From a phage, in the sequence record PZ154897.1: a stretch of 64,000 nt of DNA. One strand, written 5' to 3'. Below the pieces are notes generated by a model that worked only from the letters and a program-made list of their open reading frames with translations, made no database searches and had not been told where the DNA came from. Below are positions 1 to 64,000 of the stretch, piece by piece (positions within the stretch are counted from its first letter, which is position 1; each line of letters begins with the position of its first letter). The position numbers were made by a program, and so were the translations under genes.

Positions 1-150
1 GTAAACGGCTTTTTCTACGCTTTTAACGTAATCAATGTAGTCTTCCTGTTCGTACGAGTGTAAGGCTAAGAATGAGGCCAATAGTTCATTATAGACTAAA
101 GCCTCACGCTCACGTTCGGCCTCTACTACGTTCTGAAGATTATGACTCAT
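1..150 (-). CDS. hypothetical early protein, 5' part only (gene continues past window start)
   Basis: ATG at 150 preceded by AAGGA; frame open to position 1; overlaps 3' end of next ORF. Confidence 0.4.
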   Translation of the reverse strand, partial: MSHNLQNVVEAEREREALVYNELLASFLALHSYEQEDYIDYVKSVEKAVY

Positions 151-439
151 ATTGTTCCTTATAACTATCAATATAGTCCTGTATGTCGAAGAATGACATT
201 TCATATTCTAGGACATTAAGAGCCCGTTCTTCAGTATAGTCAGAACCAAAGACGATAGTGATTTCACCAGGCTTCATATGATTGAAATCGACACTAAAAG
301 GAATACGAGAACATACTTCGTCTGCCATATCTACGATAACACTACGACACACTTCTCGGTTAACCTGATAAAGCTCTGCAAGTTCTTCACATCGAATAAC
401 AAGTTCAGTGGCAGGATTTTCTTTGATTTTAGTAAGCAT
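140..439 (-). CDS. hypothetical small early protein (99 aa)
   Basis: ORF in minus-strand gene string downstream of motA. Confidence 0.55.
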   Translation of the reverse strand: MLTKIKENPATELVIRCEELAELYQVNREVCRSVIVDMADEVCSRIPFSVDFNHMKPGEITIVFGSDYTEERALNVLEYEMSFFDIQDYIDSYKEQYES

Positions 440-513
440 AGTCTTTACCCTTATGTTTTTGTTTGCGTTTAGATTGAAGTTCTGATTTCTTCTTGTCCTT
501 ATGGACAGAAGCC

Positions 514-741
514 TTATTGAAATCGTGTTTTGCTACAAGATTGTTCATAATGATTTATAACCTCGTTTAAACATTTACTAGTGAAAGAAAACTTTTTAGC
601 CACAGAACATTCGATAATGTGCTCTTTCAAATCTTTAGAGTCGGTATAACCCATCTCAGTAATAAAGTGGCGAATTAAAGCTTTATTCTTATCATTAACA
701 GAATTAAAATAATCTGCTTTAGAATCAATTATTCTCATCAT
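514..741 (-). CDS. hypothetical protein (75 aa)
   Basis: ORF; stop-start overlap with neighbour. Confidence 0.5.
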   Translation of the reverse strand: MMRIIDSKADYFNSVNDKNKALIRHFITEMGYTDSKDLKEHIIECSVAKKFSFTSKCLNEVINHYEQSCSKTRFQ

Positions 742-1006
742 CTAATTTCCTTAATTGATATTGCAACGAGCTAATAATTTCTTCGTTCATTTTAATATAC
801 ATGTCGCGCAAGAAAGGTTTTAACCCATCACGAATAATTGCTAACGTATCACCTTTACATAAATTAACCAAATAAGGATGGTCTAAAGCATCCCAACCAG
901 GCTGATTAGCATACATACCATAGTTTTCTTCCATCATATGATTAAGACGTTTGATATCTTGGATACGTGATTCAATAGCATCTTTCTGGAGTTGTTTAAT
1001 ATTCAT
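725..1006 (-). CDS. hypothetical protein (93 aa)
   Basis: ORF; stop-start overlap at 1006. Confidence 0.5.
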   Translation of the reverse strand: MNIKQLQKDAIESRIQDIKRLNHMMEENYGMYANQPGWDALDHPYLVNLCKGDTLAIIRDGLKPFLRDMYIKMNEEIISSLQYQLRKLDDENN

Positions 1007-1467
1007 TAATAAAGGTCCTCAGAGTAAAGTTCTTTTTCACTACCACCACGTTCAATACGCACTTGTCCAGCATAAGTTGCAATAATCATTGCTTCTTCAC
1101 GTGTCCAATAATTACTATATTGGTCAATAAACCCTTGGTCATCATCACAAACTTGCTGAGTAACTAATTGGGGTTTAACTACATCTAAAACTGCTGCCAT
1201 ATCTTTAGAATAATGACGAGCACCCGGAATAATAAGAGTTCGTCCATCTTTTAATTTAAAACGGTTGGCTGCGCAAACAATCCGTCGTTGGTACTTTTGG
1301 TTTTCATCCCAGTATGCAGACTGCCAACAGATTTCCGGAACTTCTGCAAGAATATCTTCTTCTGTGCATTTATAACCATGTGCTTTAAATTTTTCAACAA
1401 GACTTTCTGGAGTCTCACGAGATAAAGGAACATTCAGCATTTTTAAACGATTAATAAATGGATTCAT
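1006..1467 (-). CDS. hypothetical protein (153 aa)
   Basis: ORF; overlaps neighbours by 1-4 nt. Confidence 0.55.
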
Positions 1468-1793
1468 TTAAACCATCCTTTAATACGCTGCCATAAAGTT
1501 TTCTGTTGAGCTTTGTTAACACCAATTGAGCGAATAACTGGTTGAGATTCCTGGAATTCTTTATAATCAGCAAGGTAAATTTCGTAAGCTGCATCCGTAA
1601 ATGAACTTATCGCTGCCATAAAATTATTGCGAATACCTACTGGAGCATCTTTACTTTCACGAATAATCATGTATTTACCGGTCTTAATCTTTACGATAGT
1701 TCCAAGATAAGCTCCATGGTACCAGATATCCCACCCCTCTTGAGTGGGTTCTGCACAACGACGAAGTTCATTGATAATTTCTAACTTGTTCAT
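1464..1793 (-). CDS. hypothetical protein (109 aa)
   Basis: ORF immediately downstream of motA. Confidence 0.55.
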
Positions 1794-1803
1794 TATTTAT
1801 TCC

Positions 1804-2439
1804 TCACAGTTCAGATGCTACAGTAATTACAGCTTCAATGTTTTCTGCCGAGCGTTTAATGTCAAGATACACATTACCGTTTTTAGCGATTTTACATGAC
1901 ATTCCGATATCAGTAAATTTCTGAATATGATGTTCCATCATTTTGTATCCAAAAATTCGCATATTTCCATTGTTGTTAATTTCAAAATTACGAATTCCGT
2001 GAGTGCGTTTTTCTAAAATAGCAAGATAGTTACTACGATAAGTTTCAACCTTTTTAAGAACAAATCCATTTTCATCTAAAAGTTTTAACATGAAGTCTTT
2101 ATCTTCTTCCATATCAGAAGTAATCTCGCGAGCTTTACGAGTTGCTCGTTTTTTCAGCAGTTCAGGAGCGTTTTCCTGCGCGTATAAAGTTGCCGCATTT
2201 GAAATAATATCCTGAGCTTCACCTGTAATGATTAATCCATCACCAGATTTCTCTACCAGGCCTTTTTTAATCAATACCCCAATATTACTATTAACTACTG
2301 CATTACCTAAATCTGGATGCACCTCACGAACTTCTGCAGCTGTAATGAAATCTTTCTTAGCAATGGTAATTAAAATCGCAGCAGTTTTTTCATTCAGAAC
2401 ATCGTTAGAAGCTTTGATGATGTAAGTTACTTTAGACAT
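1804..2439 (-). CDS. motA: MotA, activator of middle transcription
   Basis: 211-aa ORF, length and sequence as recalled for T4 MotA; synteny next to gene 52. Confidence 0.85.
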   Translation of the reverse strand: MSKVTYIIKASNDVLNEKTAAILITIAKKDFITAAEVREVHPDLGNAVVNSNIGVLIKKGLVEKSGDGLIITGEAQDIISNAATLYAQENAPELLKKRATRKAREITSDMEEDKDFMLKLLDENGFVLKKVETYRSNYLAILEKRTHGIRNFEINNNGNMRIFGYKMMEHHIQKFTDIGMSCKIAKNGNVYLDIKRSAENIEAVITVASEL

Positions 2440-2460
2440 TTTCTAATCTCCGTAATTCTG

Positions 2461-2490
2461 TATCAGTAGTTGATAGTTGTATAGTACCAC
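2461..2490 (-). promoter_or_regulatory. conserved -10/leader module (tggTACTATAcaactatcaactac) upstream of motA, no clear -35
   Basis: same ~30-bp module recurs at 6057, 13451, 32432, 60915, 62351. Confidence 0.4.
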
Positions 2491-2519
2491 AGTATGCTTT
2501 GGTCGGCTCTCCCTAAAAT

Positions 2520-2669
2520 TTACTGCATGACTGTGATAACTGTCATAATAACACGTTGAATTCCGAATGCAAGAAGACCTCCTGCTACGGCTTGAACAAC
2601 ACCTAAACCCGCCAGTAAAATACTACCGGATACTAATGCAGCGCTTGTAATACCTATGAATGGACTCAT
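2520..2669 (-). CDS. small hydrophobic peptide (49 aa), start overlaps gene 52 stop
   Basis: hand-translated: ATG at 2669 overlapping TGA of gene 52 (ATGA); continuous ORF to TAA at 2520. Confidence 0.45.
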   Translation of the reverse strand: MSPFIGITSAALVSGSILLAGLGVVQAVAGGLLAFGIQRVIMTVITVMQ

Positions 2670-3994
2670 TTGATTTCCTCTAAATCTTTGGTGTATTCTG
2701 TAACTACATCAGTAGTTTTCCAATATTCGTTTTCTTCTTTTTTAGCTTTAGCTTCTTCAGCAAGTTTCTTTGCTTCGTCAGAAGTCATATGAAAAATGTT
2801 CATTCCAACTAGTTTATCAACATAAGAAGAATACATATCAATTTTAGAAAGTTCTTCGGTCAGTTCTTTGCGAGTTTTACCTTGTACAACAATTTCACCT
2901 GAAATTACTTTCTTAATGAAATGTGCCTTAGCAAAAGCTAAACGAAATGCTGATTCAGTTTCTTTGATTTTGTTATCAATTCGTTTTTGGACATAAGTTT
3001 TACGAACTTCAACGAAGTCTTTAATTAAATCAACTACGTTATCGTAAACTTGCAGCTTTCCTTTCTCATTAATAACGGTAATATTCTGGGAACGACGCTC
3101 AATCAACCCGAAGTCTTTCATAATTTTTGCATGGCGTTCTTCTTCGTTATCACTCAAAGAGTATTCTTTACGGATTTTAACTTTGAAGCCAAAGCCATGC
3201 TCACCACAAGCATCATCCCATGTAATGAAGCCTTTATCTTCAAGTGGGTCTAAGATTTTACTCACATAAGTTTCACGATCATACTTATACGGAATCTCAG
3301 TGATATTCATTTGAGTTCGTGAAGTAAACTTGTACGTTCCACGAATTTCATATTGACCGTCAATTTCAACGACTTCACCACGAAATTCTGGGAATTCTAC
3401 CTTCGGTTTAGTTACTTTCTTTCCTTGAAGAGCTTGTAGTACAGCTTTCTTGACAGAAGAAACACTATGAGGAAGAATGTAAGTTGCATAACCAGTTGCA
3501 ATACCGGAAACACCATTAAGAAGAACAGTAGGAATAATAGGCAAATAGAAAGCAGGCGGAATGTGTTCTTTATCTTGATGTACCGGAGCATATTCAGTAT
3601 CTTTATATACGTTATAGAAATTTTTACTTACGCGAGCAAAAATATAACGACTTGCCGCTGCTTTTTGAACGGTACGAGAACCAAAGTTTCCTTGACCGTC
3701 TAACAGAGGAAAGTTATTATTCCAAGTGTTAGCCATCAAAGCCCCCGCATCTTGTGCAGAGTTTTCACCATGATGATATCCAAGGTCTGCTACACCACCT
3801 GCAATAGAAGCAAGTTTGTGAAACTTATCTTTATTTCCTCGCGCCAAATCAAGAGCTCGAGCAATAACAAATCGTTGGACTGGCTTAAATCCATCAATCA
3901 TATTTGGAATAGCACGATTTTCAACCGTGTACATAGCATAAGCCAGTGCTTCATTATCAATGATACTTTTTAAATCGCGATTATTCAGTTGCAT
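2666..3994 (-). CDS. 52: DNA topoisomerase II medium subunit (GyrA-like)
   Basis: 442-aa ORF, T4 gp52 length; breakage-reunion domain residues; synteny. Confidence 0.93.
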   Translation of the reverse strand: MQLNNRDLKSIIDNEALAYAMYTVENRAIPNMIDGFKPVQRFVIARALDLARGNKDKFHKLASIAGGVADLGYHHGENSAQDAGALMANTWNNNFPLLDGQGNFGSRTVQKAAASRYIFARVSKNFYNVYKDTEYAPVHQDKEHIPPAFYLPIIPTVLLNGVSGIATGYATYILPHSVSSVKKAVLQALQGKKVTKPKVEFPEFRGEVVEIDGQYEIRGTYKFTSRTQMNITEIPYKYDRETYVSKILDPLEDKGFITWDDACGEHGFGFKVKIRKEYSLSDNEEERHAKIMKDFGLIERRSQNITVINEKGKLQVYDNVVDLIKDFVEVRKTYVQKRIDNKIKETESAFRLAFAKAHFIKKVISGEIVVQGKTRKELTEELSKIDMYSSYVDKLVGMNIFHMTSDEAKKLAEEAKAKKEENEYWKTTDVVTEYTKDLEEIK

Positions 3995-3998
3995 AAAT

Positions 3999-4139
3999 TT
4001 ACCATACTAGTGAATGTAGTGCCATAATAACATCAGAAATGAAAAGCACGACTTGAATTAATCCGAACATTACTCCATAATATAGTGCTATCAATAAAAT
4101 AGCAAGGGCTACCGAGTAGCCCAAGATTTTCTTAATCAT
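3999..4139 (-). CDS. small membrane peptide (46 aa)
   Basis: hand-translated; ATG overlaps ac stop; ends 5 nt before gene 52 ATG. Confidence 0.45.
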   Translation of the reverse strand: MIKKILGYSVALAILLIALYYGVMFGLIQVVLFISDVIMALHSLVW

Positions 4140-4287
4140 TAGATAACAACGCAAATGTTAAATATGCACACATACCCTGGGCTAAAGCTTGTGAAAACAC
4201 ACTGCTAGCATCGATACAGATAGTTAAAACACATGCTACTATCCAACAAATAAATGAAATAACTCCTAATAGTTTTGCGATATTCAT
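4132..4287 (-). CDS. ac: Ac-like membrane peptide (51 aa)
   Basis: 51-aa hydrophobic ORF with GAGGA SD, between stp and 52 as in T4. Confidence 0.7.
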   Translation of the reverse strand: MNIAKLLGVISFICWIVACVLTICIDASSVFSQALAQGMCAYLTFALLSND

Positions 4288-4294
4288 ATTTTCC

Positions 4295-4375
4295 TCACTG
4301 GCGTCCGAAGACGCCTTTAGTTTTAAGATTGTTACGATAGAACTGCATCACATGTTCATTATGGAAATTACTCAT
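4295..4375 (-). CDS. stp: Stp peptide (26 aa)
   Basis: hand translation gives [26 protein letters not shown], matching T4 Stp as I recall it; TAATG overlap with ndd stop. Confidence 0.9.
4300..4315 (-). other. UUCG-tetraloop RNA hairpin inside stp coding sequence
   Basis: ggcgtc-cgaa-gacgcc on + strand = GGCGUC UUCG GACGCC on mRNA. Confidence 0.5.
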
Positions 4376-4830
4376 TAATATGCCTGCAAAACAAATTTAA
4401 AGTTATCAGCCAACATACGGTTCATTTCTTCAAGCGTTTGATACTCAGAATGATGATTACGAGTAAACGCTAAAGCTAACTGACCTTTTCCAAATCCCGT
4501 CGTCAGAGGTTTCATCTTAGAAGCAGGTAGATAAAATACTGTGTATGGAACATTATTATTTGCAATAGTACGCGCAAGCTGAGATCGACGCTGGCGAATA
4601 TGACTTAGAACTGCACTGAATCCTTGCTTAGAACGCTGATTACCTACATAAAATCGTGCAGATACACATGGACTATCAAATGGACCACCAAATTTGCTCA
4701 CTAAAAAGTAAAATCCAGGGTTAGACAAAATGTCTTTATGCGGAGTTCCAAAAACCCATTCACCGCCCTTGATTGTACCAATAACAGTTGCGCCTGCATT
4801 ATTCAAATCAGTAACAGTCATATATTTCAT
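4375..4830 (-). CDS. ndd: Ndd, host nucleoid disruption protein
   Basis: 151-aa ORF, T4 Ndd length; position next to stp. Confidence 0.8.
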
Positions 4831-4889
4831 GTTAATTTCCTCTAATTATTTTCTACTCCAAGGCCGCATGAATGCACACGGCCGATAAA

Positions 4890-5105
4890 TTAATCGTCGC
4901 AGTCGACGCTCAATTCCCAGAACTCTTCTACAGTATAAGTTTCAGTATCATTTTCAATACAGAAACGTTCATTGCTGTTGTTTGCTAAAGTAGCGTTAAC
5001 TGTCATTTTCTCGCTAGTGCTCTTAAGAGGAGAAATACGAATTAACTGATCACCATTATCTAAGCAAAAAATTTCGCCAACTTTTATATCTTTAAAAAAT
5101 TTCAT
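4890..5105 (-). CDS. hypothetical protein (71 aa)
   Basis: ORF. Confidence 0.5.
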   Translation of the reverse strand: MKFFKDIKVGEIFCLDNGDQLIRISPLKSTSEKMTVNATLANNSNERFCIENDTETYTVEEFWELSVDCDD

Positions 5106-5113
5106 AATTCACC

Positions 5114-5221
5114 TCAAGGAGTATAAAATCCAAATGCAGTTGTTGACCATCCCATCCAATATGGGATATTTGCGCCAATGTAAAATACAAGAATATAAAA
5201 CCAAATGCTTAGTAAATTCAT
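5114..5221 (-). CDS. micro-ORF, hydrophobic peptide (35 aa)
   Basis: hand-translated; ATG overlaps stop of upstream ORF (TAATG). Confidence 0.35.
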   Translation of the reverse strand: MNLLSIWFYILVFYIGANIPYWMGWSTTAFGFYTP

Positions 5222-5418
5222 TATTTTACACCATTCCAAATTGTTTCAACCACAGATTTCAAACCATTTTGGTGAATATCCATTCCGACAACCGCCATCA
5301 AATAGATTCCAACCACAACTGAACCCAAGGCGAAAATCAGCATGAAAATGAATAAAGCTGGAAAAATATTATCGAAAAACCATTCCATAAATGTAAAAGC
5401 ACTGCGTTTACGCTTCAT
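5221..5418 (-). CDS. small membrane protein (65 aa)
   Basis: ORF-track 5221..5439 trimmed to ATG with GAGGA SD. Confidence 0.5.
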   Translation of the reverse strand: MKRKRSAFTFMEWFFDNIFPALFIFMLIFALGSVVVGIYLMAVVGMDIHQNGLKSVVETIWNGVK

Positions 5419-5425
5419 ATTTTCC

Positions 5426-5539
5426 TCACATAAATCCAAAGTAAGCGTTTAATACATCAATCATTAAAATGATTGGGAATATACTTAAAACTACTAGTAT
5501 TATAACTACATTCCATATAGCTTTAACAATCTTTTTCAT
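5426..5539 (-). CDS. small membrane peptide (37 aa)
   Basis: internal ATG of ORF 5426..5674; GGAGG SD; early promoter directly upstream. Confidence 0.5.
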   Translation of the reverse strand: MKKIVKAIWNVVIILVVLSIFPIILMIDVLNAYFGFM

Positions 5540-5559
5540 TTTCTGTTCCTCCGTAGTTG

Positions 5560-5598
5560 ATAGGGTAATAATACCACAGAGGAACAGTCTTGTAAACA
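5560..5598 (-). promoter_or_regulatory. T4-type early promoter (GTTTAC -35 / TATTAT -10) with flanking 9-bp inverted repeat
   Basis: minus strand reads GTTTACaagactgttcctctgtggtATTATTA; near-identical to cassette at 60905-60962. Confidence 0.6.
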
Positions 5599-5604
5599 AC
5601 TTTT

Positions 5605-5703
5605 TTAAAAATATTCGTAATAAATGTGAATACCAACTACTACTGCTGAAACTTGCGCAACCCACCATGCACAAGCAATAAGTACAGAATTCAAAATTTT
5701 CAT
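5605..5703 (-). CDS. micro-ORF, hydrophobic peptide (32 aa)
   Basis: hand-translated; GAGG SD; ATGA overlap with upstream micro-ORF. Confidence 0.4.
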   Translation of the reverse strand: MKILNSVLIACAWWVAQVSAVVVGIHIYYEYF

Positions 5704-5786
5704 AATAACCTCATCACAAAAGTAAATGTTAAACAAATTAATGGAATACTAATTAACCAAACGAAACACCACCATAATGAACTCAT
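5700..5786 (-). CDS. micro-ORF, hydrophobic peptide (28 aa)
   Basis: hand-translated; ATGA overlap with stop of ORF 5783..6046. Confidence 0.4.
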   Translation of the reverse strand: MSSLWWCFVWLISIPLICLTFTFVMRLL

Positions 5787-6046
5787 AGTTCAATCTCAGC
5801 GATTTTCATTTCATTACTATTAATAGCCGCTTTAAGACTATCTGAAAGAATTACATTCCAGTGGTCATTCATATGACCATTAACTAAGCGTGTAATTTCT
5901 TCGGGAGTTGAAAAATAAGGCGTATCAGACTCCCAATGCGATAGTCCCAAGCGAGTATAAATCATACCTTCATCACCGCTAGAATATTCAACTGACACAA
6001 ACTCATCAGTTATTTTATGTTTAGCGTAATAAAATTTAAATTTCAT
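5783..6046 (-). CDS. hypothetical protein (87 aa)
   Basis: ORF with GGAGG SD and early promoter upstream. Confidence 0.55.
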   Translation of the reverse strand: MKFKFYYAKHKITDEFVSVEYSSGDEGMIYTRLGLSHWESDTPYFSTPEEITRLVNGHMNDHWNVILSDSLKAAINSNEMKIAEIEL

Positions 6047-6069
6047 TTTTACTCCTCCGTAGCTGATAG

Positions 6070-6104
6070 TTGTATAGTACCACGGTCCTTGTGGTATGTA
6101 AACT
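6070..6104 (-). promoter_or_regulatory. T4-type early promoter (TTTACA -35 / TACTAT -10)
   Basis: minus strand reads cagTTTACAtaccacaaggaccgtggTACTATA then conserved leader. Confidence 0.6.
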
Positions 6105-6119
6105 GTTTTGTGAAAATTT

Positions 6120-6677
6120 TTAAATGGAAAGATACCATCCGTTGTAGTTGCTTTTTCTTACAACCTTACGAAGGTCTTCTCTATCACCGATGAACTTCGG
6201 AGTGTACTGGATGACACCTGGATGAATTTCTTTAGTGTTGAATATAATTATACAGTCAGCGACTTGGTGATTCAGAATGGGCCCTAGATTTATTCCAGAA
6301 CCGTATGGATACTCTCCGCTGCATCCGGTTGTTACCGAAATCCAACGTGAGTCAGTTTGGTGTGTCTTAACTTCTACACGAAGCCCACAGTATTTTGGAT
6401 GCGCCAATACATCCCATGCGTATGTATACGGGTCATTAACATCCTCTTGGCCTTTGTTAACATACCCGCTTAGCCAATCTGCTACAAAAAACTCTGCATA
6501 TACAGCGATACGACATCTTTCAATAACTTCTGCTTTATCCTGATTAGGATTTTGTTTTAAAGAGTATCTTGCTGTATCAGCAATTTTGACCTTCATTTCA
6601 CTAGTCAAATCATTGTTCGATAGGGTAAATGTTGGAATCTGAAATAGTCTCTGTAAACCCGGATTCGTTTTCTGCAT
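6120..6677 (-). CDS. denB: endonuclease IV (DenB)
   Basis: 185-aa ORF, T4 DenB length; synteny between ndd region and rIIB. Confidence 0.75.
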   Translation of the reverse strand: MQKTNPGLQRLFQIPTFTLSNNDLTSEMKVKIADTARYSLKQNPNQDKAEVIERCRIAVYAEFFVADWLSGYVNKGQEDVNDPYTYAWDVLAHPKYCGLRVEVKTHQTDSRWISVTTGCSGEYPYGSGINLGPILNHQVADCIIIFNTKEIHPGVIQYTPKFIGDREDLRKVVRKSNYNGWYLSI

Positions 6678-6742
6678 TAAACTTTCCTTTTACGTCGGAA
6701 TCACTGATATTCATATAATAAATCATAGTTTCTCTTAAAACA

Positions 6743-6760
6743 AAAGGGCCGAAGCCCTTT
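6743..6760 (-). terminator. intrinsic terminator, UUCG-tetraloop hairpin plus U-tract
   Basis: aaagggc-cgaa-gcccttt; mRNA AAAGGGC UUCG GCCCUUU followed by UGUUUU. Confidence 0.6.
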
Positions 6761-6763
6761 ATT

Positions 6764-6958
6764 TTATTTGAATTGTGCAATTCTTTTCTCTAAACAATCT
6801 GCATAAGATTTCATTGAGATAAACTGCGAAAGCAACAGTTCTTGCTCAACTGCATTAACCGTTGAAAACTTTTCACTTTCTAAAAATTTGCTCAATGCAT
6901 TAATTTTGAGCATTAATTGATCGTATTCTTCTTTTACTCGTGCTTGATAACCTAACAT
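6764..6958 (-). CDS. hypothetical protein (64 aa)
   Basis: ORF between rIIB and denB. Confidence 0.5.
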   Translation of the reverse strand: MLGYQARVKEEYDQLMLKINALSKFLESEKFSTVNAVEQELLLSQFISMKSYADCLEKRIAQFK

Positions 6959-6971
6959 AATTTTCCTTAGT

Positions 6972-6989
6972 TAAGGGCCGAAGCCCTTA
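6972..6989 (-). other. UUCG-tetraloop RNA hairpin overlapping rIIB stop
   Basis: taagggc-cgaa-gccctta. Confidence 0.5.
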
Positions 6990-7925
6990 TTTAAATTGTT
7001 CAGTAACGTCTTCAACTACTTCGTATTGGCAGGTACGCATTTTAGCATCGTTGTAATCAATTGGAATTGATACTACATCGCGAGGATGTACTTTAACTTT
7101 TACAACTCGGCTGGTTGAACTGCCAAAGTGACGAATATAAGATTTAGAACACACATGCAGACCATGAGAACAAGTTTGTGTATCATCGTCATTCACACGA
7201 GTACGTGGCATTTTAACTACTTTACCCGGACTGTTATCAAAGGTGTTTGAGTGACAGTCAAAGTAATTGCTACGAACTACTTTCCAAGCATAGAAGTAAC
7301 CATCTTCTGTAATTTCAATATCGTTTGCTACCAAGAAATCAAAGAGTCGAGATACCGCTTTTTGGCTTGGGTTTTCCAACAGATTTTCCAAGAACGGAAA
7401 ATAAAATTCAAAGTTTTCGCCTTTTTCCATCGAGTCAAGAATACGATCAACCAAACCAGACCGCAATTCAATATTTTGATAGAACAGGCTTCCACCTTCA
7501 ATTCGAACATCGCCGGAAATATATTTTTCAACAGCGCGACGAACATTAATTTTTTGTGCCGCTTCTTCCAATTTATCTGCAACAAGCAGATTAAGAATTT
7601 CCTGGAAGTTTGAATGAGTATTAGGAGTTGCGTTATAAGTTACACCGTCAACAGTAATTGAAATGAATTTTTTAGATGCATTCCAAATAATGTCAGATTT
7701 AGCAACTGGAGCAATAACTGCATCGCTATTAACTTTAACTGTAATATCACCGCTAATAGTAACTTTAGGGCGTTTAGCTTCTTCAGCATTTTTCAAAACA
7801 CGACGGATTGTGTCAACCGATACATCCTTCCAATAAGCCAATTCCTGTTGGGTGTAATTACCGCTTGAATACAGTTTAACAATTTCAGCTTGTTCGTTTT
7901 TGGTCAGGCATTTAATATTGTACAT
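6987..7925 (-). CDS. rIIB: rIIB membrane-associated protein
   Basis: 312-aa ORF, T4 rIIB length; adjacent to rIIA. Confidence 0.9.
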   Translation of the reverse strand: MYNIKCLTKNEQAEIVKLYSSGNYTQQELAYWKDVSVDTIRRVLKNAEEAKRPKVTISGDITVKVNSDAVIAPVAKSDIIWNASKKFISITVDGVTYNATPNTHSNFQEILNLLVADKLEEAAQKINVRRAVEKYISGDVRIEGGSLFYQNIELRSGLVDRILDSMEKGENFEFYFPFLENLLENPSQKAVSRLFDFLVANDIEITEDGYFYAWKVVRSNYFDCHSNTFDNSPGKVVKMPRTRVNDDDTQTCSHGLHVCSKSYIRHFGSSTSRVVKVKVHPRDVVSIPIDYNDAKMRTCQYEVVEDVTEQFK

Positions 7926-7936
7926 AATTTTCCTTA

Positions 7937-10114
7937 TTAGGCCGCAAGGGCCTTCATAGTTTTAGCGATTTGAGAAACTTCATCATCACTTAAAGAGTTG
8001 CGATATCCGATGAAGTCGGAAACAATACGGAATTTCTTGGTAAACTCAGCAACCATTTTATCACTGTTTTTTGAAGCATTATTTGATAATACATCAAAAA
8101 GATTAGTTACTGTCCAGATGTCATGACCGATGGTATCTCTTCCACCATTAAAATATACACCCTGTAATGAACTAACCATATTAGCAAGTCGTGTATATTC
8201 TTCAGAAACTTCATCTACACTGAAGTACTTCATCATAAAATCTAACTCAGGATACTTGATAATTTTATCAATATATCGTTTAGCTGAACTTGAATAACCT
8301 ACATACTTATCATAATCTACATCATCAAAAGCATCTACATATAAATCACGCAGAGTTTCAAAAATACATTGGCACTGACCGAGTTCTTTTACCTTTTTCT
8401 GTAAAAGCGGACGAATAACATAAAATTCATTAATGCCAATAAGATTAGCCATACGAATCAAAATATTCATAGATGGATGACAGAGAGATGTAGTACCATC
8501 CATAGAGAAAATATCAGAACGATGCATATACGCTACATAACCAGTAATTTCATCTGCTTCTGATGTGAGCGTAAACAGTTCCTCTTTTTCCCAGCGCCCA
8601 TCTTTAATTTCAAACTTAAATACTGTAGCAGCTTTAGGACGAGGAGCTTTACTTTTAACTACCTTTGGAATATAGCTTTTAACTAAAGCTTCAATTTCTG
8701 ACAAATAATGAATGTTAACTTCATCACTTTCAAACATTGCCATAATATCAGGAAGTAAATCAATCTGTGATTCTACTTCCGGATTAATAAACAGAAGACG
8801 CTCGTTGTGATGAATATTTAAAGTGTTATTAAATTCACTATCATCTAATGCACGTGCTAATCCACGGACAATATTAACACGATTTTTAATATTATCAATA
8901 ACGATATTAATTTTTGTTGTATTAATACCAAACAGACGATAACTTGATGCAACGGCTGAAGTTTCATGGCTTTGCTTAATGCGTTTCAGTCGAGGGTCAA
9001 GATTTACTTCATACACAACCCCTGCATTGCATAACTTACTGTCAGGTTCAAACATGCTTTGCATCTTCTTATATGACAGATTTTTAGTCGTGAATTTGAC
9101 CGAATTACTAATCATATAATCTCGAGCAGAATATCCCATCTTCATCAATTCACGGTATGTATGACGAGGAGATGTAGATTCTTTAAATCGTTTTACATCT
9201 TCATTAAATGCCTTCTCACTGAGCTCTTTAACACGCTCAATAATATTTTTACGAGTACGATCATCTAGTGAAAGAGCCTCACGCGATGGAGCAATATCAA
9301 GTGAACCCATTGGAAACTTAATGTAATTCACTTCATTACGAATGCTTAACCAGTTACGGTCTCTAATAACACCGTCTATAGGATAAACAATACCACCATA
9401 GATAGCATATAATCCACCACGATCTGGCCAGTATCTTTCTGGATTTACGCCGTAATAATCATCAAAATCAGGAAAATAATCAATTTCGCGGTCAAGACCA
9501 TTAATGATAGCCAAATCTTTGAATGGTCGCATGATATAAGAAACTTCATAAGCAAAGTTTCTAAAGTCTTTTTCTTCAACTGGAACTACGATTTCAATAC
9601 CAGTTTTATCGTCTGGACCCATTTCTTTTACGAATGTAGGTTTAATCTGCGGACCGTCACCATCCATGTAAGCTACATAACCACGAATTTCGCCTTTATG
9701 ATATGAAGTGATACTAAACGTATCAGTATAACTAAACGGAGATTTAGAACCTAAACCAAATCCACCAATGAAATCATTAGATTCAGCCTTAGATGAACTG
9801 AAGTATGAATTATACAACCCAGGAGAATTATCATCACCCTGAATATCAAAATCGCTCATACCCGGACCAAAATCTCGACAAACAAATCGCGGATCTAATC
9901 GTCCTGGAACTTGAATGATAAATTTTTCAGGATTTCCATTAAGAGCATGGGCATCAATCATGTTGGTAATCAATTCACGAACCACTGCGCGAATCTTGTT
10001 TGTATACAAATCAGATGACAGAATTTTAAATACTTTAGGAGACGCTGTGATGCTAAATGCTTTTGATTTAGAACCATTACCAAGAATTGTTTCTTTTTCA
10101 GTGGTGATAATCAT
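7937..10114 (-). CDS. rIIA: rIIA protein with GHKL-type ATPase domain
   Basis: 725-aa ORF, T4 rIIA length; N-terminal [10 protein letters not shown] / GLGSKSPF ATPase motifs. Confidence 0.95.
7939..7953 (-). other. short GC hairpin at rIIA/rIIB junction
   Basis: aggcc-gcaag-ggcct. Confidence 0.4.
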
Positions 10115-10124
10115 AATTTCCTCA

Positions 10125-10328
10125 TTAATTCATATTGCGTTTAATAACTTCAGCAACTTCTAGTAGTTCATCTTTAGTTGCAGTGTCGGATTGAATTTTA
10201 TCTCTAATATCCTTAAAGCGGTTTTTAAACTCTTCGGCTTCTCCCATATCGAAAAAGCGTTGAATGATTCTATATTCTCGATGAACTGCTTTATCAAATA
10301 GTTCTAAATTTACTTTATATGATTTCAT
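10125..10328 (-). CDS. hypothetical protein (67 aa), rIIA.1 position
   Basis: ORF between gene 39 and rIIA with early promoter upstream. Confidence 0.55.
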
Positions 10329-10351
10329 TTCAATATCCTCATTTGCCCAAT

Positions 10352-10384
10352 TAATTATACCACATCCTTGTGGTAAAGTAAACT
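10352..10384 (-). promoter_or_regulatory. T4-type early promoter (GTTTAC -35 / tggTATAAT -10)
   Basis: minus strand GTTTACtttaccacaaggatgtggTATAAT; 29/30 identical to promoter at 57950. Confidence 0.65.
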
Positions 10385-12200
10385 ATTGGCTCATCCATTC
10401 TTTACGAAGGTCAGCATTATCTCCCATGAGCATTTCAAAAAGCTCTTTCCAGTTCTCAGGAAGTTTAACAACATCATAAACTGGGTTTTGAATCATCTCA
10501 CGATATTCAGATTTTTCCAAAGAGCCAAGTCCCTTAATATAACGGATGCTATGTTTAGGTAGAGCATCTTTGGCACTCTCATATTCAGCGACTGTATAAA
10601 ACCATTCTTGTTTTTTACCGACCTGAGCGATGATTACAGGAGTTTTGACAAAGCGAATTCTTCCTTGTTCAAACAGTTCTGGCCAATTACTAAAAAATCC
10701 GAGCAGAGAAGGATAAATGCTTCCTAGACCATCATGGTCAGCATCGGTCATAATTGCAATATTATGATAATTCAAGTTTTCGGCTTTTTCACCAAGAACT
10801 AATCCAGTGATTGCGCAAATATCAAACAGTTCTTTGTTTTTAAGCATATCAGCATATGACATACCCCAACTGTTGAGAACTTTACCACGTAATGGATAAC
10901 CACCATGAAGTTCTTTATCACGAACATCAATAAGATATCCAATAGCAGAATCACCCTCAGTCAAGAAAAGAGTAGTATCAGCATCTTTACCACAAAGATT
11001 CGCTTTAATATGTTTATGAACCTTAGCTTTAGAAGCCTTTTTAGCTGCTTTAGTTTCTGCTGCTTTTTCTGCCGCCAATTTACGAGCAAGGGCAGCTTCA
11101 ATGATTGGCATTAAAATTGCTTCATTATTTAAAATAGCACGTGAAATCTTTTTAGCATCAAGCTGAATATGACTACGGATTTCACCAAATGGAGAAGTAA
11201 GTCGTTCTTTAGTTTGAGAATCAAATCGCATGTTTTTCATATCACGGACAAACATAACGATAGTCAAACATTCTTTGACACGTGCTTTAGTTACATCAAT
11301 TTTGAATTTACGTTTGATTTGTGGAATAAGGTCTTCACAAATATCATCCATAACGCAGTCAATGTGATGGCCACCATTCTTAGTATGAATGTTATTGACG
11401 TATGTTAATTGACGAAAACCATCCGGTGAACGACCAACAGCAATAGAACAATTTTCTTGTTCTTGAACGATAGCATGTTCATCATACTGTCGTGCATATT
11501 TCTTAAAATTACCCTGAACCTTTTTACCATTAAAGGTAAATTGAATATCAGGATAAACTACTGCAAGTGTCTGGAGACGATCCAGTGTAATGTCAAGATA
11601 AACTTGAGATAGCTCATTAGTTTCAAATGACATAAAATCAGGAATGAAAGTAACGCGAGTTCCTTTCCATTTTCCAGGAATAGTTTCCCACGATTTATTT
11701 TCCATGCCATTTGAACAACGAACTACAATATTATTTTGACCATCGCCGGTTTCACCGACAAACATCACAGAAAAAATATTAGTTAAACTAGAACCAACAC
11801 CATTCATACCACCAGTGACGCGTTCTTTATCATCACCGAAGTTACCACCTGCTTTTGGAATAGTCCATGCAGCAACTGGACCAGGAATTTCTTCACCGGT
11901 AGGTGTTTTAACCATCGCCTGTGGAATACCGCGACCGTTATCTTCAACTGTTACTTGATTGTTTTTAATAGTAACATTAATTTTATTTGCGAATTTAAAC
12001 TTAGTACGAATACCTTCATCTACTGAGTTATCGATAATTTCATCAATAAGCTTAACAAGACCAGGTACATACTGAACACTTTCCCATTTACCAAACAGAA
12101 AGCGCTCATGCATTTCATTAGCTGAAGAGCCAATGTACATGCCGCTACGCTTTTTGATATGTTCAATATCGCTCAGAATTTTAATTTCATTCTTAATCAT
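10383..12200 (-). CDS. 39: DNA topoisomerase II large subunit (GyrB-like ATPase), contiguous 39+60
   Basis: 605 codons from first ATG (ORF track starts at GTG 12203); GHKL ATPase and TOPRIM-like motifs; single uninterrupted ORF. Confidence 0.95.
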   Translation of the reverse strand: MIKNEIKILSDIEHIKKRSGMYIGSSANEMHERFLFGKWESVQYVPGLVKLIDEIIDNSVDEGIRTKFKFANKINVTIKNNQVTVEDNGRGIPQAMVKTPTGEEIPGPVAAWTIPKAGGNFGDDKERVTGGMNGVGSSLTNIFSVMFVGETGDGQNNIVVRCSNGMENKSWETIPGKWKGTRVTFIPDFMSFETNELSQVYLDITLDRLQTLAVVYPDIQFTFNGKKVQGNFKKYARQYDEHAIVQEQENCSIAVGRSPDGFRQLTYVNNIHTKNGGHHIDCVMDDICEDLIPQIKRKFKIDVTKARVKECLTIVMFVRDMKNMRFDSQTKERLTSPFGEIRSHIQLDAKKISRAILNNEAILMPIIEAALARKLAAEKAAETKAAKKASKAKVHKHIKANLCGKDADTTLFLTEGDSAIGYLIDVRDKELHGGYPLRGKVLNSWGMSYADMLKNKELFDICAITGLVLGEKAENLNYHNIAIMTDADHDGLGSIYPSLLGFFSNWPELFEQGRIRFVKTPVIIAQVGKKQEWFYTVAEYESAKDALPKHSIRYIKGLGSLEKSEYREMIQNPVYDVVKLPENWKELFEMLMGDNADLRKEWMSQ

Positions 12201-12225
12201 CACTTATCCTCGTTTGGTTTCGGGA

Positions 12226-12254
12226 ATATTATACTCCAGTAATCATAAAGCTAA
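12226..12254 (-). promoter_or_regulatory. possible middle-type promoter for gene 39 (MotA-box-like AGCTTTA, 12 bp, TATAAT)
   Basis: minus strand tAGCTTTAtgattactggagTATAAT; box has one mismatch to TGCTT. Confidence 0.35.
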
Positions 12255-12270
12255 AGGCCCGAAGGCCTTT
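12253..12270 (-). other. UUCG-tetraloop RNA hairpin
   Basis: aaaggcc-cgaa-ggccttt immediately after lipoprotein gene stop. Confidence 0.55.
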
Positions 12271-12530
12271 TATTTAAAACGAATAGTCGAATCCTTGAAG
12301 AATAGTCCAGAACATACTGTTCCTTCTACTTTCTGCCCAGTAGGTCCAATAGCACGAAATCCAGTATGTTGGAAATCATTTTCAGAGCAACCGAACCAAT
12401 TATATCCAGTGATTTCAATATTAGTAAAACCACTTGAAGACAAAACTTTAGTTGCATTATCAGCATCAGTACATCCTACTAAAGACACTGCTAATACTAA
12501 TGCTGCAATAGAACGATTAATATATTTCAT
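12270..12530 (-). CDS. putative lipoprotein (86 aa)
   Basis: N-terminal signal peptide ending LVGC (lipobox). Confidence 0.55.
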   Translation of the reverse strand: MKYINRSIAALVLAVSLVGCTDADNATKVLSSSGFTNIEITGYNWFGCSENDFQHTGFRAIGPTGQKVEGTVCSGLFFKDSTIRFK

Positions 12531-12532
12531 AA

Positions 12533-12709
12533 TTACCCTTTAAGCAAGTCGTAAAATCCACCATTCACATGCTTAGGAGCGGAAACTAACCGAATAGCAA
12601 TCCGATGACAATCAGGACATACATCAGTATCCCTTTCAGAAATTTTCTTGATTTTTTCGTATTCTTTTGCACAGTCTTTGGATTGACATTTATAATCATA
12701 AAGCGGCAT
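12533..12709 (-). CDS. small zinc-ribbon protein (58 aa)
   Basis: hand-translated; CxxC...CxxC pattern; AAGGA SD; fills gap between ORFs. Confidence 0.45.
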   Translation of the reverse strand: MPLYDYKCQSKDCAKEYEKIKKISERDTDVCPDCHRIAIRLVSAPKHVNGGFYDLLKG

Positions 12710-12711
12710 AA

Positions 12712-13137
12712 TTATTCCTTAAAGTGAGCTTTCAACATCTGATACAAGGACCATGCTTGTTCATTATTTTCAATAGTAACTTTCATTACCGGGAATTCTG
12801 TGAAATCTTCTATTTGTTCTTGCTCTTTCTCTTCCTGCTCTTGCTCTTCAGCTGCCTGGTATGGATTTTCAACTTCATCAAAGAATTCAGCTTCGCTCGC
12901 TGAAAGCCAGATAAAATCTTCATCCAAAATATCTTTACCAGAAGATAACGCCAATTTTCCACTAGATGTCACAAGTTTAGTAGGACGACCAAGATAGTCA
13001 ATATCTGTAACTCTAAAAGGTTCCATACCTAAACGTCGTGCATAAATTCCGTTTTCAGTATGATATTTAATAAATTTTTCTTGAGCTTGTTTATTTTTAA
13101 ATTGATACCATTTATTAACTTCAAATTTAATAGCCAT
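12712..13137 (-). CDS. hypothetical acidic protein (141 aa), possibly GoF-like by size and position
   Basis: ORF; acidic E/Q-rich tract. Confidence 0.5.
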
Positions 13138-13352
13138 TAATAAATTTCCTTCCAGTAAGTTGTACCGTCTTCAGTGATTTCACGAAATACGCCATAAATT
13201 GGTTGTTTATCACCGACTTTCTCATACACATAAACAGAAGTCAAGTGAGTAAACTTGCTAGTATGTTCCTTTTGAACTACTACCAAATTTGGATCAAATA
13301 ATACATCTTCAAATTCATCATTAGTGCAATTCTGAACAATTTTACGTTTCAT
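13137..13352 (-). CDS. hypothetical protein (71 aa), possibly Cef-like by size and position
   Basis: ORF; ATGA-type overlap with upstream gene. Confidence 0.5.
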
Positions 13353-13449
13353 TACAATTTCCTCATTAATTGAACATTGGAGCGATGCGTTTCAGAAGAG
13401 TATCAGCACCTTTAACGAATTATCCATTTTATTCTCCAAGTTGTTTTCT

Positions 13450-13496
13450 GTATCAGTAGTTGATATTGATATAGTACCATAATCAACTACTGATGT
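13450..13496 (-). promoter_or_regulatory. promoter-associated stem-loop: 13-bp perfect inverted repeat enclosing tggTACTATA
   Basis: atcagtagttgat ... atcaactactgat with 17-nt loop holding the conserved -10-like module. Confidence 0.5.
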
Positions 13497-13523
13497 ATAT
13501 AGTTTTATGAAAAATTTTAAACT

Positions 13524-14021
13524 TTATGCACAGCGAGCTTTGCTATAGTGTTTAATCCAACTTTCAGGAATGGCTTTGTATGTTCCTAAAAATACCGCAT
13601 TGTACAACTTAACGCCATCTTCTACCCACTGATCGGTAATGTATGCGCACATAGCACGAGTACGGTGTTTTTGAACAACCCCTTCCTCATCTTCAGTAAA
13701 TTCGAATTCATAAGGAGCAATGAACTTAATAGCTTGACCGAGTTTCCACTTAAAGTCTACACCTACATGCGAAGTATCAATCGTTTCAATTCCTTTAGCG
13801 GGAACAGCTTTCAAAAACGCAGATTCAAGAAATTTCGCACGAACATAGCCAAACTGAGGTTTAGACTTTCCATCTTTAGGAATGATACGCACTTTTACTT
13901 CAGAATCTTCATCTTTAACACCATGTTTAAGCTGAATGCTTACAATTTCGACCAATTTTCCTGCTGCTTTAGAACGGGATTTATCAGATACACGAGCAAT
14001 TTCACCAATATTAATAATCAT
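13524..14021 (-). CDS. hypothetical protein (165 aa), paralog of next gene
   Basis: ORF; shares DQWVEDGVKLYNAV-type segment with ORF 14098..14640. Confidence 0.55.
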   Translation of the reverse strand: MIINIGEIARVSDKSRSKAAGKLVEIVSIQLKHGVKDEDSEVKVRIIPKDGKSKPQFGYVRAKFLESAFLKAVPAKGIETIDTSHVGVDFKWKLGQAIKFIAPYEFEFTEDEEGVVQKHRTRAMCAYITDQWVEDGVKLYNAVFLGTYKAIPESWIKHYSKARCA

Positions 14022-14062
14022 AGTTATCTCTCACTTGTTAAAAAGATTTTATACTCCACAGG

Positions 14063-14095
14063 ACCATTATACTCTGGCCCCAAGAGTTTGTAAAC
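14063..14095 (-). promoter_or_regulatory. T4-type early promoter (TTTACA -35 / TATAAT -10)
   Basis: minus strand TTTACAaactcttggggccagagTATAAT. Confidence 0.6.
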
Positions 14096-14097
14096 TA

Positions 14098-14640
14098 TTA
14101 ATTCAAAATAGCTACCACTGCACTACGAGGTACTACACTAAAATCACCTGCATGAACAACATTCAGAAGTTCAACGCCATCTTCAATCCACTGGTCTGTT
14201 ACCCAACCACAGACCGAAACAAATGGGGTCTTAATAGCTACAGCACGAGTTAGAAGGTCAGTAGGGTCTTGTTCTTCAACTTCTTGGAACAGGATGAACC
14301 CTTCTTCATAAACCAGGATTTTCTCTATTTTGTTATTGTCTAAACGACGACCGTGGACAATATAAGATTTAGTAAACCATTTACTTTTTTCAAAGTCTTC
14401 AACAATAAATTCGCCTTCGCCAAAAACAACAGTCAGAGTTTTATGGCCGGAAATCAAGGCATTAGTTTTAATTTTAGGTTCAACCAGTTTGTAAGTTTTG
14501 CCGATTTCAATAGCGGTAGTCATAGTAGGTTCCTTAATTTCCAGCGGTTTAACAGGGCATACATAAGTGCTTACAACATCAAAATCAATCAGTTTAGCTA
14601 CCGGATTTGGAGTGTATTCAGGATTATAATTAAATTTCAT
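14098..14640 (-). CDS. hypothetical protein (180 aa), paralog of previous gene
   Basis: ORF; conserved DQWIEDGVELLNVV segment. Confidence 0.55.
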   Translation of the reverse strand: MKFNYNPEYTPNPVAKLIDFDVVSTYVCPVKPLEIKEPTMTTAIEIGKTYKLVEPKIKTNALISGHKTLTVVFGEGEFIVEDFEKSKWFTKSYIVHGRRLDNNKIEKILVYEEGFILFQEVEEQDPTDLLTRAVAIKTPFVSVCGWVTDQWIEDGVELLNVVHAGDFSVVPRSAVVAILN

Positions 14641-14642
14641 AA

Positions 14643-15143
14643 TTATCTCATTTCAATAAAATCTACGAGTTCAGCATGCGATTTGCGGAACATTACTTGG
14701 CGTCCGCCAATGATAACTTGGTCATCTGGCACTTCGTATACAGCAAGATAAAATCCCTTAGAAGATAATTCTTCACGCTCTTCTCGTGTGAACCATCTCA
14801 TCATATCATATTCGCTAGCGAAAGCAAAATGATAAAGACCTATAAACCATCCTGGAATATGATATTCTACTCCAACATAATCTTTCTTGAACTTAGTATT
14901 AATTACGATATTAGCATTTTTAACTAATAATTTGTCTTCATGTGGAAGAGGAATTCTTTTATTATCATTACTATGATGCATAAAATTAGGTCTGTCATAA
15001 CCTACGTGTAATAACCACTCTTCGCTCCATGAATCTATTATACTCCTGTATGGCGTTATTTGACCACAAAGATTTCGACGTATTGTTATAGCATCTTCAT
15101 TATTAAGAATACTAAAAGATGATTCAACACGATAAATTTTCAT
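14643..15143 (-). CDS. hypothetical protein (166 aa)
   Basis: ORF-track 14643..15182 trimmed to ATG with GAGGA SD downstream of promoter. Confidence 0.5.
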   Translation of the reverse strand: MKIYRVESSFSILNNEDAITIRRNLCGQITPYRSIIDSWSEEWLLHVGYDRPNFMHHSNDNKRIPLPHEDKLLVKNANIVINTKFKKDYVGVEYHIPGWFIGLYHFAFASEYDMMRWFTREEREELSSKGFYLAVYEVPDDQVIIGGRQVMFRKSHAELVDFIEMR

Positions 15144-15167
15144 TTTATTATCCTCAGTAGCTATGGT

Positions 15168-15201
15168 GTTATAATACCACAACTAACCGAGGAAGTAAAC
15201 A
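15168..15201 (-). promoter_or_regulatory. T4-type early promoter (GTTTAC -35 / TATTAT -10)
   Basis: minus strand GTTTACttcctcggttagttgtggTATTAT. Confidence 0.6.
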
Positions 15202-15206
15202 ACTTT

Positions 15207-15890
15207 TTATCGTTTTGTTGGAAGAGATAGAGGATCGCAATCTTCCTCTGATGGAGCATCTTCAAGACCCATAGCGTATCGCAAAGCATACTTCATCATC
15301 AGGATGTCTTTCGCACAGTCATGAATAGAATTATGCGCAACAAATCCATCTAAAGTTCCCTTTGGAAGGGGACACGTTGTCATATCACGAACAAGTAGAA
15401 GTGCTTCAATTCTGGTACGAATATCACGCTGATTCCAGAATTTACATGGTTCTAACTTAAATGTGTCAAGTTCATTCTCAGAAACGCCATTAAGACGTTG
15501 AATATCGCGAATGAGATCGACTAAAATTGGAAAATCAAACGACATTCCACGGCACCAGCCTTGAGATTTCCAAGGATCGATGTTATGTGCATTGATGTAA
15601 TCATTAAATTTTACAATACCATCGATAGTGCTTACATCTTCATCTGATGGCGCAATATTTTTTCGAGCTTCAGGAGACTGATTTTTCCACCATTCGATAG
15701 TGCTTTTAGTAAAAAGACGATGTCCTTTTTGGCTTTTTAAATCAAATTTGATTTTAATGCCACGTGAAACTAATTCATCAAATGTTTCAACTACTTCTGG
15801 GTTAGGGTCAAAGGCAATAACAGCCAAATCAATAACAGCTGCCTTTTCACCGCTTCCCATTGTTTCAAAATCTATAATAAAATCAAACAT
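15207..15890 (-). CDS. dexA: exonuclease A (DnaQ-like 3'-5' exonuclease)
   Basis: 227 codons from first ATG; FIIDFETMG exonuclease motif I. Confidence 0.8.
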   Translation of the reverse strand: MFDFIIDFETMGSGEKAAVIDLAVIAFDPNPEVVETFDELVSRGIKIKFDLKSQKGHRLFTKSTIEWWKNQSPEARKNIAPSDEDVSTIDGIVKFNDYINAHNIDPWKSQGWCRGMSFDFPILVDLIRDIQRLNGVSENELDTFKLEPCKFWNQRDIRTRIEALLLVRDMTTCPLPKGTLDGFVAHNSIHDCAKDILMMKYALRYAMGLEDAPSEEDCDPLSLPTKR

Positions 15891-16128
15891 TAATAATCGC
15901 CTTATAAAGATTGCTAATTTCACCTAAAATGTAATCACTGATTGTAACAGTTTTCACTTCACCACAAAAGAATTCTAACGCAATCAAATCTCGTTCAATT
16001 TCTTCTAGTTGAAGCATTAACTTGCCTGATTTAATTTTTACATTTGTACAATTTTTACTATAAGCTATTTCATAAATTTCGCTCACTTTATCTTGGAGCA
16101 GATAAAACTGATCTTTAGTTATTTCCAC
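15883..16128 (-). CDS. hypothetical protein (81 aa)
   Basis: ORF between dda and dexA. Confidence 0.5.
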   Translation of the reverse strand: MEITKDQFYLLQDKVSEIYEIAYSKNCTNVKIKSGKLMLQLEEIERDLIALEFFCGEVKTVTISDYILGEISNLYKAIINV

Positions 16129-16149
16129 GAATAGCTTCCTTAAATTTAA

Positions 16150-17469
16150 TCATACATAAAACACATCATAACGACCACGAGTGACACCAACATAAAGAAG
16201 CTGCTGAGCTAGTTCAGCATCTGCATAATGAATACAAGGCGTATAGATGAAAGCACGATCTACAGACATGCCCTGAGCTTTGTGGAATGTTGATGCAGGA
16301 AGTGCTTTCACTTTACTAAACTGTGATTTAGCATCCCAAAAATCACTCCACGGAGCTTTTCCGCCTTTATTCCAATTTTTATAAGTTTCTGCCGTTTTAC
16401 CTAAAAATAAGTTAAACTTATACAGCTCTTCATCAGATGAAATTATTTTAATCTTTTCACGATAATATTCATCATCGCCGTAAGTTTCTACTGTTAAATC
16501 CCAATGACGAATTAGATATTCTCCAGAAACACCGCGAGCTTTAACAAATGTTGATGTATACTCTGCTTCTATAATACGAACTAATTGTCCGTTATTAAAA
16601 ATAATTTCTGACACAGGCTTTCCATCAATTTTATATGTTTTAATTAACGGTTCCTGCATTACAATAATTTCACCGACAATAAAATCTTTATCAGTTTCAA
16701 AAATCTTTTTACGAATAATGCTATTTAACTTATCAACAGATTTATTCGTAAATGCCATTACACGATTTTCAAACAAATCATCTAAAGATTTGACGATTGA
16801 AAAATAATTTACCATAAAATCGCGTAAAGCGGTATCACCAGTAAATCCACGTACTCCATGTCCGTCAACAATTTTATCATAAATCCACTTACCGTTACGA
16901 ACATCAGTAGCTACATCAATAATAGGAGCATTACTGCGTTTAACTTCAGTAAGTTCACACTGATAAAAATCTTTGTGTGTAAAGAATGGACTGATATAAG
17001 CAGTATTTTCTCCTGGGTCAACAGGTCTAATTTGCTTATTATCGCCTATTCCAATTATAGTACACCACGGCGGGATAGTTGAAAGCAGAATTTTAAATAG
17101 CTTTCTATCATACATTGACACTTCGTCGCAGATTAATACCCTGCATTTAGCTAAATCTGGTACTTCCTTCTGTTCAAAAAGAACGTTTTCTTCATACGTA
17201 ACTGGGTTAATTTTAAGAATACTATGAATAGTACTTGCTTCTTTCCCCGACAGTTTTGAAAGAATCTTTTTAGCTGCATGTGTAGGAGCTGCTAAAATAA
17301 TACCAGTTTCACCCGTAGATATTAAAGCTTCAATGATGAACTTAGTAAGAGTAGTCTTACCAGTACCAGCAGGTCCATTAATAGTTACATGATGTTTCTT
17401 TTCTTTAATAGCCCTCATAACAATGTTAAAGGCATTTTTCTGGCCTTCGGTCAAATCATCAAATGTCAT
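16150..17469 (-). CDS. dda: Dda DNA helicase (SF1)
   Basis: 439-aa ORF, T4 Dda length; Walker A GPAGTGKTT. Confidence 0.93.
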   Translation of the reverse strand: MTFDDLTEGQKNAFNIVMRAIKEKKHHVTINGPAGTGKTTLTKFIIEALISTGETGIILAAPTHAAKKILSKLSGKEASTIHSILKINPVTYEENVLFEQKEVPDLAKCRVLICDEVSMYDRKLFKILLSTIPPWCTIIGIGDNKQIRPVDPGENTAYISPFFTHKDFYQCELTEVKRSNAPIIDVATDVRNGKWIYDKIVDGHGVRGFTGDTALRDFMVNYFSIVKSLDDLFENRVMAFTNKSVDKLNSIIRKKIFETDKDFIVGEIIVMQEPLIKTYKIDGKPVSEIIFNNGQLVRIIEAEYTSTFVKARGVSGEYLIRHWDLTVETYGDDEYYREKIKIISSDEELYKFNLFLGKTAETYKNWNKGGKAPWSDFWDAKSQFSKVKALPASTFHKAQGMSVDRAFIYTPCIHYADAELAQQLLYVGVTRGRYDVFYV

Positions 17470-17777
17470 CGTAAATTCCCTGCAATTGGTATACTAACAA
17501 TACGCCCAGTATCTAAAATTCGCTGATATAATCTTTGTGTGTCTACATCAGGCTTAACATGTTTAACTTCTATTTTATTAAACCAAAATTTACGTGGAGT
17601 CTCAACTAATCTTGGAATTCCCTTGCCTAAAGCTAGTTGATACTGCTCTTTAAGAGTGGTAAATACTTTGTCAGCAATATTCCATTCAAAAAATACAGCA
17701 GGACGATGTTCATCAAGTGGAACTGGCGCCGTAAATCCGTCTTTGTCTCGGTAAACTATCGCATATACATAAACCAT
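17466..17777 (-). CDS. hypothetical protein (103 aa)
   Basis: ORF; ATGA overlap with dda. Confidence 0.55.
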   Translation of the reverse strand: MVYVYAIVYRDKDGFTAPVPLDEHRPAVFFEWNIADKVFTTLKEQYQLALGKGIPRLVETPRKFWFNKIEVKHVKPDVDTQRLYQRILDTGRIVSIPIAGNLR

Positions 17778-17778
17778 A

Positions 17779-18525
17779 TTATCCTCGGATAAGTTTAAAA
17801 ATTGAACAATTCAGCGGGTATCCTCTTTTCAGTTTAAGTTTATCAATAAAAGACAAATTTTGATACCGCTCTACACCTTGAATAATTTTATCACACATAT
17901 CATATTGCATTTCTGCTTCTGACAGCTTTTTCACAGTTTTCCAATCCGAGCCTTTAAGAAGAACGTTCAATTTAACAACTTCAGCGCCTTCTGCTATACG
18001 AGAACCATCAATACGAGCTTTGAGTGCTACAATCGTTAGCTTAACGTCAGAAGTTTGTTTTGATTTAGAAAGCTGAGAAATGTGTTCAATTCGGTTTTCA
18101 CGTTTTTTCTGTATAGCTTTAATTTGATTATAAGTCTTTTTGATTTTAGCCCATTTCTTTTCATCTAAATTTAGTTTATGAACTTTTTTCGCAGATGAAC
18201 GACCAATTCGCAAAGCAAATAAATCACGCTTTTCAATCAACTCTTCTAAAGTATAATCAGAACGAAATGTATTATACTTTTTCTTTACTGCAATAACATT
18301 CCCTTTAATGTATCCAACATTATTATCAAAACGTTCTAATGATAATTTCTCTCCTTCAATACGATTATCAAAAGGTTCTCCTGAGTAAGCGCAAACTTTC
18401 TGATCTAAAATGTTCTTAATGTAATTGAAGTCTAAGTTAAAATCTTTAGAACGTCTTTTAGCAGATGCCTGAGTATGCTCTAAACGACGTGTAATTTTAC
18501 GAATTTGATTTTTAGACAGTTTCAT
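17779..18525 (-). CDS. srd: Srd-like protein (248 aa)
   Basis: size and position between modA and dda as in T4. Confidence 0.6.
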   Translation of the reverse strand: MKLSKNQIRKITRRLEHTQASAKRRSKDFNLDFNYIKNILDQKVCAYSGEPFDNRIEGEKLSLERFDNNVGYIKGNVIAVKKKYNTFRSDYTLEELIEKRDLFALRIGRSSAKKVHKLNLDEKKWAKIKKTYNQIKAIQKKRENRIEHISQLSKSKQTSDVKLTIVALKARIDGSRIAEGAEVVKLNVLLKGSDWKTVKKLSEAEMQYDMCDKIIQGVERYQNLSFIDKLKLKRGYPLNCSIFKLIRG

Positions 18526-18551
18526 ATTTTTCTCACGGACGGGTTAACTAC

Positions 18552-18586
18552 TTATACTATAACATTTTTACTTCAGCTTGTAAACA
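18552..18586 (-). promoter_or_regulatory. T4-type early promoter (GTTTACA -35 / TATAGT -10)
   Basis: minus strand GTTTACAagctgaagtaaaaatgtTATAGT. Confidence 0.55.
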
Positions 18587-18641
18587 ACTTTATGAAAAAT
18601 GCTTTAAAACTTTCATGGTATAATGAATCTAAGTCCTTCCA

Positions 18642-19244
18642 TTATAGATTAAATCCTTCAAAGTCAAGAGTATAGATAGTGTACGTTGAATACTTTTTAT
18701 ACTCATATCTATCTGCAATTCTAAATACACTTCCAGCTGGTATCATTACTTCTTGTTCATCTGAAACTAATTCCATATTACGATAACGATGGCTATCTGG
18801 AAACTTAAAACTCGGACTATATTCTTTACAACGTAGAGCTTTTATAGCATACTCCTGAAAATTAAATACCATAGGAGCTTTGAATTCAAAAATAACCTGT
18901 GTGTTATACTCTAAACCGGAAGCAAAATGTAGAGCTATATTTTTATCATATGAAGCTGATACTACTTTATCAAATGTAATAATATCAATTCCTTGATTTA
19001 ATATTTGTTTAGTCTCAACTGGAACACCTCTCCAAAGAGGTTTATCGTTTGGAACCAAACGAGATTTGATTATTTCATTTAACCAAGTATGGTCATCTGG
19101 CTTATTAGTAATACAATGAATTAAAAGTTCAATTTCAGATAAATTAAACCCTTCAGAAAGTAATTCTTCACGAATAGAAGCACGCACCGATGCATCCATT
19201 GATTTTATTTTAAAATCTTTTAGTTGCATTACTGAGTATTTCAT
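18642..19244 (-). CDS. modA: ModA ADP-ribosyltransferase
   Basis: 200-aa ORF, T4 ModA length; tandem with paralog. Confidence 0.7.
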   Translation of the reverse strand: MKYSVMQLKDFKIKSMDASVRASIREELLSEGFNLSEIELLIHCITNKPDDHTWLNEIIKSRLVPNDKPLWRGVPVETKQILNQGIDIITFDKVVSASYDKNIALHFASGLEYNTQVIFEFKAPMVFNFQEYAIKALRCKEYSPSFKFPDSHRYRNMELVSDEQEVMIPAGSVFRIADRYEYKKYSTYTIYTLDFEGFNL

Positions 19245-19864
19245 TCAACTACCTCAATATCATACACTTTAAATGTTCCAAATGAATCGTGTAATTTTTC
19301 TTTTGAAATAGAAGTTATTTTATACTTTCCAATTGGAATCATCCATTCTTGTTCACGCACAATCATCATTAAGTTATCAGTGCGTTCTGAATCTAATCCA
19401 TCAGTATCTTCATATGTGTACTTAAATTCAGTATTAGGAGAAGAAAGTATAATATCGCTGATATGGTCAGAGTAATTAAAAGCTTTATCAGTTTTTAAGC
19501 GAAATATTATTTCAGTGAAATACTCAACATAAGAAAAACCGCACGCTGTGTGCAAACTAGTAGTAAATGAATCTACTCTGTTCGTTGAAAACACTTCTTC
19601 AACTTGTAAATCTTTAATGAGTTCTTTTGTCGATTTTGATATACCACGATATAGCTGATAAGGTGATTTAGTTAAATGCTTTTTGACGATTTTATTCAAC
19701 TGCCGATGAAGAGCTTCATTCTTTTTGGCTTCCATACATTGCCAAAGAACTGACTGTTCAAAGTCAGTAAATTTTTCACAGACCTTTTTATACATATCAT
19801 ATTGAAAATCAACGCTTTCAGCTTTTATAGATAACTGTTCAACATCTGCAAGATTAATAATCAT
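19241..19864 (-). CDS. modB: ModB ADP-ribosyltransferase
   Basis: 207 codons from ATG with GGAGG SD; tandem paralog of modA. Confidence 0.7.
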   Translation of the reverse strand: MIINLADVEQLSIKAESVDFQYDMYKKVCEKFTDFEQSVLWQCMEAKKNEALHRQLNKIVKKHLTKSPYQLYRGISKSTKELIKDLQVEEVFSTNRVDSFTTSLHTACGFSYVEYFTEIIFRLKTDKAFNYSDHISDIILSSPNTEFKYTYEDTDGLDSERTDNLMMIVREQEWMIPIGKYKITSISKEKLHDSFGTFKVYDIEVVE

Positions 19865-19885
19865 GATAGCCTCCATATACTTCAG

Positions 19886-19921
19886 AAGCTATCATATCAT
19901 TGTTAGGAAGGAAAGTAAACA
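19886..19921 (-). promoter_or_regulatory. T4-type early promoter (GTTTAC -35 / TATGAT -10)
   Basis: minus strand GTTTACtttccttcctaacaatgaTATGAT. Confidence 0.55.
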
Positions 19922-19931
19922 ACTTTTTGAA

Positions 19932-20114
19932 TTATTTTGCCCAGGGAGCCCAGGGCGGAGGGTCAAGATGGTATGAAGCTAGTTCTTCTAGAAGAGCATC
20001 TGGGGCTTCAATTCCATAATTCTGTAATACTATACGGTACTCTTTCTTATAATCACTGGAATCATTCTGGATATTCGTAGAATGATTATCTTCTAACATC
20101 TCAAATAAATCCAT
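19932..20114 (-). CDS. hypothetical protein (60 aa)
   Basis: ORF. Confidence 0.45.
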   Translation of the reverse strand: MDLFEMLEDNHSTNIQNDSSDYKKEYRIVLQNYGIEAPDALLEELASYHLDPPPWAPWAK

Positions 20115-20122
20115 ATTAATTC

Positions 20123-20593
20123 CTAGCGATAAAAACCAAAATGACGATTAGCTTCAGCAATCTTTCTTTCTTCTTCGGACATTCTCCAGCGTAGTCCAAC
20201 ATCAAAATGAGCCCAGACCATCCTAACAAATGCATTTATATCTTTAATATCTTCAATAATGAATGTTTTACTTTTAAAAGGCTGACTCGCTAATTTAACT
20301 TTATCATCTTCAAACAGGTCAAAAAGACCATATTCATGAGCTCTTTTATAGCCTTTAATAGTTAAAGCTTCAGAAGAAGAAAACGGTGAATCAGTATTCT
20401 GCAAAATATCTTCAGTATGCTTTATAATTAGAATAATATTTTCTGGATATTTTCTTTCCTTTATATCTTTAATTAAAATATCCGGATTTTCTGCTAAAGG
20501 AATAATTAACGAGCAATTTTTATCAAGTGTATTTACCGATTTACCTTCTTTAGACATAAATTCTATTGAATAATGTTTTGCTACTTCAATCAT
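20123..20593 (-). CDS. hypothetical protein (156 aa)
   Basis: ORF. Confidence 0.55.
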
Positions 20594-20738
20594 GGGATTT
20601 CCTTTTGCCTACTAATGGACCATCAGGAATTTTGTTTTCCTGGATATATTTCTCATTTTCTTCCATCATTTTACTACCGATTTTAAGAAGCAAATCCAGT
20701 GCTTCATTTGCTTTAGCTTTAGCCTCTTCCAGCGTCAT
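20586..20738 (-). CDS. possible small charged protein (50 aa)
   Basis: hand-translated ORF filling a gap; weak SD; overlaps next start by 8 nt. Confidence 0.3.
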
Positions 20739-20746
20739 ATCTTTGT

Positions 20747-20950
20747 TCACGATTTATCCCCATAGATGTCTCTCATCAATTTAAGCGCTGAGCGTTCTAA
20801 TTTCTTTTCTTTCTCAGCACTAATCATTGATTTCATCCATTCTTCCGATTCGTTCTGCATTTCTTTATTTGCTTGTTCAACCCAACCATCGTCAATATAC
20901 ATTGAGTTTGGTCTATTGAACCATTCAAGCATTTTCTTCAGAACTTTCAT
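20747..20950 (-). CDS. hypothetical protein (67 aa)
   Basis: ORF. Confidence 0.5.
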
Positions 20951-21422
20951 TTGTTTTACCTAAAACAATAGTAGGAGCATCGTCAAATTCATGAATTTTT
21001 AGCAATTTTGGATTTAAATTATTCCATACATAATAAATAAAGTATGATAAAGCATCTTCACTCGCAATTATAAATTTATTTCCTTCATTTATTTTCCAGT
21101 CATATACTGAATCGTACGAATAAAAAGATAAAGGATTACCATTATATTGTTCTGCGCTAACATTAATGTATTCGGATTTAGTAAATGCTTCAATTGCTCT
21201 AAACGGACTATTTGGCACAGTTTCAATAATTCCGATCTTTTTAAGTTTTATTTCAGCATCTTCTGGAACTGGCATTGAAACGAAATTTTCTACGAGATAC
21301 ATAGGGTTACGATAACCCTTATCAATCATTACGGCTACAGTAATTGGAACATCTTTAGCAAACGACATGCTATTACTGCTAATATACATTTCAAACAAAA
21401 TCGCTTCCATAATTTTCCTCAA
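20925..21422 (-). CDS. hypothetical protein (165 aa)
   Basis: ORF. Confidence 0.55.
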
Positions 21423-21751
21423 TCACAAGATGTAGATGAACAGCTAGAATCACAAGAACTTCCGCATGAATCACCTGCCCATACATGAACAGGGACATTT
21501 GTATCATATGAATCAGAACTAGACTGTGTGTTAGATGATGTAGTAGGTGTTGACCAGCGCCAAGGATTTTTATAATATTCTTGGGCTTCTTCATAAGTCA
21601 TAGTAACTGCTTCTACTGTTCCATCTCCCATATAAACATACTCAACTACAGTTAAAGGAAGGTAGTCATTTGAAATAGGAACTACACCTTCTCCAGGAGT
21701 CGTAGAGAAAAAATCCGTAAAGAAACTTTTAAACCAATTAAAGATAAACAT
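21419..21751 (-). CDS. hypothetical protein (110 aa) with Cys/Ser-rich C-terminal tail
   Basis: ORF; C-terminus [18 protein letters not shown]. Confidence 0.5.
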
Positions 21752-21963
21752 TACAAAAAGCCTCTTTGAAATTCGACTCTTTGAAATCCACCCCAGTCAG
21801 TATATCGCATTTCAGCATTGAACTCGACTGAACCATCTGCATGCATCATGAATGAATGCGTGACGACATCACAATCCCAGCTTTTCATACCCCATTTATC
21901 AGAGATAGCTTTATCAAGAACCTTCTGAAGGTCTTCATTTGGTTTAATCCAACGATTTAACAT
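21751..21963 (-). CDS. hypothetical protein (70 aa)
   Basis: ORF. Confidence 0.5.
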   Translation of the reverse strand: MLNRWIKPNEDLQKVLDKAISDKWGMKSWDCDVVTHSFMMHADGSVEFNAEMRYTDWGGFQRVEFQRGFL

Positions 21964-22032
21964 AGTGCTCTCCTCTATAAGATAATTCTATTATACCATA
22001 CTCATTTTGGAAAGTAAACCATAAAATGAAAA

Positions 22033-22054
22033 AAGGACTCCCGAAGGAGTCCTT
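22033..22054 (-). terminator. intrinsic terminator after soc (9-bp stem, UUCG loop, U-tract)
   Basis: aaggactcc-cgaa-ggagtcctt followed on mRNA by UUUUCAUUUU. Confidence 0.7.
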
Positions 22055-22060
22055 GAATTA

Positions 22061-22297
22061 TTAACCACCTATTGCTGTAGGCGTAAACATTGCAGCATTC
22101 TTAGTTTTCCAGTCAGCTGCATCAGAAACTACAGTAGAATATGCCGCCTTTTCAGAAGGAAAGGTCTGATAATGAGAATCTGCAATACGATGCTCGTTAG
22201 AATAAATTTCAAACGGAACAGAAACTTCCATACCTTTAACTTCTTTGCCTTCACCCGCTGGATGAGTAAAGGTCTTGATGTTAACGAAACCACCCAT
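22061..22297 (-). CDS. soc: small outer capsid protein Soc
   Basis: 78-aa ORF; VNIKTF and YQTFPSEKAAYSTV segments match T4 Soc as I recall it. Confidence 0.88.
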   Translation of the reverse strand: MGGFVNIKTFTHPAGEGKEVKGMEVSVPFEIYSNEHRIADSHYQTFPSEKAAYSTVVSDAADWKTKNAAMFTPTAIGG

Positions 22298-22506
22298 AAT
22301 AAACTCCTTTATTGTTTAATTACAGATGTATTTATATCAATCTTCAATGAAAACTTGTGCCAGGAATTCATGCTCATCTTGAATTTGTTTATATAAAGCC
22401 ATTACAGCATTTATGTTAGAGCTATCTACTTTAAGTTGATAAGCATACCACTCATATAAATTAATTAAAGCTTTTTGACGTCTAATAAATTCTTCTTTGG
22501 ATATTT

Positions 22507-22707
22507 TCATTTTGAATGCTCTATAATTAATTTTAAGGCTTCTTCACTTACAAAAATTTCGTCAGGGCTTTCTTCTGCAACCCAATCAACCATACGAAGC
22601 TGATTAGATAAGAGCTCATATGTGAGCTCCTTGTCATAATCTTTAAATAGCTGGTCAATACGTTTCTTGTGGGCTTTCTTAAGTTGACGTTTATTTAAAC
22701 GAGCCAT
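22507..22707 (-). CDS. hypothetical protein (66 aa)
   Basis: ORF. Confidence 0.5.
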   Translation of the reverse strand: MARLNKRQLKKAHKKRIDQLFKDYDKELTYELLSNQLRMVDWVAEESPDEIFVSEEALKLIIEHSK

Positions 22708-23225
22708 TAATAACCTCGGTCTTGACGAGCGAAATTTTCAGCATTTTTCAGATAATAAAGTTTAAAGATTTCTTCAGCTGACATTCCAAGAGCAATGAAT
22801 TTATTCATGAAAAAGTGAAATTGATCAATCAGTTCAAATTTAATTTCAAGTTGATCTTCAGGAGATAAATCTTGAATTTTCTTGGATTGCATTTCAGAAT
22901 AACGTTTCTTCCAAGGTTTCCATACAGCAGAAGCTTCTTTTTCACCATTACTCATACCACCAAGAGAAGTATATAACTCGCGAGTTTCGTCTGCGATATA
23001 ATCGTCTTGGTTTCGCAGCCAAGCAAGAACTTCTCCTGCAGTTTCAAGTGAATCGGGATGACGATTTGTTTCTGGTTTATCATTAGCCAAACGAATCTGT
23101 AAATGCCGCTGCATGTCAAGCATAACCTGCAATGGGTCAATACTGTGCATAATATACTCAGCATATGCACGATTTGCTTTATCAACACCTTCGATCAAAT
23201 GAGCACATTCATTAAAGTGAGCCAT
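22707..23225 (-). CDS. 56: dCTP pyrophosphatase (dCTPase/dUTPase)
   Basis: MazG-like ORF; size and synteny next to dam; start at internal ATG uncertain. Confidence 0.8.
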   Translation of the reverse strand: MAHFNECAHLIEGVDKANRAYAEYIMHSIDPLQVMLDMQRHLQIRLANDKPETNRHPDSLETAGEVLAWLRNQDDYIADETRELYTSLGGMSNGEKEASAVWKPWKKRYSEMQSKKIQDLSPEDQLEIKFELIDQFHFFMNKFIALGMSAEEIFKLYYLKNAENFARQDRGY

Positions 23226-23285
23226 TAGTTTTCCTTTCAATTCATTAATAAGTTAAATAATTATATCATTTGAGTATGTAAGCAA

Positions 23286-24077
<792 letters not shown>

Positions 24078-24134
24078 TCATTTATTGCAGCAAAAACGAA
24101 TTGTGATAAATATTATTTTTAAGGAGGACAGCGC

Positions 24135-24335
24135 ATGGTACAAAAATTAATGGCACTTGTTAATGCCATCAAAGGTAATAAAAAACGTATAGCTTTTACT
24201 ATTTCTGCTATGATAGGAATTTTACTTTGGAATTTTGTTTTATCGCCAGTTGCTATTGCTCATGGCGTTAGTATTCCAGTAATTACTCTTGATACATTCG
24301 TAGATTTAGCATTTGCTTTGGTTGGGTTAATTTAA
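24135..24335 (+). CDS. small membrane protein (66 aa), plus strand
   Basis: strong SD taAGGAGGacagcgcATG; two hydrophobic segments; convergent with gene 61. Confidence 0.5.
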   Translation: MVQKLMALVNAIKGNKKRIAFTISAMIGILLWNFVLSPVAIAHGVSIPVITLDTFVDLAFALVGLI

Positions 24336-25360
24336 ATCTTAGCATATTTAGATAGCCGCATTTTAGCCATCAGCCCCTGCGCAATATTATTTTTCATATA
24401 TTCCATAATTTGTTCAGGGGTTGCACCTTCCTTTCTAATCATATCATTGACATCTTTTGATTTCCAGGGAGATTTATCCCAAAACATAACCCTTTCTCCT
24501 GCATCAACTAATTTAGTCATTCGTTTAATAGTGTCAGGGTGACGAGGTTCATTATCTAAAACCCATACACGTCTATCTTTAAATGGAACAATTTCTAGGT
24601 CTAATTGACCACCAGTAATAGCTATACCATTTTCAATAAAAAGTGAATCTATAGGTCCTTCTAGAACATATACATCACCATCTTTAACCCGTTCGACACC
24701 ATAGATTTTTGTTGCCTCAGGATAAGCTTTGATGGTGATATATTTTTGAGGAGCATCTTTCTTTAATGCGCGTCCTTGAAAAGACTCAGCTTTTCCATTA
24801 GCATTATAAATTGGAATAACAAGACGAGGCTCAGGTATTTCCTTTTTATATGTTCCTGGCGCTATACTATTAACTAATTTAGGCCATTCGGTTGTAAACC
24901 AAAGATATTTCCATTTATCCTTTGGAATACAGCGAGCTTTTACATATTTTATAATTGGATGGCCTTCCGCCAGTTTATCTAATCTAACACATGACGGAAG
25001 AGATTTAATTATTTTCTTCTCAGGTTGTTTAGGAAGTTCTTTAGGTTTTTCTACTGGACGACTTTTACCTTTTTCTTTTCTTATTTCAAAGATATACTCA
25101 CGATATAAATCAGGTTCAAACTCCTTTAGATATATTCCGATTGGTGCATGATAGTTACAGTTATAACAATGAATATTTCCTTCATTATTATCACCATAAT
25201 ACCATCCACGGGCTTTATTTTGGTCGGTTTTTGAATCTCCACAAACAGGACATCTAAACCGCAATTTAAAAGTTGAACTATTATTTACTTGTGTGAATTT
25301 AGGTAAATGAGCTAATGCACGGTATGCAAACTCATTATCAATCCAAGGTATTGATGACAT
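24332..25360 (-). CDS. 61: DNA primase
   Basis: 342-aa ORF, T4 gp61 length; N-terminal Cys4 zinc motif; TOPRIM region. Confidence 0.93.
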   Translation of the reverse strand: MSSIPWIDNEFAYRALAHLPKFTQVNNSSTFKLRFRCPVCGDSKTDQNKARGWYYGDNNEGNIHCYNCNYHAPIGIYLKEFEPDLYREYIFEIRKEKGKSRPVEKPKELPKQPEKKIIKSLPSCVRLDKLAEGHPIIKYVKARCIPKDKWKYLWFTTEWPKLVNSIAPGTYKKEIPEPRLVIPIYNANGKAESFQGRALKKDAPQKYITIKAYPEATKIYGVERVKDGDVYVLEGPIDSLFIENGIAITGGQLDLEIVPFKDRRVWVLDNEPRHPDTIKRMTKLVDAGERVMFWDKSPWKSKDVNDMIRKEGATPEQIMEYMKNNIAQGLMAKMRLSKYAKI

Positions 25361-25362
25361 TT

Positions 25363-25527
25363 TTACTCTTCTTTTTCTTTAGATTCCTCTTTTTTCTTTT
25401 TAGGAATCTGTTCAGGGCCTTTATTTACTACAGCGCCTGATGTTGTTCCAGTAGAGATATTTTCAGGACTACCACCTGAATCTCCAGCGACCATATCTTC
25501 TTTGATAAATTCTTTATATGTTTTCAT
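25363..25527 (-). CDS. small charged protein (54 aa)
   Basis: hand-translated; fills gap upstream of primase. Confidence 0.4.
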   Translation of the reverse strand: MKTYKEFIKEDMVAGDSGGSPENISTGTTSGAVVNKGPEQIPKKKKEESKEKEE

Positions 25528-25528
25528 A

Positions 25529-26155
25529 TTAACCTCTATTCATAAAAGCATTAAAAATTTGGTCATCAATAGAAACATTTACTTTAGACTGTTTTTCTGA
25601 TGGTAATTCATATCCACATATTACAATTTTGTGATCAATATCAAAATACACAGAAGCAATATGATTAATGATGTTTTCAGTAAAGTCTAAATCAACATCA
25701 ATATCTTTTTGACCAAAGCCCAAAGGATAAATAATGCGAGTAATTCGATTATCTTTAACAAAGATTCCACCGACATACTCTGTACTGCGTTTAAAGTCTA
25801 CACGCCGACGAAATGAAAAATATTCAGGCTCTTTATGAGCTCGGCTCATAGGGCACAACGAATAACTAGAATAAGAGATGTCAAATCCTACGCCTTCAAT
25901 ATGAACTAAATTGTCATGATTAAACCAATTATAATCATATGCCAAGTCCATTAGATTGTCATATGTGAAAGGCACCGGATTAACATCATTGGTCACAAGC
26001 ATATAATTAGCAACTGCTATAATTTCATTATTTTTAACGAATACAAACCGTGGCTGATGCGAATGGCCTGGACCTGCGTTTTCACGATTAATGATATAAC
26101 ACTGGGCACCTTTATATTTGTACGTGTCTTTACACTTGTGCATTTGATAAAGCAT
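25529..26155 (-). CDS. hypothetical protein (208 aa)
   Basis: ORF. Confidence 0.55.
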   Translation of the reverse strand: MLYQMHKCKDTYKYKGAQCYIINRENAGPGHSHQPRFVFVKNNEIIAVANYMLVTNDVNPVPFTYDNLMDLAYDYNWFNHDNLVHIEGVGFDISYSSYSLCPMSRAHKEPEYFSFRRRVDFKRSTEYVGGIFVKDNRITRIIYPLGFGQKDIDVDLDFTENIINHIASVYFDIDHKIVICGYELPSEKQSKVNVSIDDQIFNAFMNRG

Positions 26156-26448
26156 TATTCACCTACCACTTCAGCGATGATATTTTTATTATTAAAGTTT
26201 TTATCGCAATACAGAACATAATTATACTGCATTACACCACCAGACTTAAGTTGTTTTTGCACTTCAGCTTTCATTTCAGGACGATCACGCTCAACGATAT
26301 TCATAATATCTGCTTCAATTTGAGTTTCAACCTCAGTCTGATCCGCAGTCATAGACCATTCGCACAAATCTTTATCATAACCTGCCATAGCAGGCTGAGC
26401 AGCACAAGAAGCTAAAGCAAAAATTGCAGCAAAAACAAATTTTTTCAT
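26155..26448 (-). CDS. sp: Spackle-like periplasmic protein (97 aa)
   Basis: internal ATG with GGAG SD; signal peptide MKKFVFAAIFALASCAAQPAMA; size as T4 Sp. Confidence 0.65.
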   Translation of the reverse strand: MKKFVFAAIFALASCAAQPAMAGYDKDLCEWSMTADQTEVETQIEADIMNIVERDRPEMKAEVQKQLKSGGVMQYNYVLYCDKNFNNKNIIAEVVGE

Positions 26449-26509
26449 GATTAATCTCCTCAGTAGTTTATGTTTATATAGTATCTCAATTTCCAATAAA
26501 AGTAAACAG

Positions 26510-26767
26510 TTATTTTAAAACTTTTGCGTAATCACATGTTACAAACTGTTTCTCTAGCTTAACGATCTTACGAAAATACCTTTTACACTGACGAATCTGC
26601 CGCTTCGTAGGGCGAACAGCAAACTTAATAAATTCCACTCGACCAAATGGAGGACTTTCTTCTGCTGGAATATCTAGCACCAATTCCCACGTATCTGCAA
26701 TAAGTGCTTTGAATTGAGTATTTTTCCTGACGTTATACGGAGTAGGTTTAAATAAAACAATATGCAT
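26510..26767 (-). CDS. hypothetical protein (85 aa)
   Basis: ORF-track 26510..26809 trimmed to ATG just after dmd stop, GAGGA SD. Confidence 0.5.
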   Translation of the reverse strand: MHIVLFKPTPYNVRKNTQFKALIADTWELVLDIPAEESPPFGRVEFIKFAVRPTKRQIRQCKRYFRKIVKLEKQFVTCDYAKVLK

Positions 26768-26768
26768 A

Positions 26769-26951
26769 TTATCCTCGGCAATCCACTTCACATACTTTCT
26801 TGTCATCAATGAAAGCTTTAACTAATGCTTTATTAACTTCAGCATATTGAGTAGTAGCCCATTGAACGTCATCTTTCATCATTGTGATTTCTTTAGTAAA
26901 CATGCTTTCATTCTTAAACCACCCCATAAAAACTACCTTTACCAATTCCAT
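26769..26951 (-). CDS. dmd: Dmd-like protein (60 aa), antitoxin against host RnlA/LsoA
   Basis: 60-aa ORF immediately downstream of gene 41, size and position as T4 dmd. Confidence 0.6.
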   Translation of the reverse strand: MELVKVVFMGWFKNESMFTKEITMMKDDVQWATTQYAEVNKALVKAFIDDKKVCEVDCRG

Positions 26952-27009
26952 AACGATCTCCTCATTTAACCAACAAGACTACTATACCATAGTCTTGTCA
27001 GCTTGTAAA

Positions 27010-28437
27010 CTAAAATTTTAATTCATTTGCCAAAGCATCTAACTGGGCTCGAGTAGATTCATTTCTTTGATAGCGATTCTGTTCAGCCTGAATCTGTTGT
27101 GAACCTGCTACTTCGTTCACTTCAGTTGGAGTAGAATCTTGTTCAATTTCTACCCATTTCTGATTTCCTTTTTGAACACCCATCAAAAACTTATTCCATT
27201 TATTCTTATCACCATATCGTGATTTGATTTGCTTAATGAGTTGTTGTTCAGCAGCTGCTAGCTCCTCGGTTTCAATGACCGCAAGCATAAAATCAGCTGT
27301 TGCTGGAAGACCGGCAGATTCTGCGATATCACTCATGTTAACATCAGAAGAATCCCAAGCTTGTTTACCAACCTGTGCTGCAGTCCAAAGAACAGTTTCG
27401 GTTTCAACAGCCAGAGCACGCAATTCTTCTGCAATAGCTTTAACAGTTGTGTAACTATTTTCTGAATAAACTCTAATGCGGCAAGATTTACAAATACCTA
27501 GATAGTCGACAATAATGATTGTTGGAACAAAATTCTTCTTGAGCTTCAATTCATTCAAGAGAGACCTGAATGTGTTAGCATCTGCTCCACCAGTAGGATA
27601 CTGTTTAACGATTAAACGACCAAGAGTAGATTTCTCACGCCATTTTTCCATTTTTCCTTTATATTCAGCGTAAGAAATATGCCCATCATCAATGTCATCA
27701 AGAGAAACATCGAGCATATTAGCGTCAATACGTTTAGCACAGACTTCTTCAGCCATTTCCATGGAAATGTAAAGAACATTATGTCCGAGCTGCAAATAAT
27801 CTGCTGCCAATGAACACAGACCTAATGACTTACCGACGTTAACACCAGCCATTAAAACGTTCAGTGTTCCAGTTTCAGCTCCGCCTTTAGTAATTTTATT
27901 TAGAATTTTGAGTTTAAATGGAACCTTACGAGCTTTATTCATATAAGATAGCCAACGTGCTTCATAGTCATCCATCCAATCATGACCAACGTAGCTATCA
28001 AATGAAATTGATAATGCTTGGCGCATGATGTCAGGAATAGCACCAACATCCGGCATTTTCTTATTTCGTTTTTCCGGAGGAAGCTCAGCATTAGTTTGAA
28101 TTTCGATTATTTTAGACGTAGCATTAAACATCGCCTTTTGCTGAACATATTTTTCTGTTTCTTTTACTAACCAGCTGTGGTCTTCCGGAGAATCAGCCAG
28201 TTTTGAAATAAGTGTTTTTACACCAGAATATTCTGTTTCAGTAAATGAACTATTTTCTAATGCAACATTTAACGCATTAATAGATGGAACGCTATGATAC
28301 TCATTGACATGAGATTTAATTAATTTGAATGTATTTTTAGCTGGACCACTTTCAAAATATTCTGAATCCATATATGGCCAAACTTTTGAAAAATAAGCTT
28401 GATCAAATATGAGATGAGAAAGAATAATTTCTACCAC
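27010..28437 (-). CDS. 41: replicative DNA helicase (DnaB-like)
   Basis: 475-aa ORF, T4 gp41 length; Walker A GVNVGKS. Confidence 0.95.
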   Translation of the reverse strand: MVEIILSHLIFDQAYFSKVWPYMDSEYFESGPAKNTFKLIKSHVNEYHSVPSINALNVALENSSFTETEYSGVKTLISKLADSPEDHSWLVKETEKYVQQKAMFNATSKIIEIQTNAELPPEKRNKKMPDVGAIPDIMRQALSISFDSYVGHDWMDDYEARWLSYMNKARKVPFKLKILNKITKGGAETGTLNVLMAGVNVGKSLGLCSLAADYLQLGHNVLYISMEMAEEVCAKRIDANMLDVSLDDIDDGHISYAEYKGKMEKWREKSTLGRLIVKQYPTGGADANTFRSLLNELKLKKNFVPTIIIVDYLGICKSCRIRVYSENSYTTVKAIAEELRALAVETETVLWTAAQVGKQAWDSSDVNMSDIAESAGLPATADFMLAVIETEELAAAEQQLIKQIKSRYGDKNKWNKFLMGVQKGNQKWVEIEQDSTPTEVNEVAGSQQIQAEQNRYQRNESTRAQLDALANELKF

Positions 28438-28446
28438 ACTTACTCC

Positions 28447-28791
28447 TTAAAAGAATTTAAATTTTTTCTTTGACCTTTTATTAAATGCATCTTGTAGTTG
28501 CATTGTAATACATTTTTCTACATGAGGAGCTAACTCAGCTTTTCTTTCTTGGTCAAGAACAGCAAAGTCCATTACAACCTTTCCATCAACCCAATCCAGT
28601 TTAGTTACATACACTATATGTGTAGAACCATCTTCTAGTTTAATGACAATCTCCTGGATAACATTTTCCATGGCAGATTTAATTATCTTAAGAGATTCAT
28701 TAAAAAGACGTTCTTTTCTTTCTTCTTCCCCCTCCGAAGAGGGGGATTCATCGATAATTTCTAGATCTAAATCTAAATCATCTTTATTCAT
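28447..28791 (-). CDS. 40: gp40-like head vertex assembly chaperone
   Basis: ORF downstream of uvsX; first ATG overlaps uvsX stop (ORF track starts at GTG 28809). Confidence 0.55.
   Translation of the reverse strand: MNKDDLDLDLEIIDESPSSEGEEERKERLFNESLKIIKSAMENVIQEIVIKLEDGSTHIVYVTKLDWVDGKVVMDFAVLDQERKAELAPHVEKCITMQLQDAFNKRSKKKFKFF
28728..28745 (-). other. stable UUCG-tetraloop hairpin inside gene 40 coding sequence
   Basis: ccccctc-cgaa-gaggggg (7-bp GC-rich stem). Confidence 0.5.
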
Positions 28792-29965
28792 TAAATTCTT
28801 CCATATCACTTAACTGATCTAGGTCAGTTTCTAAATCAGCTGCTGATTTGTTTTTACTTTCTGGAGATTTAAATTTTTCAACCTTTGAGTTAATCAATTC
28901 ATCAACTTCAGCTTCAACAATTTCATTACTATCAATAGCACCTAACTGATAAGCACGTTTAATAGCATCTCGGAATGGCTGATGCTTAAATAAAGGACCC
29001 CAGAATGTAGTGCAGTTGGTATCTTTTGCACGCCAAGATTTTTCTTCGCGAATCATCTCGCCTGTTTCTTCGTCAAGAAATTCACGAGCATACCAGCCAT
29101 TTTTAGGTTTTACTACAAATCCTAATTCAAGAGCCATATCTAACAATCCAGAATAAGGATCGATACCACCGTCAAATTTAACATCAATAAAGAATTTACT
29201 TTTTTCTTTAACAGTACGAGATTTTTCTACATTTAGAACAAATTGATACCCCTGAAGATCAGAACCATCTTTAATCTGGCGCTTACCGATAATGAATACA
29301 GTATCAGCCGAATACATTACGCCTGTACCACCTGTCATCACGGTTTTACTAAACATTTCAATTGTTTCAATTGTATGGTTAACCGCAACACATGGAATAT
29401 TTTTAATGCTAAAATAAGGAGTAACAATACGGAATAATGACTTCAGTGATTTAGCACGAGTCATATCTGCCACAGATTTTTCATTCAAGGCATCTTCCGT
29501 TTCTTTCTTAGAAGCCATATTACCGATTGAGTCGATGAATACAATAACTTTTTCACCGCGCTCAATAGCTTCAAGCTGATTCACCATATCAATTTTCAGC
29601 TGTTCAACTGACTGGATTGGCGTATGAATTACTCGTTCCGGGTCAACCCCCATGGATCGCAAATAAGCTGGAGTAATACCAAATTCACTATCATAGAATA
29701 GACAAACCGCGTCAGGATATTTGTTCAAATATGCCGCAACCATAGTCAAAGACATATTTGATTTAAAGTGTTTAGAAGGCCCTGCGAAAATAGTTAAACC
29801 AGACTGCATACCGCCATCAATCGCACCAGAAATAGCAATATTGAGCATTGGAATTTTTGTACGGATTACATCCTTTTCATTAAAGAATTTAGATGTAGTC
29901 AGTTCAGCAGTCATTTTAGAAGTGGAAGCTTTAATCAAACGGGATTTTAAATCTGCAATAGACAT
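28784..29965 (-). CDS. uvsX: UvsX recombinase (RecA-like)
   Basis: 393-aa ORF; RecA-fold Walker motifs; synteny 41-40-uvsX. Confidence 0.95.
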   Translation of the reverse strand: MSIADLKSRLIKASTSKMTAELTTSKFFNEKDVIRTKIPMLNIAISGAIDGGMQSGLTIFAGPSKHFKSNMSLTMVAAYLNKYPDAVCLFYDSEFGITPAYLRSMGVDPERVIHTPIQSVEQLKIDMVNQLEAIERGEKVIVFIDSIGNMASKKETEDALNEKSVADMTRAKSLKSLFRIVTPYFSIKNIPCVAVNHTIETIEMFSKTVMTGGTGVMYSADTVFIIGKRQIKDGSDLQGYQFVLNVEKSRTVKEKSKFFIDVKFDGGIDPYSGLLDMALELGFVVKPKNGWYAREFLDEETGEMIREEKSWRAKDTNCTTFWGPLFKHQPFRDAIKRAYQLGAIDSNEIVEAEVDELINSKVEKFKSPESKNKSAADLETDLDQLSDMEEFNE

Positions 29966-30018
29966 TCATTTTTTCCATAGGCATCATTATATTTTCCTCA
30001 CTGGTTAAAGATAGAGTA

Positions 30019-30044
30019 ATTATAACACAATAAATTTAGGCATT
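30019..30044 (-). promoter_or_regulatory. possible MotA-dependent middle promoter for uvsX
   Basis: minus strand aaTGCCTAaatttattgtgtTATAAT (box one mismatch from TGCTT, 12-bp spacing). Confidence 0.45.
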
Positions 30045-30891
30045 AATCAACCGCTATTGGATGAATAGCATTAAACTTATGAAACGCTTCTGATTTTTCT
30101 TTGCGCGAAACACACATGCGAAGAACCTTTAATGGCTCGTCTTCTTCACCCAACGATTTTCGTTTTTCAATATTAGAAGTTTTCCAACGAGCTTGCTCTG
30201 GAAACTCTTTATTGATTTGCTCAAGAGCTCTATTATGTTTTGAATTACTACGAATTGAGCTGCATCCACCGGGAGCCTGCGCTTTTCCAGATACAACCAA
30301 ATATTTGAACAAGGCCAAATGCGGATAACCTTGATTAATTAAATTGAGAAATGCATACATATCTTCGCATAAATCAATTTTTCCATACCCAATTTGTTCT
30401 GTTGTAAGTTTTCCAAGGTCATACCATGTATTCGTGAATCCATATGAATTTTCACGGTAATTACCCCAAGATGAAGTAATTTTAAAAATAGGTAGACGAG
30501 CATGGCCATGATAATACCCGCAATCCATGGCATCTTCAACGTATTGAATCAATTCATAGAACTGCTCACGGGTTAACTGATTAATTTTATCTACGCAGCG
30601 ACGATCATCTTTCTTTCGCATTGAACTCATACGAATAGTAGTATCATCATCAATCATCCAAATTCGTTGACCTGCATACATATCAGTAATCGCTTTACGA
30701 GTACCAGCAATTCCATTGACATCATCAGGAATAGTTATAATTTTAGCTCTAGACCCATAGGCATCATAATAAGCTTTTTCTTCATGTTCACGCACTACAA
30801 TATGGGGTTCATAATCAGTCGGAAACATATCAAGGGCAGAAACTGCCCCTACACGTTGATAACTTGGAATTACAAATTGAATCATTTCCAC
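30043..30891 (-). CDS. glycosyltransferase with DxD motif, candidate HMC-DNA glucosyltransferase (not T4 beta-gt)
   Basis: 282-aa ORF between 42 and uvsX; MIDDDT motif; T4 beta-gt as I recall it is 351 aa and unlike this sequence. Confidence 0.6.
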   Translation of the reverse strand: MEMIQFVIPSYQRVGAVSALDMFPTDYEPHIVVREHEEKAYYDAYGSRAKIITIPDDVNGIAGTRKAITDMYAGQRIWMIDDDTTIRMSSMRKKDDRRCVDKINQLTREQFYELIQYVEDAMDCGYYHGHARLPIFKITSSWGNYRENSYGFTNTWYDLGKLTTEQIGYGKIDLCEDMYAFLNLINQGYPHLALFKYLVVSGKAQAPGGCSSIRSNSKHNRALEQINKEFPEQARWKTSNIEKRKSLGEEDEPLKVLRMCVSRKEKSEAFHKFNAIHPIAVD

Positions 30892-31622
30892 TCACCGTTA
30901 TAATCTTTTTTCATAATATGAGTTTCGCCAGTATTCCACCAATGATCAACCAAGTAAAAATGACGAGAATATACATGAAGACTTCCAACATTCCATATAA
31001 TAGAACCTGCTTTATACTGACGAGTTGAATCGCCTGCATTCAAATCAGATACTAATTTATCTAATACGTATTTTTGCCATGCATAATCATTACGGAATCC
31101 GAAGACCACGTCATTTGAGCGCATGCTTACTACTGCATTGACTTTCTTATCACGAATCAGGTACTGTACTGTATTAGTACACATGAAATCTGACATGCCA
31201 TCTTTATTGTAGTCAAACTGCATAGATGGACGAGTATAAATCATGATACCACGTCGAGAATCAGGATTTTGACCAAGTTCAGCTAAACACATGTCATATT
31301 GAGCATAGTTATCTTCTGACCAGATAGCCCAACCATAATTCGAGTTAATTTCACCTTTAGAAGATGCTACCTGTTGCCAAATCTTTGGTGTTTCACCTGG
31401 AATATCTTTAACAAACAGACTTTGAGACTTGTACCATTCAAGTTCACGCTGAATGTATTCATCATTAAGAGCGCCAAAAATAAACGGTTCATCTGCTACA
31501 AATGATGCGCCAATAATTTCAATAGTTTTAACACCAGTTTTATCAACTACGAAATCTTTTTCCTTTAATGCAGTTCCCAAATGAAGACGGATTTCTTCAA
31601 CTGTCATAGAGTCACTAATCAT
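30882..31622 (-). CDS. 42: dCMP hydroxymethylase
   Basis: 246-aa ORF, T4 gp42 length; thymidylate-synthase-like fold. Confidence 0.92.
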   Translation of the reverse strand: MISDSMTVEEIRLHLGTALKEKDFVVDKTGVKTIEIIGASFVADEPFIFGALNDEYIQRELEWYKSQSLFVKDIPGETPKIWQQVASSKGEINSNYGWAIWSEDNYAQYDMCLAELGQNPDSRRGIMIYTRPSMQFDYNKDGMSDFMCTNTVQYLIRDKKVNAVVSMRSNDVVFGFRNDYAWQKYVLDKLVSDLNAGDSTRQYKAGSIIWNVGSLHVYSRHFYLVDHWWNTGETHIMKKDYNGEWK

Positions 31623-31775
31623 TTAAACCTCAATTGATACATTCATATTTAACTTGTAACAGTAATAAACCCCAACCTAAAATAATAGTTGGAATCATAA
31701 GAGGAACCGTTACACTATAGTATATACTTATTATAATCATCAAGATTAAAAGCAATGCTGATATAATTTTGCTTT

Positions 31776-32027
31776 TCATTCCTTCTCTCTGATGATAATT
31801 ACCTGATTTGGCTGCGCAGACTTTTTAGTTTCACCTGCAATTGACCAAATAAATGTAATAAACCAACCAATAATTGACCAGTTAAACAGTAAAGATGTGA
31901 AAAAGATTCCTACTGTCGATTTTGACCCACGCATCAAGGCGATAAACCATGGAAGCATGTATATAATAATAGCCAACACGCCTGAAACTAAAACCACAAA
32001 AATTGAACCTGCTACTAAAGTTTCCAT
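31776..32027 (-). CDS. imm: Imm superinfection immunity membrane protein
   Basis: 83-aa ORF with two hydrophobic helices; T4 Imm length and position. Confidence 0.8.
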   Translation of the reverse strand: METLVAGSIFVVLVSGVLAIIIYMLPWFIALMRGSKSTVGIFFTSLLFNWSIIGWFITFIWSIAGETKKSAQPNQVIIIREKE

Positions 32028-32034
32028 GTTTTCC

Positions 32035-32415
32035 TCACTTAGTCAAATTTTTTACGCATGAATTATAAGAATTTACTACATACTCCATCGGAGCATTTTT
32101 ACCGGTACGCCATTGGTAATTATTAGCCCAATTTGCCCAAAGTTCAGCACAGTAGTTTTCAATTTTTTCTTCACGTGTAATCACATCTGAATTACGATAT
32201 GCTTGGGCAGATTCATCTGGACGAATAGCTTCGTCAAAATTCGCCTGCATTTGTTCTACTGTCTGTTTTGGAGCCTCTTTATAACACTTAACATTAGGAT
32301 TATAAAATTTGCTTGAACAGTTTACAATTTTTCCTACATCAGACTGATTTACTACTGGTCCTTGAGCTACACAACCAGTAAGACCCAATGCAATAACCAA
32401 AATAGCGATTTTCAT
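32035..32415 (-). CDS. putative lipoprotein (126 aa)
   Basis: internal ATG with GGAGA SD; signal peptide with lipobox LTGC. Confidence 0.55.
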   Translation of the reverse strand: MKIAILVIALGLTGCVAQGPVVNQSDVGKIVNCSSKFYNPNVKCYKEAPKQTVEQMQANFDEAIRPDESAQAYRNSDVITREEKIENYCAELWANWANNYQWRTGKNAPMEYVVNSYNSCVKNLTK

Positions 32416-32445
32416 TTCATTCTCCAAATCCGTATCAGTTGATAG

Positions 32446-32480
32446 TTATATAGTACCATAAAGGAACCGGGATGTAAACC
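32446..32480 (-). promoter_or_regulatory. T4-type early promoter (GTTTACA -35 / TACTAT -10)
   Basis: minus strand GTTTACAtcccggttcctttatggTACTATA then conserved leader. Confidence 0.6.
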
Positions 32481-32566
32481 ATTTTGTGAAAAAATTTTTA
32501 ATGAATTCAAAGGGCCCAGAATCATCTATTTTTCCTAAGTATAGATTTATATTACTTGTATGAAAA

Positions 32567-32584
32567 AGGGACCCGGAGGTCCCT
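32567..32584 (-). terminator. intrinsic terminator after gene 43 (hairpin plus U-tract)
   Basis: gggacc-cgga-ggtccc followed on mRNA by UUUUUCA. Confidence 0.65.
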
Positions 32585-32596
32585 AGATTTATTCTA

Positions 32597-35293
32597 TCAG
32601 CCAAACAGGAAGTCTAACGAAGCTTTTTCCTCATAGTCCATACCTGCCGATTCACACATGCCCGCAAGCGGTTTAACAAACGATTTTTGGAACAAAGTTG
32701 AGTAGTCAATCCAAGACAGTACATCAGAACGAATTTCTTTTGGAAGTTCCGTACCCGACGGCCAAGCAATGCACTTATCACCAAATGGATTTCCTTCACG
32801 TAATGGAAGAACCATTACCTTATTTCCATCCAAAATTGGAGCTACACCTAAACCATTAACAGCTCGACGATAAGTTAGCACCCCACGAATGTGGAACGGG
32901 CATTTAAATCCTGGCCAACCTTTATCATCATATTTCGCTATATCGTTCGCAGTTTTTACTTCAGCAATAACTTTATAGTCAAGTTGACGATATTCTTTCT
33001 CAAAGTTCTTGTAGTATTCTTGGACAGACTCTTCACCTTCCTGAAGAATACGACGAATACTTTCTTCGAGAGCTTCTTGTACTGCTTTTGGTGTTGAACT
33101 CTGCTGAGTTTCCATACCCATGATTTTTAGATGTGGTTCAGCAAATCGTTTATCTTCCATATCATAAACGTTCAGAGCATAACGCTTTTTCGCTTTCCAA
33201 AATCCACCAACACCCTTTGAACCAAGTGGAGGGCAAGAAATAGCTTCACGGTCCATATGCATCAGATGCTCGCGGTTATTCATATAATCACATAACTCAC
33301 GATATGCAACATCAATCATAGGTTCCATCTTTTTCTTACCAAACTGATTCATGAATTCAACTAAATCGTTCTGCTCTTTGAATCGGTCAAGACCAACTTT
33401 TTCAACAACTTTATCTACGCAAACATATACCGAATCAGTATCACCTGCTGCGATGAAATCTTCACCATTAGTTCCACACACTTTATTCAGATACTCATTA
33501 ATTTTACGAGCAATCCACTGAATACCGACTTGACCGAAAATTGTGATAGCAGTAGCATTTCGCAAATCATAGTAACGGAAATGAATATTACCAAGAGCAC
33601 CATAAAGACTGTTAATAAGAATTTTACGGTTCAGTTGATTTGTGTTAGCAAGTGTAGCCGCTTTTTCACATTCTTCAATCAGACTATTGAGAACGGATTC
33701 GGTGTAATTCGATAGTTCATTTAAGAAATCATCATTGAACTTAACATATCGTTCAACTTCTGGTTTAGTTGAACAAGACCCTGCGCCTTTCATAATAATC
33801 TTTTTAATAGCTTCGGCATTCATTTCTTCAGCGAACATTTTCTTTTTCCAATCTTTACGCTGGAAAAATACTTTAGCGATTTCCTTTGGAATGATACCTT
33901 CTTGATGCTTATCATACATCCATCCATTCGGAGAGCAAGAATATTCATCACTCGGTTTAGGAGCTGTTCCTGCAATATATTCATGAATTGGATGAACTTT
34001 AAACTGCCCACGAATAGTCTCAGGACTAATGTTAACCTGACGAATAATGCTAGGATACAGAGACGTCAAGTCAAAACTCATAATATATCGACGAGCAATT
34101 GGTTTAGGTTCAAACACAAATGCACCCGGAAAACTCTGTTTAACGTGCGAACCCTGTTGAGGAATAACCTTATGTTCACCTTTCAATGAGTTAAAAATAA
34201 TAGCATCCCAAGTTTTAATAGGACTCATTACACCAGAAAAAGGCATTTTAGCGTAATAAGACATACTTAAAACTAGATCGATAAACCCACGAATTTTATC
34301 AATTGCTTGAACTGATTCTACGTCAATGATGTTATAACTAATGTATCGTTGATGATTAGTCTCACGAAGTTTATTAATAGGACCATCGTACGGCAATTTA
34401 CCTTTTTTGGTTTCATGTTGAGCAACTGATTCCAAAGAGAACGATGGCAAATTAGTAAATGCGAACTTCTTGTATAAATCTAAATAATCAAGAATAGATA
34501 CGCCATCAATAGAATAAATTTCTTTGCTACCGTACATATTTTGAATTAGTTTAGATTTTACTCGACCGATTGGAGAGAAACGTTTCATACTGCGTTCGCC
34601 GAGAACCATTTTAACACGGTTCATGATATACGGAACGTCAAACCCCTCAATATTCCAACCAGTAAAAATAGCAGGTCGTTTCTGTTCCCAGAGATTGATA
34701 TATTCCATGAGCATATCACGCTCATTATCGAATGGCATATAAATTACTCGGTCAAGAATTTCTTGAGGAACTTCATCACCACCTTCACAGTCAAGCTTAG
34801 CAGCTAACTTTGCATCCCATTTTGATACTGAACCGTACATTGAATTCAACAAATCAAAGACGTAAAAACGGTCGTCAATTGAATCATAATGAGTGATAGC
34901 ATCAATTTCATATTCTGCTTTCATTGGGTCAGGAAATTTATCGCCAGTAACCTCAATGTCACAATTAGCTACACGAACAAATTTTCGGTCATAAACAATT
35001 TCTGAACCATACGTATCACTGATATAAGCGAGTTTAAAATCGTTCATACCGAGAGCTTCGAGACCGATGTCTTCCATTCGCTTCATCCAGTCTCGTGCAT
35101 CTTTCATTGATGGAAATTTTTGAGGAGCGCAATTTTTACCATAAATGTCTTTGTATTTTGACTCTTCCTTACAATGCCTAAACATAGTCGGAAGATATTC
35201 TACTTCGCGAGTACGTTCCTTTCCATTTTCATCAATATAACGTTCAACAATATTATTTCCGACTGTTTCGATAGAGATATAAAATTCTTTCAT
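32597..35293 (-). CDS. 43: DNA polymerase (family B) with 3'-5' exonuclease
   Basis: 898-aa ORF; N-terminus MKEFYISIETVGNNIVERYIDENGKERTREVEY as recalled for T4 gp43; DTDS polymerase motif. Confidence 0.97.
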   Translation of the reverse strand: MKEFYISIETVGNNIVERYIDENGKERTREVEYLPTMFRHCKEESKYKDIYGKNCAPQKFPSMKDARDWMKRMEDIGLEALGMNDFKLAYISDTYGSEIVYDRKFVRVANCDIEVTGDKFPDPMKAEYEIDAITHYDSIDDRFYVFDLLNSMYGSVSKWDAKLAAKLDCEGGDEVPQEILDRVIYMPFDNERDMLMEYINLWEQKRPAIFTGWNIEGFDVPYIMNRVKMVLGERSMKRFSPIGRVKSKLIQNMYGSKEIYSIDGVSILDYLDLYKKFAFTNLPSFSLESVAQHETKKGKLPYDGPINKLRETNHQRYISYNIIDVESVQAIDKIRGFIDLVLSMSYYAKMPFSGVMSPIKTWDAIIFNSLKGEHKVIPQQGSHVKQSFPGAFVFEPKPIARRYIMSFDLTSLYPSIIRQVNISPETIRGQFKVHPIHEYIAGTAPKPSDEYSCSPNGWMYDKHQEGIIPKEIAKVFFQRKDWKKKMFAEEMNAEAIKKIIMKGAGSCSTKPEVERYVKFNDDFLNELSNYTESVLNSLIEECEKAATLANTNQLNRKILINSLYGALGNIHFRYYDLRNATAITIFGQVGIQWIARKINEYLNKVCGTNGEDFIAAGDTDSVYVCVDKVVEKVGLDRFKEQNDLVEFMNQFGKKKMEPMIDVAYRELCDYMNNREHLMHMDREAISCPPLGSKGVGGFWKAKKRYALNVYDMEDKRFAEPHLKIMGMETQQSSTPKAVQEALEESIRRILQEGEESVQEYYKNFEKEYRQLDYKVIAEVKTANDIAKYDDKGWPGFKCPFHIRGVLTYRRAVNGLGVAPILDGNKVMVLPLREGNPFGDKCIAWPSGTELPKEIRSDVLSWIDYSTLFQKSFVKPLAGMCESAGMDYEEKASLDFLFG

Positions 35294-35351
35294 AGATATT
35301 CCTTAGTTTATAGCCCGAGTTATTAGGCTCTTGATATATTATACTCCAAAT

Positions 35352-35369
35352 AAGGGGCCGAAGCCCCTT
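35352..35369 (-). other. UUCG-tetraloop RNA hairpin upstream of gene 43
   Basis: aaggggc-cgaa-gcccctt followed on mRNA by tggagTATAAT. Confidence 0.55.
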
Positions 35370-35371
35370 GC

Positions 35372-35593
35372 TTAAATTAATACCAGTTGTCGGTGAAAAA
35401 TTGTCAATCCATCTGCATTAATTGACTTAACCACTGCGGTAAAGTGTTTTTGTTCTGGGTGAACTAATTTTTGAAATTCTACCTGAAATTTTAGTTGGAG
35501 GTTTTCTGGTAAATCAAAAAGTGTTTCTGTTGCAGAAAGATTATATTTTTCTTTAAGAGACGCCATGTATTCTTGCGGAGTTATAGCAGTCAT
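35372..35593 (-). CDS. hypothetical protein (74 aa) between regA and 43
   Basis: ATG 1 nt after regA stop; weak SD; ORF track extends it to 87 aa overlapping regA. Confidence 0.4.
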   Translation of the reverse strand: MTAITPQEYMASLKEKYNLSATETLFDLPENLQLKFQVEFQKLVHPEQKHFTAVVKSINADGLTIFHRQLVLI

Positions 35594-35594
35594 A

Positions 35595-35963
35595 TTAATT
35601 ACCAATCGTATATTTAGGAACGAGTTTCCATTCATGTTTTTGTTTAAAAGAAATAACTCGGAAGTTATTAGTTAAATCTTTCATAAAAGTTCTTTGACCA
35701 GGAACGATTTCAATTAGTCCCCAATCTTCTAATAGCCATGCGATTGAATCACGACGAACTTCATCTTCTTCTGTCATTTCAACCTGGCGACCATCCATAC
35801 GAAGCATTTCTTTAAAATGAACGATATAGTATAGTCCTTTTTTCTGAAGAATATGACAGGACTGATACAGAACTTTATCTTTATTATTAGCAATTCCCAT
35901 ACGAGTCAAAGTTTCTTTTACTTTCAGAAAATCTTCAGGTTTTTTAAGAGTAATTTCAATCAT
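35595..35963 (-). CDS. regA: RegA translational repressor
   Basis: 122-aa ORF matching T4 RegA as recalled; synteny 62-regA-43. Confidence 0.92.
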   Translation of the reverse strand: MIEITLKKPEDFLKVKETLTRMGIANNKDKVLYQSCHILQKKGLYYIVHFKEMLRMDGRQVEMTEEDEVRRDSIAWLLEDWGLIEIVPGQRTFMKDLTNNFRVISFKQKHEWKLVPKYTIGN

Positions 35964-35964
35964 T

Positions 35965-36528
35965 TTACCATTCCAATGCTAGTTTTTTGAGTTGTTTCTG
36001 TTCTTTTACGTTCTTAGTCACTTCTTTCAAAAAATCATCCGTGACTAATCCTTTTAGTTCTTTTAATACTAAAGGTAGTTTTCCGTTTTTAGTAAGAATT
36101 GATTTATAGTTAATTGCATCATTTGTATTAACTTGATACCGTTTAGCAAGTAACTTAATAATCAATACTTCGGTGGAATCTTCAACCAGTTTTGCCCATT
36201 TACCATATCTTTTACCCCGAGGAACAGCAGCCATCAGATAATTAAAATGAGCTTCATCACTTAAACCTGATCCAATTAAATTCATAGCATATACAGCTGG
36301 CATGCACTCTGGAAATTGTGATAATGCATTCTCAACCATGTATTTTGAATAATCTTTTTGAGCAATAGAGCATTTAGTTTTATTATTAATAGCTCCAATT
36401 ATTTCAAAAAACTCATTTTCAGCTTTTTCTTTAAAAGAATCAGCAGCGGATTGGACAGCTGTCCAATCTTTAGAATACCAAGCAACTTGATGCTCGTTTA
36501 ATTGAATATCATCTTCAAATAAGCTCAT
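35965..36528 (-). CDS. 62: clamp loader small subunit
   Basis: 187 codons from first ATG; synteny 44-62-regA. Confidence 0.88.
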
Positions 36529-36529
36529 A

Positions 36530-37489
36530 TCACTTCCACTGCATTTCACATGCCAATTGAATGAAAAGATATGCTAAATGTAATTCAGTATTAGCCGCAA
36601 TTCCATGATACTGGTTATTTTCACCAACAATTTCATACATACGAATAATACTTTGCGGAGTTACGCGTGTATAGATTTCTTCGGCAAGTTTACCTACGAA
36701 CCACGAATAATCAGCCGCATATTTTGGTGCTAAAGCTCTGAGTTGTTTAACATCTTTATTTTTGAGAGACTCAAGAACATCATCAATAGCACCACGATCG
36801 TTAGTAACCAGTGATAAAATACCAGCATCCAAAACACCTTTAGATGAATAACTATCGAGCTCACCAATAGTTTTACGAAAATCAGGAAAATTCTTTTTAA
36901 CCAAAGCTGCTACAACTTTCATATCAGCTATAGCAATTCCTTCATGCTTACAGATTTCAGTCAATCGACGAATCATCTGCTTCATCATTTCAATTTTATC
37001 TTCATCGGTCGGTTGACCGAACGTAATAACTCGACAGCGTGACTGAAGTGGTTTAATAATACCATCAATATTGTTAGCAGTAATAATAATACTACAGTTT
37101 GAACTATAAGCTTCCATAAAGGAACGAAGATGTCGCTGAGACTCTGCTAACCCTGAACGGTCAAATTCATCAATAACGATTACTTTTTGACGACCATCAA
37201 ATGAAGCGGCGCTGGCAAAATTAGTCAAAGGACCACGAACGAAATCAATTTTACAATCTGACCCATTCACAAACATCATATCAGCATTTACATCATGACA
37301 CAATGCTTTTGCTACAGTTGTTTTACCTGTTCCTGGAGAAGGAGAATGAAGAATAATATGTGGAATCTTACCTTTACTTGTAATAGATTTAAAGGTTTCT
37401 TTATCAAAGGCGGGAAGAATACATTCATCGATAGTAGATGGACGATATTTCTGTTCAAGAATGTGTTCTTTTTCATTTATAGTAATCAT
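36530..37489 (-). CDS. 44: clamp loader ATPase (RFC-like AAA+)
   Basis: 319 codons from first ATG (ORF track starts at TTG); Walker [11 protein letters not shown]. Confidence 0.93.
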
Positions 37490-37523
37490 AATTTCCTCAT
37501 TCAAGTTTTAGTGTAAATTATAA

Positions 37524-37537
37524 AGGGCCGAAGCCCT
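37524..37537 (-). other. short UUCG-tetraloop hairpin between 45 and 44
   Basis: agggc-cgaa-gccct. Confidence 0.45.
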
Positions 37538-37540
37538 CTA

Positions 37541-38227
37541 TTAAAAATCGTGGGTAGAATCAGCTTCAAGAGCTACTACATAATTCGCATGTTCACCTTC
37601 AAATTTAGCAGCGCCTTGTTTACCTTTTGCCCAGAGAAGAAGTTTATAATTTCCTGGTTGCATTTTCATATTTGCCATATTGATAATGAAATTAAATGTA
37701 TTTTCACCATCATAATCACCAAGAGTCAAAGAATATTTAACACGGGTCAAAGCAGAATCTTCTACTTTGTTAAAACCGTTAATTACAATTTTACCTTCTT
37801 TTACTGTGATAGCAATTGTATCAATCTGCAGACCGCGAGATACACGCAACAGCTGTTGAAGGTCTTCAGCTTTAATTTCAGTAACAACAGATGCTACCGG
37901 GAATGGAATTGGTTTATTAGGAGCAACTACTGTACTCGGATCGGCTGCTGGCCAAAAAATTGTTGAGCGAGCATCAGCAATTTTAATATTACCATCTTCT
38001 GACTGGGAAATTTCTGCATCATCATTAACTAGAGACAGAATACCGAGAAAACCGTTCAAATCGTAAATCGCTACATCAAAATCAATAACGTCAGAAATAT
38101 TTGCTTCCGCATAAGTGGTACCATTAACCGCGCGAGTCATAATAAATTGACCGGATTTAAGCATAATACCGGAGTTAATAGTAGCGAAATTTTTCAAAAT
38201 ATTCAGCGTATCTTTAGACAGTTTCAT
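37541..38227 (-). CDS. 45: sliding clamp
   Basis: 228-aa ORF, T4 gp45 length; synteny. Confidence 0.93.
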   Translation of the reverse strand: MKLSKDTLNILKNFATINSGIMLKSGQFIMTRAVNGTTYAEANISDVIDFDVAIYDLNGFLGILSLVNDDAEISQSEDGNIKIADARSTIFWPAADPSTVVAPNKPIPFPVASVVTEIKAEDLQQLLRVSRGLQIDTIAITVKEGKIVINGFNKVEDSALTRVKYSLTLGDYDGENTFNFIINMANMKMQPGNYKLLLWAKGKQGAAKFEGEHANYVVALEADSTHDF

Positions 38228-38282
38228 GTAATTTCCTTCAATTCAAATGAGATTTAATTTTATAACTAATTTAATAAAGCAA

Positions 38283-38672
38283 TTAACGATTAAAATCAGC
38301 CGCAATTGTTTCCGCAACAAGTTGAGCAGCAACAATTAGACGTTCATCTGCATTACCGCAATATTCATCTTCAAGGCGTTCACCACATGAAGTCATAATA
38401 AATTTAGCACCGGCGTTTAGGGATTCTGTAGTATGTTTGCGCATTAGTTCAATCCATTTATTACTTACTTCACGATCGATAGCTTCATAATACGCATGAC
38501 GAGCAGGTGCAGATTTAATTTTGTTCTGAATAACTTCCATTGCGTTATCAGAAAGAGACAAAACCCATGCTCGACGAATTTTATTTTGGTTTTGTGGATT
38601 TGAATCAGAACGCACGTGTTTTGGCTGAATATCTTTTACATCAACAGTATAATTCACAGTAATTTTAGTCAT
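38283..38672 (-). CDS. rpbA: RNA polymerase binding protein RpbA
   Basis: 129-aa ORF, T4 RpbA length; between 46 and 45. Confidence 0.75.
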
Positions 38673-38681
38673 AATACACCT

Positions 38682-38873
38682 TTAGTCATAATAATCAGTA
38701 ACAGTCCAAGCTTCATTTCTGTTGGACATTATTTTCGTATATTCTGATTTAAATGCATTCTTAAGCATAGATTCAGTAACTATATGCTCTTCATTAGAAA
38801 AATTATTTCTCAGAATATATCGTTTTATTTCAGGAATAGTTAATAGATGCTGTCCAGTTGAATATTCTGCCAC
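38682..38873 (-). CDS. hypothetical protein (63 aa), 45.2 position
   Basis: ORF. Confidence 0.55.
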   Translation of the reverse strand: MAEYSTGQHLLTIPEIKRYILRNNFSNEEHIVTESMLKNAFKSEYTKIMSNRNEAWTVTDYYD

Positions 38874-38883
38874 AGTTCCTCCG

Positions 38884-38891
38884 TATAAATA
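38884..38891 (+). promoter_or_regulatory. T4 late-promoter box TATAAATA upstream of plus-strand HNH gene
   Basis: exact TATAAATA about 34 nt before the ATG at 38925, then AAGGA SD. Confidence 0.5.
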
Positions 38892-38924
38892 TGTTTATCA
38901 CTCGCTGTATCAAAAGGATATGTT

Positions 38925-39641
38925 ATGAATTATAAACTAATTTATGAAAAGTTAATCTCTAATGCTAAATCTCGAAAACTTGATTGCTATACTGAATCTC
39001 ATCACATTATACCACGCTGTTTAAACGGTAGTGATGATGCTTCAAACTTAGTAGATTTAACGCCAGAAGAGCACTATGTAGCTCATCAACTTTTAGTAAA
39101 AATTTATCCTTCTGAACCAAAATTAGTCTATGCTGCTAACATGATGACAGTTTCTACGAAATACGCTAAACGTAACAATAAAACTTTCGGCTGGATTCGT
39201 CGTAAACTCTGGGAAATAGAAAAGAATAAAGAGTTCTCCAAAGAGACACGAAAGAAAATGTCCGACGCAGTAGCTAATAAAGCAAGACTAACTTGTCCAC
39301 ATTGCGGTAAGTCTGGATTAAGCGGGAATATGAATCGATGGCATTTTGATAACTGCCCAAATCATCCCAATCCTAAAGTTAGACCGCCAATGTCTAAAGA
39401 ACACAGAAATAATATCTCAAACGGGCTTAAAGCAATCGTTCTTGAAGAAACATCCTGCGAATTCTGCGGAATGATAGGCAAGAAATGCGTTATCGCAGCG
39501 CATAGAAATTTCTGCAAGAAAAATCCAAATGGACGCAAGAAAACTGAAAAGACTGGTACTTGCGTCCATTGTGGTAAAGTTACCACTTTCGGAAATTTAT
39601 CAAGATGGCATAATGATAATTGTAAATATAAACCTAGCTAA
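38925..39641 (+). CDS. free-standing HNH homing endonuclease with C-terminal zinc-finger repeats
   Basis: ESHHIIPRCLNGSDDASNLVDLTPEEHYVAH HNH motif; repeated CxHCGK...RWHxDNC units; opposite strand to all neighbours. Confidence 0.8.
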   Translation: MNYKLIYEKLISNAKSRKLDCYTESHHIIPRCLNGSDDASNLVDLTPEEHYVAHQLLVKIYPSEPKLVYAANMMTVSTKYAKRNNKTFGWIRRKLWEIEKNKEFSKETRKKMSDAVANKARLTCPHCGKSGLSGNMNRWHFDNCPNHPNPKVRPPMSKEHRNNISNGLKAIVLEETSCEFCGMIGKKCVIAAHRNFCKKNPNGRKKTEKTGTCVHCGKVTTFGNLSRWHNDNCKYKPS

Positions 39642-41322
39642 TCTTAGCTAAACTAAATCTACCAACTTTTTCCATTTGAATGTGCTGACCATATTCCTGT
39701 GGGTCATGGTCTTTATGCGAAATTATGAAGAAGTTGGTATCCTTCAAACCATCTAAAATTTTAGCCACATTTTTAATACCTTCAGCATCAAATGCACCGT
39801 CATACACTTCATCAAGAAATAAACAACTTATTTTAACACCTGAAACTTTTTCAGCAATATCACGCCAAGTAAATAAAAGAGCAATATCAATTCGTGCTTT
39901 TTCACCTTGACTAAATGAAGCATAACTAAAATCTTCACGACCACGGGATTTAATTGTCTCATTAAATTCTTCATCTAATGTAAACACATAATCCGCTTCC
40001 ATTATTTTAAGATAATGGTTAATCTGCTTATTAAATAATGGAATGTACTTTTTAATAATAGCACCTTTAATACCAGAATCTTTGAGCATATCAGTCAAAA
40101 TTCCTCGGTGGTATTTTTCCATTACTAAATTAGTTTTTGTCTTAACAATTTTATCAAGTTCTTCTTGAAGCAGTGCTATTTCATCAGCATGGTCAATAAA
40201 CTCAGAAGATGCTTTTTCTATAGCCGCTTTAACCTTTTTAGCTTTATCTACCGTCGTGATTAGAGATTGCTTTTTATTGCGAATATCATTTGCCAACGTC
40301 TGTTGGGTTTTAATATTATCTCGGTATTCATCAACGAGAACTTTTAAATTATCACGATGTGTTGAAAGCTGTTCAAACGAATGCGTGCATTCAGAAACTT
40401 TATCTTTAATTTTAGAAACAACTTTATCACCGGAACTTAATTGTGACAAACAGGTTGGACATAATCCACCTTCGTGATACATATTAATGACTTTATTATA
40501 CGAGTCAATTTTTGATTTAATTAAAAATGCTTCTTGACCGATTTTATTAAATGCATCAGTCGGGTCTTCATCCAAAACAATATTAACTAATCTTTCATTA
40601 GCTTCTTCTATTTCCGATTTTAGCGTTCTAGCTTCTTTTGCCAAATCATCATACATATTCTGCAGACGAGTAAGGTTATCACCAGTTAATTTTTTCTGGC
40701 GTTCAACGTTATCATTATATATTTTAATTTGTTGGATAATACTATCTTTTTTAACATCAAGCACTTGGTTTTGTGAATTTAATTCACGTATTAGTGCTTT
40801 ATTAAGCTTATCCATTTCAGCTAATGTTCCTACCTCAAGCAGGTCTTCCACAAGCTTTCTTCGCGCAGGGGTCGACAAACCCATGAAAGGGGTATACCCT
40901 GCTGTACCAAGGACAACAATCTGCTTGAAACTGGCATATGACATTCCGATAAGCTGTTCAAATTCTGCTTGGAAATCTTTACTGCTGGCAGATTCATTAA
41001 GACGTGTACCGTTAACGGTGATTTCGAAAACGTTTGGTTTTTGTCCTCTTTTGATATAGTACTTTTTCTCATCATATTCCATCCACAGTTCAACTAAAAG
41101 TTCTTTCTTATTTGTGCTGTTTATTAATTGACCTTTCTTTACATCACGGAATGGCTTGCCAAAAAGCCCAAATGTGATGGCTTCTAACATAGTAGACTTA
41201 CCACCGCCATTTCGTCCAGTAATAAGAGTTTTTTGAACCTTATCTAATTGAATGTCAACTCCATTTTGACCAACTGACATTATATTTTTATATTTTACTC
41301 TATTAAGTTTAAATGATTTCAT
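39634..41322 (-). CDS. 46: recombination endonuclease subunit (Rad50/SbcC-like ATPase)
   Basis: 562-aa ORF; Walker A GRNGGGKST; coiled-coil middle; ABC signature near C-terminus. Confidence 0.93.
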   Translation of the reverse strand: MKSFKLNRVKYKNIMSVGQNGVDIQLDKVQKTLITGRNGGGKSTMLEAITFGLFGKPFRDVKKGQLINSTNKKELLVELWMEYDEKKYYIKRGQKPNVFEITVNGTRLNESASSKDFQAEFEQLIGMSYASFKQIVVLGTAGYTPFMGLSTPARRKLVEDLLEVGTLAEMDKLNKALIRELNSQNQVLDVKKDSIIQQIKIYNDNVERQKKLTGDNLTRLQNMYDDLAKEARTLKSEIEEANERLVNIVLDEDPTDAFNKIGQEAFLIKSKIDSYNKVINMYHEGGLCPTCLSQLSSGDKVVSKIKDKVSECTHSFEQLSTHRDNLKVLVDEYRDNIKTQQTLANDIRNKKQSLITTVDKAKKVKAAIEKASSEFIDHADEIALLQEELDKIVKTKTNLVMEKYHRGILTDMLKDSGIKGAIIKKYIPLFNKQINHYLKIMEADYVFTLDEEFNETIKSRGREDFSYASFSQGEKARIDIALLFTWRDIAEKVSGVKISCLFLDEVYDGAFDAEGIKNVAKILDGLKDTNFFIISHKDHDPQEYGQHIQMEKVGRFSLAKIS

Positions 41323-41337
41323 TTTGTATCCAATTGT

Positions 41338-42192
41338 TCACAATGAAGAAAATTCTTTAACTAAAGCCTGTAATGAAGCCTCTATTGGATATCCATTCTT
41401 AACTAACATTTTCCTAAACATCACATGTTTAGGACGATTATATGATATCCACAATTCATACAATTTATCTTTATTATCCCAATGATAGCCTTTTCGTCGA
41501 GATGCTATATGAGCTTTTCTAATCTCCGGATTTTTCCAACTAGCAGCTACTGAATTTGATATAGCTATTTTATATTCAGGTTTTGATAAAGCAGCGCGAA
41601 CAGCCCTTTGGTGTTTAATTTTATTTTCTTCGTTATTAAACCATTCCCTTGAAGCCATTGAAATTTTTTGTTTTGTTTTAAAATTATTTAATCTTTCTTT
41701 GTTATCTTTTCTATTTTTTGCTACTGAAAAATATTTTAATGCCCTTTCTCTAGCAGCATTTCTATTTTGCGGATTTGAATAATACTGTTGAAGCCTTTTT
41801 GATATTGTGTCACTTACATCTTGTTTTATAAAACTATATTCAGCAGCTATTAAATCAACTTCGGCTAAAGATAAATTTTTATATGTTTTTCCTGACATCA
41901 TTCTATTTAAAGCATTTAGCATTTTTCCATTTTTACCTTTTGCTAATAAGAAATGTGCTTTGAAATGATTGAAATGACTTAAATTAACTAAATTCCATGT
42001 AGATTTTAAATATTCAGGAAATATTGATTTAGGAAGCACGTGATGTGCTTCCGTTTTACCTGGAGTTTTAACAGTTGAATTCATAGAAATAAAATTAATG
42101 TAAGACTTGGCGTCTTCTTCGCTCAACACTAATTTTTCAACTAATTCCTTTATTAAAAATTCATCATTAATATCAAGTTTAAAATTCTTCAC
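41338..42192 (-). CDS. free-standing HNH homing endonuclease with NUMOD-like repeats
   Basis: TEAHHVLPKS...NLVNLSHFNHFKAH HNH motif; repeated basic helix units; GTG start with AAGGA SD. Confidence 0.7.
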   Translation of the reverse strand: MKNFKLDINDEFLIKELVEKLVLSEEDAKSYINFISMNSTVKTPGKTEAHHVLPKSIFPEYLKSTWNLVNLSHFNHFKAHFLLAKGKNGKMLNALNRMMSGKTYKNLSLAEVDLIAAEYSFIKQDVSDTISKRLQQYYSNPQNRNAARERALKYFSVAKNRKDNKERLNNFKTKQKISMASREWFNNEENKIKHQRAVRAALSKPEYKIAISNSVAASWKNPEIRKAHIASRRKGYHWDNKDKLYELWISYNRPKHVMFRKMLVKNGYPIEASLQALVKEFSSL

Positions 42193-42452
42193 AAAAGATT
42201 CCTTTTAATGTATCTTTTAGACCATTCTATCATATCATCATAATCTAAAAAGTATTCATCAAATTCAGCCATGCAAACAACACCTTGTGCTGCTTTTGAT
42301 GTGATATAAATTATTCCAACATATCTAGAATCTTCTTCGGTGTAATCAATATTTGCTATGAATTCATCGTTAATGTCAAATGTCGAAAACTTCACAGTAT
42401 GCATCCTTAATACAAGATACAGCCATATCTTGTAATGATTTAGGTGTGTCAT
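42189..42452 (-). CDS. hypothetical protein (about 87 aa, start uncertain)
   Basis: ORF overlapping next ORF by 77 nt. Confidence 0.45.
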   Translation of the reverse strand: MTHLNHYKIWLYLVLRMHTVKFSTFDINDEFIANIDYTEEDSRYVGIIYITSKAAQGVVCMAEFDEYFLDYDDMIEWSKRYIKRNLL

Positions 42453-42639
42453 TATCTAAAATGTTGAAGTTAAAAGATACAGCCCAGTCAGTGCAGACCG
42501 TGACCTTTTTAATACAATTATCTTCAACCTCTAACGGTTCAAACCAATATTCAATAATTTCTTTATGCCCAATATCATCTTTTACTTCACATTCAAAATG
42601 CTGACTCATCATAACATTTTTAAATTCATCAAAAGTCAT
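42376..42639 (-). CDS. hypothetical protein (87 aa)
   Basis: ORF; ATGA overlap with gene 47 stop. Confidence 0.5.
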   Translation of the reverse strand: MTFDEFKNVMMSQHFECEVKDDIGHKEIIEYWFEPLEVEDNCIKKVTVCTDWAVSFNFNILDNDTPKSLQDMAVSCIKDAYCEVFDI

Positions 42640-43655
42640 TGTGTTGCCTCTACATATAACTGATTTGCATATTGAATAAGTGCTTCGCGATCAGAATCAG
42701 TGATGTCTGGAATTGCATTAATGTATTCTTCCATCAACGTCTGAAGAGATTGAACTTCAACTTCTTCGCTATCATCTGACTCGACAGAGTTATCAATCTT
42801 TGACACAACTCGTAATGAATGCACAACTTTTTCTAGTTCAGATTCGAACTTCGTTAGATTTTTGTCTACCTCAGTTACTATAACACGCACTGATAGATTT
42901 GTAAAATCTTTATAGTCAATTTTTCCCTTAAATGGATACTGAATTCGACGATGCCAGGTAGTGTTGTTTGGAATAAATTCCATTCGTTCTGTTTCTGTAT
43001 CAAACATCCAGAACCCGCGAGGGTCATTCTCGTCACCTGCAGTTAGTGTCCATGGTGTCCCAATATATCTGACGTTAGCAGCCTCAGAGATAGTATGGAA
43101 GTGACCAGACCACACCTCTTTATAAGTCTTAAGGAAATCAGGTTCAAGACCGTGAGATTTCATTCCTTTATAAAAATAAAATCCATTCAACTCCCAGTGA
43201 CCAACACAAAAAGAAGCAGATGAAGTTTTGATGTGTTCAAGAATTTCACCAGTATTTTCTTCGCACATCCAAGGAATTAAATCAATCAAACATCCGTCAA
43301 AATCTACTGTAGTAGGCTTATCATATACTTTAACATTAGGATATTTAGCCAAAAGCTCAGTAGAGGCATTTGGATGCATTACATTTTTATAGTGGAGATC
43401 GTGATTTCCTACAATAGTATGTAATGTGATTCCAACGTCATCAAGCATTTGAACTATTTCGCGAGCAAACTCCATAGTTTTATGCGTGATCGCTTTTCGC
43501 ACATCAAAAATATCACCATATTGAATCCATACAGTAATTCCGTTTTTCTTAGAATATTCTATCGCTTGCTTAATTCCATCAATTTGAATACCGCGAATCC
43601 ACTCATCATCAGCTTTAACGCCTAAATGCCAATCACCTAAATTTAAAATTTTCAT
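42636..43655 (-). CDS. 47: recombination endonuclease subunit (Mre11/SbcD-like phosphoesterase)
   Basis: 339-aa ORF, T4 gp47 length; GDWH and GNHD phosphoesterase motifs. Confidence 0.93.
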   Translation of the reverse strand: MKILNLGDWHLGVKADDEWIRGIQIDGIKQAIEYSKKNGITVWIQYGDIFDVRKAITHKTMEFAREIVQMLDDVGITLHTIVGNHDLHYKNVMHPNASTELLAKYPNVKVYDKPTTVDFDGCLIDLIPWMCEENTGEILEHIKTSSASFCVGHWELNGFYFYKGMKSHGLEPDFLKTYKEVWSGHFHTISEAANVRYIGTPWTLTAGDENDPRGFWMFDTETERMEFIPNNTTWHRRIQYPFKGKIDYKDFTNLSVRVIVTEVDKNLTKFESELEKVVHSLRVVSKIDNSVESDDSEEVEVQSLQTLMEEYINAIPDITDSDREALIQYANQLYVEATQ

Positions 43656-43792
43656 ATATCAAGAACCGTCATTGAAATGCAAAATAAAATTATTGAAATA
43701 AATCCATCTGGAGTGCTAAAGAACCCAATCCAACATGCTCTAGTGAATAGATAAAATGCAAGAAAAAGTATCACATATCCAAGAAATATCAT
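43652..43792 (-). CDS. small membrane peptide (46 aa)
   Basis: hand-translated; GGAG SD; ATGA overlap with gene 47 start. Confidence 0.4.
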   Translation of the reverse strand: MIFLGYVILFLAFYLFTRACWIGFFSTPDGFISIILFCISMTVLDI

Positions 43793-43815
43793 TATATCAA
43801 ACTCCGTATAAAGCT

Positions 43816-43833
43816 AAAGGGCCGAAGCCCTTT
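43816..43833 (-). other. UUCG-tetraloop RNA hairpin at a-gt stop
   Basis: aaagggc-cgaa-gcccttt. Confidence 0.55.
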
Positions 43834-45034
43834 ATTTTGTAATAATGTCAAACTGTTCTTTAAAGCAGAAGCTTGAATCTTGATGCTGATACAAAAATTC
43901 ATAAGCTTTTTCACGTTCACGGTCATAAAGAGCTCGGTCAGATGACAGTTCTTTAATACGTTCAAATGTTGATTCCATGTCATTTTCATCAAACCAAACG
44001 ATACCGCTATCGTGTGAAATTAATGGAGTATTATCAACACGGAATTTTAAATTTTCGCCAGTACATTTCCAAAATACCGGAATTGTTCCACATGCACCAA
44101 GCTCGAGATGAGTATATTCTAAAGAACGTTGTAGATATTTTTTGTCCAACTTACTCAGCTGATAACCAAATCCGGATTTACTCATGCGTTCAAGCATTTC
44201 GCTATTTACATAACGGTCGAGAATTTGCGTCGGCAAATTAGGAGCAATTTTAATTTGGTCTACTTGGTGAAGACGATAATACTCGTATGGAATTCCTTTT
44301 TCTTTAATAGGAATGAACGCTGGAGAACGTTCCAGACCTTCCATAATAGTACTTAGTCCTGCAGGTTTAAGATGTTTTTCATGAAAATCAAACATCTGAT
44401 AAAAACCTTTCCATGTAGTCGTACGACCAATCCAACGGTTGATATTCATGTTAATTTCAGAAACATCTTTCCAGTAGGTTGACCGAACCTTCGCAATATC
44501 CATAGGAGGCTGAAAGTTATATACTGCCGGTGCTTCTTCAATATCATCAAACAGAGAAACTGTTTCAGGATACCATTCTTTCATCAGAACTTTATTAAAA
44601 TCACCATTATCAGAATGGCTAAAAATAACATCAGCTCGACGAACAGTTTCTTCTAATCCCAAATTTCGGCGCAAAGAAAGAGAAGAATGGTCATGTTGAT
44701 AAACTACAACACGAACAGAAGGTTTAATGTTATCAATAATTTTTTTATAGTTATTAATAGTGTCTTCTTCAACCGAAGTAGCAGGAACTGAATTGATAAT
44801 TAGAATATCACAATCATTTACCAGCTTAAGTGTTTTATCGTATTCTTTTGCCAATAAAACTGGAATTGAAAATGATTTATAATCATGCGCGCAATTACGA
44901 GTAAATGATTTATCTTTAGCATAAACCAAAGTCACTTCATGACCATTTTTAATAAACCAATCACGTTGCTCGAGTGAGAATTTTGTTACACCACAACCTT
45001 CAAGACCTCGAGCCATAAAAATACATACTTTCAT
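43832..45034 (-). CDS. a-gt: alpha-glucosyltransferase for HMC-DNA
   Basis: 400-aa ORF, T4 alpha-gt length; synteny 47 - a-gt - 55. Confidence 0.85.
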   Translation of the reverse strand: MKVCIFMARGLEGCGVTKFSLEQRDWFIKNGHEVTLVYAKDKSFTRNCAHDYKSFSIPVLLAKEYDKTLKLVNDCDILIINSVPATSVEEDTINNYKKIIDNIKPSVRVVVYQHDHSSLSLRRNLGLEETVRRADVIFSHSDNGDFNKVLMKEWYPETVSLFDDIEEAPAVYNFQPPMDIAKVRSTYWKDVSEINMNINRWIGRTTTWKGFYQMFDFHEKHLKPAGLSTIMEGLERSPAFIPIKEKGIPYEYYRLHQVDQIKIAPNLPTQILDRYVNSEMLERMSKSGFGYQLSKLDKKYLQRSLEYTHLELGACGTIPVFWKCTGENLKFRVDNTPLISHDSGIVWFDENDMESTFERIKELSSDRALYDREREKAYEFLYQHQDSSFCFKEQFDIITK

Positions 45035-45085
45035 TTAATATCCTCTTTGTTTTGGTTTATTTTACCAAAAATTTATAAAGCAATA

Positions 45086-45103
45086 TAGGAGCCGAAGCTC
45101 CTA
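45086..45103 (-). terminator. UUCG-tetraloop hairpin followed by U-rich tract
   Basis: taggagc-cgaa-gctccta; 7-bp stem. Confidence 0.5.
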
Positions 45104-45271
45104 TCCACATAATACGTCATACAGAGGCTCATTTGAACTTTTAAATCGAATGGGCTTGTACGTAATAGTTCCTTCGGCTTTAGCTTTATCATAAGACTCT
45201 TTAAAACGTCTCATTCTTTCTGCTTTGCCTTTACGGATTTTATCGAAATTTTCAGAAGTCTGGGTGTTCAT
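45101..45271 (-). CDS. possible small basic protein (56 aa)
   Basis: hand-translated ORF filling a gap. Confidence 0.35.
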   Translation of the reverse strand: MNTQTSENFDKIRKGKAERMRRFKESYDKAKAEGTITYKPIRFKSSNEPLYDVLCG

Positions 45272-45274
45272 CTT

Positions 45275-45481
45275 TCACAGTTGCCACCATTTTTTGACTT
45301 GATAAGAATCAACCCACACTTTCATATTAGGGTCTGCTCTTACAATAGGAGGATTAACTTCTTTAATTGAACTATCATGGTATTCTTTTTCAGAAATTTT
45401 CACACAAAGATGACCGTTCAAAGATTCAGTAAATCCTGCATTAATTTTAAGACGCTTGAATTTTACGTGTGTAAGCATCAA
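45275..45481 (-). CDS. hypothetical protein (68 aa)
   Basis: ORF. Confidence 0.45.
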   Translation of the reverse strand: MMLTHVKFKRLKINAGFTESLNGHLCVKISEKEYHDSSIKEVNPPIVRADPNMKVWVDSYQVKKWWQL

Positions 45482-45764
45482 TCATATCCTCAATCTGCGA
45501 TCTAGTAGTCTTCCAAAGAATACTAATGAGTTCATCGTTATATGGCTGTTTTAGAATATCCCGACTTTTCTTGATAGCATATTCGTATTGAGCAAAATTA
45601 TTGTTTTCGGCTGCAATCTGAGCATGTTTATAAAGACGGTTCAGTTCGCGTTTATTTTTAGACAATAACTTATTTGCTTTTCTTTCTGCTTCAAGACGGT
45701 TCTTTTCTTCAATAGAAGAAATAAGCTTTTCAACTTCATCATTAATTTCGGATTTATCAGTCAT
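45447..45764 (-). CDS. hypothetical protein (105 aa)
   Basis: ORF. Confidence 0.5.
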   Translation of the reverse strand: MTDKSEINDEVEKLISSIEEKNRLEAERKANKLLSKNKRELNRLYKHAQIAAENNNFAQYEYAIKKSRDILKQPYNDELISILWKTTRSQIEDMIDAYTRKIQAS

Positions 45765-45765
45765 A

Positions 45766-45984
45766 TTATTTCTCTAATATAAAATAAAAATCATCATCTG
45801 TTAAATGATACCGATAGTTTAATTCTACACCATTAGATTTAAAAGCGGTATCATACGGATTTTCTGGATCAATATCAATGTCAAGAGCTAAAACTTCCCT
45901 GAGATACATTTTAAGTAAATAGGGAATAGCTTCAACTTCAGGTATTTCTTCCAAGAATCCGGAGAGGTTAATCGTTAGCCTCAT
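45766..45984 (-). CDS. hypothetical protein (72 aa)
   Basis: ORF directly downstream of gene 55. Confidence 0.5.
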
Positions 45985-46525
45985 ATAAAAAATCCAAACT
46001 AGGAGAATCGTCTACAACACTTTTCTTTTCAGCCCCCGGTGTTCTATAGGTTGATTCTTCGTAATGCGTCATTTTATCGTAGATGTCTTGAATAAAAGTT
46101 TCATCTACTAACGCAACCATATCGTCGTCACGGCTGTCATAGACATTGTGAACGAAGTAACTATATTTCTTTGCAACTTCCTTACGTTCTTTTTTAATAC
46201 GCTGGACGAATGCATTAAAACAAGCTTGAGTTATATACGCATGTGGGTTTTTATATTTCGTTTCATCAAAATTATGAAGCCCCTTAATAGAAGCTTCTAT
46301 ACCATCTGCAATCATTTCTTGTTTCCAAGACTGGGTGTATCCTGAAAAGTTGAAACGTTTAGATAAGCCTTCTGCAATAAGCATAATGGCTAATCCGATA
46401 GTATCATTCTGACGAACTACTTTATTTGGGTCTTTATTATTTGCTAATTCTGTTTTCCAATCAATAATAGCTTGTAAAAGCTCTTTATTGTTTACGTAAT
46501 TATATTTAGGCTTAGTTTCTGACAT
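45968..46525 (-). CDS. 55: late-transcription sigma factor
   Basis: 185 codons from internal ATG, T4 gp55 length; synteny. Confidence 0.9.
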
Positions 46526-46603
46526 TTTCACCTCTTAGCTCAATTCATAGATCTATTATATCATAATATTTGAAGATCTATCTTAAAGCATAGAGGATAT
46601 CAG

Positions 46604-46873
46604 TTATCTAAGTAAACAGTATGCTTGGAACACTTTCTCCATCATCTTTTTAAATTCATGAATATCTATGTAATGATCATTAATATCAGCACGATATAAA
46701 AAGTCTAAAAACTTTTTATGGGTGTTAGAATATTTACTTTCATTTAATTCAGAAACATGGCTTTCCCAATATCCAACACCAATCTTATTTGGGAAAAATG
46801 AAATTTTCATGTATTGGTCAACATAGAAAATACCAAAATTTTCAATAGCAATAGAAATATTAATTAATTTCAT
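46604..46873 (-). CDS. hypothetical protein (89 aa)
   Basis: ORF. Confidence 0.5.
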   Translation of the reverse strand: MKLINISIAIENFGIFYVDQYMKISFFPNKIGVGYWESHVSELNESKYSNTHKKFLDFLYRADINDHYIDIHEFKKMMEKVFQAYCLLR

Positions 46874-47085
46874 GCATTCATCAACTTAGCCGCTTCAAGA
46901 GCTGCATCTAGTGAATCAAATTGGTCAACGTATTCAATCAATTCGCCGTAATTAGCGTATAACCACCATTGGCTAAATTCATACTCAAGGATGAATCCAT
47001 TTCCTTCAATTTGAGTTAAACCAATACCGTTTGTATTTACTTCATATCCGGCAAGACGCAAATCGTTAATAAGAGCTTCGTTCAT
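46870..47085 (-). CDS. hypothetical protein (71 aa)
   Basis: ORF; ATGA overlap. Confidence 0.5.
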   Translation of the reverse strand: MNEALINDLRLAGYEVNTNGIGLTQIEGNGFILEYEFSQWWLYANYGELIEYVDQFDSLDAALEAAKLMNA

Positions 47086-47087
47086 AA

Positions 47088-47414
47088 TTATACCTTAGCA
47101 ATTTTCAGGTCTGCAAATTTTTTCTTGCGTTGATTTTTCATGCGACGAATAGTTTTATCGGAAATTTCATGCTTTTGATAAGCTTTAGATTCTACACCAA
47201 AAGCTTTAACATCAAATTCTGACAAGATATATTGAACCAACAATTCACGGACAGTATTGCGTCCAATCTTCTGATCATTCTGTTTCATCATTTGATGAAG
47301 CTCTTTTTCCCATTTATCCAAAATTTGAGGAGTTACAATATCGCCTTTTTCTAGCAAAGAAACTACTTTATCATATGCGTAAGAATTAATGACGTTTTTA
47401 ATTTGAATAGTCAT
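47088..47414 (-). CDS. hypothetical protein (108 aa)
   Basis: ORF. Confidence 0.55.
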   Translation of the reverse strand: MTIQIKNVINSYAYDKVVSLLEKGDIVTPQILDKWEKELHQMMKQNDQKIGRNTVRELLVQYILSEFDVKAFGVESKAYQKHEISDKTIRRMKNQRKKKFADLKIAKV

Positions 47415-47452
47415 ACATTATCCTCAATTACGTTAAAATTTTATTATCCAAA

Positions 47453-47468
47453 AAGGGCCGAAGCCCTT
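47453..47468 (-). other. UUCG-tetraloop RNA hairpin
   Basis: aagggc-cgaa-gccctt. Confidence 0.5.
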
Positions 47469-47667
47469 AGCTAAACCGTTTGGCACCCTTCCAGCCTTCG
47501 TACATCATTGCGGCTGATATTAATATTGCTCCTGAGCAACTTGAATATTTGTGATTCCAAAACCAGTTTAGAAAAACTTCATCATCAATACCTTGGGCTA
47601 TCATATTTTCAAAGAACTGACGACGAGCTTCGGCAATTCGTTGTGATAATTTAGATTCAGGATTCAT
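47467..47667 (-). CDS. hypothetical protein (66 aa)
   Basis: ORF. Confidence 0.5.
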   Translation of the reverse strand: MNPESKLSQRIAEARRQFFENMIAQGIDDEVFLNWFWNHKYSSCSGAILISAAMMYEGWKGAKRFS

Positions 47668-47799
47668 TTAAATTTTCCAGTTACCGTTTTCATCAATAAA
47701 TTTAATCCAGTCATTTACTGACCACTTAGTTGTATCACCTTTTGGAGTAACATTTAAAGTGTATAATCCTTGTTTAAAAAGCATTCGTTTGATATTCAT
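47668..47799 (-). CDS. small protein (43 aa)
   Basis: internal ATG of ORF 47668..47883 with GAGGA SD. Confidence 0.45.
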   Translation of the reverse strand: MNIKRMLFKQGLYTLNVTPKGDTTKWSVNDWIKFIDENGNWKI

Positions 47800-47806
47800 A
47801 TTTTCC

Positions 47807-48100
47807 TCAGCTGTAACGATAACACTCGTTTGATTTACGCTTAGCAACTCGTTGAGAAGTATTATAATCAAAATCATCGTCAATGTAAACTGATTTTTTC
47901 AACTTTCTTACTTCACTACGTAATTGACGATTTAGCTCATCTTTAACTTCTGAATCAATGCCTTTCATTCTACGCCATTTATCAGAGCGAAAAATGTTTT
48001 CAACCATATCTTTATGACTTACACCATCAGGAGCTTTGCGCTTTCCAAAATAGTCATAATCACGTACTTTTAAATCTTTACGACGATATGTTTTACCCAT
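47807..48100 (-). CDS. highly basic small protein (97 aa)
   Basis: ORF-track 47807..48145 trimmed to ATG after upstream stop; K/R-rich. Confidence 0.5.
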   Translation of the reverse strand: MGKTYRRKDLKVRDYDYFGKRKAPDGVSHKDMVENIFRSDKWRRMKGIDSEVKDELNRQLRSEVRKLKKSVYIDDDFDYNTSQRVAKRKSNECYRYS

Positions 48101-48275
48101 GGAGTTTAATTTCCTTAGCAACTGAACTAAATACAGCACGATCACAAATCATCTGTTTATGTAACTTGAGTATAAGATAATAAACTTCAAAACCGTTTAC
48201 GTAAGTAACACGAACAACATTACCATTAATAAAATAATATTGTCCCTTTTTAATTTCTTTATCAACCACAACCAT
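48093..48275 (-). CDS. hypothetical protein (60 aa)
   Basis: ORF with early promoter upstream. Confidence 0.5.
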   Translation of the reverse strand: MVVVDKEIKKGQYYFINGNVVRVTYVNGFEVYYLILKLHKQMICDRAVFSSVAKEIKLHG

Positions 48276-48301
48276 ATCAAATCCTCAAAGGCAATTCATA
48301 T

Positions 48302-48336
48302 GTTAATAATACCACAGTTTGAACTTCTTGTAAACA
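48302..48336 (-). promoter_or_regulatory. T4-type early promoter (GTTTACA -35 / TATTAT -10)
   Basis: minus strand GTTTACAagaagttcaaactgtggTATTAT. Confidence 0.6.
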
Positions 48337-48415
48337 ACTTTGTGAAAATTATTTTAGGGAACGATAAGAAGGGAACGATAGCTTAGAATGGTAATATACA
48401 GAATGTGAGAAAGAA

Positions 48416-48430
48416 AGGCCCAGAGGGCCC
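48416..48430 (-). other. short GC hairpin after nrdH-like gene
   Basis: ggccc-aga-gggcc. Confidence 0.35.
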
Positions 48431-48433
48431 GTC

Positions 48434-48757
48434 TTAGTCTTCTATGATATCTCTATCATATCCAAGTGAAATGAGAGTTTCTTTGAAGTGTTTAATGTTC
48501 TTTTGTCTAGAATCATTAATGAAAATGACTGGATAACGAATGTTAAGAGATGTGAATCCAGCGCGTTTAGCAAGAGATACAATCAATGGACGATCATACT
48601 CGATCTTACCATTATTTGTAAGAACTTTATAGAAAGTAAAAGGAGCATTGAGCTCCTTTAGAAGTTTTGTAACTGATTGACATCCAGGACAACGACCTAC
48701 TTCATCTGGAATTCCATAGACTTCAATCTTATTCTTTAAGTTCGAGTTTTGTTCCAC
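48434..48757 (-). CDS. nrdH: glutaredoxin-like protein (NrdH-like), start uncertain
   Basis: CPGC redox motif; proposed GTG start with AAGGA SD; ORF track extends to 150 aa. Confidence 0.55.
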   Translation of the reverse strand: MEQNSNLKNKIEVYGIPDEVGRCPGCQSVTKLLKELNAPFTFYKVLTNNGKIEYDRPLIVSLAKRAGFTSLNIRYPVIFINDSRQKNIKHFKETLISLGYDRDIIED

Positions 48758-49040
48758 GAGAAATAATTCCTTGATAAGCCCAGTATGGCGGGTTAACAGA
48801 ATCATCGCCAGAATTTTCTTCAGGAAAATAAACCTGGATAACAAATCCAGATGCATCAAAGGTAAAATAAACCGTAGGCAGTTCACCTAACAATTCAGCA
48901 CGAGCATTAATTTCTTCGAGATCTCGTTCACGTCCAGCCCAAAAACTAGGATTTAGACTACATTCATAGAAATAATAGTCATTACCAAACATATCAAACC
49001 CCTTCCAACTCTCTACCACATACTGCTCAAAACTAATCAT
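48729..49040 (-). CDS. hypothetical protein (103 aa)
   Basis: ORF. Confidence 0.5.
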   Translation of the reverse strand: MISFEQYVVESWKGFDMFGNDYYFYECSLNPSFWAGRERDLEEINARAELLGELPTVYFTFDASGFVIQVYFPEENSGDDSVNPPYWAYQGIISRGTKLELKE

Positions 49041-49042
49041 AA

Positions 49043-49282
49043 TTAAGCCTTTTTATCAAGAACAGCATTAAGCTTGTTAGTAATTTTATCCAGACGCTCA
49101 TTGAACTCGCTAGAAGATAAGCCTTTTTCTGGAGAAATTAAGCTAATTACGAAAAATATAGCAATAAAAGGAATAAGAAAAATAGCACCAACTGCCATAA
49201 ACAAAAAGAACGTTACAGTTGTAAGAAAATCAGCTAAACCTTTACGAAATTTATACATATTTACCCTTAATTGATTAACCAA
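49043..49282 (-). CDS. small membrane protein (79 aa)
   Basis: ORF with long hydrophobic segment. Confidence 0.5.
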   Translation of the reverse strand: MVNQLRVNMYKFRKGLADFLTTVTFFLFMAVGAIFLIPFIAIFFVISLISPEKGLSSSEFNERLDKITNKLNAVLDKKA

Positions 49283-49372
49283 GCATTGATAAGTACTAAA
49301 CTATACTGCGAATAAAATTCTGGACCAAAATGAAAAATCATATCATTTATAGTATCAATAATATAATTCAGT

Positions 49373-49843
49373 TTAATCATGTTTCCACACCCCATCGGTA
49401 TTTGACCAAAGTCGCTGATTATCTGAACCTCGCCACAGCTTTTTGGTTGGAAGATTTTTCTCATACTTCCCATCAATAATAACATCAACATATTTAAGCA
49501 TTTCTAGTTGTTTAATATCTTCAAACTTGTACCCTGTCCACAACCAAATGCTTTTATTTGGATAAAGATTTTTTACAGTTTGAACAATGCAATGAACATC
49601 ATCTCGGTTATCAGGATAAAGAGGGTCACCTCCAGTTATAGTTAATCCTTCTATATAATCATTATTCAAACATTCAATTAATTGTTCTAGTGTTTCACCA
49701 GTAAATGGAACGCCATTTCTAGCATTCCATGTTGATTTATTATAACACCCTTCGCATTTATGCAAACAACCTGTAACGAAAAGAACTGTCCTGCATCCAG
49801 GACCATTAACAAAGCAGCACGGGTATATTCTGTCATAATTCAT
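49373..49843 (-). CDS. nrdG: anaerobic ribonucleotide reductase activating protein (radical SAM)
   Basis: CxxxCxxC cluster motif; 156 codons from internal ATG; adjacent to nrdD. Confidence 0.88.
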   Translation of the reverse strand: MNYDRIYPCCFVNGPGCRTVLFVTGCLHKCEGCYNKSTWNARNGVPFTGETLEQLIECLNNDYIEGLTITGGDPLYPDNRDDVHCIVQTVKNLYPNKSIWLWTGYKFEDIKQLEMLKYVDVIIDGKYEKNLPTKKLWRGSDNQRLWSNTDGVWKHD

Positions 49844-50670
49844 AATAATATCCAATTTTTCCAAGCTTCATCAGTAGAATTACAGCGTTTTAGTATAAGA
49901 TGTCTAGAAACTTTTATGGCATTTGAGCACTTTTTAATTGAATCATATTTAATACCGTCAACTGAAACGGTTTTGCTAGTTGGAGAAATTTTTCCATACA
50001 TTGGATTTTTTGAACCAACTTGAAGTCCTTTTAAAGCTTTTGAAAGCTTTTGTCTAGATTCCAATGACATGGGAGAATTCTTTTTACCTTCAATAATTCG
50101 CTTGCGATGAAGTTCGCGTTCTTCTTCACTCAAAGAATTGTAATATTTTTTAACACCGTTTGATATAGATAATTTATCTTTCTCAGACCGCTCTCCAGCT
50201 AATTTACTTCTAACATCTTTTCGCTTCATAGCTATGCTTACGGCTTTATTTAAATTTGCTTGATGCTCTGGCGTACGTTTATATTTCTTTAAAGCACGTG
50301 AAATAGCTATTTTAGTTTCTTCTGTTCTCTTTTTACCTTTATTTGCTAAACTATTTTTGCGGCGATGTTCAAGTGTCTGTTCATAGGCAGTTCCACCTTT
50401 TCCACCAGGTTTAATATTATATGTATTTTCTTTTAGACAATACTCTTCGGTTACAAGTTCAGCTTCTTTATCATACATTTGTTTTTCATTATCAAAAACA
50501 TGTAAAATTTCTTTATTAAAATTTTTTCTACCATATTTTAATAAAGCGGCACGAATCAATGTTCCTGACCCCATATAACCGTCATTTATGTTATCGGTGC
50601 TATGCGCACCGATATATTCCTTTGAATTAATTATATTTGTTATTTTATAAATTATATAATACCTATGCAT
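49840..50670 (-). CDS. free-standing GIY-YIG homing endonuclease with NUMOD repeats and C-terminal HTH
   Basis: YIIYKITN...YIGAHS...GYMGSG GIY-YIG module; overlaps nrdD 3' end by 8 nt. Confidence 0.8.
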   Translation of the reverse strand: MHRYYIIYKITNIINSKEYIGAHSTDNINDGYMGSGTLIRAALLKYGRKNFNKEILHVFDNEKQMYDKEAELVTEEYCLKENTYNIKPGGKGGTAYEQTLEHRRKNSLANKGKKRTEETKIAISRALKKYKRTPEHQANLNKAVSIAMKRKDVRSKLAGERSEKDKLSISNGVKKYYNSLSEEERELHRKRIIEGKKNSPMSLESRQKLSKALKGLQVGSKNPMYGKISPTSKTVSVDGIKYDSIKKCSNAIKVSRHLILKRCNSTDEAWKNWILL

Positions 50671-52480
50671 GTTTTACTCGTTTTACCATTTCTTTCATTT
50701 TACCTAAATTCCATGGAACAACGCTAGGAGTTCCAAGATATCCGCATGTTCTTCTTATTGTGTTCATCTTTTTAGGATCAGTTTCTCCACAAATAGAACA
50801 AACAAATCCGTTTTCAGTAGGAGTCATTTCATGGGTACTTCCGCATGTAAAACATTTATCTACCGGCATGTTAACACCAAAATAATCTAAATGTTGTGCA
50901 GCATAATCCCATATGGCCTCAAGGCCTTTTAAGTTATTTTTCATATCAGGAAGTTCAACATAAGAAATGTGACCACCTGTCGCAATGAAATGATATGGCG
51001 CTTCACGAGAAATCTTTTCAAACGGAGTAATATTTTCTTCTACTGAAACGTGGAAACTGTTAGTGTACCAGCCTTTATCAGTAACATCCTTTACACTTCC
51101 ATATTTTTCAGTATCAAGTTTACAGAAGCGATAGCACAGGTTTTCAGCAGGTGTAGAATACAAGCTAAAAGCAAAACCGGTTCTTTCAGTCCACTGCTTA
51201 AGACGAGTATTCATTTTAGTTAAAATTTCTTGTCCAATATCACGACCAACAAGAATATTCAATTCGTGAATACCAATGTATCCTAGGGACACTGAACTTC
51301 TACCGTTTTTAAATAACTCAATTATATCATCATCGGGTTTAAGACGAACCCCGAATGCACCTTCTTGGTAAAGAATAGGAGCAACAGTAGCTTTAACTCC
51401 TTTTAAGGAACTAATTCTACACATCAATGCTTCAAAACATAAATCAATTCGTTCATTGAACAATTCGGCAAATTTCTGTTCATTGAACTGTGTTCCAATA
51501 TAAGAATCTAGCGCAATGCGAGGAAGATTCAGTGTTACAACGCCAAGATTATTACGTCCATCAAGAATTTCATTACCAGTCGAATCTTTCCATACGCTCA
51601 AGAAACTGCGGCAACCCATTGGAGAAACAGGAATAGATGAACCTGTGATAGCTTTATTGTTCTTAGCCGAAATGATGTCAGGATACATTCTTTTGCTTGC
51701 ACACTCTAAAGCAAGCTGTTTAATATCATAGTTCGGATCGTCTTTATAAAGATTAACACCTTCTTCAACGAACATAACAAGTTTAGGGAAAATAGGAGTT
51801 ATCCCGTCACGACCAAGACCTTTAATACGATTTTTCAGAATTGCTTTCTGAATCATTCGTTCAGTCCAGTCAGTTCCCGTACCAAATGTAATTGTTACAA
51901 AAGGCGTTTGTCCGTTTGAACTAAAGAGAGTATTTACTTCATATTCATAAGCTTGGAACGCATCGTATACATCTTTTTCTGTTTTAGATTGGGCATAATT
52001 CAATGCATCTGCGATTTGCCATTTTTCCGCGTCCTCAATATGTTTCGCATAGGTGCGTTTAACATAAGGAGAAAGTACTTTATCTACATTCGCAAAAGTC
52101 GTTCCACCATATTGATGGGAAGCAACCTGTGCAGTAATTTGTGCCATAATTGCAGTAGCAACACCGATTGATTTAGGAGTTTCAATCTGTGCATTACCGA
52201 GCTTAAACCCGTTCTCAAGCATTCCTTTTAAATCTACTAAACAACAATTAGTAAAAGGCAATGATATACTGTAATCTAAATCATGAAAATGAATTAATCC
52301 GACGTTATGAGCATTTACAATATGGCTTGGAAGAATACTACAAGCGATATGTTTAGAAACAATACCAGCCATTAAATCTCTTTTTGTTGGAAAGACACGA
52401 GAATCTTTGTTGGCATTTTCGGTATTTAATTCTTTATCTTTATTTGAAATAAAATTTAAAACATCTTTCTCTAAAGACAT
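50663..52480 (-). CDS. nrdD: anaerobic ribonucleoside-triphosphate reductase (glycyl radical enzyme), intron-less
   Basis: 605-aa continuous ORF; C-terminal RRTCGYLG glycyl radical motif; Cys4 zinc site. Confidence 0.95.
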   Translation of the reverse strand: MSLEKDVLNFISNKDKELNTENANKDSRVFPTKRDLMAGIVSKHIACSILPSHIVNAHNVGLIHFHDLDYSISLPFTNCCLVDLKGMLENGFKLGNAQIETPKSIGVATAIMAQITAQVASHQYGGTTFANVDKVLSPYVKRTYAKHIEDAEKWQIADALNYAQSKTEKDVYDAFQAYEYEVNTLFSSNGQTPFVTITFGTGTDWTERMIQKAILKNRIKGLGRDGITPIFPKLVMFVEEGVNLYKDDPNYDIKQLALECASKRMYPDIISAKNNKAITGSSIPVSPMGCRSFLSVWKDSTGNEILDGRNNLGVVTLNLPRIALDSYIGTQFNEQKFAELFNERIDLCFEALMCRISSLKGVKATVAPILYQEGAFGVRLKPDDDIIELFKNGRSSVSLGYIGIHELNILVGRDIGQEILTKMNTRLKQWTERTGFAFSLYSTPAENLCYRFCKLDTEKYGSVKDVTDKGWYTNSFHVSVEENITPFEKISREAPYHFIATGGHISYVELPDMKNNLKGLEAIWDYAAQHLDYFGVNMPVDKCFTCGSTHEMTPTENGFVCSICGETDPKKMNTIRRTCGYLGTPSVVPWNLGKMKEMVKRVKHA

Positions 52481-53292
52481 AATTCTAATTTATCCTTTTG
52501 AAATTCTTCGTCTAAATATGGGTTCCAACCCATTTTAAACCTTTTGATGAAATTATCAATTCTAAATTTCGGTAAGTTTAAATCCGCAAAAATAGATGAT
52601 TTACTTTTAAAATATGGACCTAAATAATCATATAAAATTTCTGCGTATTTTAACCATAATATACAAGTACCAGATTTAATTGCTCTCGGAGTTTTCCAAG
52701 GTTTTACACCATACATCGGATTTCCACTTCCTTTATGCCTGATAGAAGATGAAATTCCAATTTTAATTTTAGCTTCCTTTGTGTGCGAAAATCCATGATG
52801 TGGATTTTCTTTCCAGTATTTTTTAGAAGCTTCTGATATTTTCTTTCTGGCTAAATTAGTATGATGCTTTCCATAAAATCCATGATTTTTACCTTTATTA
52901 CGATTTCTTTTAATCATGGTTATTGATTGCTTTTCTCTAGTTTCTTTAGAAGGAGAAATACCATACGTTGTAAATTGACCGTCAGCATATGCTAAATTGA
53001 AATACTCTTTATTCCATATATCTTTTTCTATATTCTTTTGAAATTCAGCTTCAATGCTAGTTATTTGTTCATCTCCGACTAATTGAAAATATAATATTTC
53101 AACTTTCGGCGTTTCTTTCAACAGGGCTTTTTGAAATTCGGAAGATGACGAAGACGAATAATAAAATTTACCATTTTTATCAATAATATTCGTTCCGTCA
53201 AAAGTGCAATTGGTTTTACTTCCAATATAATAATATGGCGGGGTTTTAGCATTAATTCTACTAATAAATGATAGTTTATATACTACATTCAT
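52471..53292 (-). CDS. free-standing GIY-YIG-like homing endonuclease
   Basis: VYKLSFISRI...YYYIGS module plus basic repeat units; ATGA overlap with gene 49 stop, 10-nt overlap with nrdD start. Confidence 0.65.
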   Translation of the reverse strand: MNVVYKLSFISRINAKTPPYYYIGSKTNCTFDGTNIIDKNGKFYYSSSSSSEFQKALLKETPKVEILYFQLVGDEQITSIEAEFQKNIEKDIWNKEYFNLAYADGQFTTYGISPSKETREKQSITMIKRNRNKGKNHGFYGKHHTNLARKKISEASKKYWKENPHHGFSHTKEAKIKIGISSSIRHKGSGNPMYGVKPWKTPRAIKSGTCILWLKYAEILYDYLGPYFKSKSSIFADLNLPKFRIDNFIKRFKMGWNPYLDEEFQKDKLELCL

Positions 53293-53762
53293 TTTAAACT
53301 CTTTCTAAGCTGCTTCTTGAATGAAGCTATTAATTGTGTTTTGGTGTCAGATTCATTATATTCAAATCCTCTTTGAAGCATCTCGGCCATCATTTCCTCT
53401 TTTCCTAAACGAGAAAATTCCTTTGATTTATCTCCAACGAAGTTAGGGTGAATATTATTTTGGGTGTAATCGGATTTTAAATAAGTAAGTAAATTTTCTA
53501 ACCATTCAAGATAATCAACACCTTGTCCCTTTAAGCCAGAACGATTAAATTTGTGCTTCATTTGACCTTCTGCGGCATTGCATAGATTACAAAGCAATCC
53601 ACGTACCTTTCCTGCTTTTGGTCCATTTAATTCATGGTCATGATCGAGGTGATTAGCTTGAACGTCAGGATTTAGTTCTCGTTGGCAAATTAAGCATTTA
53701 CCATTTTGTGCATCATAAAATTTCTGTTTTTCTTCTTTATATAATTTGCCAGTCAATAACAT
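53289..53762 (-). CDS. 49: endonuclease VII (Holliday junction resolvase)
   Basis: 157-aa ORF, T4 endo VII length; Cys4 zinc motif and H-N-H catalytic region. Confidence 0.9.
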   Translation of the reverse strand: MLLTGKLYKEEKQKFYDAQNGKCLICQRELNPDVQANHLDHDHELNGPKAGKVRGLLCNLCNAAEGQMKHKFNRSGLKGQGVDYLEWLENLLTYLKSDYTQNNIHPNFVGDKSKEFSRLGKEEMMAEMLQRGFEYNESDTKTQLIASFKKQLRKSLK

Positions 53763-53803
53763 AATAAACCCTTACCTTAAATAGATAAGGGTATTTATTA
53801 TTT

Positions 53804-54307
53804 TCAAGTATTGTAAAACATTTGATTCAATCGCTTATATTGCCGAATCTTTTGGTCAGAAAAAGAAATTTGAGTTTCAAGCCATTCAATATATTCTGCC
53901 GCAGCTTGCATCAAATTTCCTTCATAGCCATCATTGTTTTCTTGCGCAGCTAATTTAGCTAATGCATATGAAATGCGTTCACCTTGAAAAGCGGCTTTAG
54001 GTTTATGAATAGCTTGATCAACTCGTTCTACAACTTCTTCAATTTCGCCGTTTTCTACTGATTCAGTATTCCATAGGCACCAATATGTAATTGGCTTATC
54101 ATAGATGTTAATAACCTTTCCGTCAGAAAGTTCAATTTCAATAATTCCAGTATCAGGTTCTATATCATCTTCACATTCTTTTGCAAGTTCACGAACTTTA
54201 AAGACAGTACCTGCACTAAGTTCCGGCCAGTAATTACACAGCCCTTTATCAGCACGATTAATTCTAAACCACTTATCTACTGTAATCATGTCCCATCTCC
54301 ATATCAA
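53804..54307 (-). CDS. hypothetical protein (167 aa)
   Basis: ORF downstream of nrdC block. Confidence 0.55.
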   Translation of the reverse strand: MIWRWDMITVDKWFRINRADKGLCNYWPELSAGTVFKVRELAKECEDDIEPDTGIIEIELSDGKVINIYDKPITYWCLWNTESVENGEIEEVVERVDQAIHKPKAAFQGERISYALAKLAAQENNDGYEGNLMQAAAEYIEWLETQISFSDQKIRQYKRLNQMFYNT

Positions 54308-54412
54308 TTATGTCATTTATTGTAGGTTCATTATATACTGTTTCTTCATCAGTGTAAACCGGTTCTTCCGGTTCTGGCTCTACTGTTTCCCATCTAGCCG
54401 CCCACCAAGGTT

Positions 54413-54733
54413 TTATAGCGTAATCCATTCTCGTATTGTCTGAGTTACTACACGTTCACGGGGCTCGACTAATTCAACAGTCGGAACTGCATAATACCAG
54501 TCAGAATGGTAAGAACCTGAGCGAGATTCATTTACAGACACATGAACGTTATGTTTTGGACTAAAATAAACACACTGACGATATTGACATTTACCGTCTT
54601 GCACCCAGTCTTCTATTTCGACAGGTTTAAGATAATCGGAAAAATCGAAATCATAGTTTTCTGAAAATGCATCATGGTCTTCAATGATTTCACTCAGAAC
54701 TGCATCAACATCTAATTTATTTTCAATATTCAT
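54413..54733 (-). CDS. hypothetical protein (106 aa)
   Basis: ORF. Confidence 0.5.
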   Translation of the reverse strand: MNIENKLDVDAVLSEIIEDHDAFSENYDFDFSDYLKPVEIEDWVQDGKCQYRQCVYFSPKHNVHVSVNESRSGSYHSDWYYAVPTVELVEPRERVVTQTIREWITL

Positions 54734-54743
54734 TTGTCACCAA

Positions 54744-54953
54744 TTAATTTCGCAATTTATTAAGTTCTTCATAATCAATCCAGGATTCTAGTCCTGATGG
54801 CAAATCAGATTCAATTTCCCAAAGAAGCTCTTCAATTTTCTGAAGACGATCTAATTCTTCGGCTGGAATAGTAACCATTGACGGAGTTCTTGATACACTA
54901 ATATCGTAAATCATATTTACCCCAGTTTGACCATGCAATCGCCATATTTCCAT
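54744..54953 (-). CDS. hypothetical protein (69 aa)
   Basis: ORF. Confidence 0.5.
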   Translation of the reverse strand: MEIWRLHGQTGVNMIYDISVSRTPSMVTIPAEELDRLQKIEELLWEIESDLPSGLESWIDYEELNKLRN

Positions 54954-55132
54954 TTAGAAATAGACTTTTCACCATTAGAATAATAAACTTCGAGTTTAGC
55001 ACGATTATTTTTAATTTGAATAACCTTTGCTGTCATCAAAGTTCCATACCCATAATAAACTGCAACCTCATCACCTACATATACCGCGCTTCCGCGGTAG
55101 TCATGGATATAATCAGTTCCTTCGAGCATCAT
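54917..55132 (-). CDS. hypothetical protein (71 aa)
   Basis: ORF. Confidence 0.5.
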   Translation of the reverse strand: MMLEGTDYIHDYRGSAVYVGDEVAVYYGYGTLMTAKVIQIKNNRAKLEVYYSNGEKSISKWKYGDCMVKLG

Positions 55133-55392
55133 TTAAAGTATTCCCGCAATTGGTCAAATCCACCAATATGACTTCCATCAGGAGCAAATACTTGTGGCAT
55201 CGTCAGTCCAATTTGAGTATCACGACCTAGTTTCGTCAGAAGCTCAGCGATTTTCTCATCATCAAAAACACCTTTTTCCGGCATAATGTTGATAAATTCA
55301 AACGGCTGTTTCTTCACAGTCAAGAGACGTTTTGCATTATCGCAATACACACATTTGTGGATGTTGCTATCATAACCATATACTTTAAACAT
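55129..55392 (-). CDS. nrdC: thioredoxin/glutaredoxin (NrdC)
   Basis: 87-aa ORF MFKVYGYDSNIHKCVYCDNAK... matches T4 thioredoxin as recalled; CVYC active site. Confidence 0.9.
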   Translation of the reverse strand: MFKVYGYDSNIHKCVYCDNAKRLLTVKKQPFEFINIMPEKGVFDDEKIAELLTKLGRDTQIGLTMPQVFAPDGSHIGGFDQLREYFK

Positions 55393-55393
55393 A

Positions 55394-55651
55394 TTATTCC
55401 TTAATTCCTAGTACTTGTTTAAAAGTCTCGTCGTAATCAAGACTTTGGCCCGTTTGTTCTTTATGTTTGTATATAATATCACTTACTTCTGATAGCATAT
55501 TTTTATATGAACGAGTTAAAGCAGATTTAAGCACGCTGTATCTATCAGGAAATTTACCGTGTTCATTATAATACGCTATTGCTAATTCACGGACTGCCTT
55601 TTCAGCAATCTCCATATATTCTTTACGCTTTTTCATTTTCTTCTCGGTCAA
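55394..55651 (-). CDS. hypothetical protein (85 aa)
   Basis: ORF. Confidence 0.5.
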
Positions 55652-55940
55652 ATCGGTGTTTGCAATGACGACATTTATAACGAAGAATACTAGTCTGCCA
55701 ATGAACTAATTGTACCTGTTCAGTACCACATTTTGGGCAGTTCGGAACATTCTTAGAAGCCCTTTCGCGGCGTTCAACCATAACCATAATAGCATCCCAT
55801 GCCGGAGGTTTAAAATCTAAATCGTCACAACCATGAATCTTTCCACGCATTTCCAGATCGTCTTCTTCACCAGCCATAATAATTTTAATTAGACTAGAAT
55901 TACTTGAAGCTGCAATGTCTTCTAATAGACGCTTTTTCAT
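55623..55940 (-). CDS. zinc-ribbon protein (105 aa)
   Basis: CPKCG ... CRHCKH zinc-ribbon pattern. Confidence 0.5.
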
Positions 55941-56866
55941 TTCAATACCTCAATAGCATTACGTAAACCATTTGCTTTTGCATTAAGAGCTTTTAACAAT
56001 TTGGTGTGTTCGGCAATCTGGGCTTCAACTTCAACCAATCGAGATTTGAGATATTCACGTTCTTCACTCAGGTTATCAACCTTTTCTACTTTAGGTTCTT
56101 TTACATCTGGCTTATATGTATTAGGGTTCTTCAGTTTAATTAGAATGCGTGAACTGTATAACATTGAACCATTATCTTCGGTTTCGTCATACATTTCCAC
56201 TACGTCCATAATTTTTAGCATCATGCGGAGTTTATAAGACAACGAACGAATAGTTTTGTTATGCTTATTAATTTCTCTAGCATTCATGGTGCCGAGATTA
56301 CGTGAGTAATAATAAGGAACCTGGATATTAATTAATACTGATGAACCACCTGGCTTGTGTGTTACTTCATCAGCAATAACCCAATCCTTAACATGAACTG
56401 TATTTGTACGGTCATCACCCGCGGTAAACAGTTTGCGAGCATGCTTAAAAAGCATATTCACTTGGTCATTGAATTGACAAGCAAATTTATCAGCAAATTT
56501 AGTTTCAGGAATGGTAGATAACCAATCAGCCAAATGAGTCTTTTTAACATCGTTAACAATAGTAAATTCAACCAAATCAGTTATAGATGTCTCAGATTTA
56601 ATAAAGCTCGGCTTCATAAAGTTTTTAATGTTATCGCGAGCTACAGTAGAAGATAACATACGAGAACGTTTAAACCATTCAAGCAAATTGCCTAACGAAT
56701 GAGAATAAGCGTTTTGAGTATCTTTACAGATATGATTTTCCTGGCCAACATATTGAAGGAAATCACGAAGAATATTATTGATTACTGCTCTGTGCCCGAT
56801 TTGATAATTACGGTGTTTAGTAATAAGACTGTCAAAATAATCAATATAATGTTTACGAGTTTTCAT
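55937..56866 (-). CDS. hypothetical protein with C-terminal coiled coil (paralog family member)
   Basis: 309-aa ORF; shares LFKHARKLFTAGD-type motif with neighbours; heptad-rich tail. Confidence 0.55.
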   Translation of the reverse strand: MKTRKHYIDYFDSLITKHRNYQIGHRAVINNILRDFLQYVGQENHICKDTQNAYSHSLGNLLEWFKRSRMLSSTVARDNIKNFMKPSFIKSETSITDLVEFTIVNDVKKTHLADWLSTIPETKFADKFACQFNDQVNMLFKHARKLFTAGDDRTNTVHVKDWVIADEVTHKPGGSSVLINIQVPYYYSRNLGTMNAREINKHNKTIRSLSYKLRMMLKIMDVVEMYDETEDNGSMLYSSRILIKLKNPNTYKPDVKEPKVEKVDNLSEEREYLKSRLVEVEAQIAEHTKLLKALNAKANGLRNAIEVLK

Positions 56867-56918
56867 GTTCTTCTCACTTGGTTAATGATTTATACTCCGA
56901 GCCATCCTTGGCTTTAAA

Positions 56919-57920
56919 TTACTTAATTAATTGTAAAGCTTGTTCCAGACGATCCAGACGATTAACAGATTCTTCCCAAATCCTTTTAGTCTTCTCATAT
57001 TCTTTCTGTGCTTTATTAGAAATTTCTAGAGCTTCTTTATAAGCTTTTTCTAATGCAATAACTTCTGGACGAATTTCTACCGGTTCAGGTGAATCGTCAA
57101 GACATTCCATTAGTTCCTCAAGGGTAGTTTCTTCTTTAGGAGTATTCACAATTTCTTCGCATTTTTGTTGATAAATTTCTTTATCAGTCGGTGAGTACGC
57201 ACGCTTTACTTCACGAAGGCTAATTATAATTTTATATCCTTCCCAACCACACATATTTTTGAAAGGATATGTATGAATACTTTTTACAGTTTCCATACAG
57301 CCCAAAGCCGCCTCTAATTGATAAGTTATAGTGCTAGCAATTGAGAAAAATTTATTAATATTCTTTTGGTTAGCGTTTGGTGTAAAAAATCCATAATTCA
57401 CAAAAATAGCTACTTTATTTTTATCAAGCTCATATTCTTTTACGATAATCATATCAGAAGCCAAAGGATGAATTTGACGATAATCGCCATAGCATAATTT
57501 AGAAGCTGATTTTAGAATTTGTCCTTTAAAAAGTCTGAAATTACTAATCCAACGACGAGTAAAAATATTCTCAGGGTCTTCTTTATTATTAAGATGATAA
57601 GAATTAACATCACCGAACCAATTATATCCTACTACATCTTTAGTTCGTTTAATTTCTTTCCCAAATTTACTAAGAATATCTCTGTTGACTAAGTATGAAA
57701 GAAGACGAGACCCTTTAAAGGTTTTCTTAATGTCTTCTTTATCTGTACGACTAGAAATTTCACGAACTTCATGAATAAATTTGCCAGAAGAAACAATACT
57801 TGCATCAGTATTATTGAGCCATTGATTGATAATAGAAATCAAACTATTCTGACTAGACATAGGTTTAACTTTATCATCAATAACGCTGTTGAACGATTTG
57901 ATATATTCGTTGCGAGTCAT
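56919..57920 (-). CDS. hypothetical protein with C-terminal coiled coil (paralog family member)
   Basis: 333 codons from ATG with GAGGAG SD; RRWISNFRLFKGQILKSASKL motif. Confidence 0.55.
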   Translation of the reverse strand: MTRNEYIKSFNSVIDDKVKPMSSQNSLISIINQWLNNTDASIVSSGKFIHEVREISSRTDKEDIKKTFKGSRLLSYLVNRDILSKFGKEIKRTKDVVGYNWFGDVNSYHLNNKEDPENIFTRRWISNFRLFKGQILKSASKLCYGDYRQIHPLASDMIIVKEYELDKNKVAIFVNYGFFTPNANQKNINKFFSIASTITYQLEAALGCMETVKSIHTYPFKNMCGWEGYKIIISLREVKRAYSPTDKEIYQQKCEEIVNTPKEETTLEELMECLDDSPEPVEIRPEVIALEKAYKEALEISNKAQKEYEKTKRIWEESVNRLDRLEQALQLIK

Positions 57921-57949
57921 ATTAATCTCCTCAGTAGAAAGTAAGAACA

Positions 57950-57979
57950 TTATACCACATCCTTGTGGCAAAGTAAACT
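57950..57979 (-). promoter_or_regulatory. T4-type early promoter (TTTACT -35 / tggTATAAT -10)
   Basis: minus strand TTTACTttgccacaaggatgtggTATAAT; near-identical to promoter at 10352. Confidence 0.65.
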
Positions 57980-59006
57980 AGTTTAGTGCATTTAGTGCAT
58001 TGTTCAGTTTAGAACGTTGCTTCGTGAGATTTTTGACTTTTTCTTGAGCTTTTTCTAGCATCTTTTCAGCTTCTAGCACTTCATTAGTTGCTTTAACGAG
58101 TTCATCATCTACTGCCTTGATAGACTTCTCAATCGCATCTGCATGCCATTTTTCAACAGGTTTAAGACTCGGATTTTCAACAGGAAGAAAATTCACTTTA
58201 TTGAATTTCCATTCATCCTTATTACCTGAACTATACATCCAAAATTTAGGATCGTTTGATAAGTAATTGGATAAATTTAAATTTAAGTTATCTTGCACTT
58301 CCTGCTTTTTCTCTTGCGTGACTTCGTCCTTTCTCAAAAAATCGTATTTAAATGAAACGATCATATCAAGTTCATATGTTGTTGTGTCTAATTTAAATCG
58401 TTCGAAATGCTGTGAAATCTTAGACTGAACAGCAGCAACAACATCCATATACTTAAATGCTTCTGTCAACTGCGATTTAAGGCATTCGCAAATTGAAAGA
58501 GAATTTTTTGTATTAGGTTTAAAGCTAATTCGTGCGGTTCTATTATTTTCTTTTAATGGTCTTACTTCCATCTGAAGAGTATAACCATCAAATTTCAGAT
58601 TCTTTAAATTAATATCAGAACCTTTTAATCGACTCGCAGTTGATAAAATTTGCTTTAATTGCCTACGGAACAGAGCAATAAATCTCCATTCAATACGATA
58701 ATGATTTGGATTGAAAAATCCAGATGATAAATCGACCTTACTTTGGCCAACGCCTTGAACAAATAGAGGATTTTTATAATCAATAGTTTTACAGAAATCG
58801 GTGAGCTGCTCACGAGCAGTCATTTGTGTAATATATCCCGCTTTATTAAAATTACGCACCCATTCACTGCTATTCGTATACTTAAAGTGATGAATAACAC
58901 GATTAACTTTATCAGGGTCTAAATTATTTTCACACAAAAATGTCATAACATCACGAGTATAGCTGGCATTACGAACCATATCTTCAATTTGAGAACGAGT
59001 TTTCAT
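57978..59006 (-). CDS. hypothetical protein with C-terminal coiled coil (paralog family member)
   Basis: 342-aa ORF; RIEWRFIALFRRQLKQILSTASRL motif. Confidence 0.55.
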   Translation of the reverse strand: MKTRSQIEDMVRNASYTRDVMTFLCENNLDPDKVNRVIHHFKYTNSSEWVRNFNKAGYITQMTAREQLTDFCKTIDYKNPLFVQGVGQSKVDLSSGFFNPNHYRIEWRFIALFRRQLKQILSTASRLKGSDINLKNLKFDGYTLQMEVRPLKENNRTARISFKPNTKNSLSICECLKSQLTEAFKYMDVVAAVQSKISQHFERFKLDTTTYELDMIVSFKYDFLRKDEVTQEKKQEVQDNLNLNLSNYLSNDPKFWMYSSGNKDEWKFNKVNFLPVENPSLKPVEKWHADAIEKSIKAVDDELVKATNEVLEAEKMLEKAQEKVKNLTKQRSKLNNALNALN

Positions 59007-59014
59007 GGTATTCC

Positions 59015-59941
59015 TTAAGATTTAAGTAAATCAACAATTTTAATTAACTTTTCACGCTCAGATTTAGCTTTACTACTCAGTCCAGATAGTCTGAAAATTT
59101 CATCGTCATATTGTTGAATAGAAATATTCAGCTCTTCAATCTGCTTATTAAAATAATCAATTTGTTCAGAATGTTTTTCGTTACTACGAACTGGTACAGG
59201 TTTTGTAGGCAATTTAGTTGAACTGGATTCATCCGGGCGATAAATTAAAATACAACTTGAACCAATAGGGCATTTAGCACCAGATGAATATTCTAGTGTT
59301 CCAGCTTCTTTTAAAACTTCAAAAGCTAAACAGAGATGATGACCCATATTGACATAATCTGTAGAGCGAGCTCTGATGTAATAATCATCTCCGCGAATAC
59401 TAAATTTAAAGCATTTAAGGTCTTCTGTATTATTGGTCTTAAAAATCATTTGTTTATCTAGACCTTTAGCTAATCGAGCGCCCAATGCTAATAATCGTCG
59501 TTGATTTTCCCACAAATCCGCAATCATTTGATCGAATGATAATTTTGGCATTAGTCGACCATAAAGGTCATATCCTTTATTATAATTACGAAGGATTTCG
59601 CTCGCATTAATACGAGACAACGCTCCAATTTTATTAAGGGCTTTCATAATGCGATTAGATAAACTCATTCCAGACCCGGTTGTTCGCTGCAAATGTTTTT
59701 CTAATCCAAATCCAATATCAACTTTAAACTTATCTAAAATTTCTGCATGAACATCTTTGTCGATAACATTCAAATCCAAAGTTGGGTTAAATCTATGAAA
59801 AAATTTATCTGGCTCTCCACGGCGAAGTACAGTCCATTCATTCATCATTTTTTTATTAACTAATGATTTAATTACTGCATTGACATTATTAATTACTACT
59901 GACATATTTTCCTCACTCAATTTCAATTTTACTAAATACAC
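59015..59941 (-). CDS. hypothetical protein with C-terminal coiled coil (paralog family member)
   Basis: 308-aa ORF; LWENQRRLLALGARLAKG motif. Confidence 0.55.
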   Translation of the reverse strand: MYLVKLKLSEENMSVVINNVNAVIKSLVNKKMMNEWTVLRRGEPDKFFHRFNPTLDLNVIDKDVHAEILDKFKVDIGFGLEKHLQRTTGSGMSLSNRIMKALNKIGALSRINASEILRNYNKGYDLYGRLMPKLSFDQMIADLWENQRRLLALGARLAKGLDKQMIFKTNNTEDLKCFKFSIRGDDYYIRARSTDYVNMGHHLCLAFEVLKEAGTLEYSSGAKCPIGSSCILIYRPDESSSTKLPTKPVPVRSNEKHSEQIDYFNKQIEELNISIQQYDDEIFRLSGLSSKAKSEREKLIKIVDLLKS

Positions 59942-60320
59942 AGAATATGATTGAACAGACTACATAAGCGCCACACACGGATTGAACTAATACCATCCCA
60001 AAGAACCAAACAATATTATCAAACAGTGTCTGTTTTACGTCGAAAGGACGTAAACTTACAGTAATATTATCACCCTTTTCTATTGAAGAATACATCTCTG
60101 GGGAAATATATTCACTAAATCTATAACCGTCTTTGAGTTCATATACGGCAATAAACGATAAACTAGACCCCTTTCCTTGTGTTCCTGTAATGGTATTAAC
60201 TACAGTAACATCATAATCTTTATAATGCATATAATCATTAATTGCGTAATAACCGTATGCAACTACTACACATAAACAACATATCAATAAATTCAATCTT
60301 TTAATTATCAACTGTTTCAT
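59913..60320 (-). CDS. membrane protein (135 aa)
   Basis: hydrophobic segments at both termini. Confidence 0.5.
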   Translation of the reverse strand: MKQLIIKRLNLLICCLCVVVAYGYYAINDYMHYKDYDVTVVNTITGTQGKGSSLSFIAVYELKDGYRFSEYISPEMYSSIEKGDNITVSLRPFDVKQTLFDNIVWFFGMVLVQSVCGAYVVCSIIFCVFSKIEIE

Positions 60321-60375
60321 AATAATCTCAATTAAAAGGGCTTAGAACCATTATACCATCCTTGGTATAAAGCGG

Positions 60376-60903
60376 TTATGCGAGTACCGTCTTTAACCGT
60401 TCTTCAAACTTCCGAAGAGTATTTTGGCGTTCAGCTCTTTGCTTTTTGTAAGTTTCAATACGCTCTGAAATGAGAGTGTATCGTTCATTTACTGATTCTT
60501 TCATAAAATCAGGAATTTCACGAGAAGCTTTAATCTCATCAAATTTATCAATAACAGCTTGCTCTTCAGCAATTAAGTTATCATACATTAAAATATCTTT
60601 CTTGATGAACTCAATATCTTCTTGAGTTACACGAGATAATTTAGATGCTTTATCCTTTTTGTACTGTTCGTTAGTATCACGAGACCAGTGTAATGTACGA
60701 TTTTTATTCGTATTCTTGTAAATTTCTACAATACCAATCTCATCAATAATAACGATCCAATTCCAACGGGATTTGTAAATTTGTCCTCCATCAACAGTGA
60801 TTTCACCTCCGATTGAGATGTCGTTAAAGAACTTACTCTGTACTTCAGATTTAAATTTACCATCGTTGTAATTTACTAAGTTGAAAATATCTTTAGCGTT
60901 CAT
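60376..60903 (-). CDS. hypothetical protein (175 aa) with C-terminal coiled coil
   Basis: ORF with GGAGG SD and early promoter cassette upstream. Confidence 0.55.
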   Translation of the reverse strand: MNAKDIFNLVNYNDGKFKSEVQSKFFNDISIGGEITVDGGQIYKSRWNWIVIIDEIGIVEIYKNTNKNRTLHWSRDTNEQYKKDKASKLSRVTQEDIEFIKKDILMYDNLIAEEQAVIDKFDEIKASREIPDFMKESVNERYTLISERIETYKKQRAERQNTLRKFEERLKTVLA

Positions 60904-60927
60904 TTTCTGTTCCTCCGTAGTTGATAG

Positions 60928-60962
60928 TTGTATAGTACCACAGAGGAACAGTCTTGTAAACC
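60928..60962 (-). promoter_or_regulatory. T4-type early promoter (GTTTAC -35 / TACTAT -10) with 9-bp inverted repeat
   Basis: minus strand GTTTACaagactgttcctctgtggTACTATA; 5' UTR near-identical to that at 5537-5598. Confidence 0.65.
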
Positions 60963-60963
60963 A

Positions 60964-61278
60964 CTAAAAGAAACTTCTTTCACAATTTTTTCCACTGAAC
61001 CATGCACTCACTGCTTTCTTAGTCTCAGGAGCAGTGTTATCCATAAACCATTCAAAGGCAGCCTTTTTATGATTCTGGAGGGCTTCTCGGGCTTTAATCT
61101 GCTCACGGTCTATTAACACTAACATATGAGCCTTTCTTGTCACCATGGGCTTCTTATGATTTTTTGAATACTCCCAGTCATTTGTCCATCGCATTGTCGT
61201 TGCGAATTGAAATACAGCTTCTTTAATCTTAGTTTCGTAAATTTCACGAGCCTTTGAGTATAACATCACTACCTCCAT
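60964..61278 (-). CDS. hypothetical protein (104 aa)
   Basis: ORF. Confidence 0.5.
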   Translation of the reverse strand: MEVVMLYSKAREIYETKIKEAVFQFATTMRWTNDWEYSKNHKKPMVTRKAHMLVLIDREQIKAREALQNHKKAAFEWFMDNTAPETKKAVSAWFSGKNCERSFF

Positions 61279-61367
61279 TCACCAGTTTAATTCTAGTCAT
61301 CTTTTTAATGGCAGTCCATATAATCTATTTCTGAACTGCCTTTTTGTCATAGAAGTCCTCTTATGAA

Positions 61368-62336
61368 TTATTTCAGAAGAGTAACCTCAGCAATTTCTTC
61401 CCAACCGTTTTTGTCGGTCATAATAAAGTCAGCAAGATAAAGAGCAGTACGCAGTGAAACATTGCGTAAACGGTTAACATTAACTTTCATCCATGATAAT
61501 GCTTTATAAGTTTCTTCATCAGAAAGACCGCGCTTTTGCATCATGTCAGTTGAAAGAATAACATCTTCAACCCTGACCATAATTTCTTCATTAGTGTGAA
61601 CACCCAAATCTAAATAAACCGAGCGGGACACTAATGCTTGTAAGTGTGGAGCAAGTTTAGTACCACGGTCTAATTCGCGGTCAATGTCAACGTTTGTGAT
61701 AAAAACAATCGTTCCTTTAAATTCAAACTCACGCTCAATGCCTTTTTCTTCTAAGTAAGAAGATGCAGTGCTCCAGCAGACTTTACGGGTTTCTCCGGTG
61801 TCCAGAGCGGCTTTTAGAAGATTAAGAATGTCCATATCAGAGAAAACATCCACATCATCAATCAAAAGGACAGAATTCTCTTCACGATTATTCCAAAGCT
61901 GCTCATAAAGACCAATACCAGAGATTTTACCATTAATGCTTTTATATTCAATGTATCCAATATCATTTGCTTTATTTAAAGCTTTATCTAAAGAATACGT
62001 TTTACCAATACCTGCTGCGCCAGAGATAATTAATGAACGAATATTTCCATTAATAATACCATTCGTCATCATTCCCATAACATTAAATCTTTTATTAATG
62101 CGGGTTTTCATATCTTCATATGATTCTTTAACTTCTTCAACTTTTACACCATCATATGAAATATCTGATTTGTAAACCCAAACACCGCGACGTTTACCGT
62201 CAATTTCAACAAAAACTTTACCATCTCCTTGTGCATCTACCGGAGCATTATCTGGGAACCATTCGCCTAAGAGCTCAAAAGTTCCAGAGATTTCTTTACC
62301 GAAGTAGATACCCTTATTGATAGTTACAGTTTTCAT
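61368..62336 (-). CDS. P-loop NTPase (Walker A and B)
   Basis: 322 codons from ATG with GGAGA SD; GAAGIGKT Walker A, VLLIDDVD Walker B. Confidence 0.65.
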   Translation of the reverse strand: MKTVTINKGIYFGKEISGTFELLGEWFPDNAPVDAQGDGKVFVEIDGKRRGVWVYKSDISYDGVKVEEVKESYEDMKTRINKRFNVMGMMTNGIINGNIRSLIISGAAGIGKTYSLDKALNKANDIGYIEYKSINGKISGIGLYEQLWNNREENSVLLIDDVDVFSDMDILNLLKAALDTGETRKVCWSTASSYLEEKGIEREFEFKGTIVFITNVDIDRELDRGTKLAPHLQALVSRSVYLDLGVHTNEEIMVRVEDVILSTDMMQKRGLSDEETYKALSWMKVNVNRLRNVSLRTALYLADFIMTDKNGWEEIAEVTLLK

Positions 62337-62350
62337 TTTATTCTCCAAAT

Positions 62351-62380
62351 CCGTATCAGTTGATAGTTGTATAGTACCAT
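62351..62380 (-). promoter_or_regulatory. conserved -10/leader module preceded by a short hairpin instead of a -35 box
   Basis: ccgtatcagttgatagttgtatagtaccat; same module as at 2461 and 32432. Confidence 0.4.
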
Positions 62381-62398
62381 AAGCCCGAAGGCTCCCTA

Positions 62399-63412
62399 TC
62401 ATTTATAATAACTTCGATGGTTTTCAAGATAGACCTTCTCAAGGAAGTCATCCCAGAAACTCATGTCTACTGTTTTAGGCATACCGTTCTTAGAAGCTTC
62501 AGTAGATGCTGCTTCTACTTGATCGACCACATCTTCCAAAAACTCTTGAACGGTTTTAAATGGATGTTTACCCAACTTCACGTCGAGAATAAATGGAGCG
62601 TCTTGAAGTGGATAAACCAAGTCACCAGTTTTGTAAATTTCCAATAGTTGAAGTCCACCACGACAAGCATGGCTCAGAGCTTTCCAGTCGATGCCTTCAT
62701 TGGCTTCGGCCTTACGAGCGCGTTCACCATATTCAGCATTTAATTTGTTCAGTGACTGCTTAAGCTCAATAAGAGAAAGCGTTGTCTGATATTTACGACC
62801 CAATACAGTATAGAACGTTTGTGGGCCTGTTTTCTCATGATCATGGAACACCCATTCACAGAATTCGTTTTTTGGAAGACGATGCTTAATATCTTCAACT
62901 TTAGTACGACGCTGCTTAATGGAACCGTCTTCTTGGTAATCAACCCATTGCTCAGGGATTTGATTAACTACTTTCAATACATCACGTAATGCAGCCAAAC
63001 GAGAACCCTTGACACCGTATTTAGAAGCTTGCTTACGGACATATCCTAAATAGGATTTCATGTTAGTCGTATAAAAACGAGAACGGTTGTCTTGAATAAA
63101 CTTCCACACATCAGGCAAATCAGATTTAACCACTAGTTCAGGTGGAGTGTGAAGCATATCCAATGCTACAGTTTCACCATCTGCTGCTAATTTAAAGAAA
63201 TACTTAAGACTATACAATTCGTGGTCAATATCATCTTTAGTGTTTTTAGATGATGTGTTGTTGGTGTTTTTACTCATGTGCTCTTTGACGTTTCCGATAA
63301 GAATATCACGAGCAGGAGGAACAAAAATTTCTTTAAAATCTACATCAGATTCTGGAGTAGAAGTTCCATAAAGATGACTACCAAAATAGCTTTTCATTAC
63401 TGTTTTCATCAT
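62399..63412 (-). CDS. Pol-beta-superfamily nucleotidyltransferase-like protein
   Basis: 337-aa ORF; N-terminal FGSHLYGTSTPESDVDF fits the GS-x10-DxD NTase signature, with a downstream acidic residue (ALDMLH). Confidence 0.55.
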   Translation of the reverse strand: MMKTVMKSYFGSHLYGTSTPESDVDFKEIFVPPARDILIGNVKEHMSKNTNNTSSKNTKDDIDHELYSLKYFFKLAADGETVALDMLHTPPELVVKSDLPDVWKFIQDNRSRFYTTNMKSYLGYVRKQASKYGVKGSRLAALRDVLKVVNQIPEQWVDYQEDGSIKQRRTKVEDIKHRLPKNEFCEWVFHDHEKTGPQTFYTVLGRKYQTTLSLIELKQSLNKLNAEYGERARKAEANEGIDWKALSHACRGGLQLLEIYKTGDLVYPLQDAPFILDVKLGKHPFKTVQEFLEDVVDQVEAASTEASKNGMPKTVDMSFWDDFLEKVYLENHRSYYK

Positions 63413-63870
63413 TCAGCCTTATATTCAATAACAGGACATACTTTAGCTTTACGCGCTTTTAAAAATTCGACGATAATAGATTTCTTGGGTTGAATAGGTG
63501 GTAAACCTTTATACGCCCTATCAATATTTTCTACATGTAAAGCATAATCCTTTTTCCATTTATAATCTTTATATTTTTCATGCAGCTGTGCAGGAATAAC
63601 AAATGAACCAATAATAAGTAAAACAAGCAAAATGGCAAGTACAAATGCTGATGGAATAAGAGTCCATAAACTACCAAAAATAAGCCATTTCTGTATGATT
63701 TCTGCGCAGATGATAGTTAGACCTGCGAGTATAGTACATCCGAAAAAAGAAACGAAAAATGTAGGGATAACAATAGACCAAAAGTATGCACACAGTGTCT
63801 TAGGTCGTTTCCATTCATCATTAAACATTTTGAATAATTTATAGTGCCAAGAGCTTTCATTAATAATCAT
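63409..63870 (-). CDS. membrane protein (153 aa)
   Basis: several hydrophobic helices; AAGGA SD. Confidence 0.55.
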   Translation of the reverse strand: MIINESSWHYKLFKMFNDEWKRPKTLCAYFWSIVIPTFFVSFFGCTILAGLTIICAEIIQKWLIFGSLWTLIPSAFVLAILLVLLIIGSFVIPAQLHEKYKDYKWKKDYALHVENIDRAYKGLPPIQPKKSIIVEFLKARKAKVCPVIEYKAE

Positions 63871-63872
63871 AA

Positions 63873-64000
63873 TTATCCTTTCATTGAAGGTGTAACAGTT
63901 GTTAAATACTTAATCATAGCTTCAGCTTCTGATTTTGATAATGAAATTTCTCCATTGTTTTGACGAATAGAAATAAAATCCGGATGACGGTCACCACCAG
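63873..64000 (-). CDS. hypothetical protein, 3' part only (gene starts beyond window end)
   Basis: frame open from window edge to TAA at 63873-63875. Confidence 0.4.
   Translation of the reverse strand, partial: GGDRHPDFISIRQNNGEISLSKSEAEAMIKYLTTVTPSMKG

Follow-up and report, generated by a model that had tools for sequence, protein, structure and literature searches.

Gene organization of the locus

We have analyzed the region between gene 49 and nrdG in a 64,000-nucleotide stretch of phage DNA (sequence record PZ154897.1), the whole of which is called the window below. The window belongs to a T4-like (Tequatrovirus-type) phage. On its minus strand the genes lie in the order 49, ORF2, nrdD, ORF1, nrdG (Table 1), and the gene 49 protein is 100% identical in several relatives. 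The two ORFs, which a sequence-only reading of the window had proposed as free-standing GIY-YIG endonuclease genes on either side of nrdD, are both real at the positions given there, and the motifs it quoted occur in their translations (YIIYKITN, YIGAHS and GYMGSG in ORF1; VYKLSFISRI and YYYIGS in ORF2). The overlaps and ATGA coupling that it described are likewise present along the operon: 4 nt (ATGA) where gene 49 ends and ORF2 begins, 10 nt between ORF2 and nrdD, 8 nt between nrdD and ORF1, and 4 nt (ATGA) between the ORF1 stop and the nrdG start, the last given the nrdG ATG at 49843 that is annotated in relatives. The longest mechanically called ORF for nrdG begins earlier, with a TTG at 49864. 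A search for endonuclease-specific promoters found no T4 late-promoter motif (TATAAATA) across the region and sigma-70-like matches at chance level only.

Table 1. Features of the gene 49 to nrdG region of the window
Feature	Position	Strand	Remarks
Gene 49 (endonuclease VII)	53289..53762	-	Pfam Endonuclease_7 and Endonuc-dimeris; conserved upstream gene
ORF2, SegG-like free-standing homing endonuclease gene, 273 aa	52471..53292	-	
ORF2-linked variant nrdD 5' end (nt 1-225, aa 1-75)	52256..52480	-	
nrdD, intron-less, 605 codons	50663..52480	-	Pfam NRDD 2e-170; Gly_radical match
Empty I-TevII group I intron site, after nrdD nt 538	51942..51943	-	
SegH-linked variant nrdD 3' end (last 68 nt)	50663..50730	-	
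ORF1 = segH, GIY-YIG free-standing homing endonuclease gene, 276 aa	49840..50670	-	
nrdG (activase)	49373..49843	-	Pfam Fer4_12 4.7e-48; conserved downstream gene

ORF1 is segH

Judged by its sequence, ORF1 is SegH, an already known endonuclease gene, from which it does not detectably differ. The protein is 100% identical over 276 amino acids to SegH of phage RB3 (GenBank AY262138.2), where the gene has the same position between nrdD and nrdG, takes the place of T4 mobC and shows the same 8-nt and 4-nt overlaps. The exact ORF1 sequence carries the name SegH in the PP01 annotation, and phrog_314 matches it at 2.4e-60. When aligned with proteins bearing PF01541, the N-terminal ~95 amino acids contain IIY, YIG, LIRAALLKYG, KEAEL and YNIKPGG, and thus all of the GIY...YIG tyrosines and the glycine, Arg, Glu and Asn; the Pfam SegE_GIY-YIG model remains below threshold (18.6 bits, cut-off 25). 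The repeats described earlier as NUMOD-like score above the Pfam cut-off for NUMOD3 (PF07460) in both ORFs, at 3.1e-8 in ORF1 and 6.1e-7 in ORF2. For the C-terminal helix-turn-helix proposed for ORF1, the only counterpart is a hit to the I-TevI DNA-binding domain (PF20987) that stays below threshold (21.1 bits, cut-off 27). A sequence search of ORF1 against solved structures returned nothing useful, the best E value being 0.14 to unrelated proteins. SegH annotations often begin at an internal Met, which removes the catalytic motif.

In 2005 Sandegren, Nord and Sjoberg reportedly located SegH of phages RB3 and U5 between nrdD and nrdG and found site-specific double-strand cleavage by the enzyme near its own locus; SegH is also said in that work to cleave DNA that contains the endonuclease gene. 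If it does, an interpretation of the SegH-linked nrdD end as an immune allele would be weakened.

ORF2 is a SegG-like gene

The ORF2 protein has a GIY-YIG-type N-terminal domain (about residues 1-105), NUMOD3 repeats (about residues 113-195) and a C-terminal domain in common with SegG-position homologs of other phages. The N-terminal domain matches the nuclease domain of T4 SegG with 40% identity over 128 columns (BLASTP, E 9e-27), and tblastn gives segG matches to ORF2 in many T4-type genomes. T4 SegG, the product of gene 32.1 between genes 59 and 32, shares with ORF2 the unusual nuclease domain MNxVY...R...KTPPYYYIGSK...E...YFNL and is listed as an active enzyme that targets gene 32 (Edgell et al. 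2010, PMC2988022). ORF2 is 62 amino acids longer because of the NUMOD3 repeats, which are absent from T4 SegG, and the C-terminus of T4 SegG shows no BLASTP similarity to it; with SegG-position homologs from other phages the alignment covers 97% of ORF2 (~32% identity). Since ORF2 lies between gene 49 and nrdD and not at the segG position (genes 59/32), we regard it, on similarity and map position, as an uncharacterised paralog of T4 SegG at a new locus, not as the SegG ortholog. The label 'SegG' given to ORF2 in the GenBank record of JK42 was therefore rejected. A literature search for a published name (segI, segJ, segK) gave nothing relevant. The RefSeq record of phage ST0 leaves ORF2 unannotated.

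There is no Pfam GIY-YIG match to ORF2, and a sequence search against solved structures gave zero matches. The N-terminal domain is predicted to adopt the GIY-YIG alpha/beta fold, like the catalytic domain of I-TevI, and in a profile-profile alignment with hhalign (E 8e-5) the YIG motif, E81 and N99 fall on the corresponding residues of canonical GIY-YIG domains. ORF2 keeps 14 of 14 residues that are nearly invariant in the SegG-like family, among which Y5, Y22-I23-G24, E81 and N99 are present. The column of the canonical catalytic arginine, R27 of I-TevI, is variable across this family and is occupied in ORF2 by a serine within a run of six; another arginine, R12, is nearly invariant. R12 and K26 are candidate spatial substitutes. 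The GIY-YIG module of ORF2 had been called degenerate from the letters alone, but its form is the normal one for the SegG-like subfamily. As the canonical catalytic arginine is not identifiable in ORF2, we infer, rather than assert, that the protein is catalytically active.

The poly-serine stretch at the arginine position and the missing Pfam match would also suit a remnant without catalytic activity, or a protein domesticated for DNA binding, such as one that controls nrdD expression, that has spread only by ordinary recombination or hitch-hiking. Its persistence would then be due to nrdD translation initiation, which would now depend on the 3' end of ORF2: the nrdD start codon and its upstream region lie within ORF2, so that deletion of ORF2 would be penalised, and embedded signals of this kind favour retention of homing endonuclease genes (Edgell et al. 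2010, PMC2988022). We consider this account, including its explanation of persistence, distinctly improbable. The nearly invariant residues of the family, which includes the active T4 SegG, are all kept, and purifying selection extends over the entire protein (pN/pS 0.05-0.22, with 7 of 7 copies examined intact); on this pattern ORF2 is not a decayed gene.

nrdD is a mosaic gene

The nrdD reading frame is uninterrupted, as had been recognized, and ends in ...RRTCGYLGTPSVVPWNLGKMKEMVKRVKHA. The I-TevII intron is absent. Two other loci (L003 and L013) carry an insertion of ~1.05 kb (1057 columns) after nt 538, and the T4 annotation splits the nrdD CDS into two pieces around I-TevII. The bases flanking the empty site in the window match other intron-less loci over 13-14 bases on each side, and the intron-containing loci have silent changes in the flanking bases.

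A sliding-window identity profile, together with protein comparisons of the N- and C-termini, divides the gene into three parts: an N-terminus linked to ORF2, a common T4-type core, and 22 C-terminal amino acids linked to SegH. The 73 differences that are fixed between 5 loci with ORF2 and 9 without it all fall inside nrdD nt 4-225, with none beyond. Database records that carry the variant 5' tract with at least 95% identity number 50, and in 49 the tract adjoins ORF2 directly; beyond these 50, no match exceeds 76%. At the other end of the gene, 26 differences are fixed between 5 loci with SegH and 12 without; every one of them lies within 68 nt of the nrdD 3' end, and nrdG contains no SegH-linked fixed difference over its first 300 nt. 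In the presence of SegH the C-terminal tail reads TPSVVPWNLGKMKEMVKRVKHA, which replaces NPNERGFNLGKNKEIMHRVKHQ. This linkage was established on 17 loci; a database-wide 90-nt query gave a mix of full and partial matches, from which a clean count could not be drawn. A scan of IMG/VR with NrdD yielded 10 loci, a sample adequate for haplotype comparison and too small for statistics.

The earlier suggestion that these enzymes cut in or near nrdD fits the sharply bounded divergent ends linked to each endonuclease gene, as far as sequence comparison can tell. For ORF2, the variant nt 1-225 are presumed to be a cleavage-immune allele, always co-inherited with the endonuclease gene. The divergent tracts could, however, be historical hitch-hikers from a distant donor and not determinants of immunity. 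An active ORF2 might also have its target outside nrdD nt 1-225, whether in gene 49, at the 49/nrdD junction, which the ORF2 insertion interrupts, or deeper in nrdD, and the 5' tract would then be no more than a relic of its first transfer from a distant phage. The search for a donor lineage with a close nrdD 5' end found none; non-carriers match at 76% at most. Moreover, the nrdD N-termini of the window variant, the T4 type and the distant contig L022 are about equally diverged (mutual amino acid identity of 53-63%), that of L022 being slightly closer to the variant (63%) than to the T4 type (53%), and divergence of this extent would keep the tract and ORF2 linked with or without immunity. 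We nonetheless think a target elsewhere unlikely. The last 150 nt of gene 49 show zero ORF2-linked fixed differences in the same comparison of loci. In L022, gene 49 is followed by a 55-codon nrdD remnant, a frameshifted ORF2 homolog and then further nrdD, which is likely a complete gene running off the contig end; the remnant stops at codon 55, so that an old junction falls within the nt 1-225 tract. By analogy, the target of SegG also lies downstream of its gene (PMC2988022).

Distribution and mobility of the endonuclease genes

Among ~587 records with a close match (at least 90%) to the 49-nrdG region, 50 carry ORF2 and 73 carry SegH, each with at least 90% identity. All four combinations of presence and absence of the two genes occur, with or without the I-TevII intron, so that the presence/absence comparison proposed in the sequence-only reading does reveal polymorphism across relatives. 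Loci L005-L010 and L012 have neither gene, L011 has ORF2 only, L002 SegH only and L001 both; ORF2 accompanies the intron in L013, and ORF2, SegH and the intron are combined in L003. T4 has mobC and the I-TevII intron. The ORF2 insertion measures 812 nt and precisely separates the stop of gene 49 from the start of nrdD.

ORF2 is present in both Tequatrovirus and Mosigvirus. Between the Mosigvirus ST0 and the window, identity is 68-88% across gene 49 and rises to 97-100% from ~100 nt upstream of ORF2 and then through ORF2. This island of identity shared across genera, with its sharp boundary inside gene 49, is evidence of horizontal spread and counts against ORF2 being a dead or domesticated gene. 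So does phage OLB35, in which the first 22 nt of ORF2 are fused in frame to the variant nrdD; this is the footprint of a clean ORF2 deletion that has left nrdD intact. The arrangement in L022 described above is a further footprint of the endonuclease-gene life cycle. In FL18, nrdD has been lost between the two endonuclease genes.

A model of two invasions

We think it probable that the locus has undergone two endonuclease-gene invasions, that each enzyme cuts the adjacent end of nrdD, and that each endonuclease gene forms one module with its divergent nrdD end. On this model, free-standing, promoter-less GIY-YIG-type homing endonuclease genes would have entered the 49-nrdD-nrdG operon twice. 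ORF2 carries the present nrdD start within its own last 10 nt, in place of the region from which nrdD translation is initiated in phages without ORF2. During mixed infection each enzyme would cleave the endonuclease-less allele at the adjacent end of nrdD, at sites whose positions we infer, and repair of the break would copy two things from the donor, the endonuclease gene and the divergent nrdD segment next to it, which the enzyme would not cut. With a divergence of 33-38% between the end segments and the common allele, recombination would be unable to part these segments from the endonuclease genes; each pair would therefore move as one module, and with both modules inseparable from their own ends, NrdD here would be a three-part chimera.

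A more specific version seems to us doubtful as a whole. It would make ORF2 an active member of a SegG-type lineage that lacks the canonical arginine, perhaps with the family-invariant R12, from an inserted helix, in its stead, and that homes into the first ~225 nt of nrdD as an obligate unit of nuclease gene and immune target end; together with SegH it would swap NrdD termini between genera, and nrdD itself could be lost in the process, as in FL18.

Comparison with other T-even endonuclease genes

Relative to the published SegH, what the window adds is another endonuclease gene, at the opposite end of nrdD. In T4 the same operon and junctions are also occupied by selfish nuclease genes, namely the HNH gene mobC between nrdD and nrdG (not mobD, as the sequence-only reading had it) and the nrdD group I intron with I-TevII; the window, in contrast, has neither intron nor mobC and carries GIY-YIG-type genes at both ends of nrdD. 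The assignment of both genes by the sequence-only reading to the free-standing GIY-YIG type is borne out by the identity of ORF1 to SegH and the similarity of ORF2 to the SegG domain. Like T4 segG, ORF2 is a promoter-less cassette directly upstream of its probable target gene, although the two loci differ (49/nrdD and 59/32).

Localized marker exclusion, or intronless homing, by free-standing endonucleases has been described for SegF, SegE and MobE (PMC2988022). The present locus resembles these cases in having a free-standing gene beside a conserved, probable target gene, apparent co-conversion of flanks and a patchy distribution. Unlike them, it has two modules converging on one gene, so that both termini of NrdD have been replaced.

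Two selfish genes flanking nrdD are ordinary T-even phage biology with one added family member, and nothing here alters the view that T4-type phages are hotspots for the traffic of homing endonucleases in the neighbourhood of nucleotide-metabolism genes. With ORF2, the well-studied T-even homing endonucleases gain an uncharacterised member; for annotation purposes, the name SegG is unsuitable for ORF2. Its predicted target, nrdD nt 1-225, is narrow enough for a direct test. The locus illustrates how a chimeric enzyme may arise when two selfish genes converge on the same host gene, and how endonuclease genes move coding sequence across genus boundaries and leave behind footprints of their loss, as in OLB35, and gene deletions, as in FL18.

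Organization of the nrdD region

In the nrdD region five genes are transcribed from the minus strand in the order gene 49, ORF2, nrdD, ORF1 and nrdG, and the two ORFs lie at the gene 49/nrdD and nrdD/nrdG junctions. Successive genes overlap by 4 nt (ATGA; gene 49/ORF2), 10 nt (ORF2/nrdD), 8 nt (nrdD/ORF1) and, using the nrdG start as annotated in relatives, 4 nt (ATGA; ORF1/nrdG). ORF1 and ORF2 are free-standing genes, and both lack promoters of their own within this shared operon. The 4.5-kb interval has matches in 943 phage records, most of them from Escherichia T4-type phages; identity is at least 90% in about 587 of these (best, OES_C-3, 98.0%), and the window is thus a Tequatrovirus-type genome. 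A stem-loop directly upstream of the gene 49 start, flagged as terminator-like, may be the known regulatory hairpin ahead of that gene.

Features of the nrdD region in the window
Feature	Coordinates	Strand	Description
Stem-loop	53768-53792	minus	10-bp stem, T-run
Gene 49	53762..53289	minus	Pfam Endonuclease_7 and dimerisation domain
ORF2 (273 aa)	53292..52471	minus	NUMOD3 above Pfam threshold; PHROG homing endonuclease family
nrdD (605 aa)	52480..50663	minus	Pfam NRDD (2e-170), Gly_radical
Empty I-TevII intron site	51943/51942 (51903-51982)		Junction in nrdD
ORF1 (276 aa)	50670..49840	minus	NUMOD3 above Pfam threshold; PHROG homing endonuclease family
nrdG	49843..49373	minus	Pfam Fer4_12 (4.7e-48)

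The sequence-only reading had taken ORF1 and ORF2 for GIY-YIG homing endonuclease genes, and protein similarity (ORF1 to SegH, ORF2 to SegG-like proteins) supports it. The motifs that it quoted are seen in both translations, its NUMOD-like repeats correspond to the NUMOD3 matches, and the tight overlaps that it described, with ORF2 coupled through ATGA to the gene 49 stop, agree with those measured. Similarity to GIY-YIG endonucleases was found for these genes, residue comparison shows that catalytic residues have not been lost in both, and their presence among relatives is patchy, not fixed.

ORF1 is SegH

The protein encoded by ORF1 and SegH of RB3 (AY262138.2) are 100% identical, and in the RB3 record segH overlaps nrdD and nrdG exactly as in the window; an identical protein is annotated SegH in PP01, and 111 contigs of a large protein collection carry this very sequence. 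ORF1 is therefore an already known gene. SegH reportedly cleaves near its own gene and homes in mixed infections, and is said to cut DNA containing the endonuclease gene likewise. Among other genomes, RB5, T6 (RefSeq), fPS-2, HY03 and ACG-C40 have SegH annotated as 244 aa from the internal Met33 (MGSG...); such a start loses the GIY and YIG motifs, and the annotation is probably erroneous.

For T4, the sequence-only reading correctly placed the I-TevII intron in nrdD; the gene that it placed near nrdG, mobD, is in fact mobC (HNH), which occupies the nrdD/nrdG interval. The T4 mobC start (AF158101, locus ~1539; MNYDRIY...) nearly matches the nrdG start (MNYDRFYP or MNYDRIYP), which appears to have been duplicated or captured by the mobC insertion.

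ORF2 is a SegG-like paralog

Residues 1-126 of ORF2 share 40% identity with T4 SegG (E 9e-27), an active GIY-YIG endonuclease whose target is gene 32 (Edgell et al., PMC2988022). Homologs at the SegG position of other phages, adjoining gene 59, are ~32% identical to ORF2 in alignments that cover 97% of it, so the C-terminal domain is of SegG type as well; the NUMOD3 repeats form an additional segment, roughly aa 113-195. All 14 residues that are near-invariant in a 20-member alignment of the SegG-like family (Y5, R12, P19, Y22, I23, G24, S25, K26, Y44, S47, E81, F98, N99 and A103) are kept. The motif previously described as degenerate has the form that is the norm across this family, and ORF2 is a SegG-like paralog rather than a decayed gene. 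A profile-profile alignment (E 8e-5) to canonical GIY-YIG domains pairs E81, N99 and the YIG motif with their counterparts. The canonical arginine position is a serine in ORF2, inside a run of six serines, and is variable among SegG-like family members; R12, near-invariant in the family and a candidate for the arginine's catalytic role, lies within a short inserted helix.

ORF2 is a homolog of SegG and presumably works alike, but it differs in lying at the 49/nrdD junction, which fails the positional criterion for SegG, in its extra NUMOD3 repeats and in having one catalytic residue, the arginine, without a located equivalent. It appears in records as 'homing endonuclease', 'NUMOD3 domain-containing DNA-binding protein', '24.6 kDa protein' and, in JK42 only, 'SegG'; no source found gives it a specific name. 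A different T4-like phage (ENA contig NODE_202, 90.8 kb) encodes at 4001-4822 another homolog (P0003), which shares 57% identity with ORF2 in the nuclease domain and has a different C-terminal half. Its gene is flanked by the one for the gp5 lysozyme and by the baseplate-region gene that comes next, which illustrates how the nuclease domain is shuffled from locus to locus.

Distribution among relatives

Among loci collected from GenBank and IMG/VR, all configurations were found: neither gene (L005-L010, L012), ORF2 only (L011), ORF2 with the intron (L013), SegH only (PP01, L002), both genes (L001), both with the intron (L003), and mobC with the intron (T4). The presence/absence polymorphism that the sequence-only reading proposed to look for across T-even relatives is thus evident. 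At 90% or higher protein identity, ORF2 is present in 50 records of the phage collection and SegH in 73; about 10 carry both, judged from 100% coverage of the 4.5-kb query, which is close to the number under independent assortment.

In genomes lacking ORF2 the nrdD start overlaps the gene 49 stop (ATGA). ORF2 is an 812-nt insertion exactly at this overlap; it has taken over the former nrdD ribosome-binding region, and the new nrdD start sits within its last codons. The 13-14 bases on each side of the empty intron site are the same as in other intron-less phages, so the window nrdD should still be an intron target; intron-containing loci have silent changes in the flanking exon bases.

Divergent nrdD ends linked to each gene

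Comparison of 5 loci with ORF2 and 9 without it gave 73 fixed nucleotide differences, all in nrdD nt 4-225; the final 150 nt of gene 49 and nrdD nt 226-450 have none. NrdD residues 1-75 differ in step. This variant 5' tract is found in 50 database records at 95% identity or more, the next best match reaching at most 76%, and is contiguous with ORF2 in 49 records; the two exceptions are informative and are treated below with the loss footprints. At the other end, 5 loci with SegH and 12 without it differ by 26 fixed changes, every one within the final 68 nt of nrdD. These changes start right after the RRTCGYLG codons and alter 11 of the 22 C-terminal residues; nrdG has none over its first 300 nt. 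The SegH linkage rests on these 17 loci, the short tract having given an unclean database-wide count. As both linked ends diverge, NrdD of the window is a three-part mosaic. In U5 (AY262145.2), G9062, TuIa and SG1 the last 90 nt of nrdD (window 50671-50760) are only ~76% identical to the SegH-linked tail, so at least one further 3'-end allele exists.

The established behaviour of SegF, SegG, SegE and MobE (PMC2988022) provides a model. In a co-infecting phage, each enzyme would cut the common allele of the nrdD end that it adjoins, and recombinational repair would copy the endonuclease gene together with its divergent tract, which presumably cannot be cut. Because the tracts are 33-38% diverged, crossovers would be possible only outside them, which would account for the absolute linkage and sharp common boundaries. 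Alternatively, ORF2 could be active on a target elsewhere, the divergent tract to which it is so closely linked being a mere relic of its first transfer; this we think unlikely. We favour as probable the overall picture of two homing modules, each an endonuclease gene plus a divergent nrdD end, and lean towards a cut site for ORF2 within nrdD nt 1-225.

Transfer, selection and decay

Mosigvirus ST0 (NC_041990.1) carries an intact ORF2 beside a gene 49 only 68-88% identical to that of the window; from about 100 nt ahead of the ORF2 start identity climbs to 97-100%, and it is held through ORF2, the signature of cross-genus transfer with a short upstream co-conversion tract. In this RefSeq record the 822-nt ORF2 (locus 3221-4028) is unannotated, so that nrdD and gene 49 have a gap between them.

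Every one of seven ORF2 copies is intact. They vary at 35 nucleotide sites, 20 silent and 15 in amino-acid-changing codons, and the more diverged pairs give pN/pS of 0.05-0.22; the protein is under purifying selection. An inactive or domesticated ORF2 is a further alternative, favoured by the serine at the canonical arginine position and opposed by this selection; we regard it as quite improbable.

Three loci record loss or rearrangement. Mosigvirus OLB35 (MH992122.1) lacks ORF2, and its nrdD begins (locus 3199-3220) with 22 nt from the very start of ORF2 (MNVVYKL), continuing in register at codon 8 of the variant, a footprint of ORF2 loss that left the variant allele behind. In Mosigvirus FL18 (PP400780.1, locus 2614-4105) ORF2 codons 1 to ~203 are fused in frame, through a 16-nt overlap, to the last ~20 codons of a SegH-linked nrdD tail (...YGVKPWKTPSVVPWNLGK...), directly followed by SegH and nrdG; a deletion has thus removed nrdD from between the two endonuclease genes. 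A more distant Logan contig (SRR27536177_201122; gp49 64% and NrdD 67% protein identity) has at 2188-4712 gene 49, a 55-codon remnant of the nrdD 5' end, a homolog of ORF2 (54-66% identical) that a frameshift in the serine-rich stretch has broken, and finally an nrdD that has a 5' end of its own and is cut off by the contig edge. This places an old junction near nrdD nt 165. Here too the endonuclease has arrived with its own nrdD 5' end, and the resident end was displaced rather than replaced.

The T-even nrd genes are classic homing endonuclease targets, so a specialist would expect nrdD to be flanked by such genes. SegH at this position was known before, and ORF2 is an uncharacterised SegG homolog at a new locus. 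Of most note are the modules of endonuclease plus target-gene end, the footprints in OLB35 and FL18, and the question of the ORF2 arginine.

Follow-up and report, generated by a model that had tools for sequence, protein, structure and literature searches.

The nrdC.3–nrdC.6 genes of a T4-related phage as a tandem paralogue array with a probable counter-defence role

The analyzed window, a 64,000-nucleotide stretch of phage DNA, derives from a Tequatrovirus with ~92% nucleotide identity to phage T4. The five open reading frames originally predicted between positions 55937 and 60903 are indeed present, all on the minus strand (as are all features described below), and represent the counterparts of T4 nrdC.3, nrdC.4, nrdC.5, nrdC.6 and nrdC.8. 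The nrdC.3-type paralogue (55937..56866; 309 aa) was assigned on the basis of phrog_1435 (E 1e-116) and a BLASTP match to nrdC.4, while its homologues carry Pfam PF26897. It consists of a head (residues about 1–235), a linker and a heptad tail, and exhibits only 61% amino acid identity to T4 nrdC.3 compared to 76% to the copy of the Mosigvirus SF; two nrdC.3 alleles exist, one of which is shared with Mosigvirus. The nrdC.4 orthologue (56919..57920; 333 aa), identified by phrog_1435 (E 4e-164) and the T4 annotation, has the same architecture as nrdC.3, and PF26897 is present on protein P0163, which is identical to nrdC.4. The nrdC.5 orthologue (57978..59006; 342 aa; Pfam DUF7235, E 6e-126) shares 95% amino acid identity with T4 nrdC.5. 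As originally reported, two of the proteins, nrdC.3 and nrdC.5, start with MKTR, and nrdC.4 has the form MTR.

The nrdC.6 orthologue belongs to phrog_2257 and has homologues with PF26899. The gene had been placed at 59015..59941, but the upstream GTG on which this start depends overlaps nrdC.7. Translation probably begins at the ATG at 59905; this codon is preceded by a GAGG Shine-Dalgarno sequence, lies 7 nt past the nrdC.7 stop and agrees with the T4 annotation, resulting in a product of 296 aa (59015..59905). Between nrdC.8 and nrdC.6 lies nrdC.7 (59913..60320; 135 aa; phrog_2547 and T4 annotation), a predicted membrane protein that is not a member of the family. The outermost gene, nrdC.8 (60376..60903; 175 aa), had been suggested to possess a tail similar to that of the other four.

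As nrdC.7, nrdC.6 and nrdC.5 are spaced by gaps of 7–8 nt, they probably form one transcription unit. The nrdC.5–nrdC.4 gap contains an early-promoter-like site (57949..57977; TTTACT-17-TATAAT with TG), the spacer of which includes the hairpin CCACA-AGGA-TGTGG. The core of this same hairpin, CCA-AGGA-TGG, is also located in the nrdC.4–nrdC.3 gap (56902..56911), where it is followed by TATAAA, and in the nrdC.8–nrdC.7 gap (60356..60365), where it is followed by TATAAT.

The recurring basic/aromatic motif that first drew attention to these genes is present in nrdC.3–6, falls in the same column block in profile-profile alignments and represents a real homologous helix. In nrdC.3 this core helix spans residues about 125–151 (56414..56494; ...KFACQFNDQVNMLFKHARKLFTAGDD), in nrdC.4 residues about 120–146 (57483..57563; FTRRWISNFRLFKGQILKSASKLCYGD), in nrdC.5 residues about 104–131 (58614..58697; RIEWRFIALFRRQLKQILSTASRLKGSD) and in nrdC.6 residues about 124–150 (59456..59536; FDQMIADLWENQRRLLALGARLAKGLD), all four being aligned by hhalign. 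AlphaFold2 places a helix at residues 105–126 of nrdC.5, and two at residues 124–133 and 135–145 of nrdC.6. The nrdC.5 and nrdC.6 models exhibit an identical order of elements, i.e., the motif helix, beta-beta-alpha-beta-beta, a disordered linker and a long helix, although the nrdC.5 head is poorly modelled (pLDDT 49; the nrdC.6 model has a pLDDT of 76). Foldseek searches with the nrdC.6 model returned ten uncharacterised proteins of 304–374 aa from other Straboviridae (E 3.5e-7 to 9e-3), while no structural resemblance to known anti-defence proteins was found for the array.

The prediction that these genes stem from tandem duplication of a single gene was evaluated by pairwise and profile alignment. 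BLASTP aligns nrdC.3 with nrdC.4 at 25% identity across 226 aa (E 4e-8), while most other pairwise comparisons within the array are non-significant. Profile-profile comparison by hhalign links the nrdC.3/4 profile to nrdC.5 with 87–97% probability, well above reversed or block-shuffled controls (<=3.5%), and the match is retained at 92.5% when the tails are removed. Furthermore, a metagenomic protein, P0265, combines an nrdC.4-like head with an nrdC.5-like tail; it connects both families, matching nrdC.3/4 at 97–99% and nrdC.5 at 97–98%. On these alignments, it is well supported that nrdC.3, nrdC.4 and nrdC.5 are diverged copies of a single gene produced by tandem duplication. The proposal does not extend to nrdC.8, which scores below 1% by hhalign against every family; its head is unrelated and only a generic helical heptad tail is held in common, and nrdC.8 was consequently rejected as a fifth paralogue.

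For nrdC.6, the match to the nrdC.3/4 profile varies with alignment depth from about 9 to 96%, and it is conceivable, though doubtful, that nrdC.6 is an unrelated gene, located in this variable region as well, with a converged or recombined helical tail, in which case the true family would be limited to nrdC.3/4/5. A narrower nrdC.6 alignment yields just 9–20%, direct comparison of nrdC.5 with nrdC.6 about 0.7–5%, Pfam and PHROGs keep nrdC.6 separate, and P0265 demonstrates that recombination between heads and tails is possible. However, every hhalign run pairs the same block, i.e., residues about 60–165 of nrdC.3/4 with about 84–170 of nrdC.6, at scores of 29–56 that exceed those of the c6/c6x shuffled controls (maximum 22.3), and the addition of more distant members from Mosigvirus and Tegunavirus lifts the match to 70–96%. 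Moreover, the Tegunavirus protein g087 fits both the nrdC.3/4 and the nrdC.6 profiles at 44–50%, and the order of secondary-structure elements in nrdC.6 equals that of nrdC.5. It is therefore probable that nrdC.6 represents a fourth, weaker and more distant paralogue.

The heptad-rich charged tails that had been noted in all five proteins were found to have a common register in nrdC.3–6, while that of nrdC.8 is similar only in being a generic helical heptad. The last 49 residues of nrdC.3–6 follow one unbroken heptad frame with identical register from the C-terminus, and the periodicity is significant against composition-matched shuffles (p = 0.014, 0.016, 0.002 and <0.002 for nrdC.3, nrdC.4, nrdC.5 and nrdC.6, respectively). 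The tails are located at 55940..56086 (nrdC.3), 56922..57068 (nrdC.4, ending in ...RLDRLEQALQLIK), 57981..58160 (nrdC.5, residues 283–342, ending in ...KLNNALNALN) and 59018..59179 (nrdC.6, residues 243–296, ending in ...KLIKIVDLLKS). AlphaFold2 predicts a single helix at residues 283–341 of nrdC.5 (pLDDT 75–90), and two helices, 243–272 and 278–295, in nrdC.6. The tail ends of nrdC.3–6 share the pattern L-x-x-A/I-h-x-h-L-K; beyond the heptad pattern, sequence similarity is weak, with only the nrdC.3–nrdC.5 pair reaching p = 0.03 against heptad-preserving permutations. The C-terminal half of nrdC.8 is also helical and heptad-like (p <0.002), but its register differs and a proline sits inside the tail. 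The tail of nrdC.3–6 is a putative coiled coil.

The possibility that the tails constitute the variable part was rejected, since they are the most conserved section of each protein across genera, tail identity exceeding head identity in every inter-genus comparison: 60% versus 38–50% for nrdC.4 and 60–66% versus 25–38% for nrdC.6, with corresponding values of 70–82% versus 61–75% for nrdC.3. In the T4 reference sequence a frameshift deletes the nrdC.6 tail, indicating that this tail is dispensable in the laboratory.

Copy number had been predicted to vary among related phages, and copy content does differ by genus: Tequatrovirus phages possess nrdC.3, nrdC.4, nrdC.5 and nrdC.6, Mosigvirus phages either nrdC.3, an nrdC.5-like gene and nrdC.6 or nrdC.3 and nrdC.6 only, and Dhakavirus and Gaprivervirus phages nrdC.4, nrdC.5 and nrdC.6. 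The diversifying selection that had been proposed was not observed, as no gene measured exhibits a gene-wide dN/dS above 1. Pairwise dN/dS values for nrdC.3–5 are 0.16–0.23 (0.21 for nrdC.4), which is 2–5 times those of neighbouring genes and well under 1, while nrdC.8 has a value of 0.04. For nrdC.6 the value is 0.08, with mostly 95–99% identity across Tequatrovirus, and such strong conservation would be unusual for a gene engaged in an arms race.

T4 NrdC.5 has previously been demonstrated to counteract Dsr1, a bacterial defence protein (Srikant, Guegler & Laub, eLife 2022; PMC9391042). When supplied on a plasmid, T4 nrdC.5 allows a deletion mutant to plate again on MG1655 with dsr1, and nrdC.5 alone sufficed on Dsr1 hosts even though the rescued mutant had lost part of the region; the nrdC array genes are early genes and can be dispensed with on laboratory hosts (PMC9391042). 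The early host-interaction function of the original prediction is thereby substantiated for nrdC.5, and is extended to the other three copies by analogy: as nrdC.5 counters Dsr1, nrdC.3, nrdC.4 and nrdC.6 become candidate counter-defence genes and may likewise encode counter-defence proteins. Given that T4 nrdC.5 restores infection on Dsr1 hosts, the array is most likely a counter-defence set with specific heads and a common tail. We consider nrdC.3, nrdC.4 and nrdC.5 to be tandem paralogues, with nrdC.6 as a less certain member, and regard it as reasonably probable that they form such a dispensable host-range or counter-defence set. Their common ancestor would be a single early gene in T-even-type phages. 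The head, a helical plus alpha/beta domain of about 220–240 residues, is fast-diverging and without a relative of known structure, and a disordered linker joins it to an amphipathic helix that makes up the C-terminal 50 or so residues. Each head would recognise a particular host defence protein, the target of the nrdC.5 head being the SIR2-TPR protein Dsr1, while the conserved tail may do the same job in every copy, either by oligomerising to increase avidity or by docking to a partner common to them all. It is presumed that nrdC.5 acts by direct binding, although its effect on Dsr1, known from the T4 ortholog, could be indirect.

Alternatively, the tails of the four paralogues, and possibly that of nrdC.8, might pair to generate one hetero-oligomeric early complex with several heads. 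The shared heptad register and terminal L-x-x-A-h-x-h-L-K of nrdC.3–6, the higher conservation of tail over head, the adjacency or co-transcription of the genes, and the equal numbers of phage records with nrdC.6 and nrdC.8 (742 each) are consistent with this proposal. It is nonetheless unlikely, because nrdC.5 alone achieves rescue from a plasmid with the region partly lost, and because genera differ in copy content, with some phages possessing only nrdC.3 and nrdC.6, so that no fixed stoichiometric complex is conserved.

Less likely still is that the array encodes early proteins that bind nucleic acids or have a regulatory role, with the host nucleoid or transcription as examples of their targets, and that Dsr1 rescue is an indirect effect. 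The motif helices are basic, and residues 30–86 of nrdC.3 show faint similarity to the SAM-like core-binding domain at the N-terminus of tyrosine recombinases (PF02899, E 0.086; NCBIfam XerD-type, E 0.002–0.012). However, these scores amount to 14–18 bits against curated cut-offs of 22–330 bits and concern one paralogue only, no DNA-binding fold is among the PDB matches, and the array is not required on laboratory hosts. Finally, chance resemblance between unrelated small ORFs with basic helices and charged low-complexity C-termini, as might be suggested by the mostly non-significant BLAST comparisons and by a heptad pattern that alone accounts for most tail similarity, is hardly tenable in view of profile matches that beat their controls, confidently predicted helices with significant periodicity and the conservation of tails over heads, and is refuted for nrdC.3, nrdC.4 and nrdC.5 by the BLASTP match, the profile matches and P0265.

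The preferred reading, i.e., a paralogous counter-defence set, may be compared with known systems. The ortholog of T4 NrdC.5 (DUF7235, PF23882) occupies the same position here; the earlier study (PMC9391042) dealt with T4 nrdC.5 on its own, as an uncharacterised gene, whereas it is described here as a member of a paralogue array. No link of nrdC.5 to nrdC.3/4/6, head-linker-tail architecture or mechanism was found in the literature searched. The databases (Pfam; PHROGs 1435, 2351 and 2257) list three separate families of unknown function: PF26897 (Phage_T4_Y04OP) and phrog_1435 already unite nrdC.3 and nrdC.4, while nrdC.6 is represented by PF26899 and phrog_2257. Relative to these, the profile matches of 92–97% and the bridging sequence join nrdC.5 to nrdC.3/4, and nrdC.6 may tentatively be added.

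DSAD1 of an SPbeta-group phage is reported to inhibit the defence sirtuin DSR2 (PMC10973363, PMC10981675, PMC11087589) and is comparable in that a phage protein neutralises a defence protein of the NAD-depleting SIR2 type. DSAD1 might by analogy serve as a model for nrdC.5 acting on Dsr1 by binding its sensor region. In Dsr1, sensing relies on a TPR domain, which recognises the major capsid protein (PMC12803255). Within T4, the dmd-tifA-adfA ‘anti-TA island’, the internal proteins and the alt paralogues are likewise dispensable and clustered in variable regions, several of these genes overcome specific host defences, and local duplication gave rise to some of them (PMC9391042, PMC1524935). Those other clusters consist mostly of unrelated small proteins or ADP-ribosyltransferase copies, whereas the nrdC array is composed of paralogues of 300–340 aa with a conserved coiled-coil-like tail in common.

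The phage under study is a Tequatrovirus, and region 55937-60903 of the window matches 741 phage records, with T4 (NC_000866) at 91.6% identity. The ORFs of this region all lie on the minus strand and were identified, by synteny with annotated T4, as nrdC.3 (55937-56866), nrdC.4 (56919-57920), nrdC.5 (57978-59006), nrdC.6 (59015-59905), nrdC.7 (59913-60320, a membrane protein by T4 annotation) and nrdC.8 (60376-60903). For nrdC.6, the coordinates 59015-59941 of the original prediction imply a GTG start that overlaps nrdC.7, and were rejected in favour of the ATG at 59905, which has a GAGG Shine-Dalgarno sequence, lies 7 nt past the nrdC.7 stop, is also the start in T4 and yields a protein of 296 residues. 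In many deposited T4-like GenBank genomes every nrdC.x gene, including nrdC.3 to nrdC.8 and nrdC.11, carries the label ‘thioredoxin’, and the DRT1 paper likewise places nrdC.8 among ‘nucleotide reductases’; the ‘thioredoxin’ label is a propagated annotation artefact derived from the gene names, since only nrdC itself is a glutaredoxin/thioredoxin. The neighbouring nrdC.2 (55623-55940; 105 residues), with a 4-nt overlap at the nrdC.3 stop, carries a CxxC...CxxC zinc ribbon at its C-terminus, and several zinc-ribbon Pfam models match it below threshold.

The established assignments distribute nrdC.3 to nrdC.6 over three Pfam families. PF26897 (Phage_T4_Y04OP), the nrdC.3/nrdC.4 family, is precomputed on the database proteins P0163, which is 100% identical to the window nrdC.4, and P0179, which is of the nrdC.3 type, and the window nrdC.3 and nrdC.4 are end-to-end matches to phrog_1435. 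The window nrdC.5 covers all 307 positions of the Pfam model DUF7235 (PF23882), scoring 420.5 bits against a gathering threshold of 30 bits (E 5.8e-126), and this model matches none of the other four window proteins. PF26899 is precomputed on all 105 nrdC.6 homologues, including proteins 97-98% identical to the window copy, which itself matches phrog_2257 (E 3e-152). NCBIfam returned no match above its cut-offs. A tyrosine-recombinase SAM-like core-binding domain in nrdC.3 was rejected, as the scores, 13.6 bits in Pfam and 15-18 bits in NCBIfam, fall below the respective cut-offs of 22.3 and 279-330; the N-terminal helices (residues 30-86) give sub-threshold matches to PF02899 (E 0.086) and to NCBIfam XerD models (E 0.002-0.012), a resemblance that is probably due to chance, though present in two libraries.

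Profile comparison unites nrdC.3, nrdC.4 and nrdC.5 into a single family (92-99% profile probability), so that the claim of four tandem paralogues in the original prediction stands for these three, with nrdC.6 being the least certain (9-96%). The homology was assessed for the heads, i.e., the variable N-terminal parts of ~220-240 residues, and was accepted where the profile-profile probability lay far above that of shuffled controls and the alignment was collinear across both motif helices. Orthologues for the profiles were drawn from T4, Gaprivervirus (SP18, MN01), Dhakavirus (Bp7, JS10), Mosigvirus (SF, ESCO47) and the protein database. With pairwise BLAST or phmmer no pair was detectable between families except nrdC.3-nrdC.4 (BLASTP, 25% identity over 226 residues, E 4e-8), and HMM-to-sequence iteration in the local ORF set left the families unlinked, the top cross match being that of the nrdC.5 HMM to T4 nrdC.3 (E 0.008). 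In a first hhalign comparison with very small alignments nrdC.5 reached ~75%, nrdC.6 gave no match, and deeper alignments were required. With these, the nrdC.3/4 profile matched nrdC.5 at 87-97% (E 5.7e-7), collinearly across 150-300 columns, and still at 92.5% without the last 60 residues, indicating that the tail is unnecessary for the signal. Controls in which targets were reversed or shuffled in 10-column blocks gave at most 3.5%, with scores of at most 26 compared to the 43-59 observed (enriched-alignment runs).

By sequence the nrdC.3/4 family is narrow: its profile, run exhaustively against 1.84 billion representatives with HMMER, returned 11 proteins at E <= 1e-3 and did not directly reach nrdC.5 or nrdC.6, while an IMG/VR scan using nrdC.5 found close relatives only. 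The bridge between nrdC.4 and nrdC.5 is provided by P0265, a 315-residue protein encoded on a metagenome contig (L018, 1817-2764), which combines an nrdC.4-like head (41.5 bits with the nrdC.3/4 HMM) with an nrdC.5-like tail (32.7 bits; ...TTQRGKLLRAIQALK). P0265 matches both the nrdC.3/4 and the nrdC.5 profiles at 97-99%, and on this sequence evidence the three genes are therefore assigned to one family; the protein itself either arose by recombination of a head and a tail from different paralogues or represents an intermediate in their evolution.

For nrdC.6 the evidence for membership is weaker yet consistent. The hhalign probability between nrdC.3/4 and nrdC.6 was 70-96% with Mosigvirus and Tegunavirus relatives included and 9-20% with a narrower nrdC.6 alignment, and a direct comparison of nrdC.5 and nrdC.6 gave about 1-5%. 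The aligned block is constant, pairing residues ~84-170 of nrdC.6 with ~60-165 of nrdC.3/4, and contains two motifs. The first reads TFKGSRLLSYLVNRDILSKFGK in nrdC.4, FNKAGYITQMTAREQLTDFCK in nrdC.5 and LNKIGALSRINASEILRNYNK in nrdC.6; the second is the recurring basic/aromatic motif helix noted at the outset, ending in A-[SR]-[KR]-L-x-G-x-D. The motif helices align within the same block in profile-profile comparisons, and the shared motif is real.

The tails, i.e., the last 49 residues, of nrdC.3, nrdC.4, nrdC.5 and nrdC.6 each follow one unbroken heptad frame, whose register relative to the terminal L-K is identical in all four, and share the ending L-x-x-[AI]-h-x-h-L-K, a pattern present in 4 of 92 window ORFs; as it was drawn up after the sequences were inspected, this specificity is purely descriptive. 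They are 35-41% charged, contain 0-1 Pro or Gly each and are modelled as confident helix by AlphaFold2, and according to our own heptad score their periodicity exceeds that of composition-matched shuffles (p = 0.014, 0.016, 0.002 and <0.002 for nrdC.3, nrdC.4, nrdC.5 and nrdC.6, respectively). The heptad tails originally proposed are thus confirmed, as opposed to disordered low complexity. Taking at least four heptads, hydrophobic a/d positions, predicted helix and a lack of helix breakers as the criterion, all four qualify as candidate coiled coils, which may oligomerise through this helix; the core of the nrdC.4 tail has weak middle heptads, with S, A and T at a/d positions. When the tails were compared anchored at the C-terminus, using a numpy profile score and permutations that preserve the heptad pattern, the best offset was zero in five of six pairs and significance was reached for nrdC.3-nrdC.5 only (p = 0.03); therefore, the tails alone are no proof of common descent. 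Between genera the tail is more conserved than the head in every comparison (nrdC.4, 60% vs 38-50%; nrdC.6, 60-66% vs 25-38%), which points to a constrained, shared tail function. The fifth ORF, nrdC.8, had been included on account of a similar tail and is here removed from the family: its C-terminal half is helical and heptad-like, yet differs from nrdC.3-6 in register and ending and contains one proline, and hhalign gave <1% against every family.

The AlphaFold2 model of nrdC.6 (pLDDT 76, pTM 0.65) comprises N-terminal helices, the motif helix (124-145), strands 166-171 and 174-179, helix 187-200 and strands 205-210 and 218-222, followed by a disordered linker and helices 243-272 and 278-295. 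The nrdC.5 model, based on 17 near-identical sequences, has a pLDDT of 49 overall with the first 154 residues poor, and was kept out of the fold search. Its confident parts, i.e., the motif helix (105-126), strand 157-162, helix 169-185 and strands 190-201 and 209-219, are predicted in the same order as in nrdC.6, and a disordered linker (223-279) and a single long helix (283-341) follow. A Foldseek search of BFVD with the nrdC.6 model returned orthologues and then ten uncharacterised proteins of 304-374 residues (E 3.5e-7 to 9e-3) from T4-like phages of Enterobacter, Pectobacterium, Acinetobacter, Klebsiella, Citrobacter, Erwinia, Yersinia and Serratia. For example, gene 124 of Acinetobacter phage DLP3 adjoins a glutaredoxin gene, starts with MTTR and ends with ...LEETIKILSK. 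The architecture seems widespread across the Straboviridae despite the lost sequence signal. In the PDB no structure resembled the head and sequence searches were empty; no sequence or fold similarity to the phage protein DSAD1 was found.

Furthermore, the nrdC.11-nrdC interval of other Straboviridae genera contains ORFs of 290-370 residues with a head and a heptad tail ending in an L-x-x-h-L-x-x-LK-like sequence, located at 13224-14210 and 19388-20266 in phiR1-RT (locus L015), 15974-17074 in S16 (L013) and 15393-16424 in DLP3 (L017). The S16, phiR1-RT g098 and DLP3 candidates match in architecture but gave no clear signal in single-sequence hhalign runs, and among these ORFs only the Tegunavirus gene g087 of phiR1-RT gives a profile signal (44-50% each with the nrdC.3/4 and nrdC.6 profiles). 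These ORFs could be highly divergent members of the proposed nrdC.3-6 superfamily.

As had been anticipated, copy number varies among related phages, content differing by genus: Tequatrovirus carries nrdC.3, 4, 5 and 6; the Mosigvirus members SF and ESCO47 carry 3, a divergent 5 and 6, and 3 and 6, respectively; Dhakavirus and Gaprivervirus carry 4, a shorter 5 and 6; and Jiaodavirus KPV15 has no copy at the corresponding position. Among phage records, nrdC.6 and nrdC.8 each occur in 742, nrdC.5 in 582 and nrdC.4 in 554. The proposed diversifying selection is not demonstrated: the pairwise dN/dS, computed with five Tequatrovirus relatives, is 0.23 for nrdC.3, 0.21 for nrdC.4, 0.16 for nrdC.5 and 0.08 for nrdC.6, and 0.00-0.08 for nrdC, nrdC.8, nrdC.9, nrdC.10 and nrdC.11; nrdC.3-5 evolve faster under net purifying selection. 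Two divergent nrdC.3 alleles exist in Tequatrovirus, the window copy (55937-56866) sharing 61% amino acid identity with that of T4 (L001, 4001-4927; dS about 1.1) and 76% with that of Mosigvirus SF (L011, 8996-9940). In addition, the region matches Mosigvirus genomes at ~85% over its initial 838 nt, and together these findings suggest exchange between genera.

Several individual copies are altered. The T4 reference nrdC.6 (L001, about 7064-7200; 275 residues) has a 1-nt deletion relative to window positions 59015-59200, and the resulting frameshift costs the last ~35 tail residues, the identical tail ISIQQYDDEIFRLSGLSSKAKSEREKLIKIVDLLKS persisting out of frame; other ‘T4’ records contain the intact 296-residue form, and the frameshift is either a recent laboratory-strain mutation or a reference-sequence error. 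The database protein P0056 (299 residues, on a 167-kb contig) is a natural fusion in which nrdC.5 residues ~147-272 are joined straight to nrdC.3 from ‘MLFKHARKLF...’, reflecting a deletion that took out nrdC.4 and part of each flanking gene in a T4-like phage in circulation. The nrdC.5-like gene of Shigella phage SP18 (L007) is split into two ORFs, 6038-6550 (170 residues) and 6565-6942 (125 residues), where its close relative MN01 has one ORF of 299 residues; the split gene is a pseudogene or reflects an error in sequencing.

With regard to regulation, early-promoter-like sequences are present in the 52-60-nt gaps upstream of nrdC.8, nrdC.7, nrdC.4 and nrdC.3, and in three of these four (before nrdC.7, nrdC.4 and nrdC.3) a hairpin, CCA(CA)-AGGA-(TG)TGG, lies by the -10 element. 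This hairpin occurs five times in the 64-kb window, compared to about 0.4 expected, at 60365, 57968, 56911 and 10373, with a looser match at 7851, on the minus strand between GTTTAC-like and TATAAT-like elements, where it may act as a promoter spacer, in RNA processing or as a terminator. A sigma-70 promoter scan found 26 sites with 27 expected, a total not above chance, and only the placement of such sites in intergenic gaps is suggestive. Being 7-8 nt apart, nrdC.7, nrdC.6 and nrdC.5 are probably co-transcribed. Upstream of nrdC.8 (60904-60963) a GGAG is located in the ribosome-binding region (ACGGAGGAAC); for T4, moderate cleavage of the intergenic nrdC.8 GGAG by the RegB endoribonuclease has been reported (PMC1702504).

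The advance is modest, consisting of the merger of two Pfam families and the tentative addition of a third, in a group centred on a gene already known to act in counter-defence. Of the roughly 130 uncharacterised genes of T4, the reference phage, most are still without a function. Three ‘hypothetical proteins’ beside nrdC.5 become specific candidates for counter-defence screens, the head-linker-tail plan predicts specificity in the head and a shared function in the tail, and the family definition is searchable in other T4-like therapy phages, where such genes affect host range.

It has previously been demonstrated that a T4 clone missing part of this region does not plate on ECOR17 or on MG1655 with the ECOR17 dsr1, and that T4 nrdC.5 restores growth on Dsr1-carrying hosts (Srikant, Guegler and Laub, eLife 2022; PMC9391042). 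This is the sole experimental datum and concerns T4 nrdC.5, to which the window nrdC.5 is 95% identical; no literature was found on the function of nrdC.3, nrdC.4 or nrdC.6, or linking the four genes. Dsr1 is a SIR2-TPR protein whose sensor reportedly recognises the phage major capsid protein (2026 preprint, PMC12803255). It is conceivable, if rather unlikely, that nrdC.3-6 constitute a Straboviridae-wide modular counter-defence platform, in which a conserved C-terminal coiled coil would serve to oligomerise the heads or to dock them to one shared partner; the heads, interchangeable and fast-diverging, would each act as decoy or blocker of a different host immune sensor. A candidate set of targets would be the TPR sensors of the Dsr1/Avs7 group, which are diversified and detect the major capsid protein. 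Paralogues would exchange heads and tails (cf. P0265), as would genera (cf. the nrdC.3 allele common with Mosigvirus). If this platform reading is true, the three other copies, nrdC.3, nrdC.4 and nrdC.6, would be new anti-defence proteins, each with a target that can be identified. A parallel is DSR2, a relative of Dsr1, which is blocked by the phage protein DSAD1, as described in PMC10973363, PMC10981675 and PMC11087589; by analogy with DSAD1-DSR2, the nrdC.5 head may bind Dsr1, and its paralogues may address other host factors.
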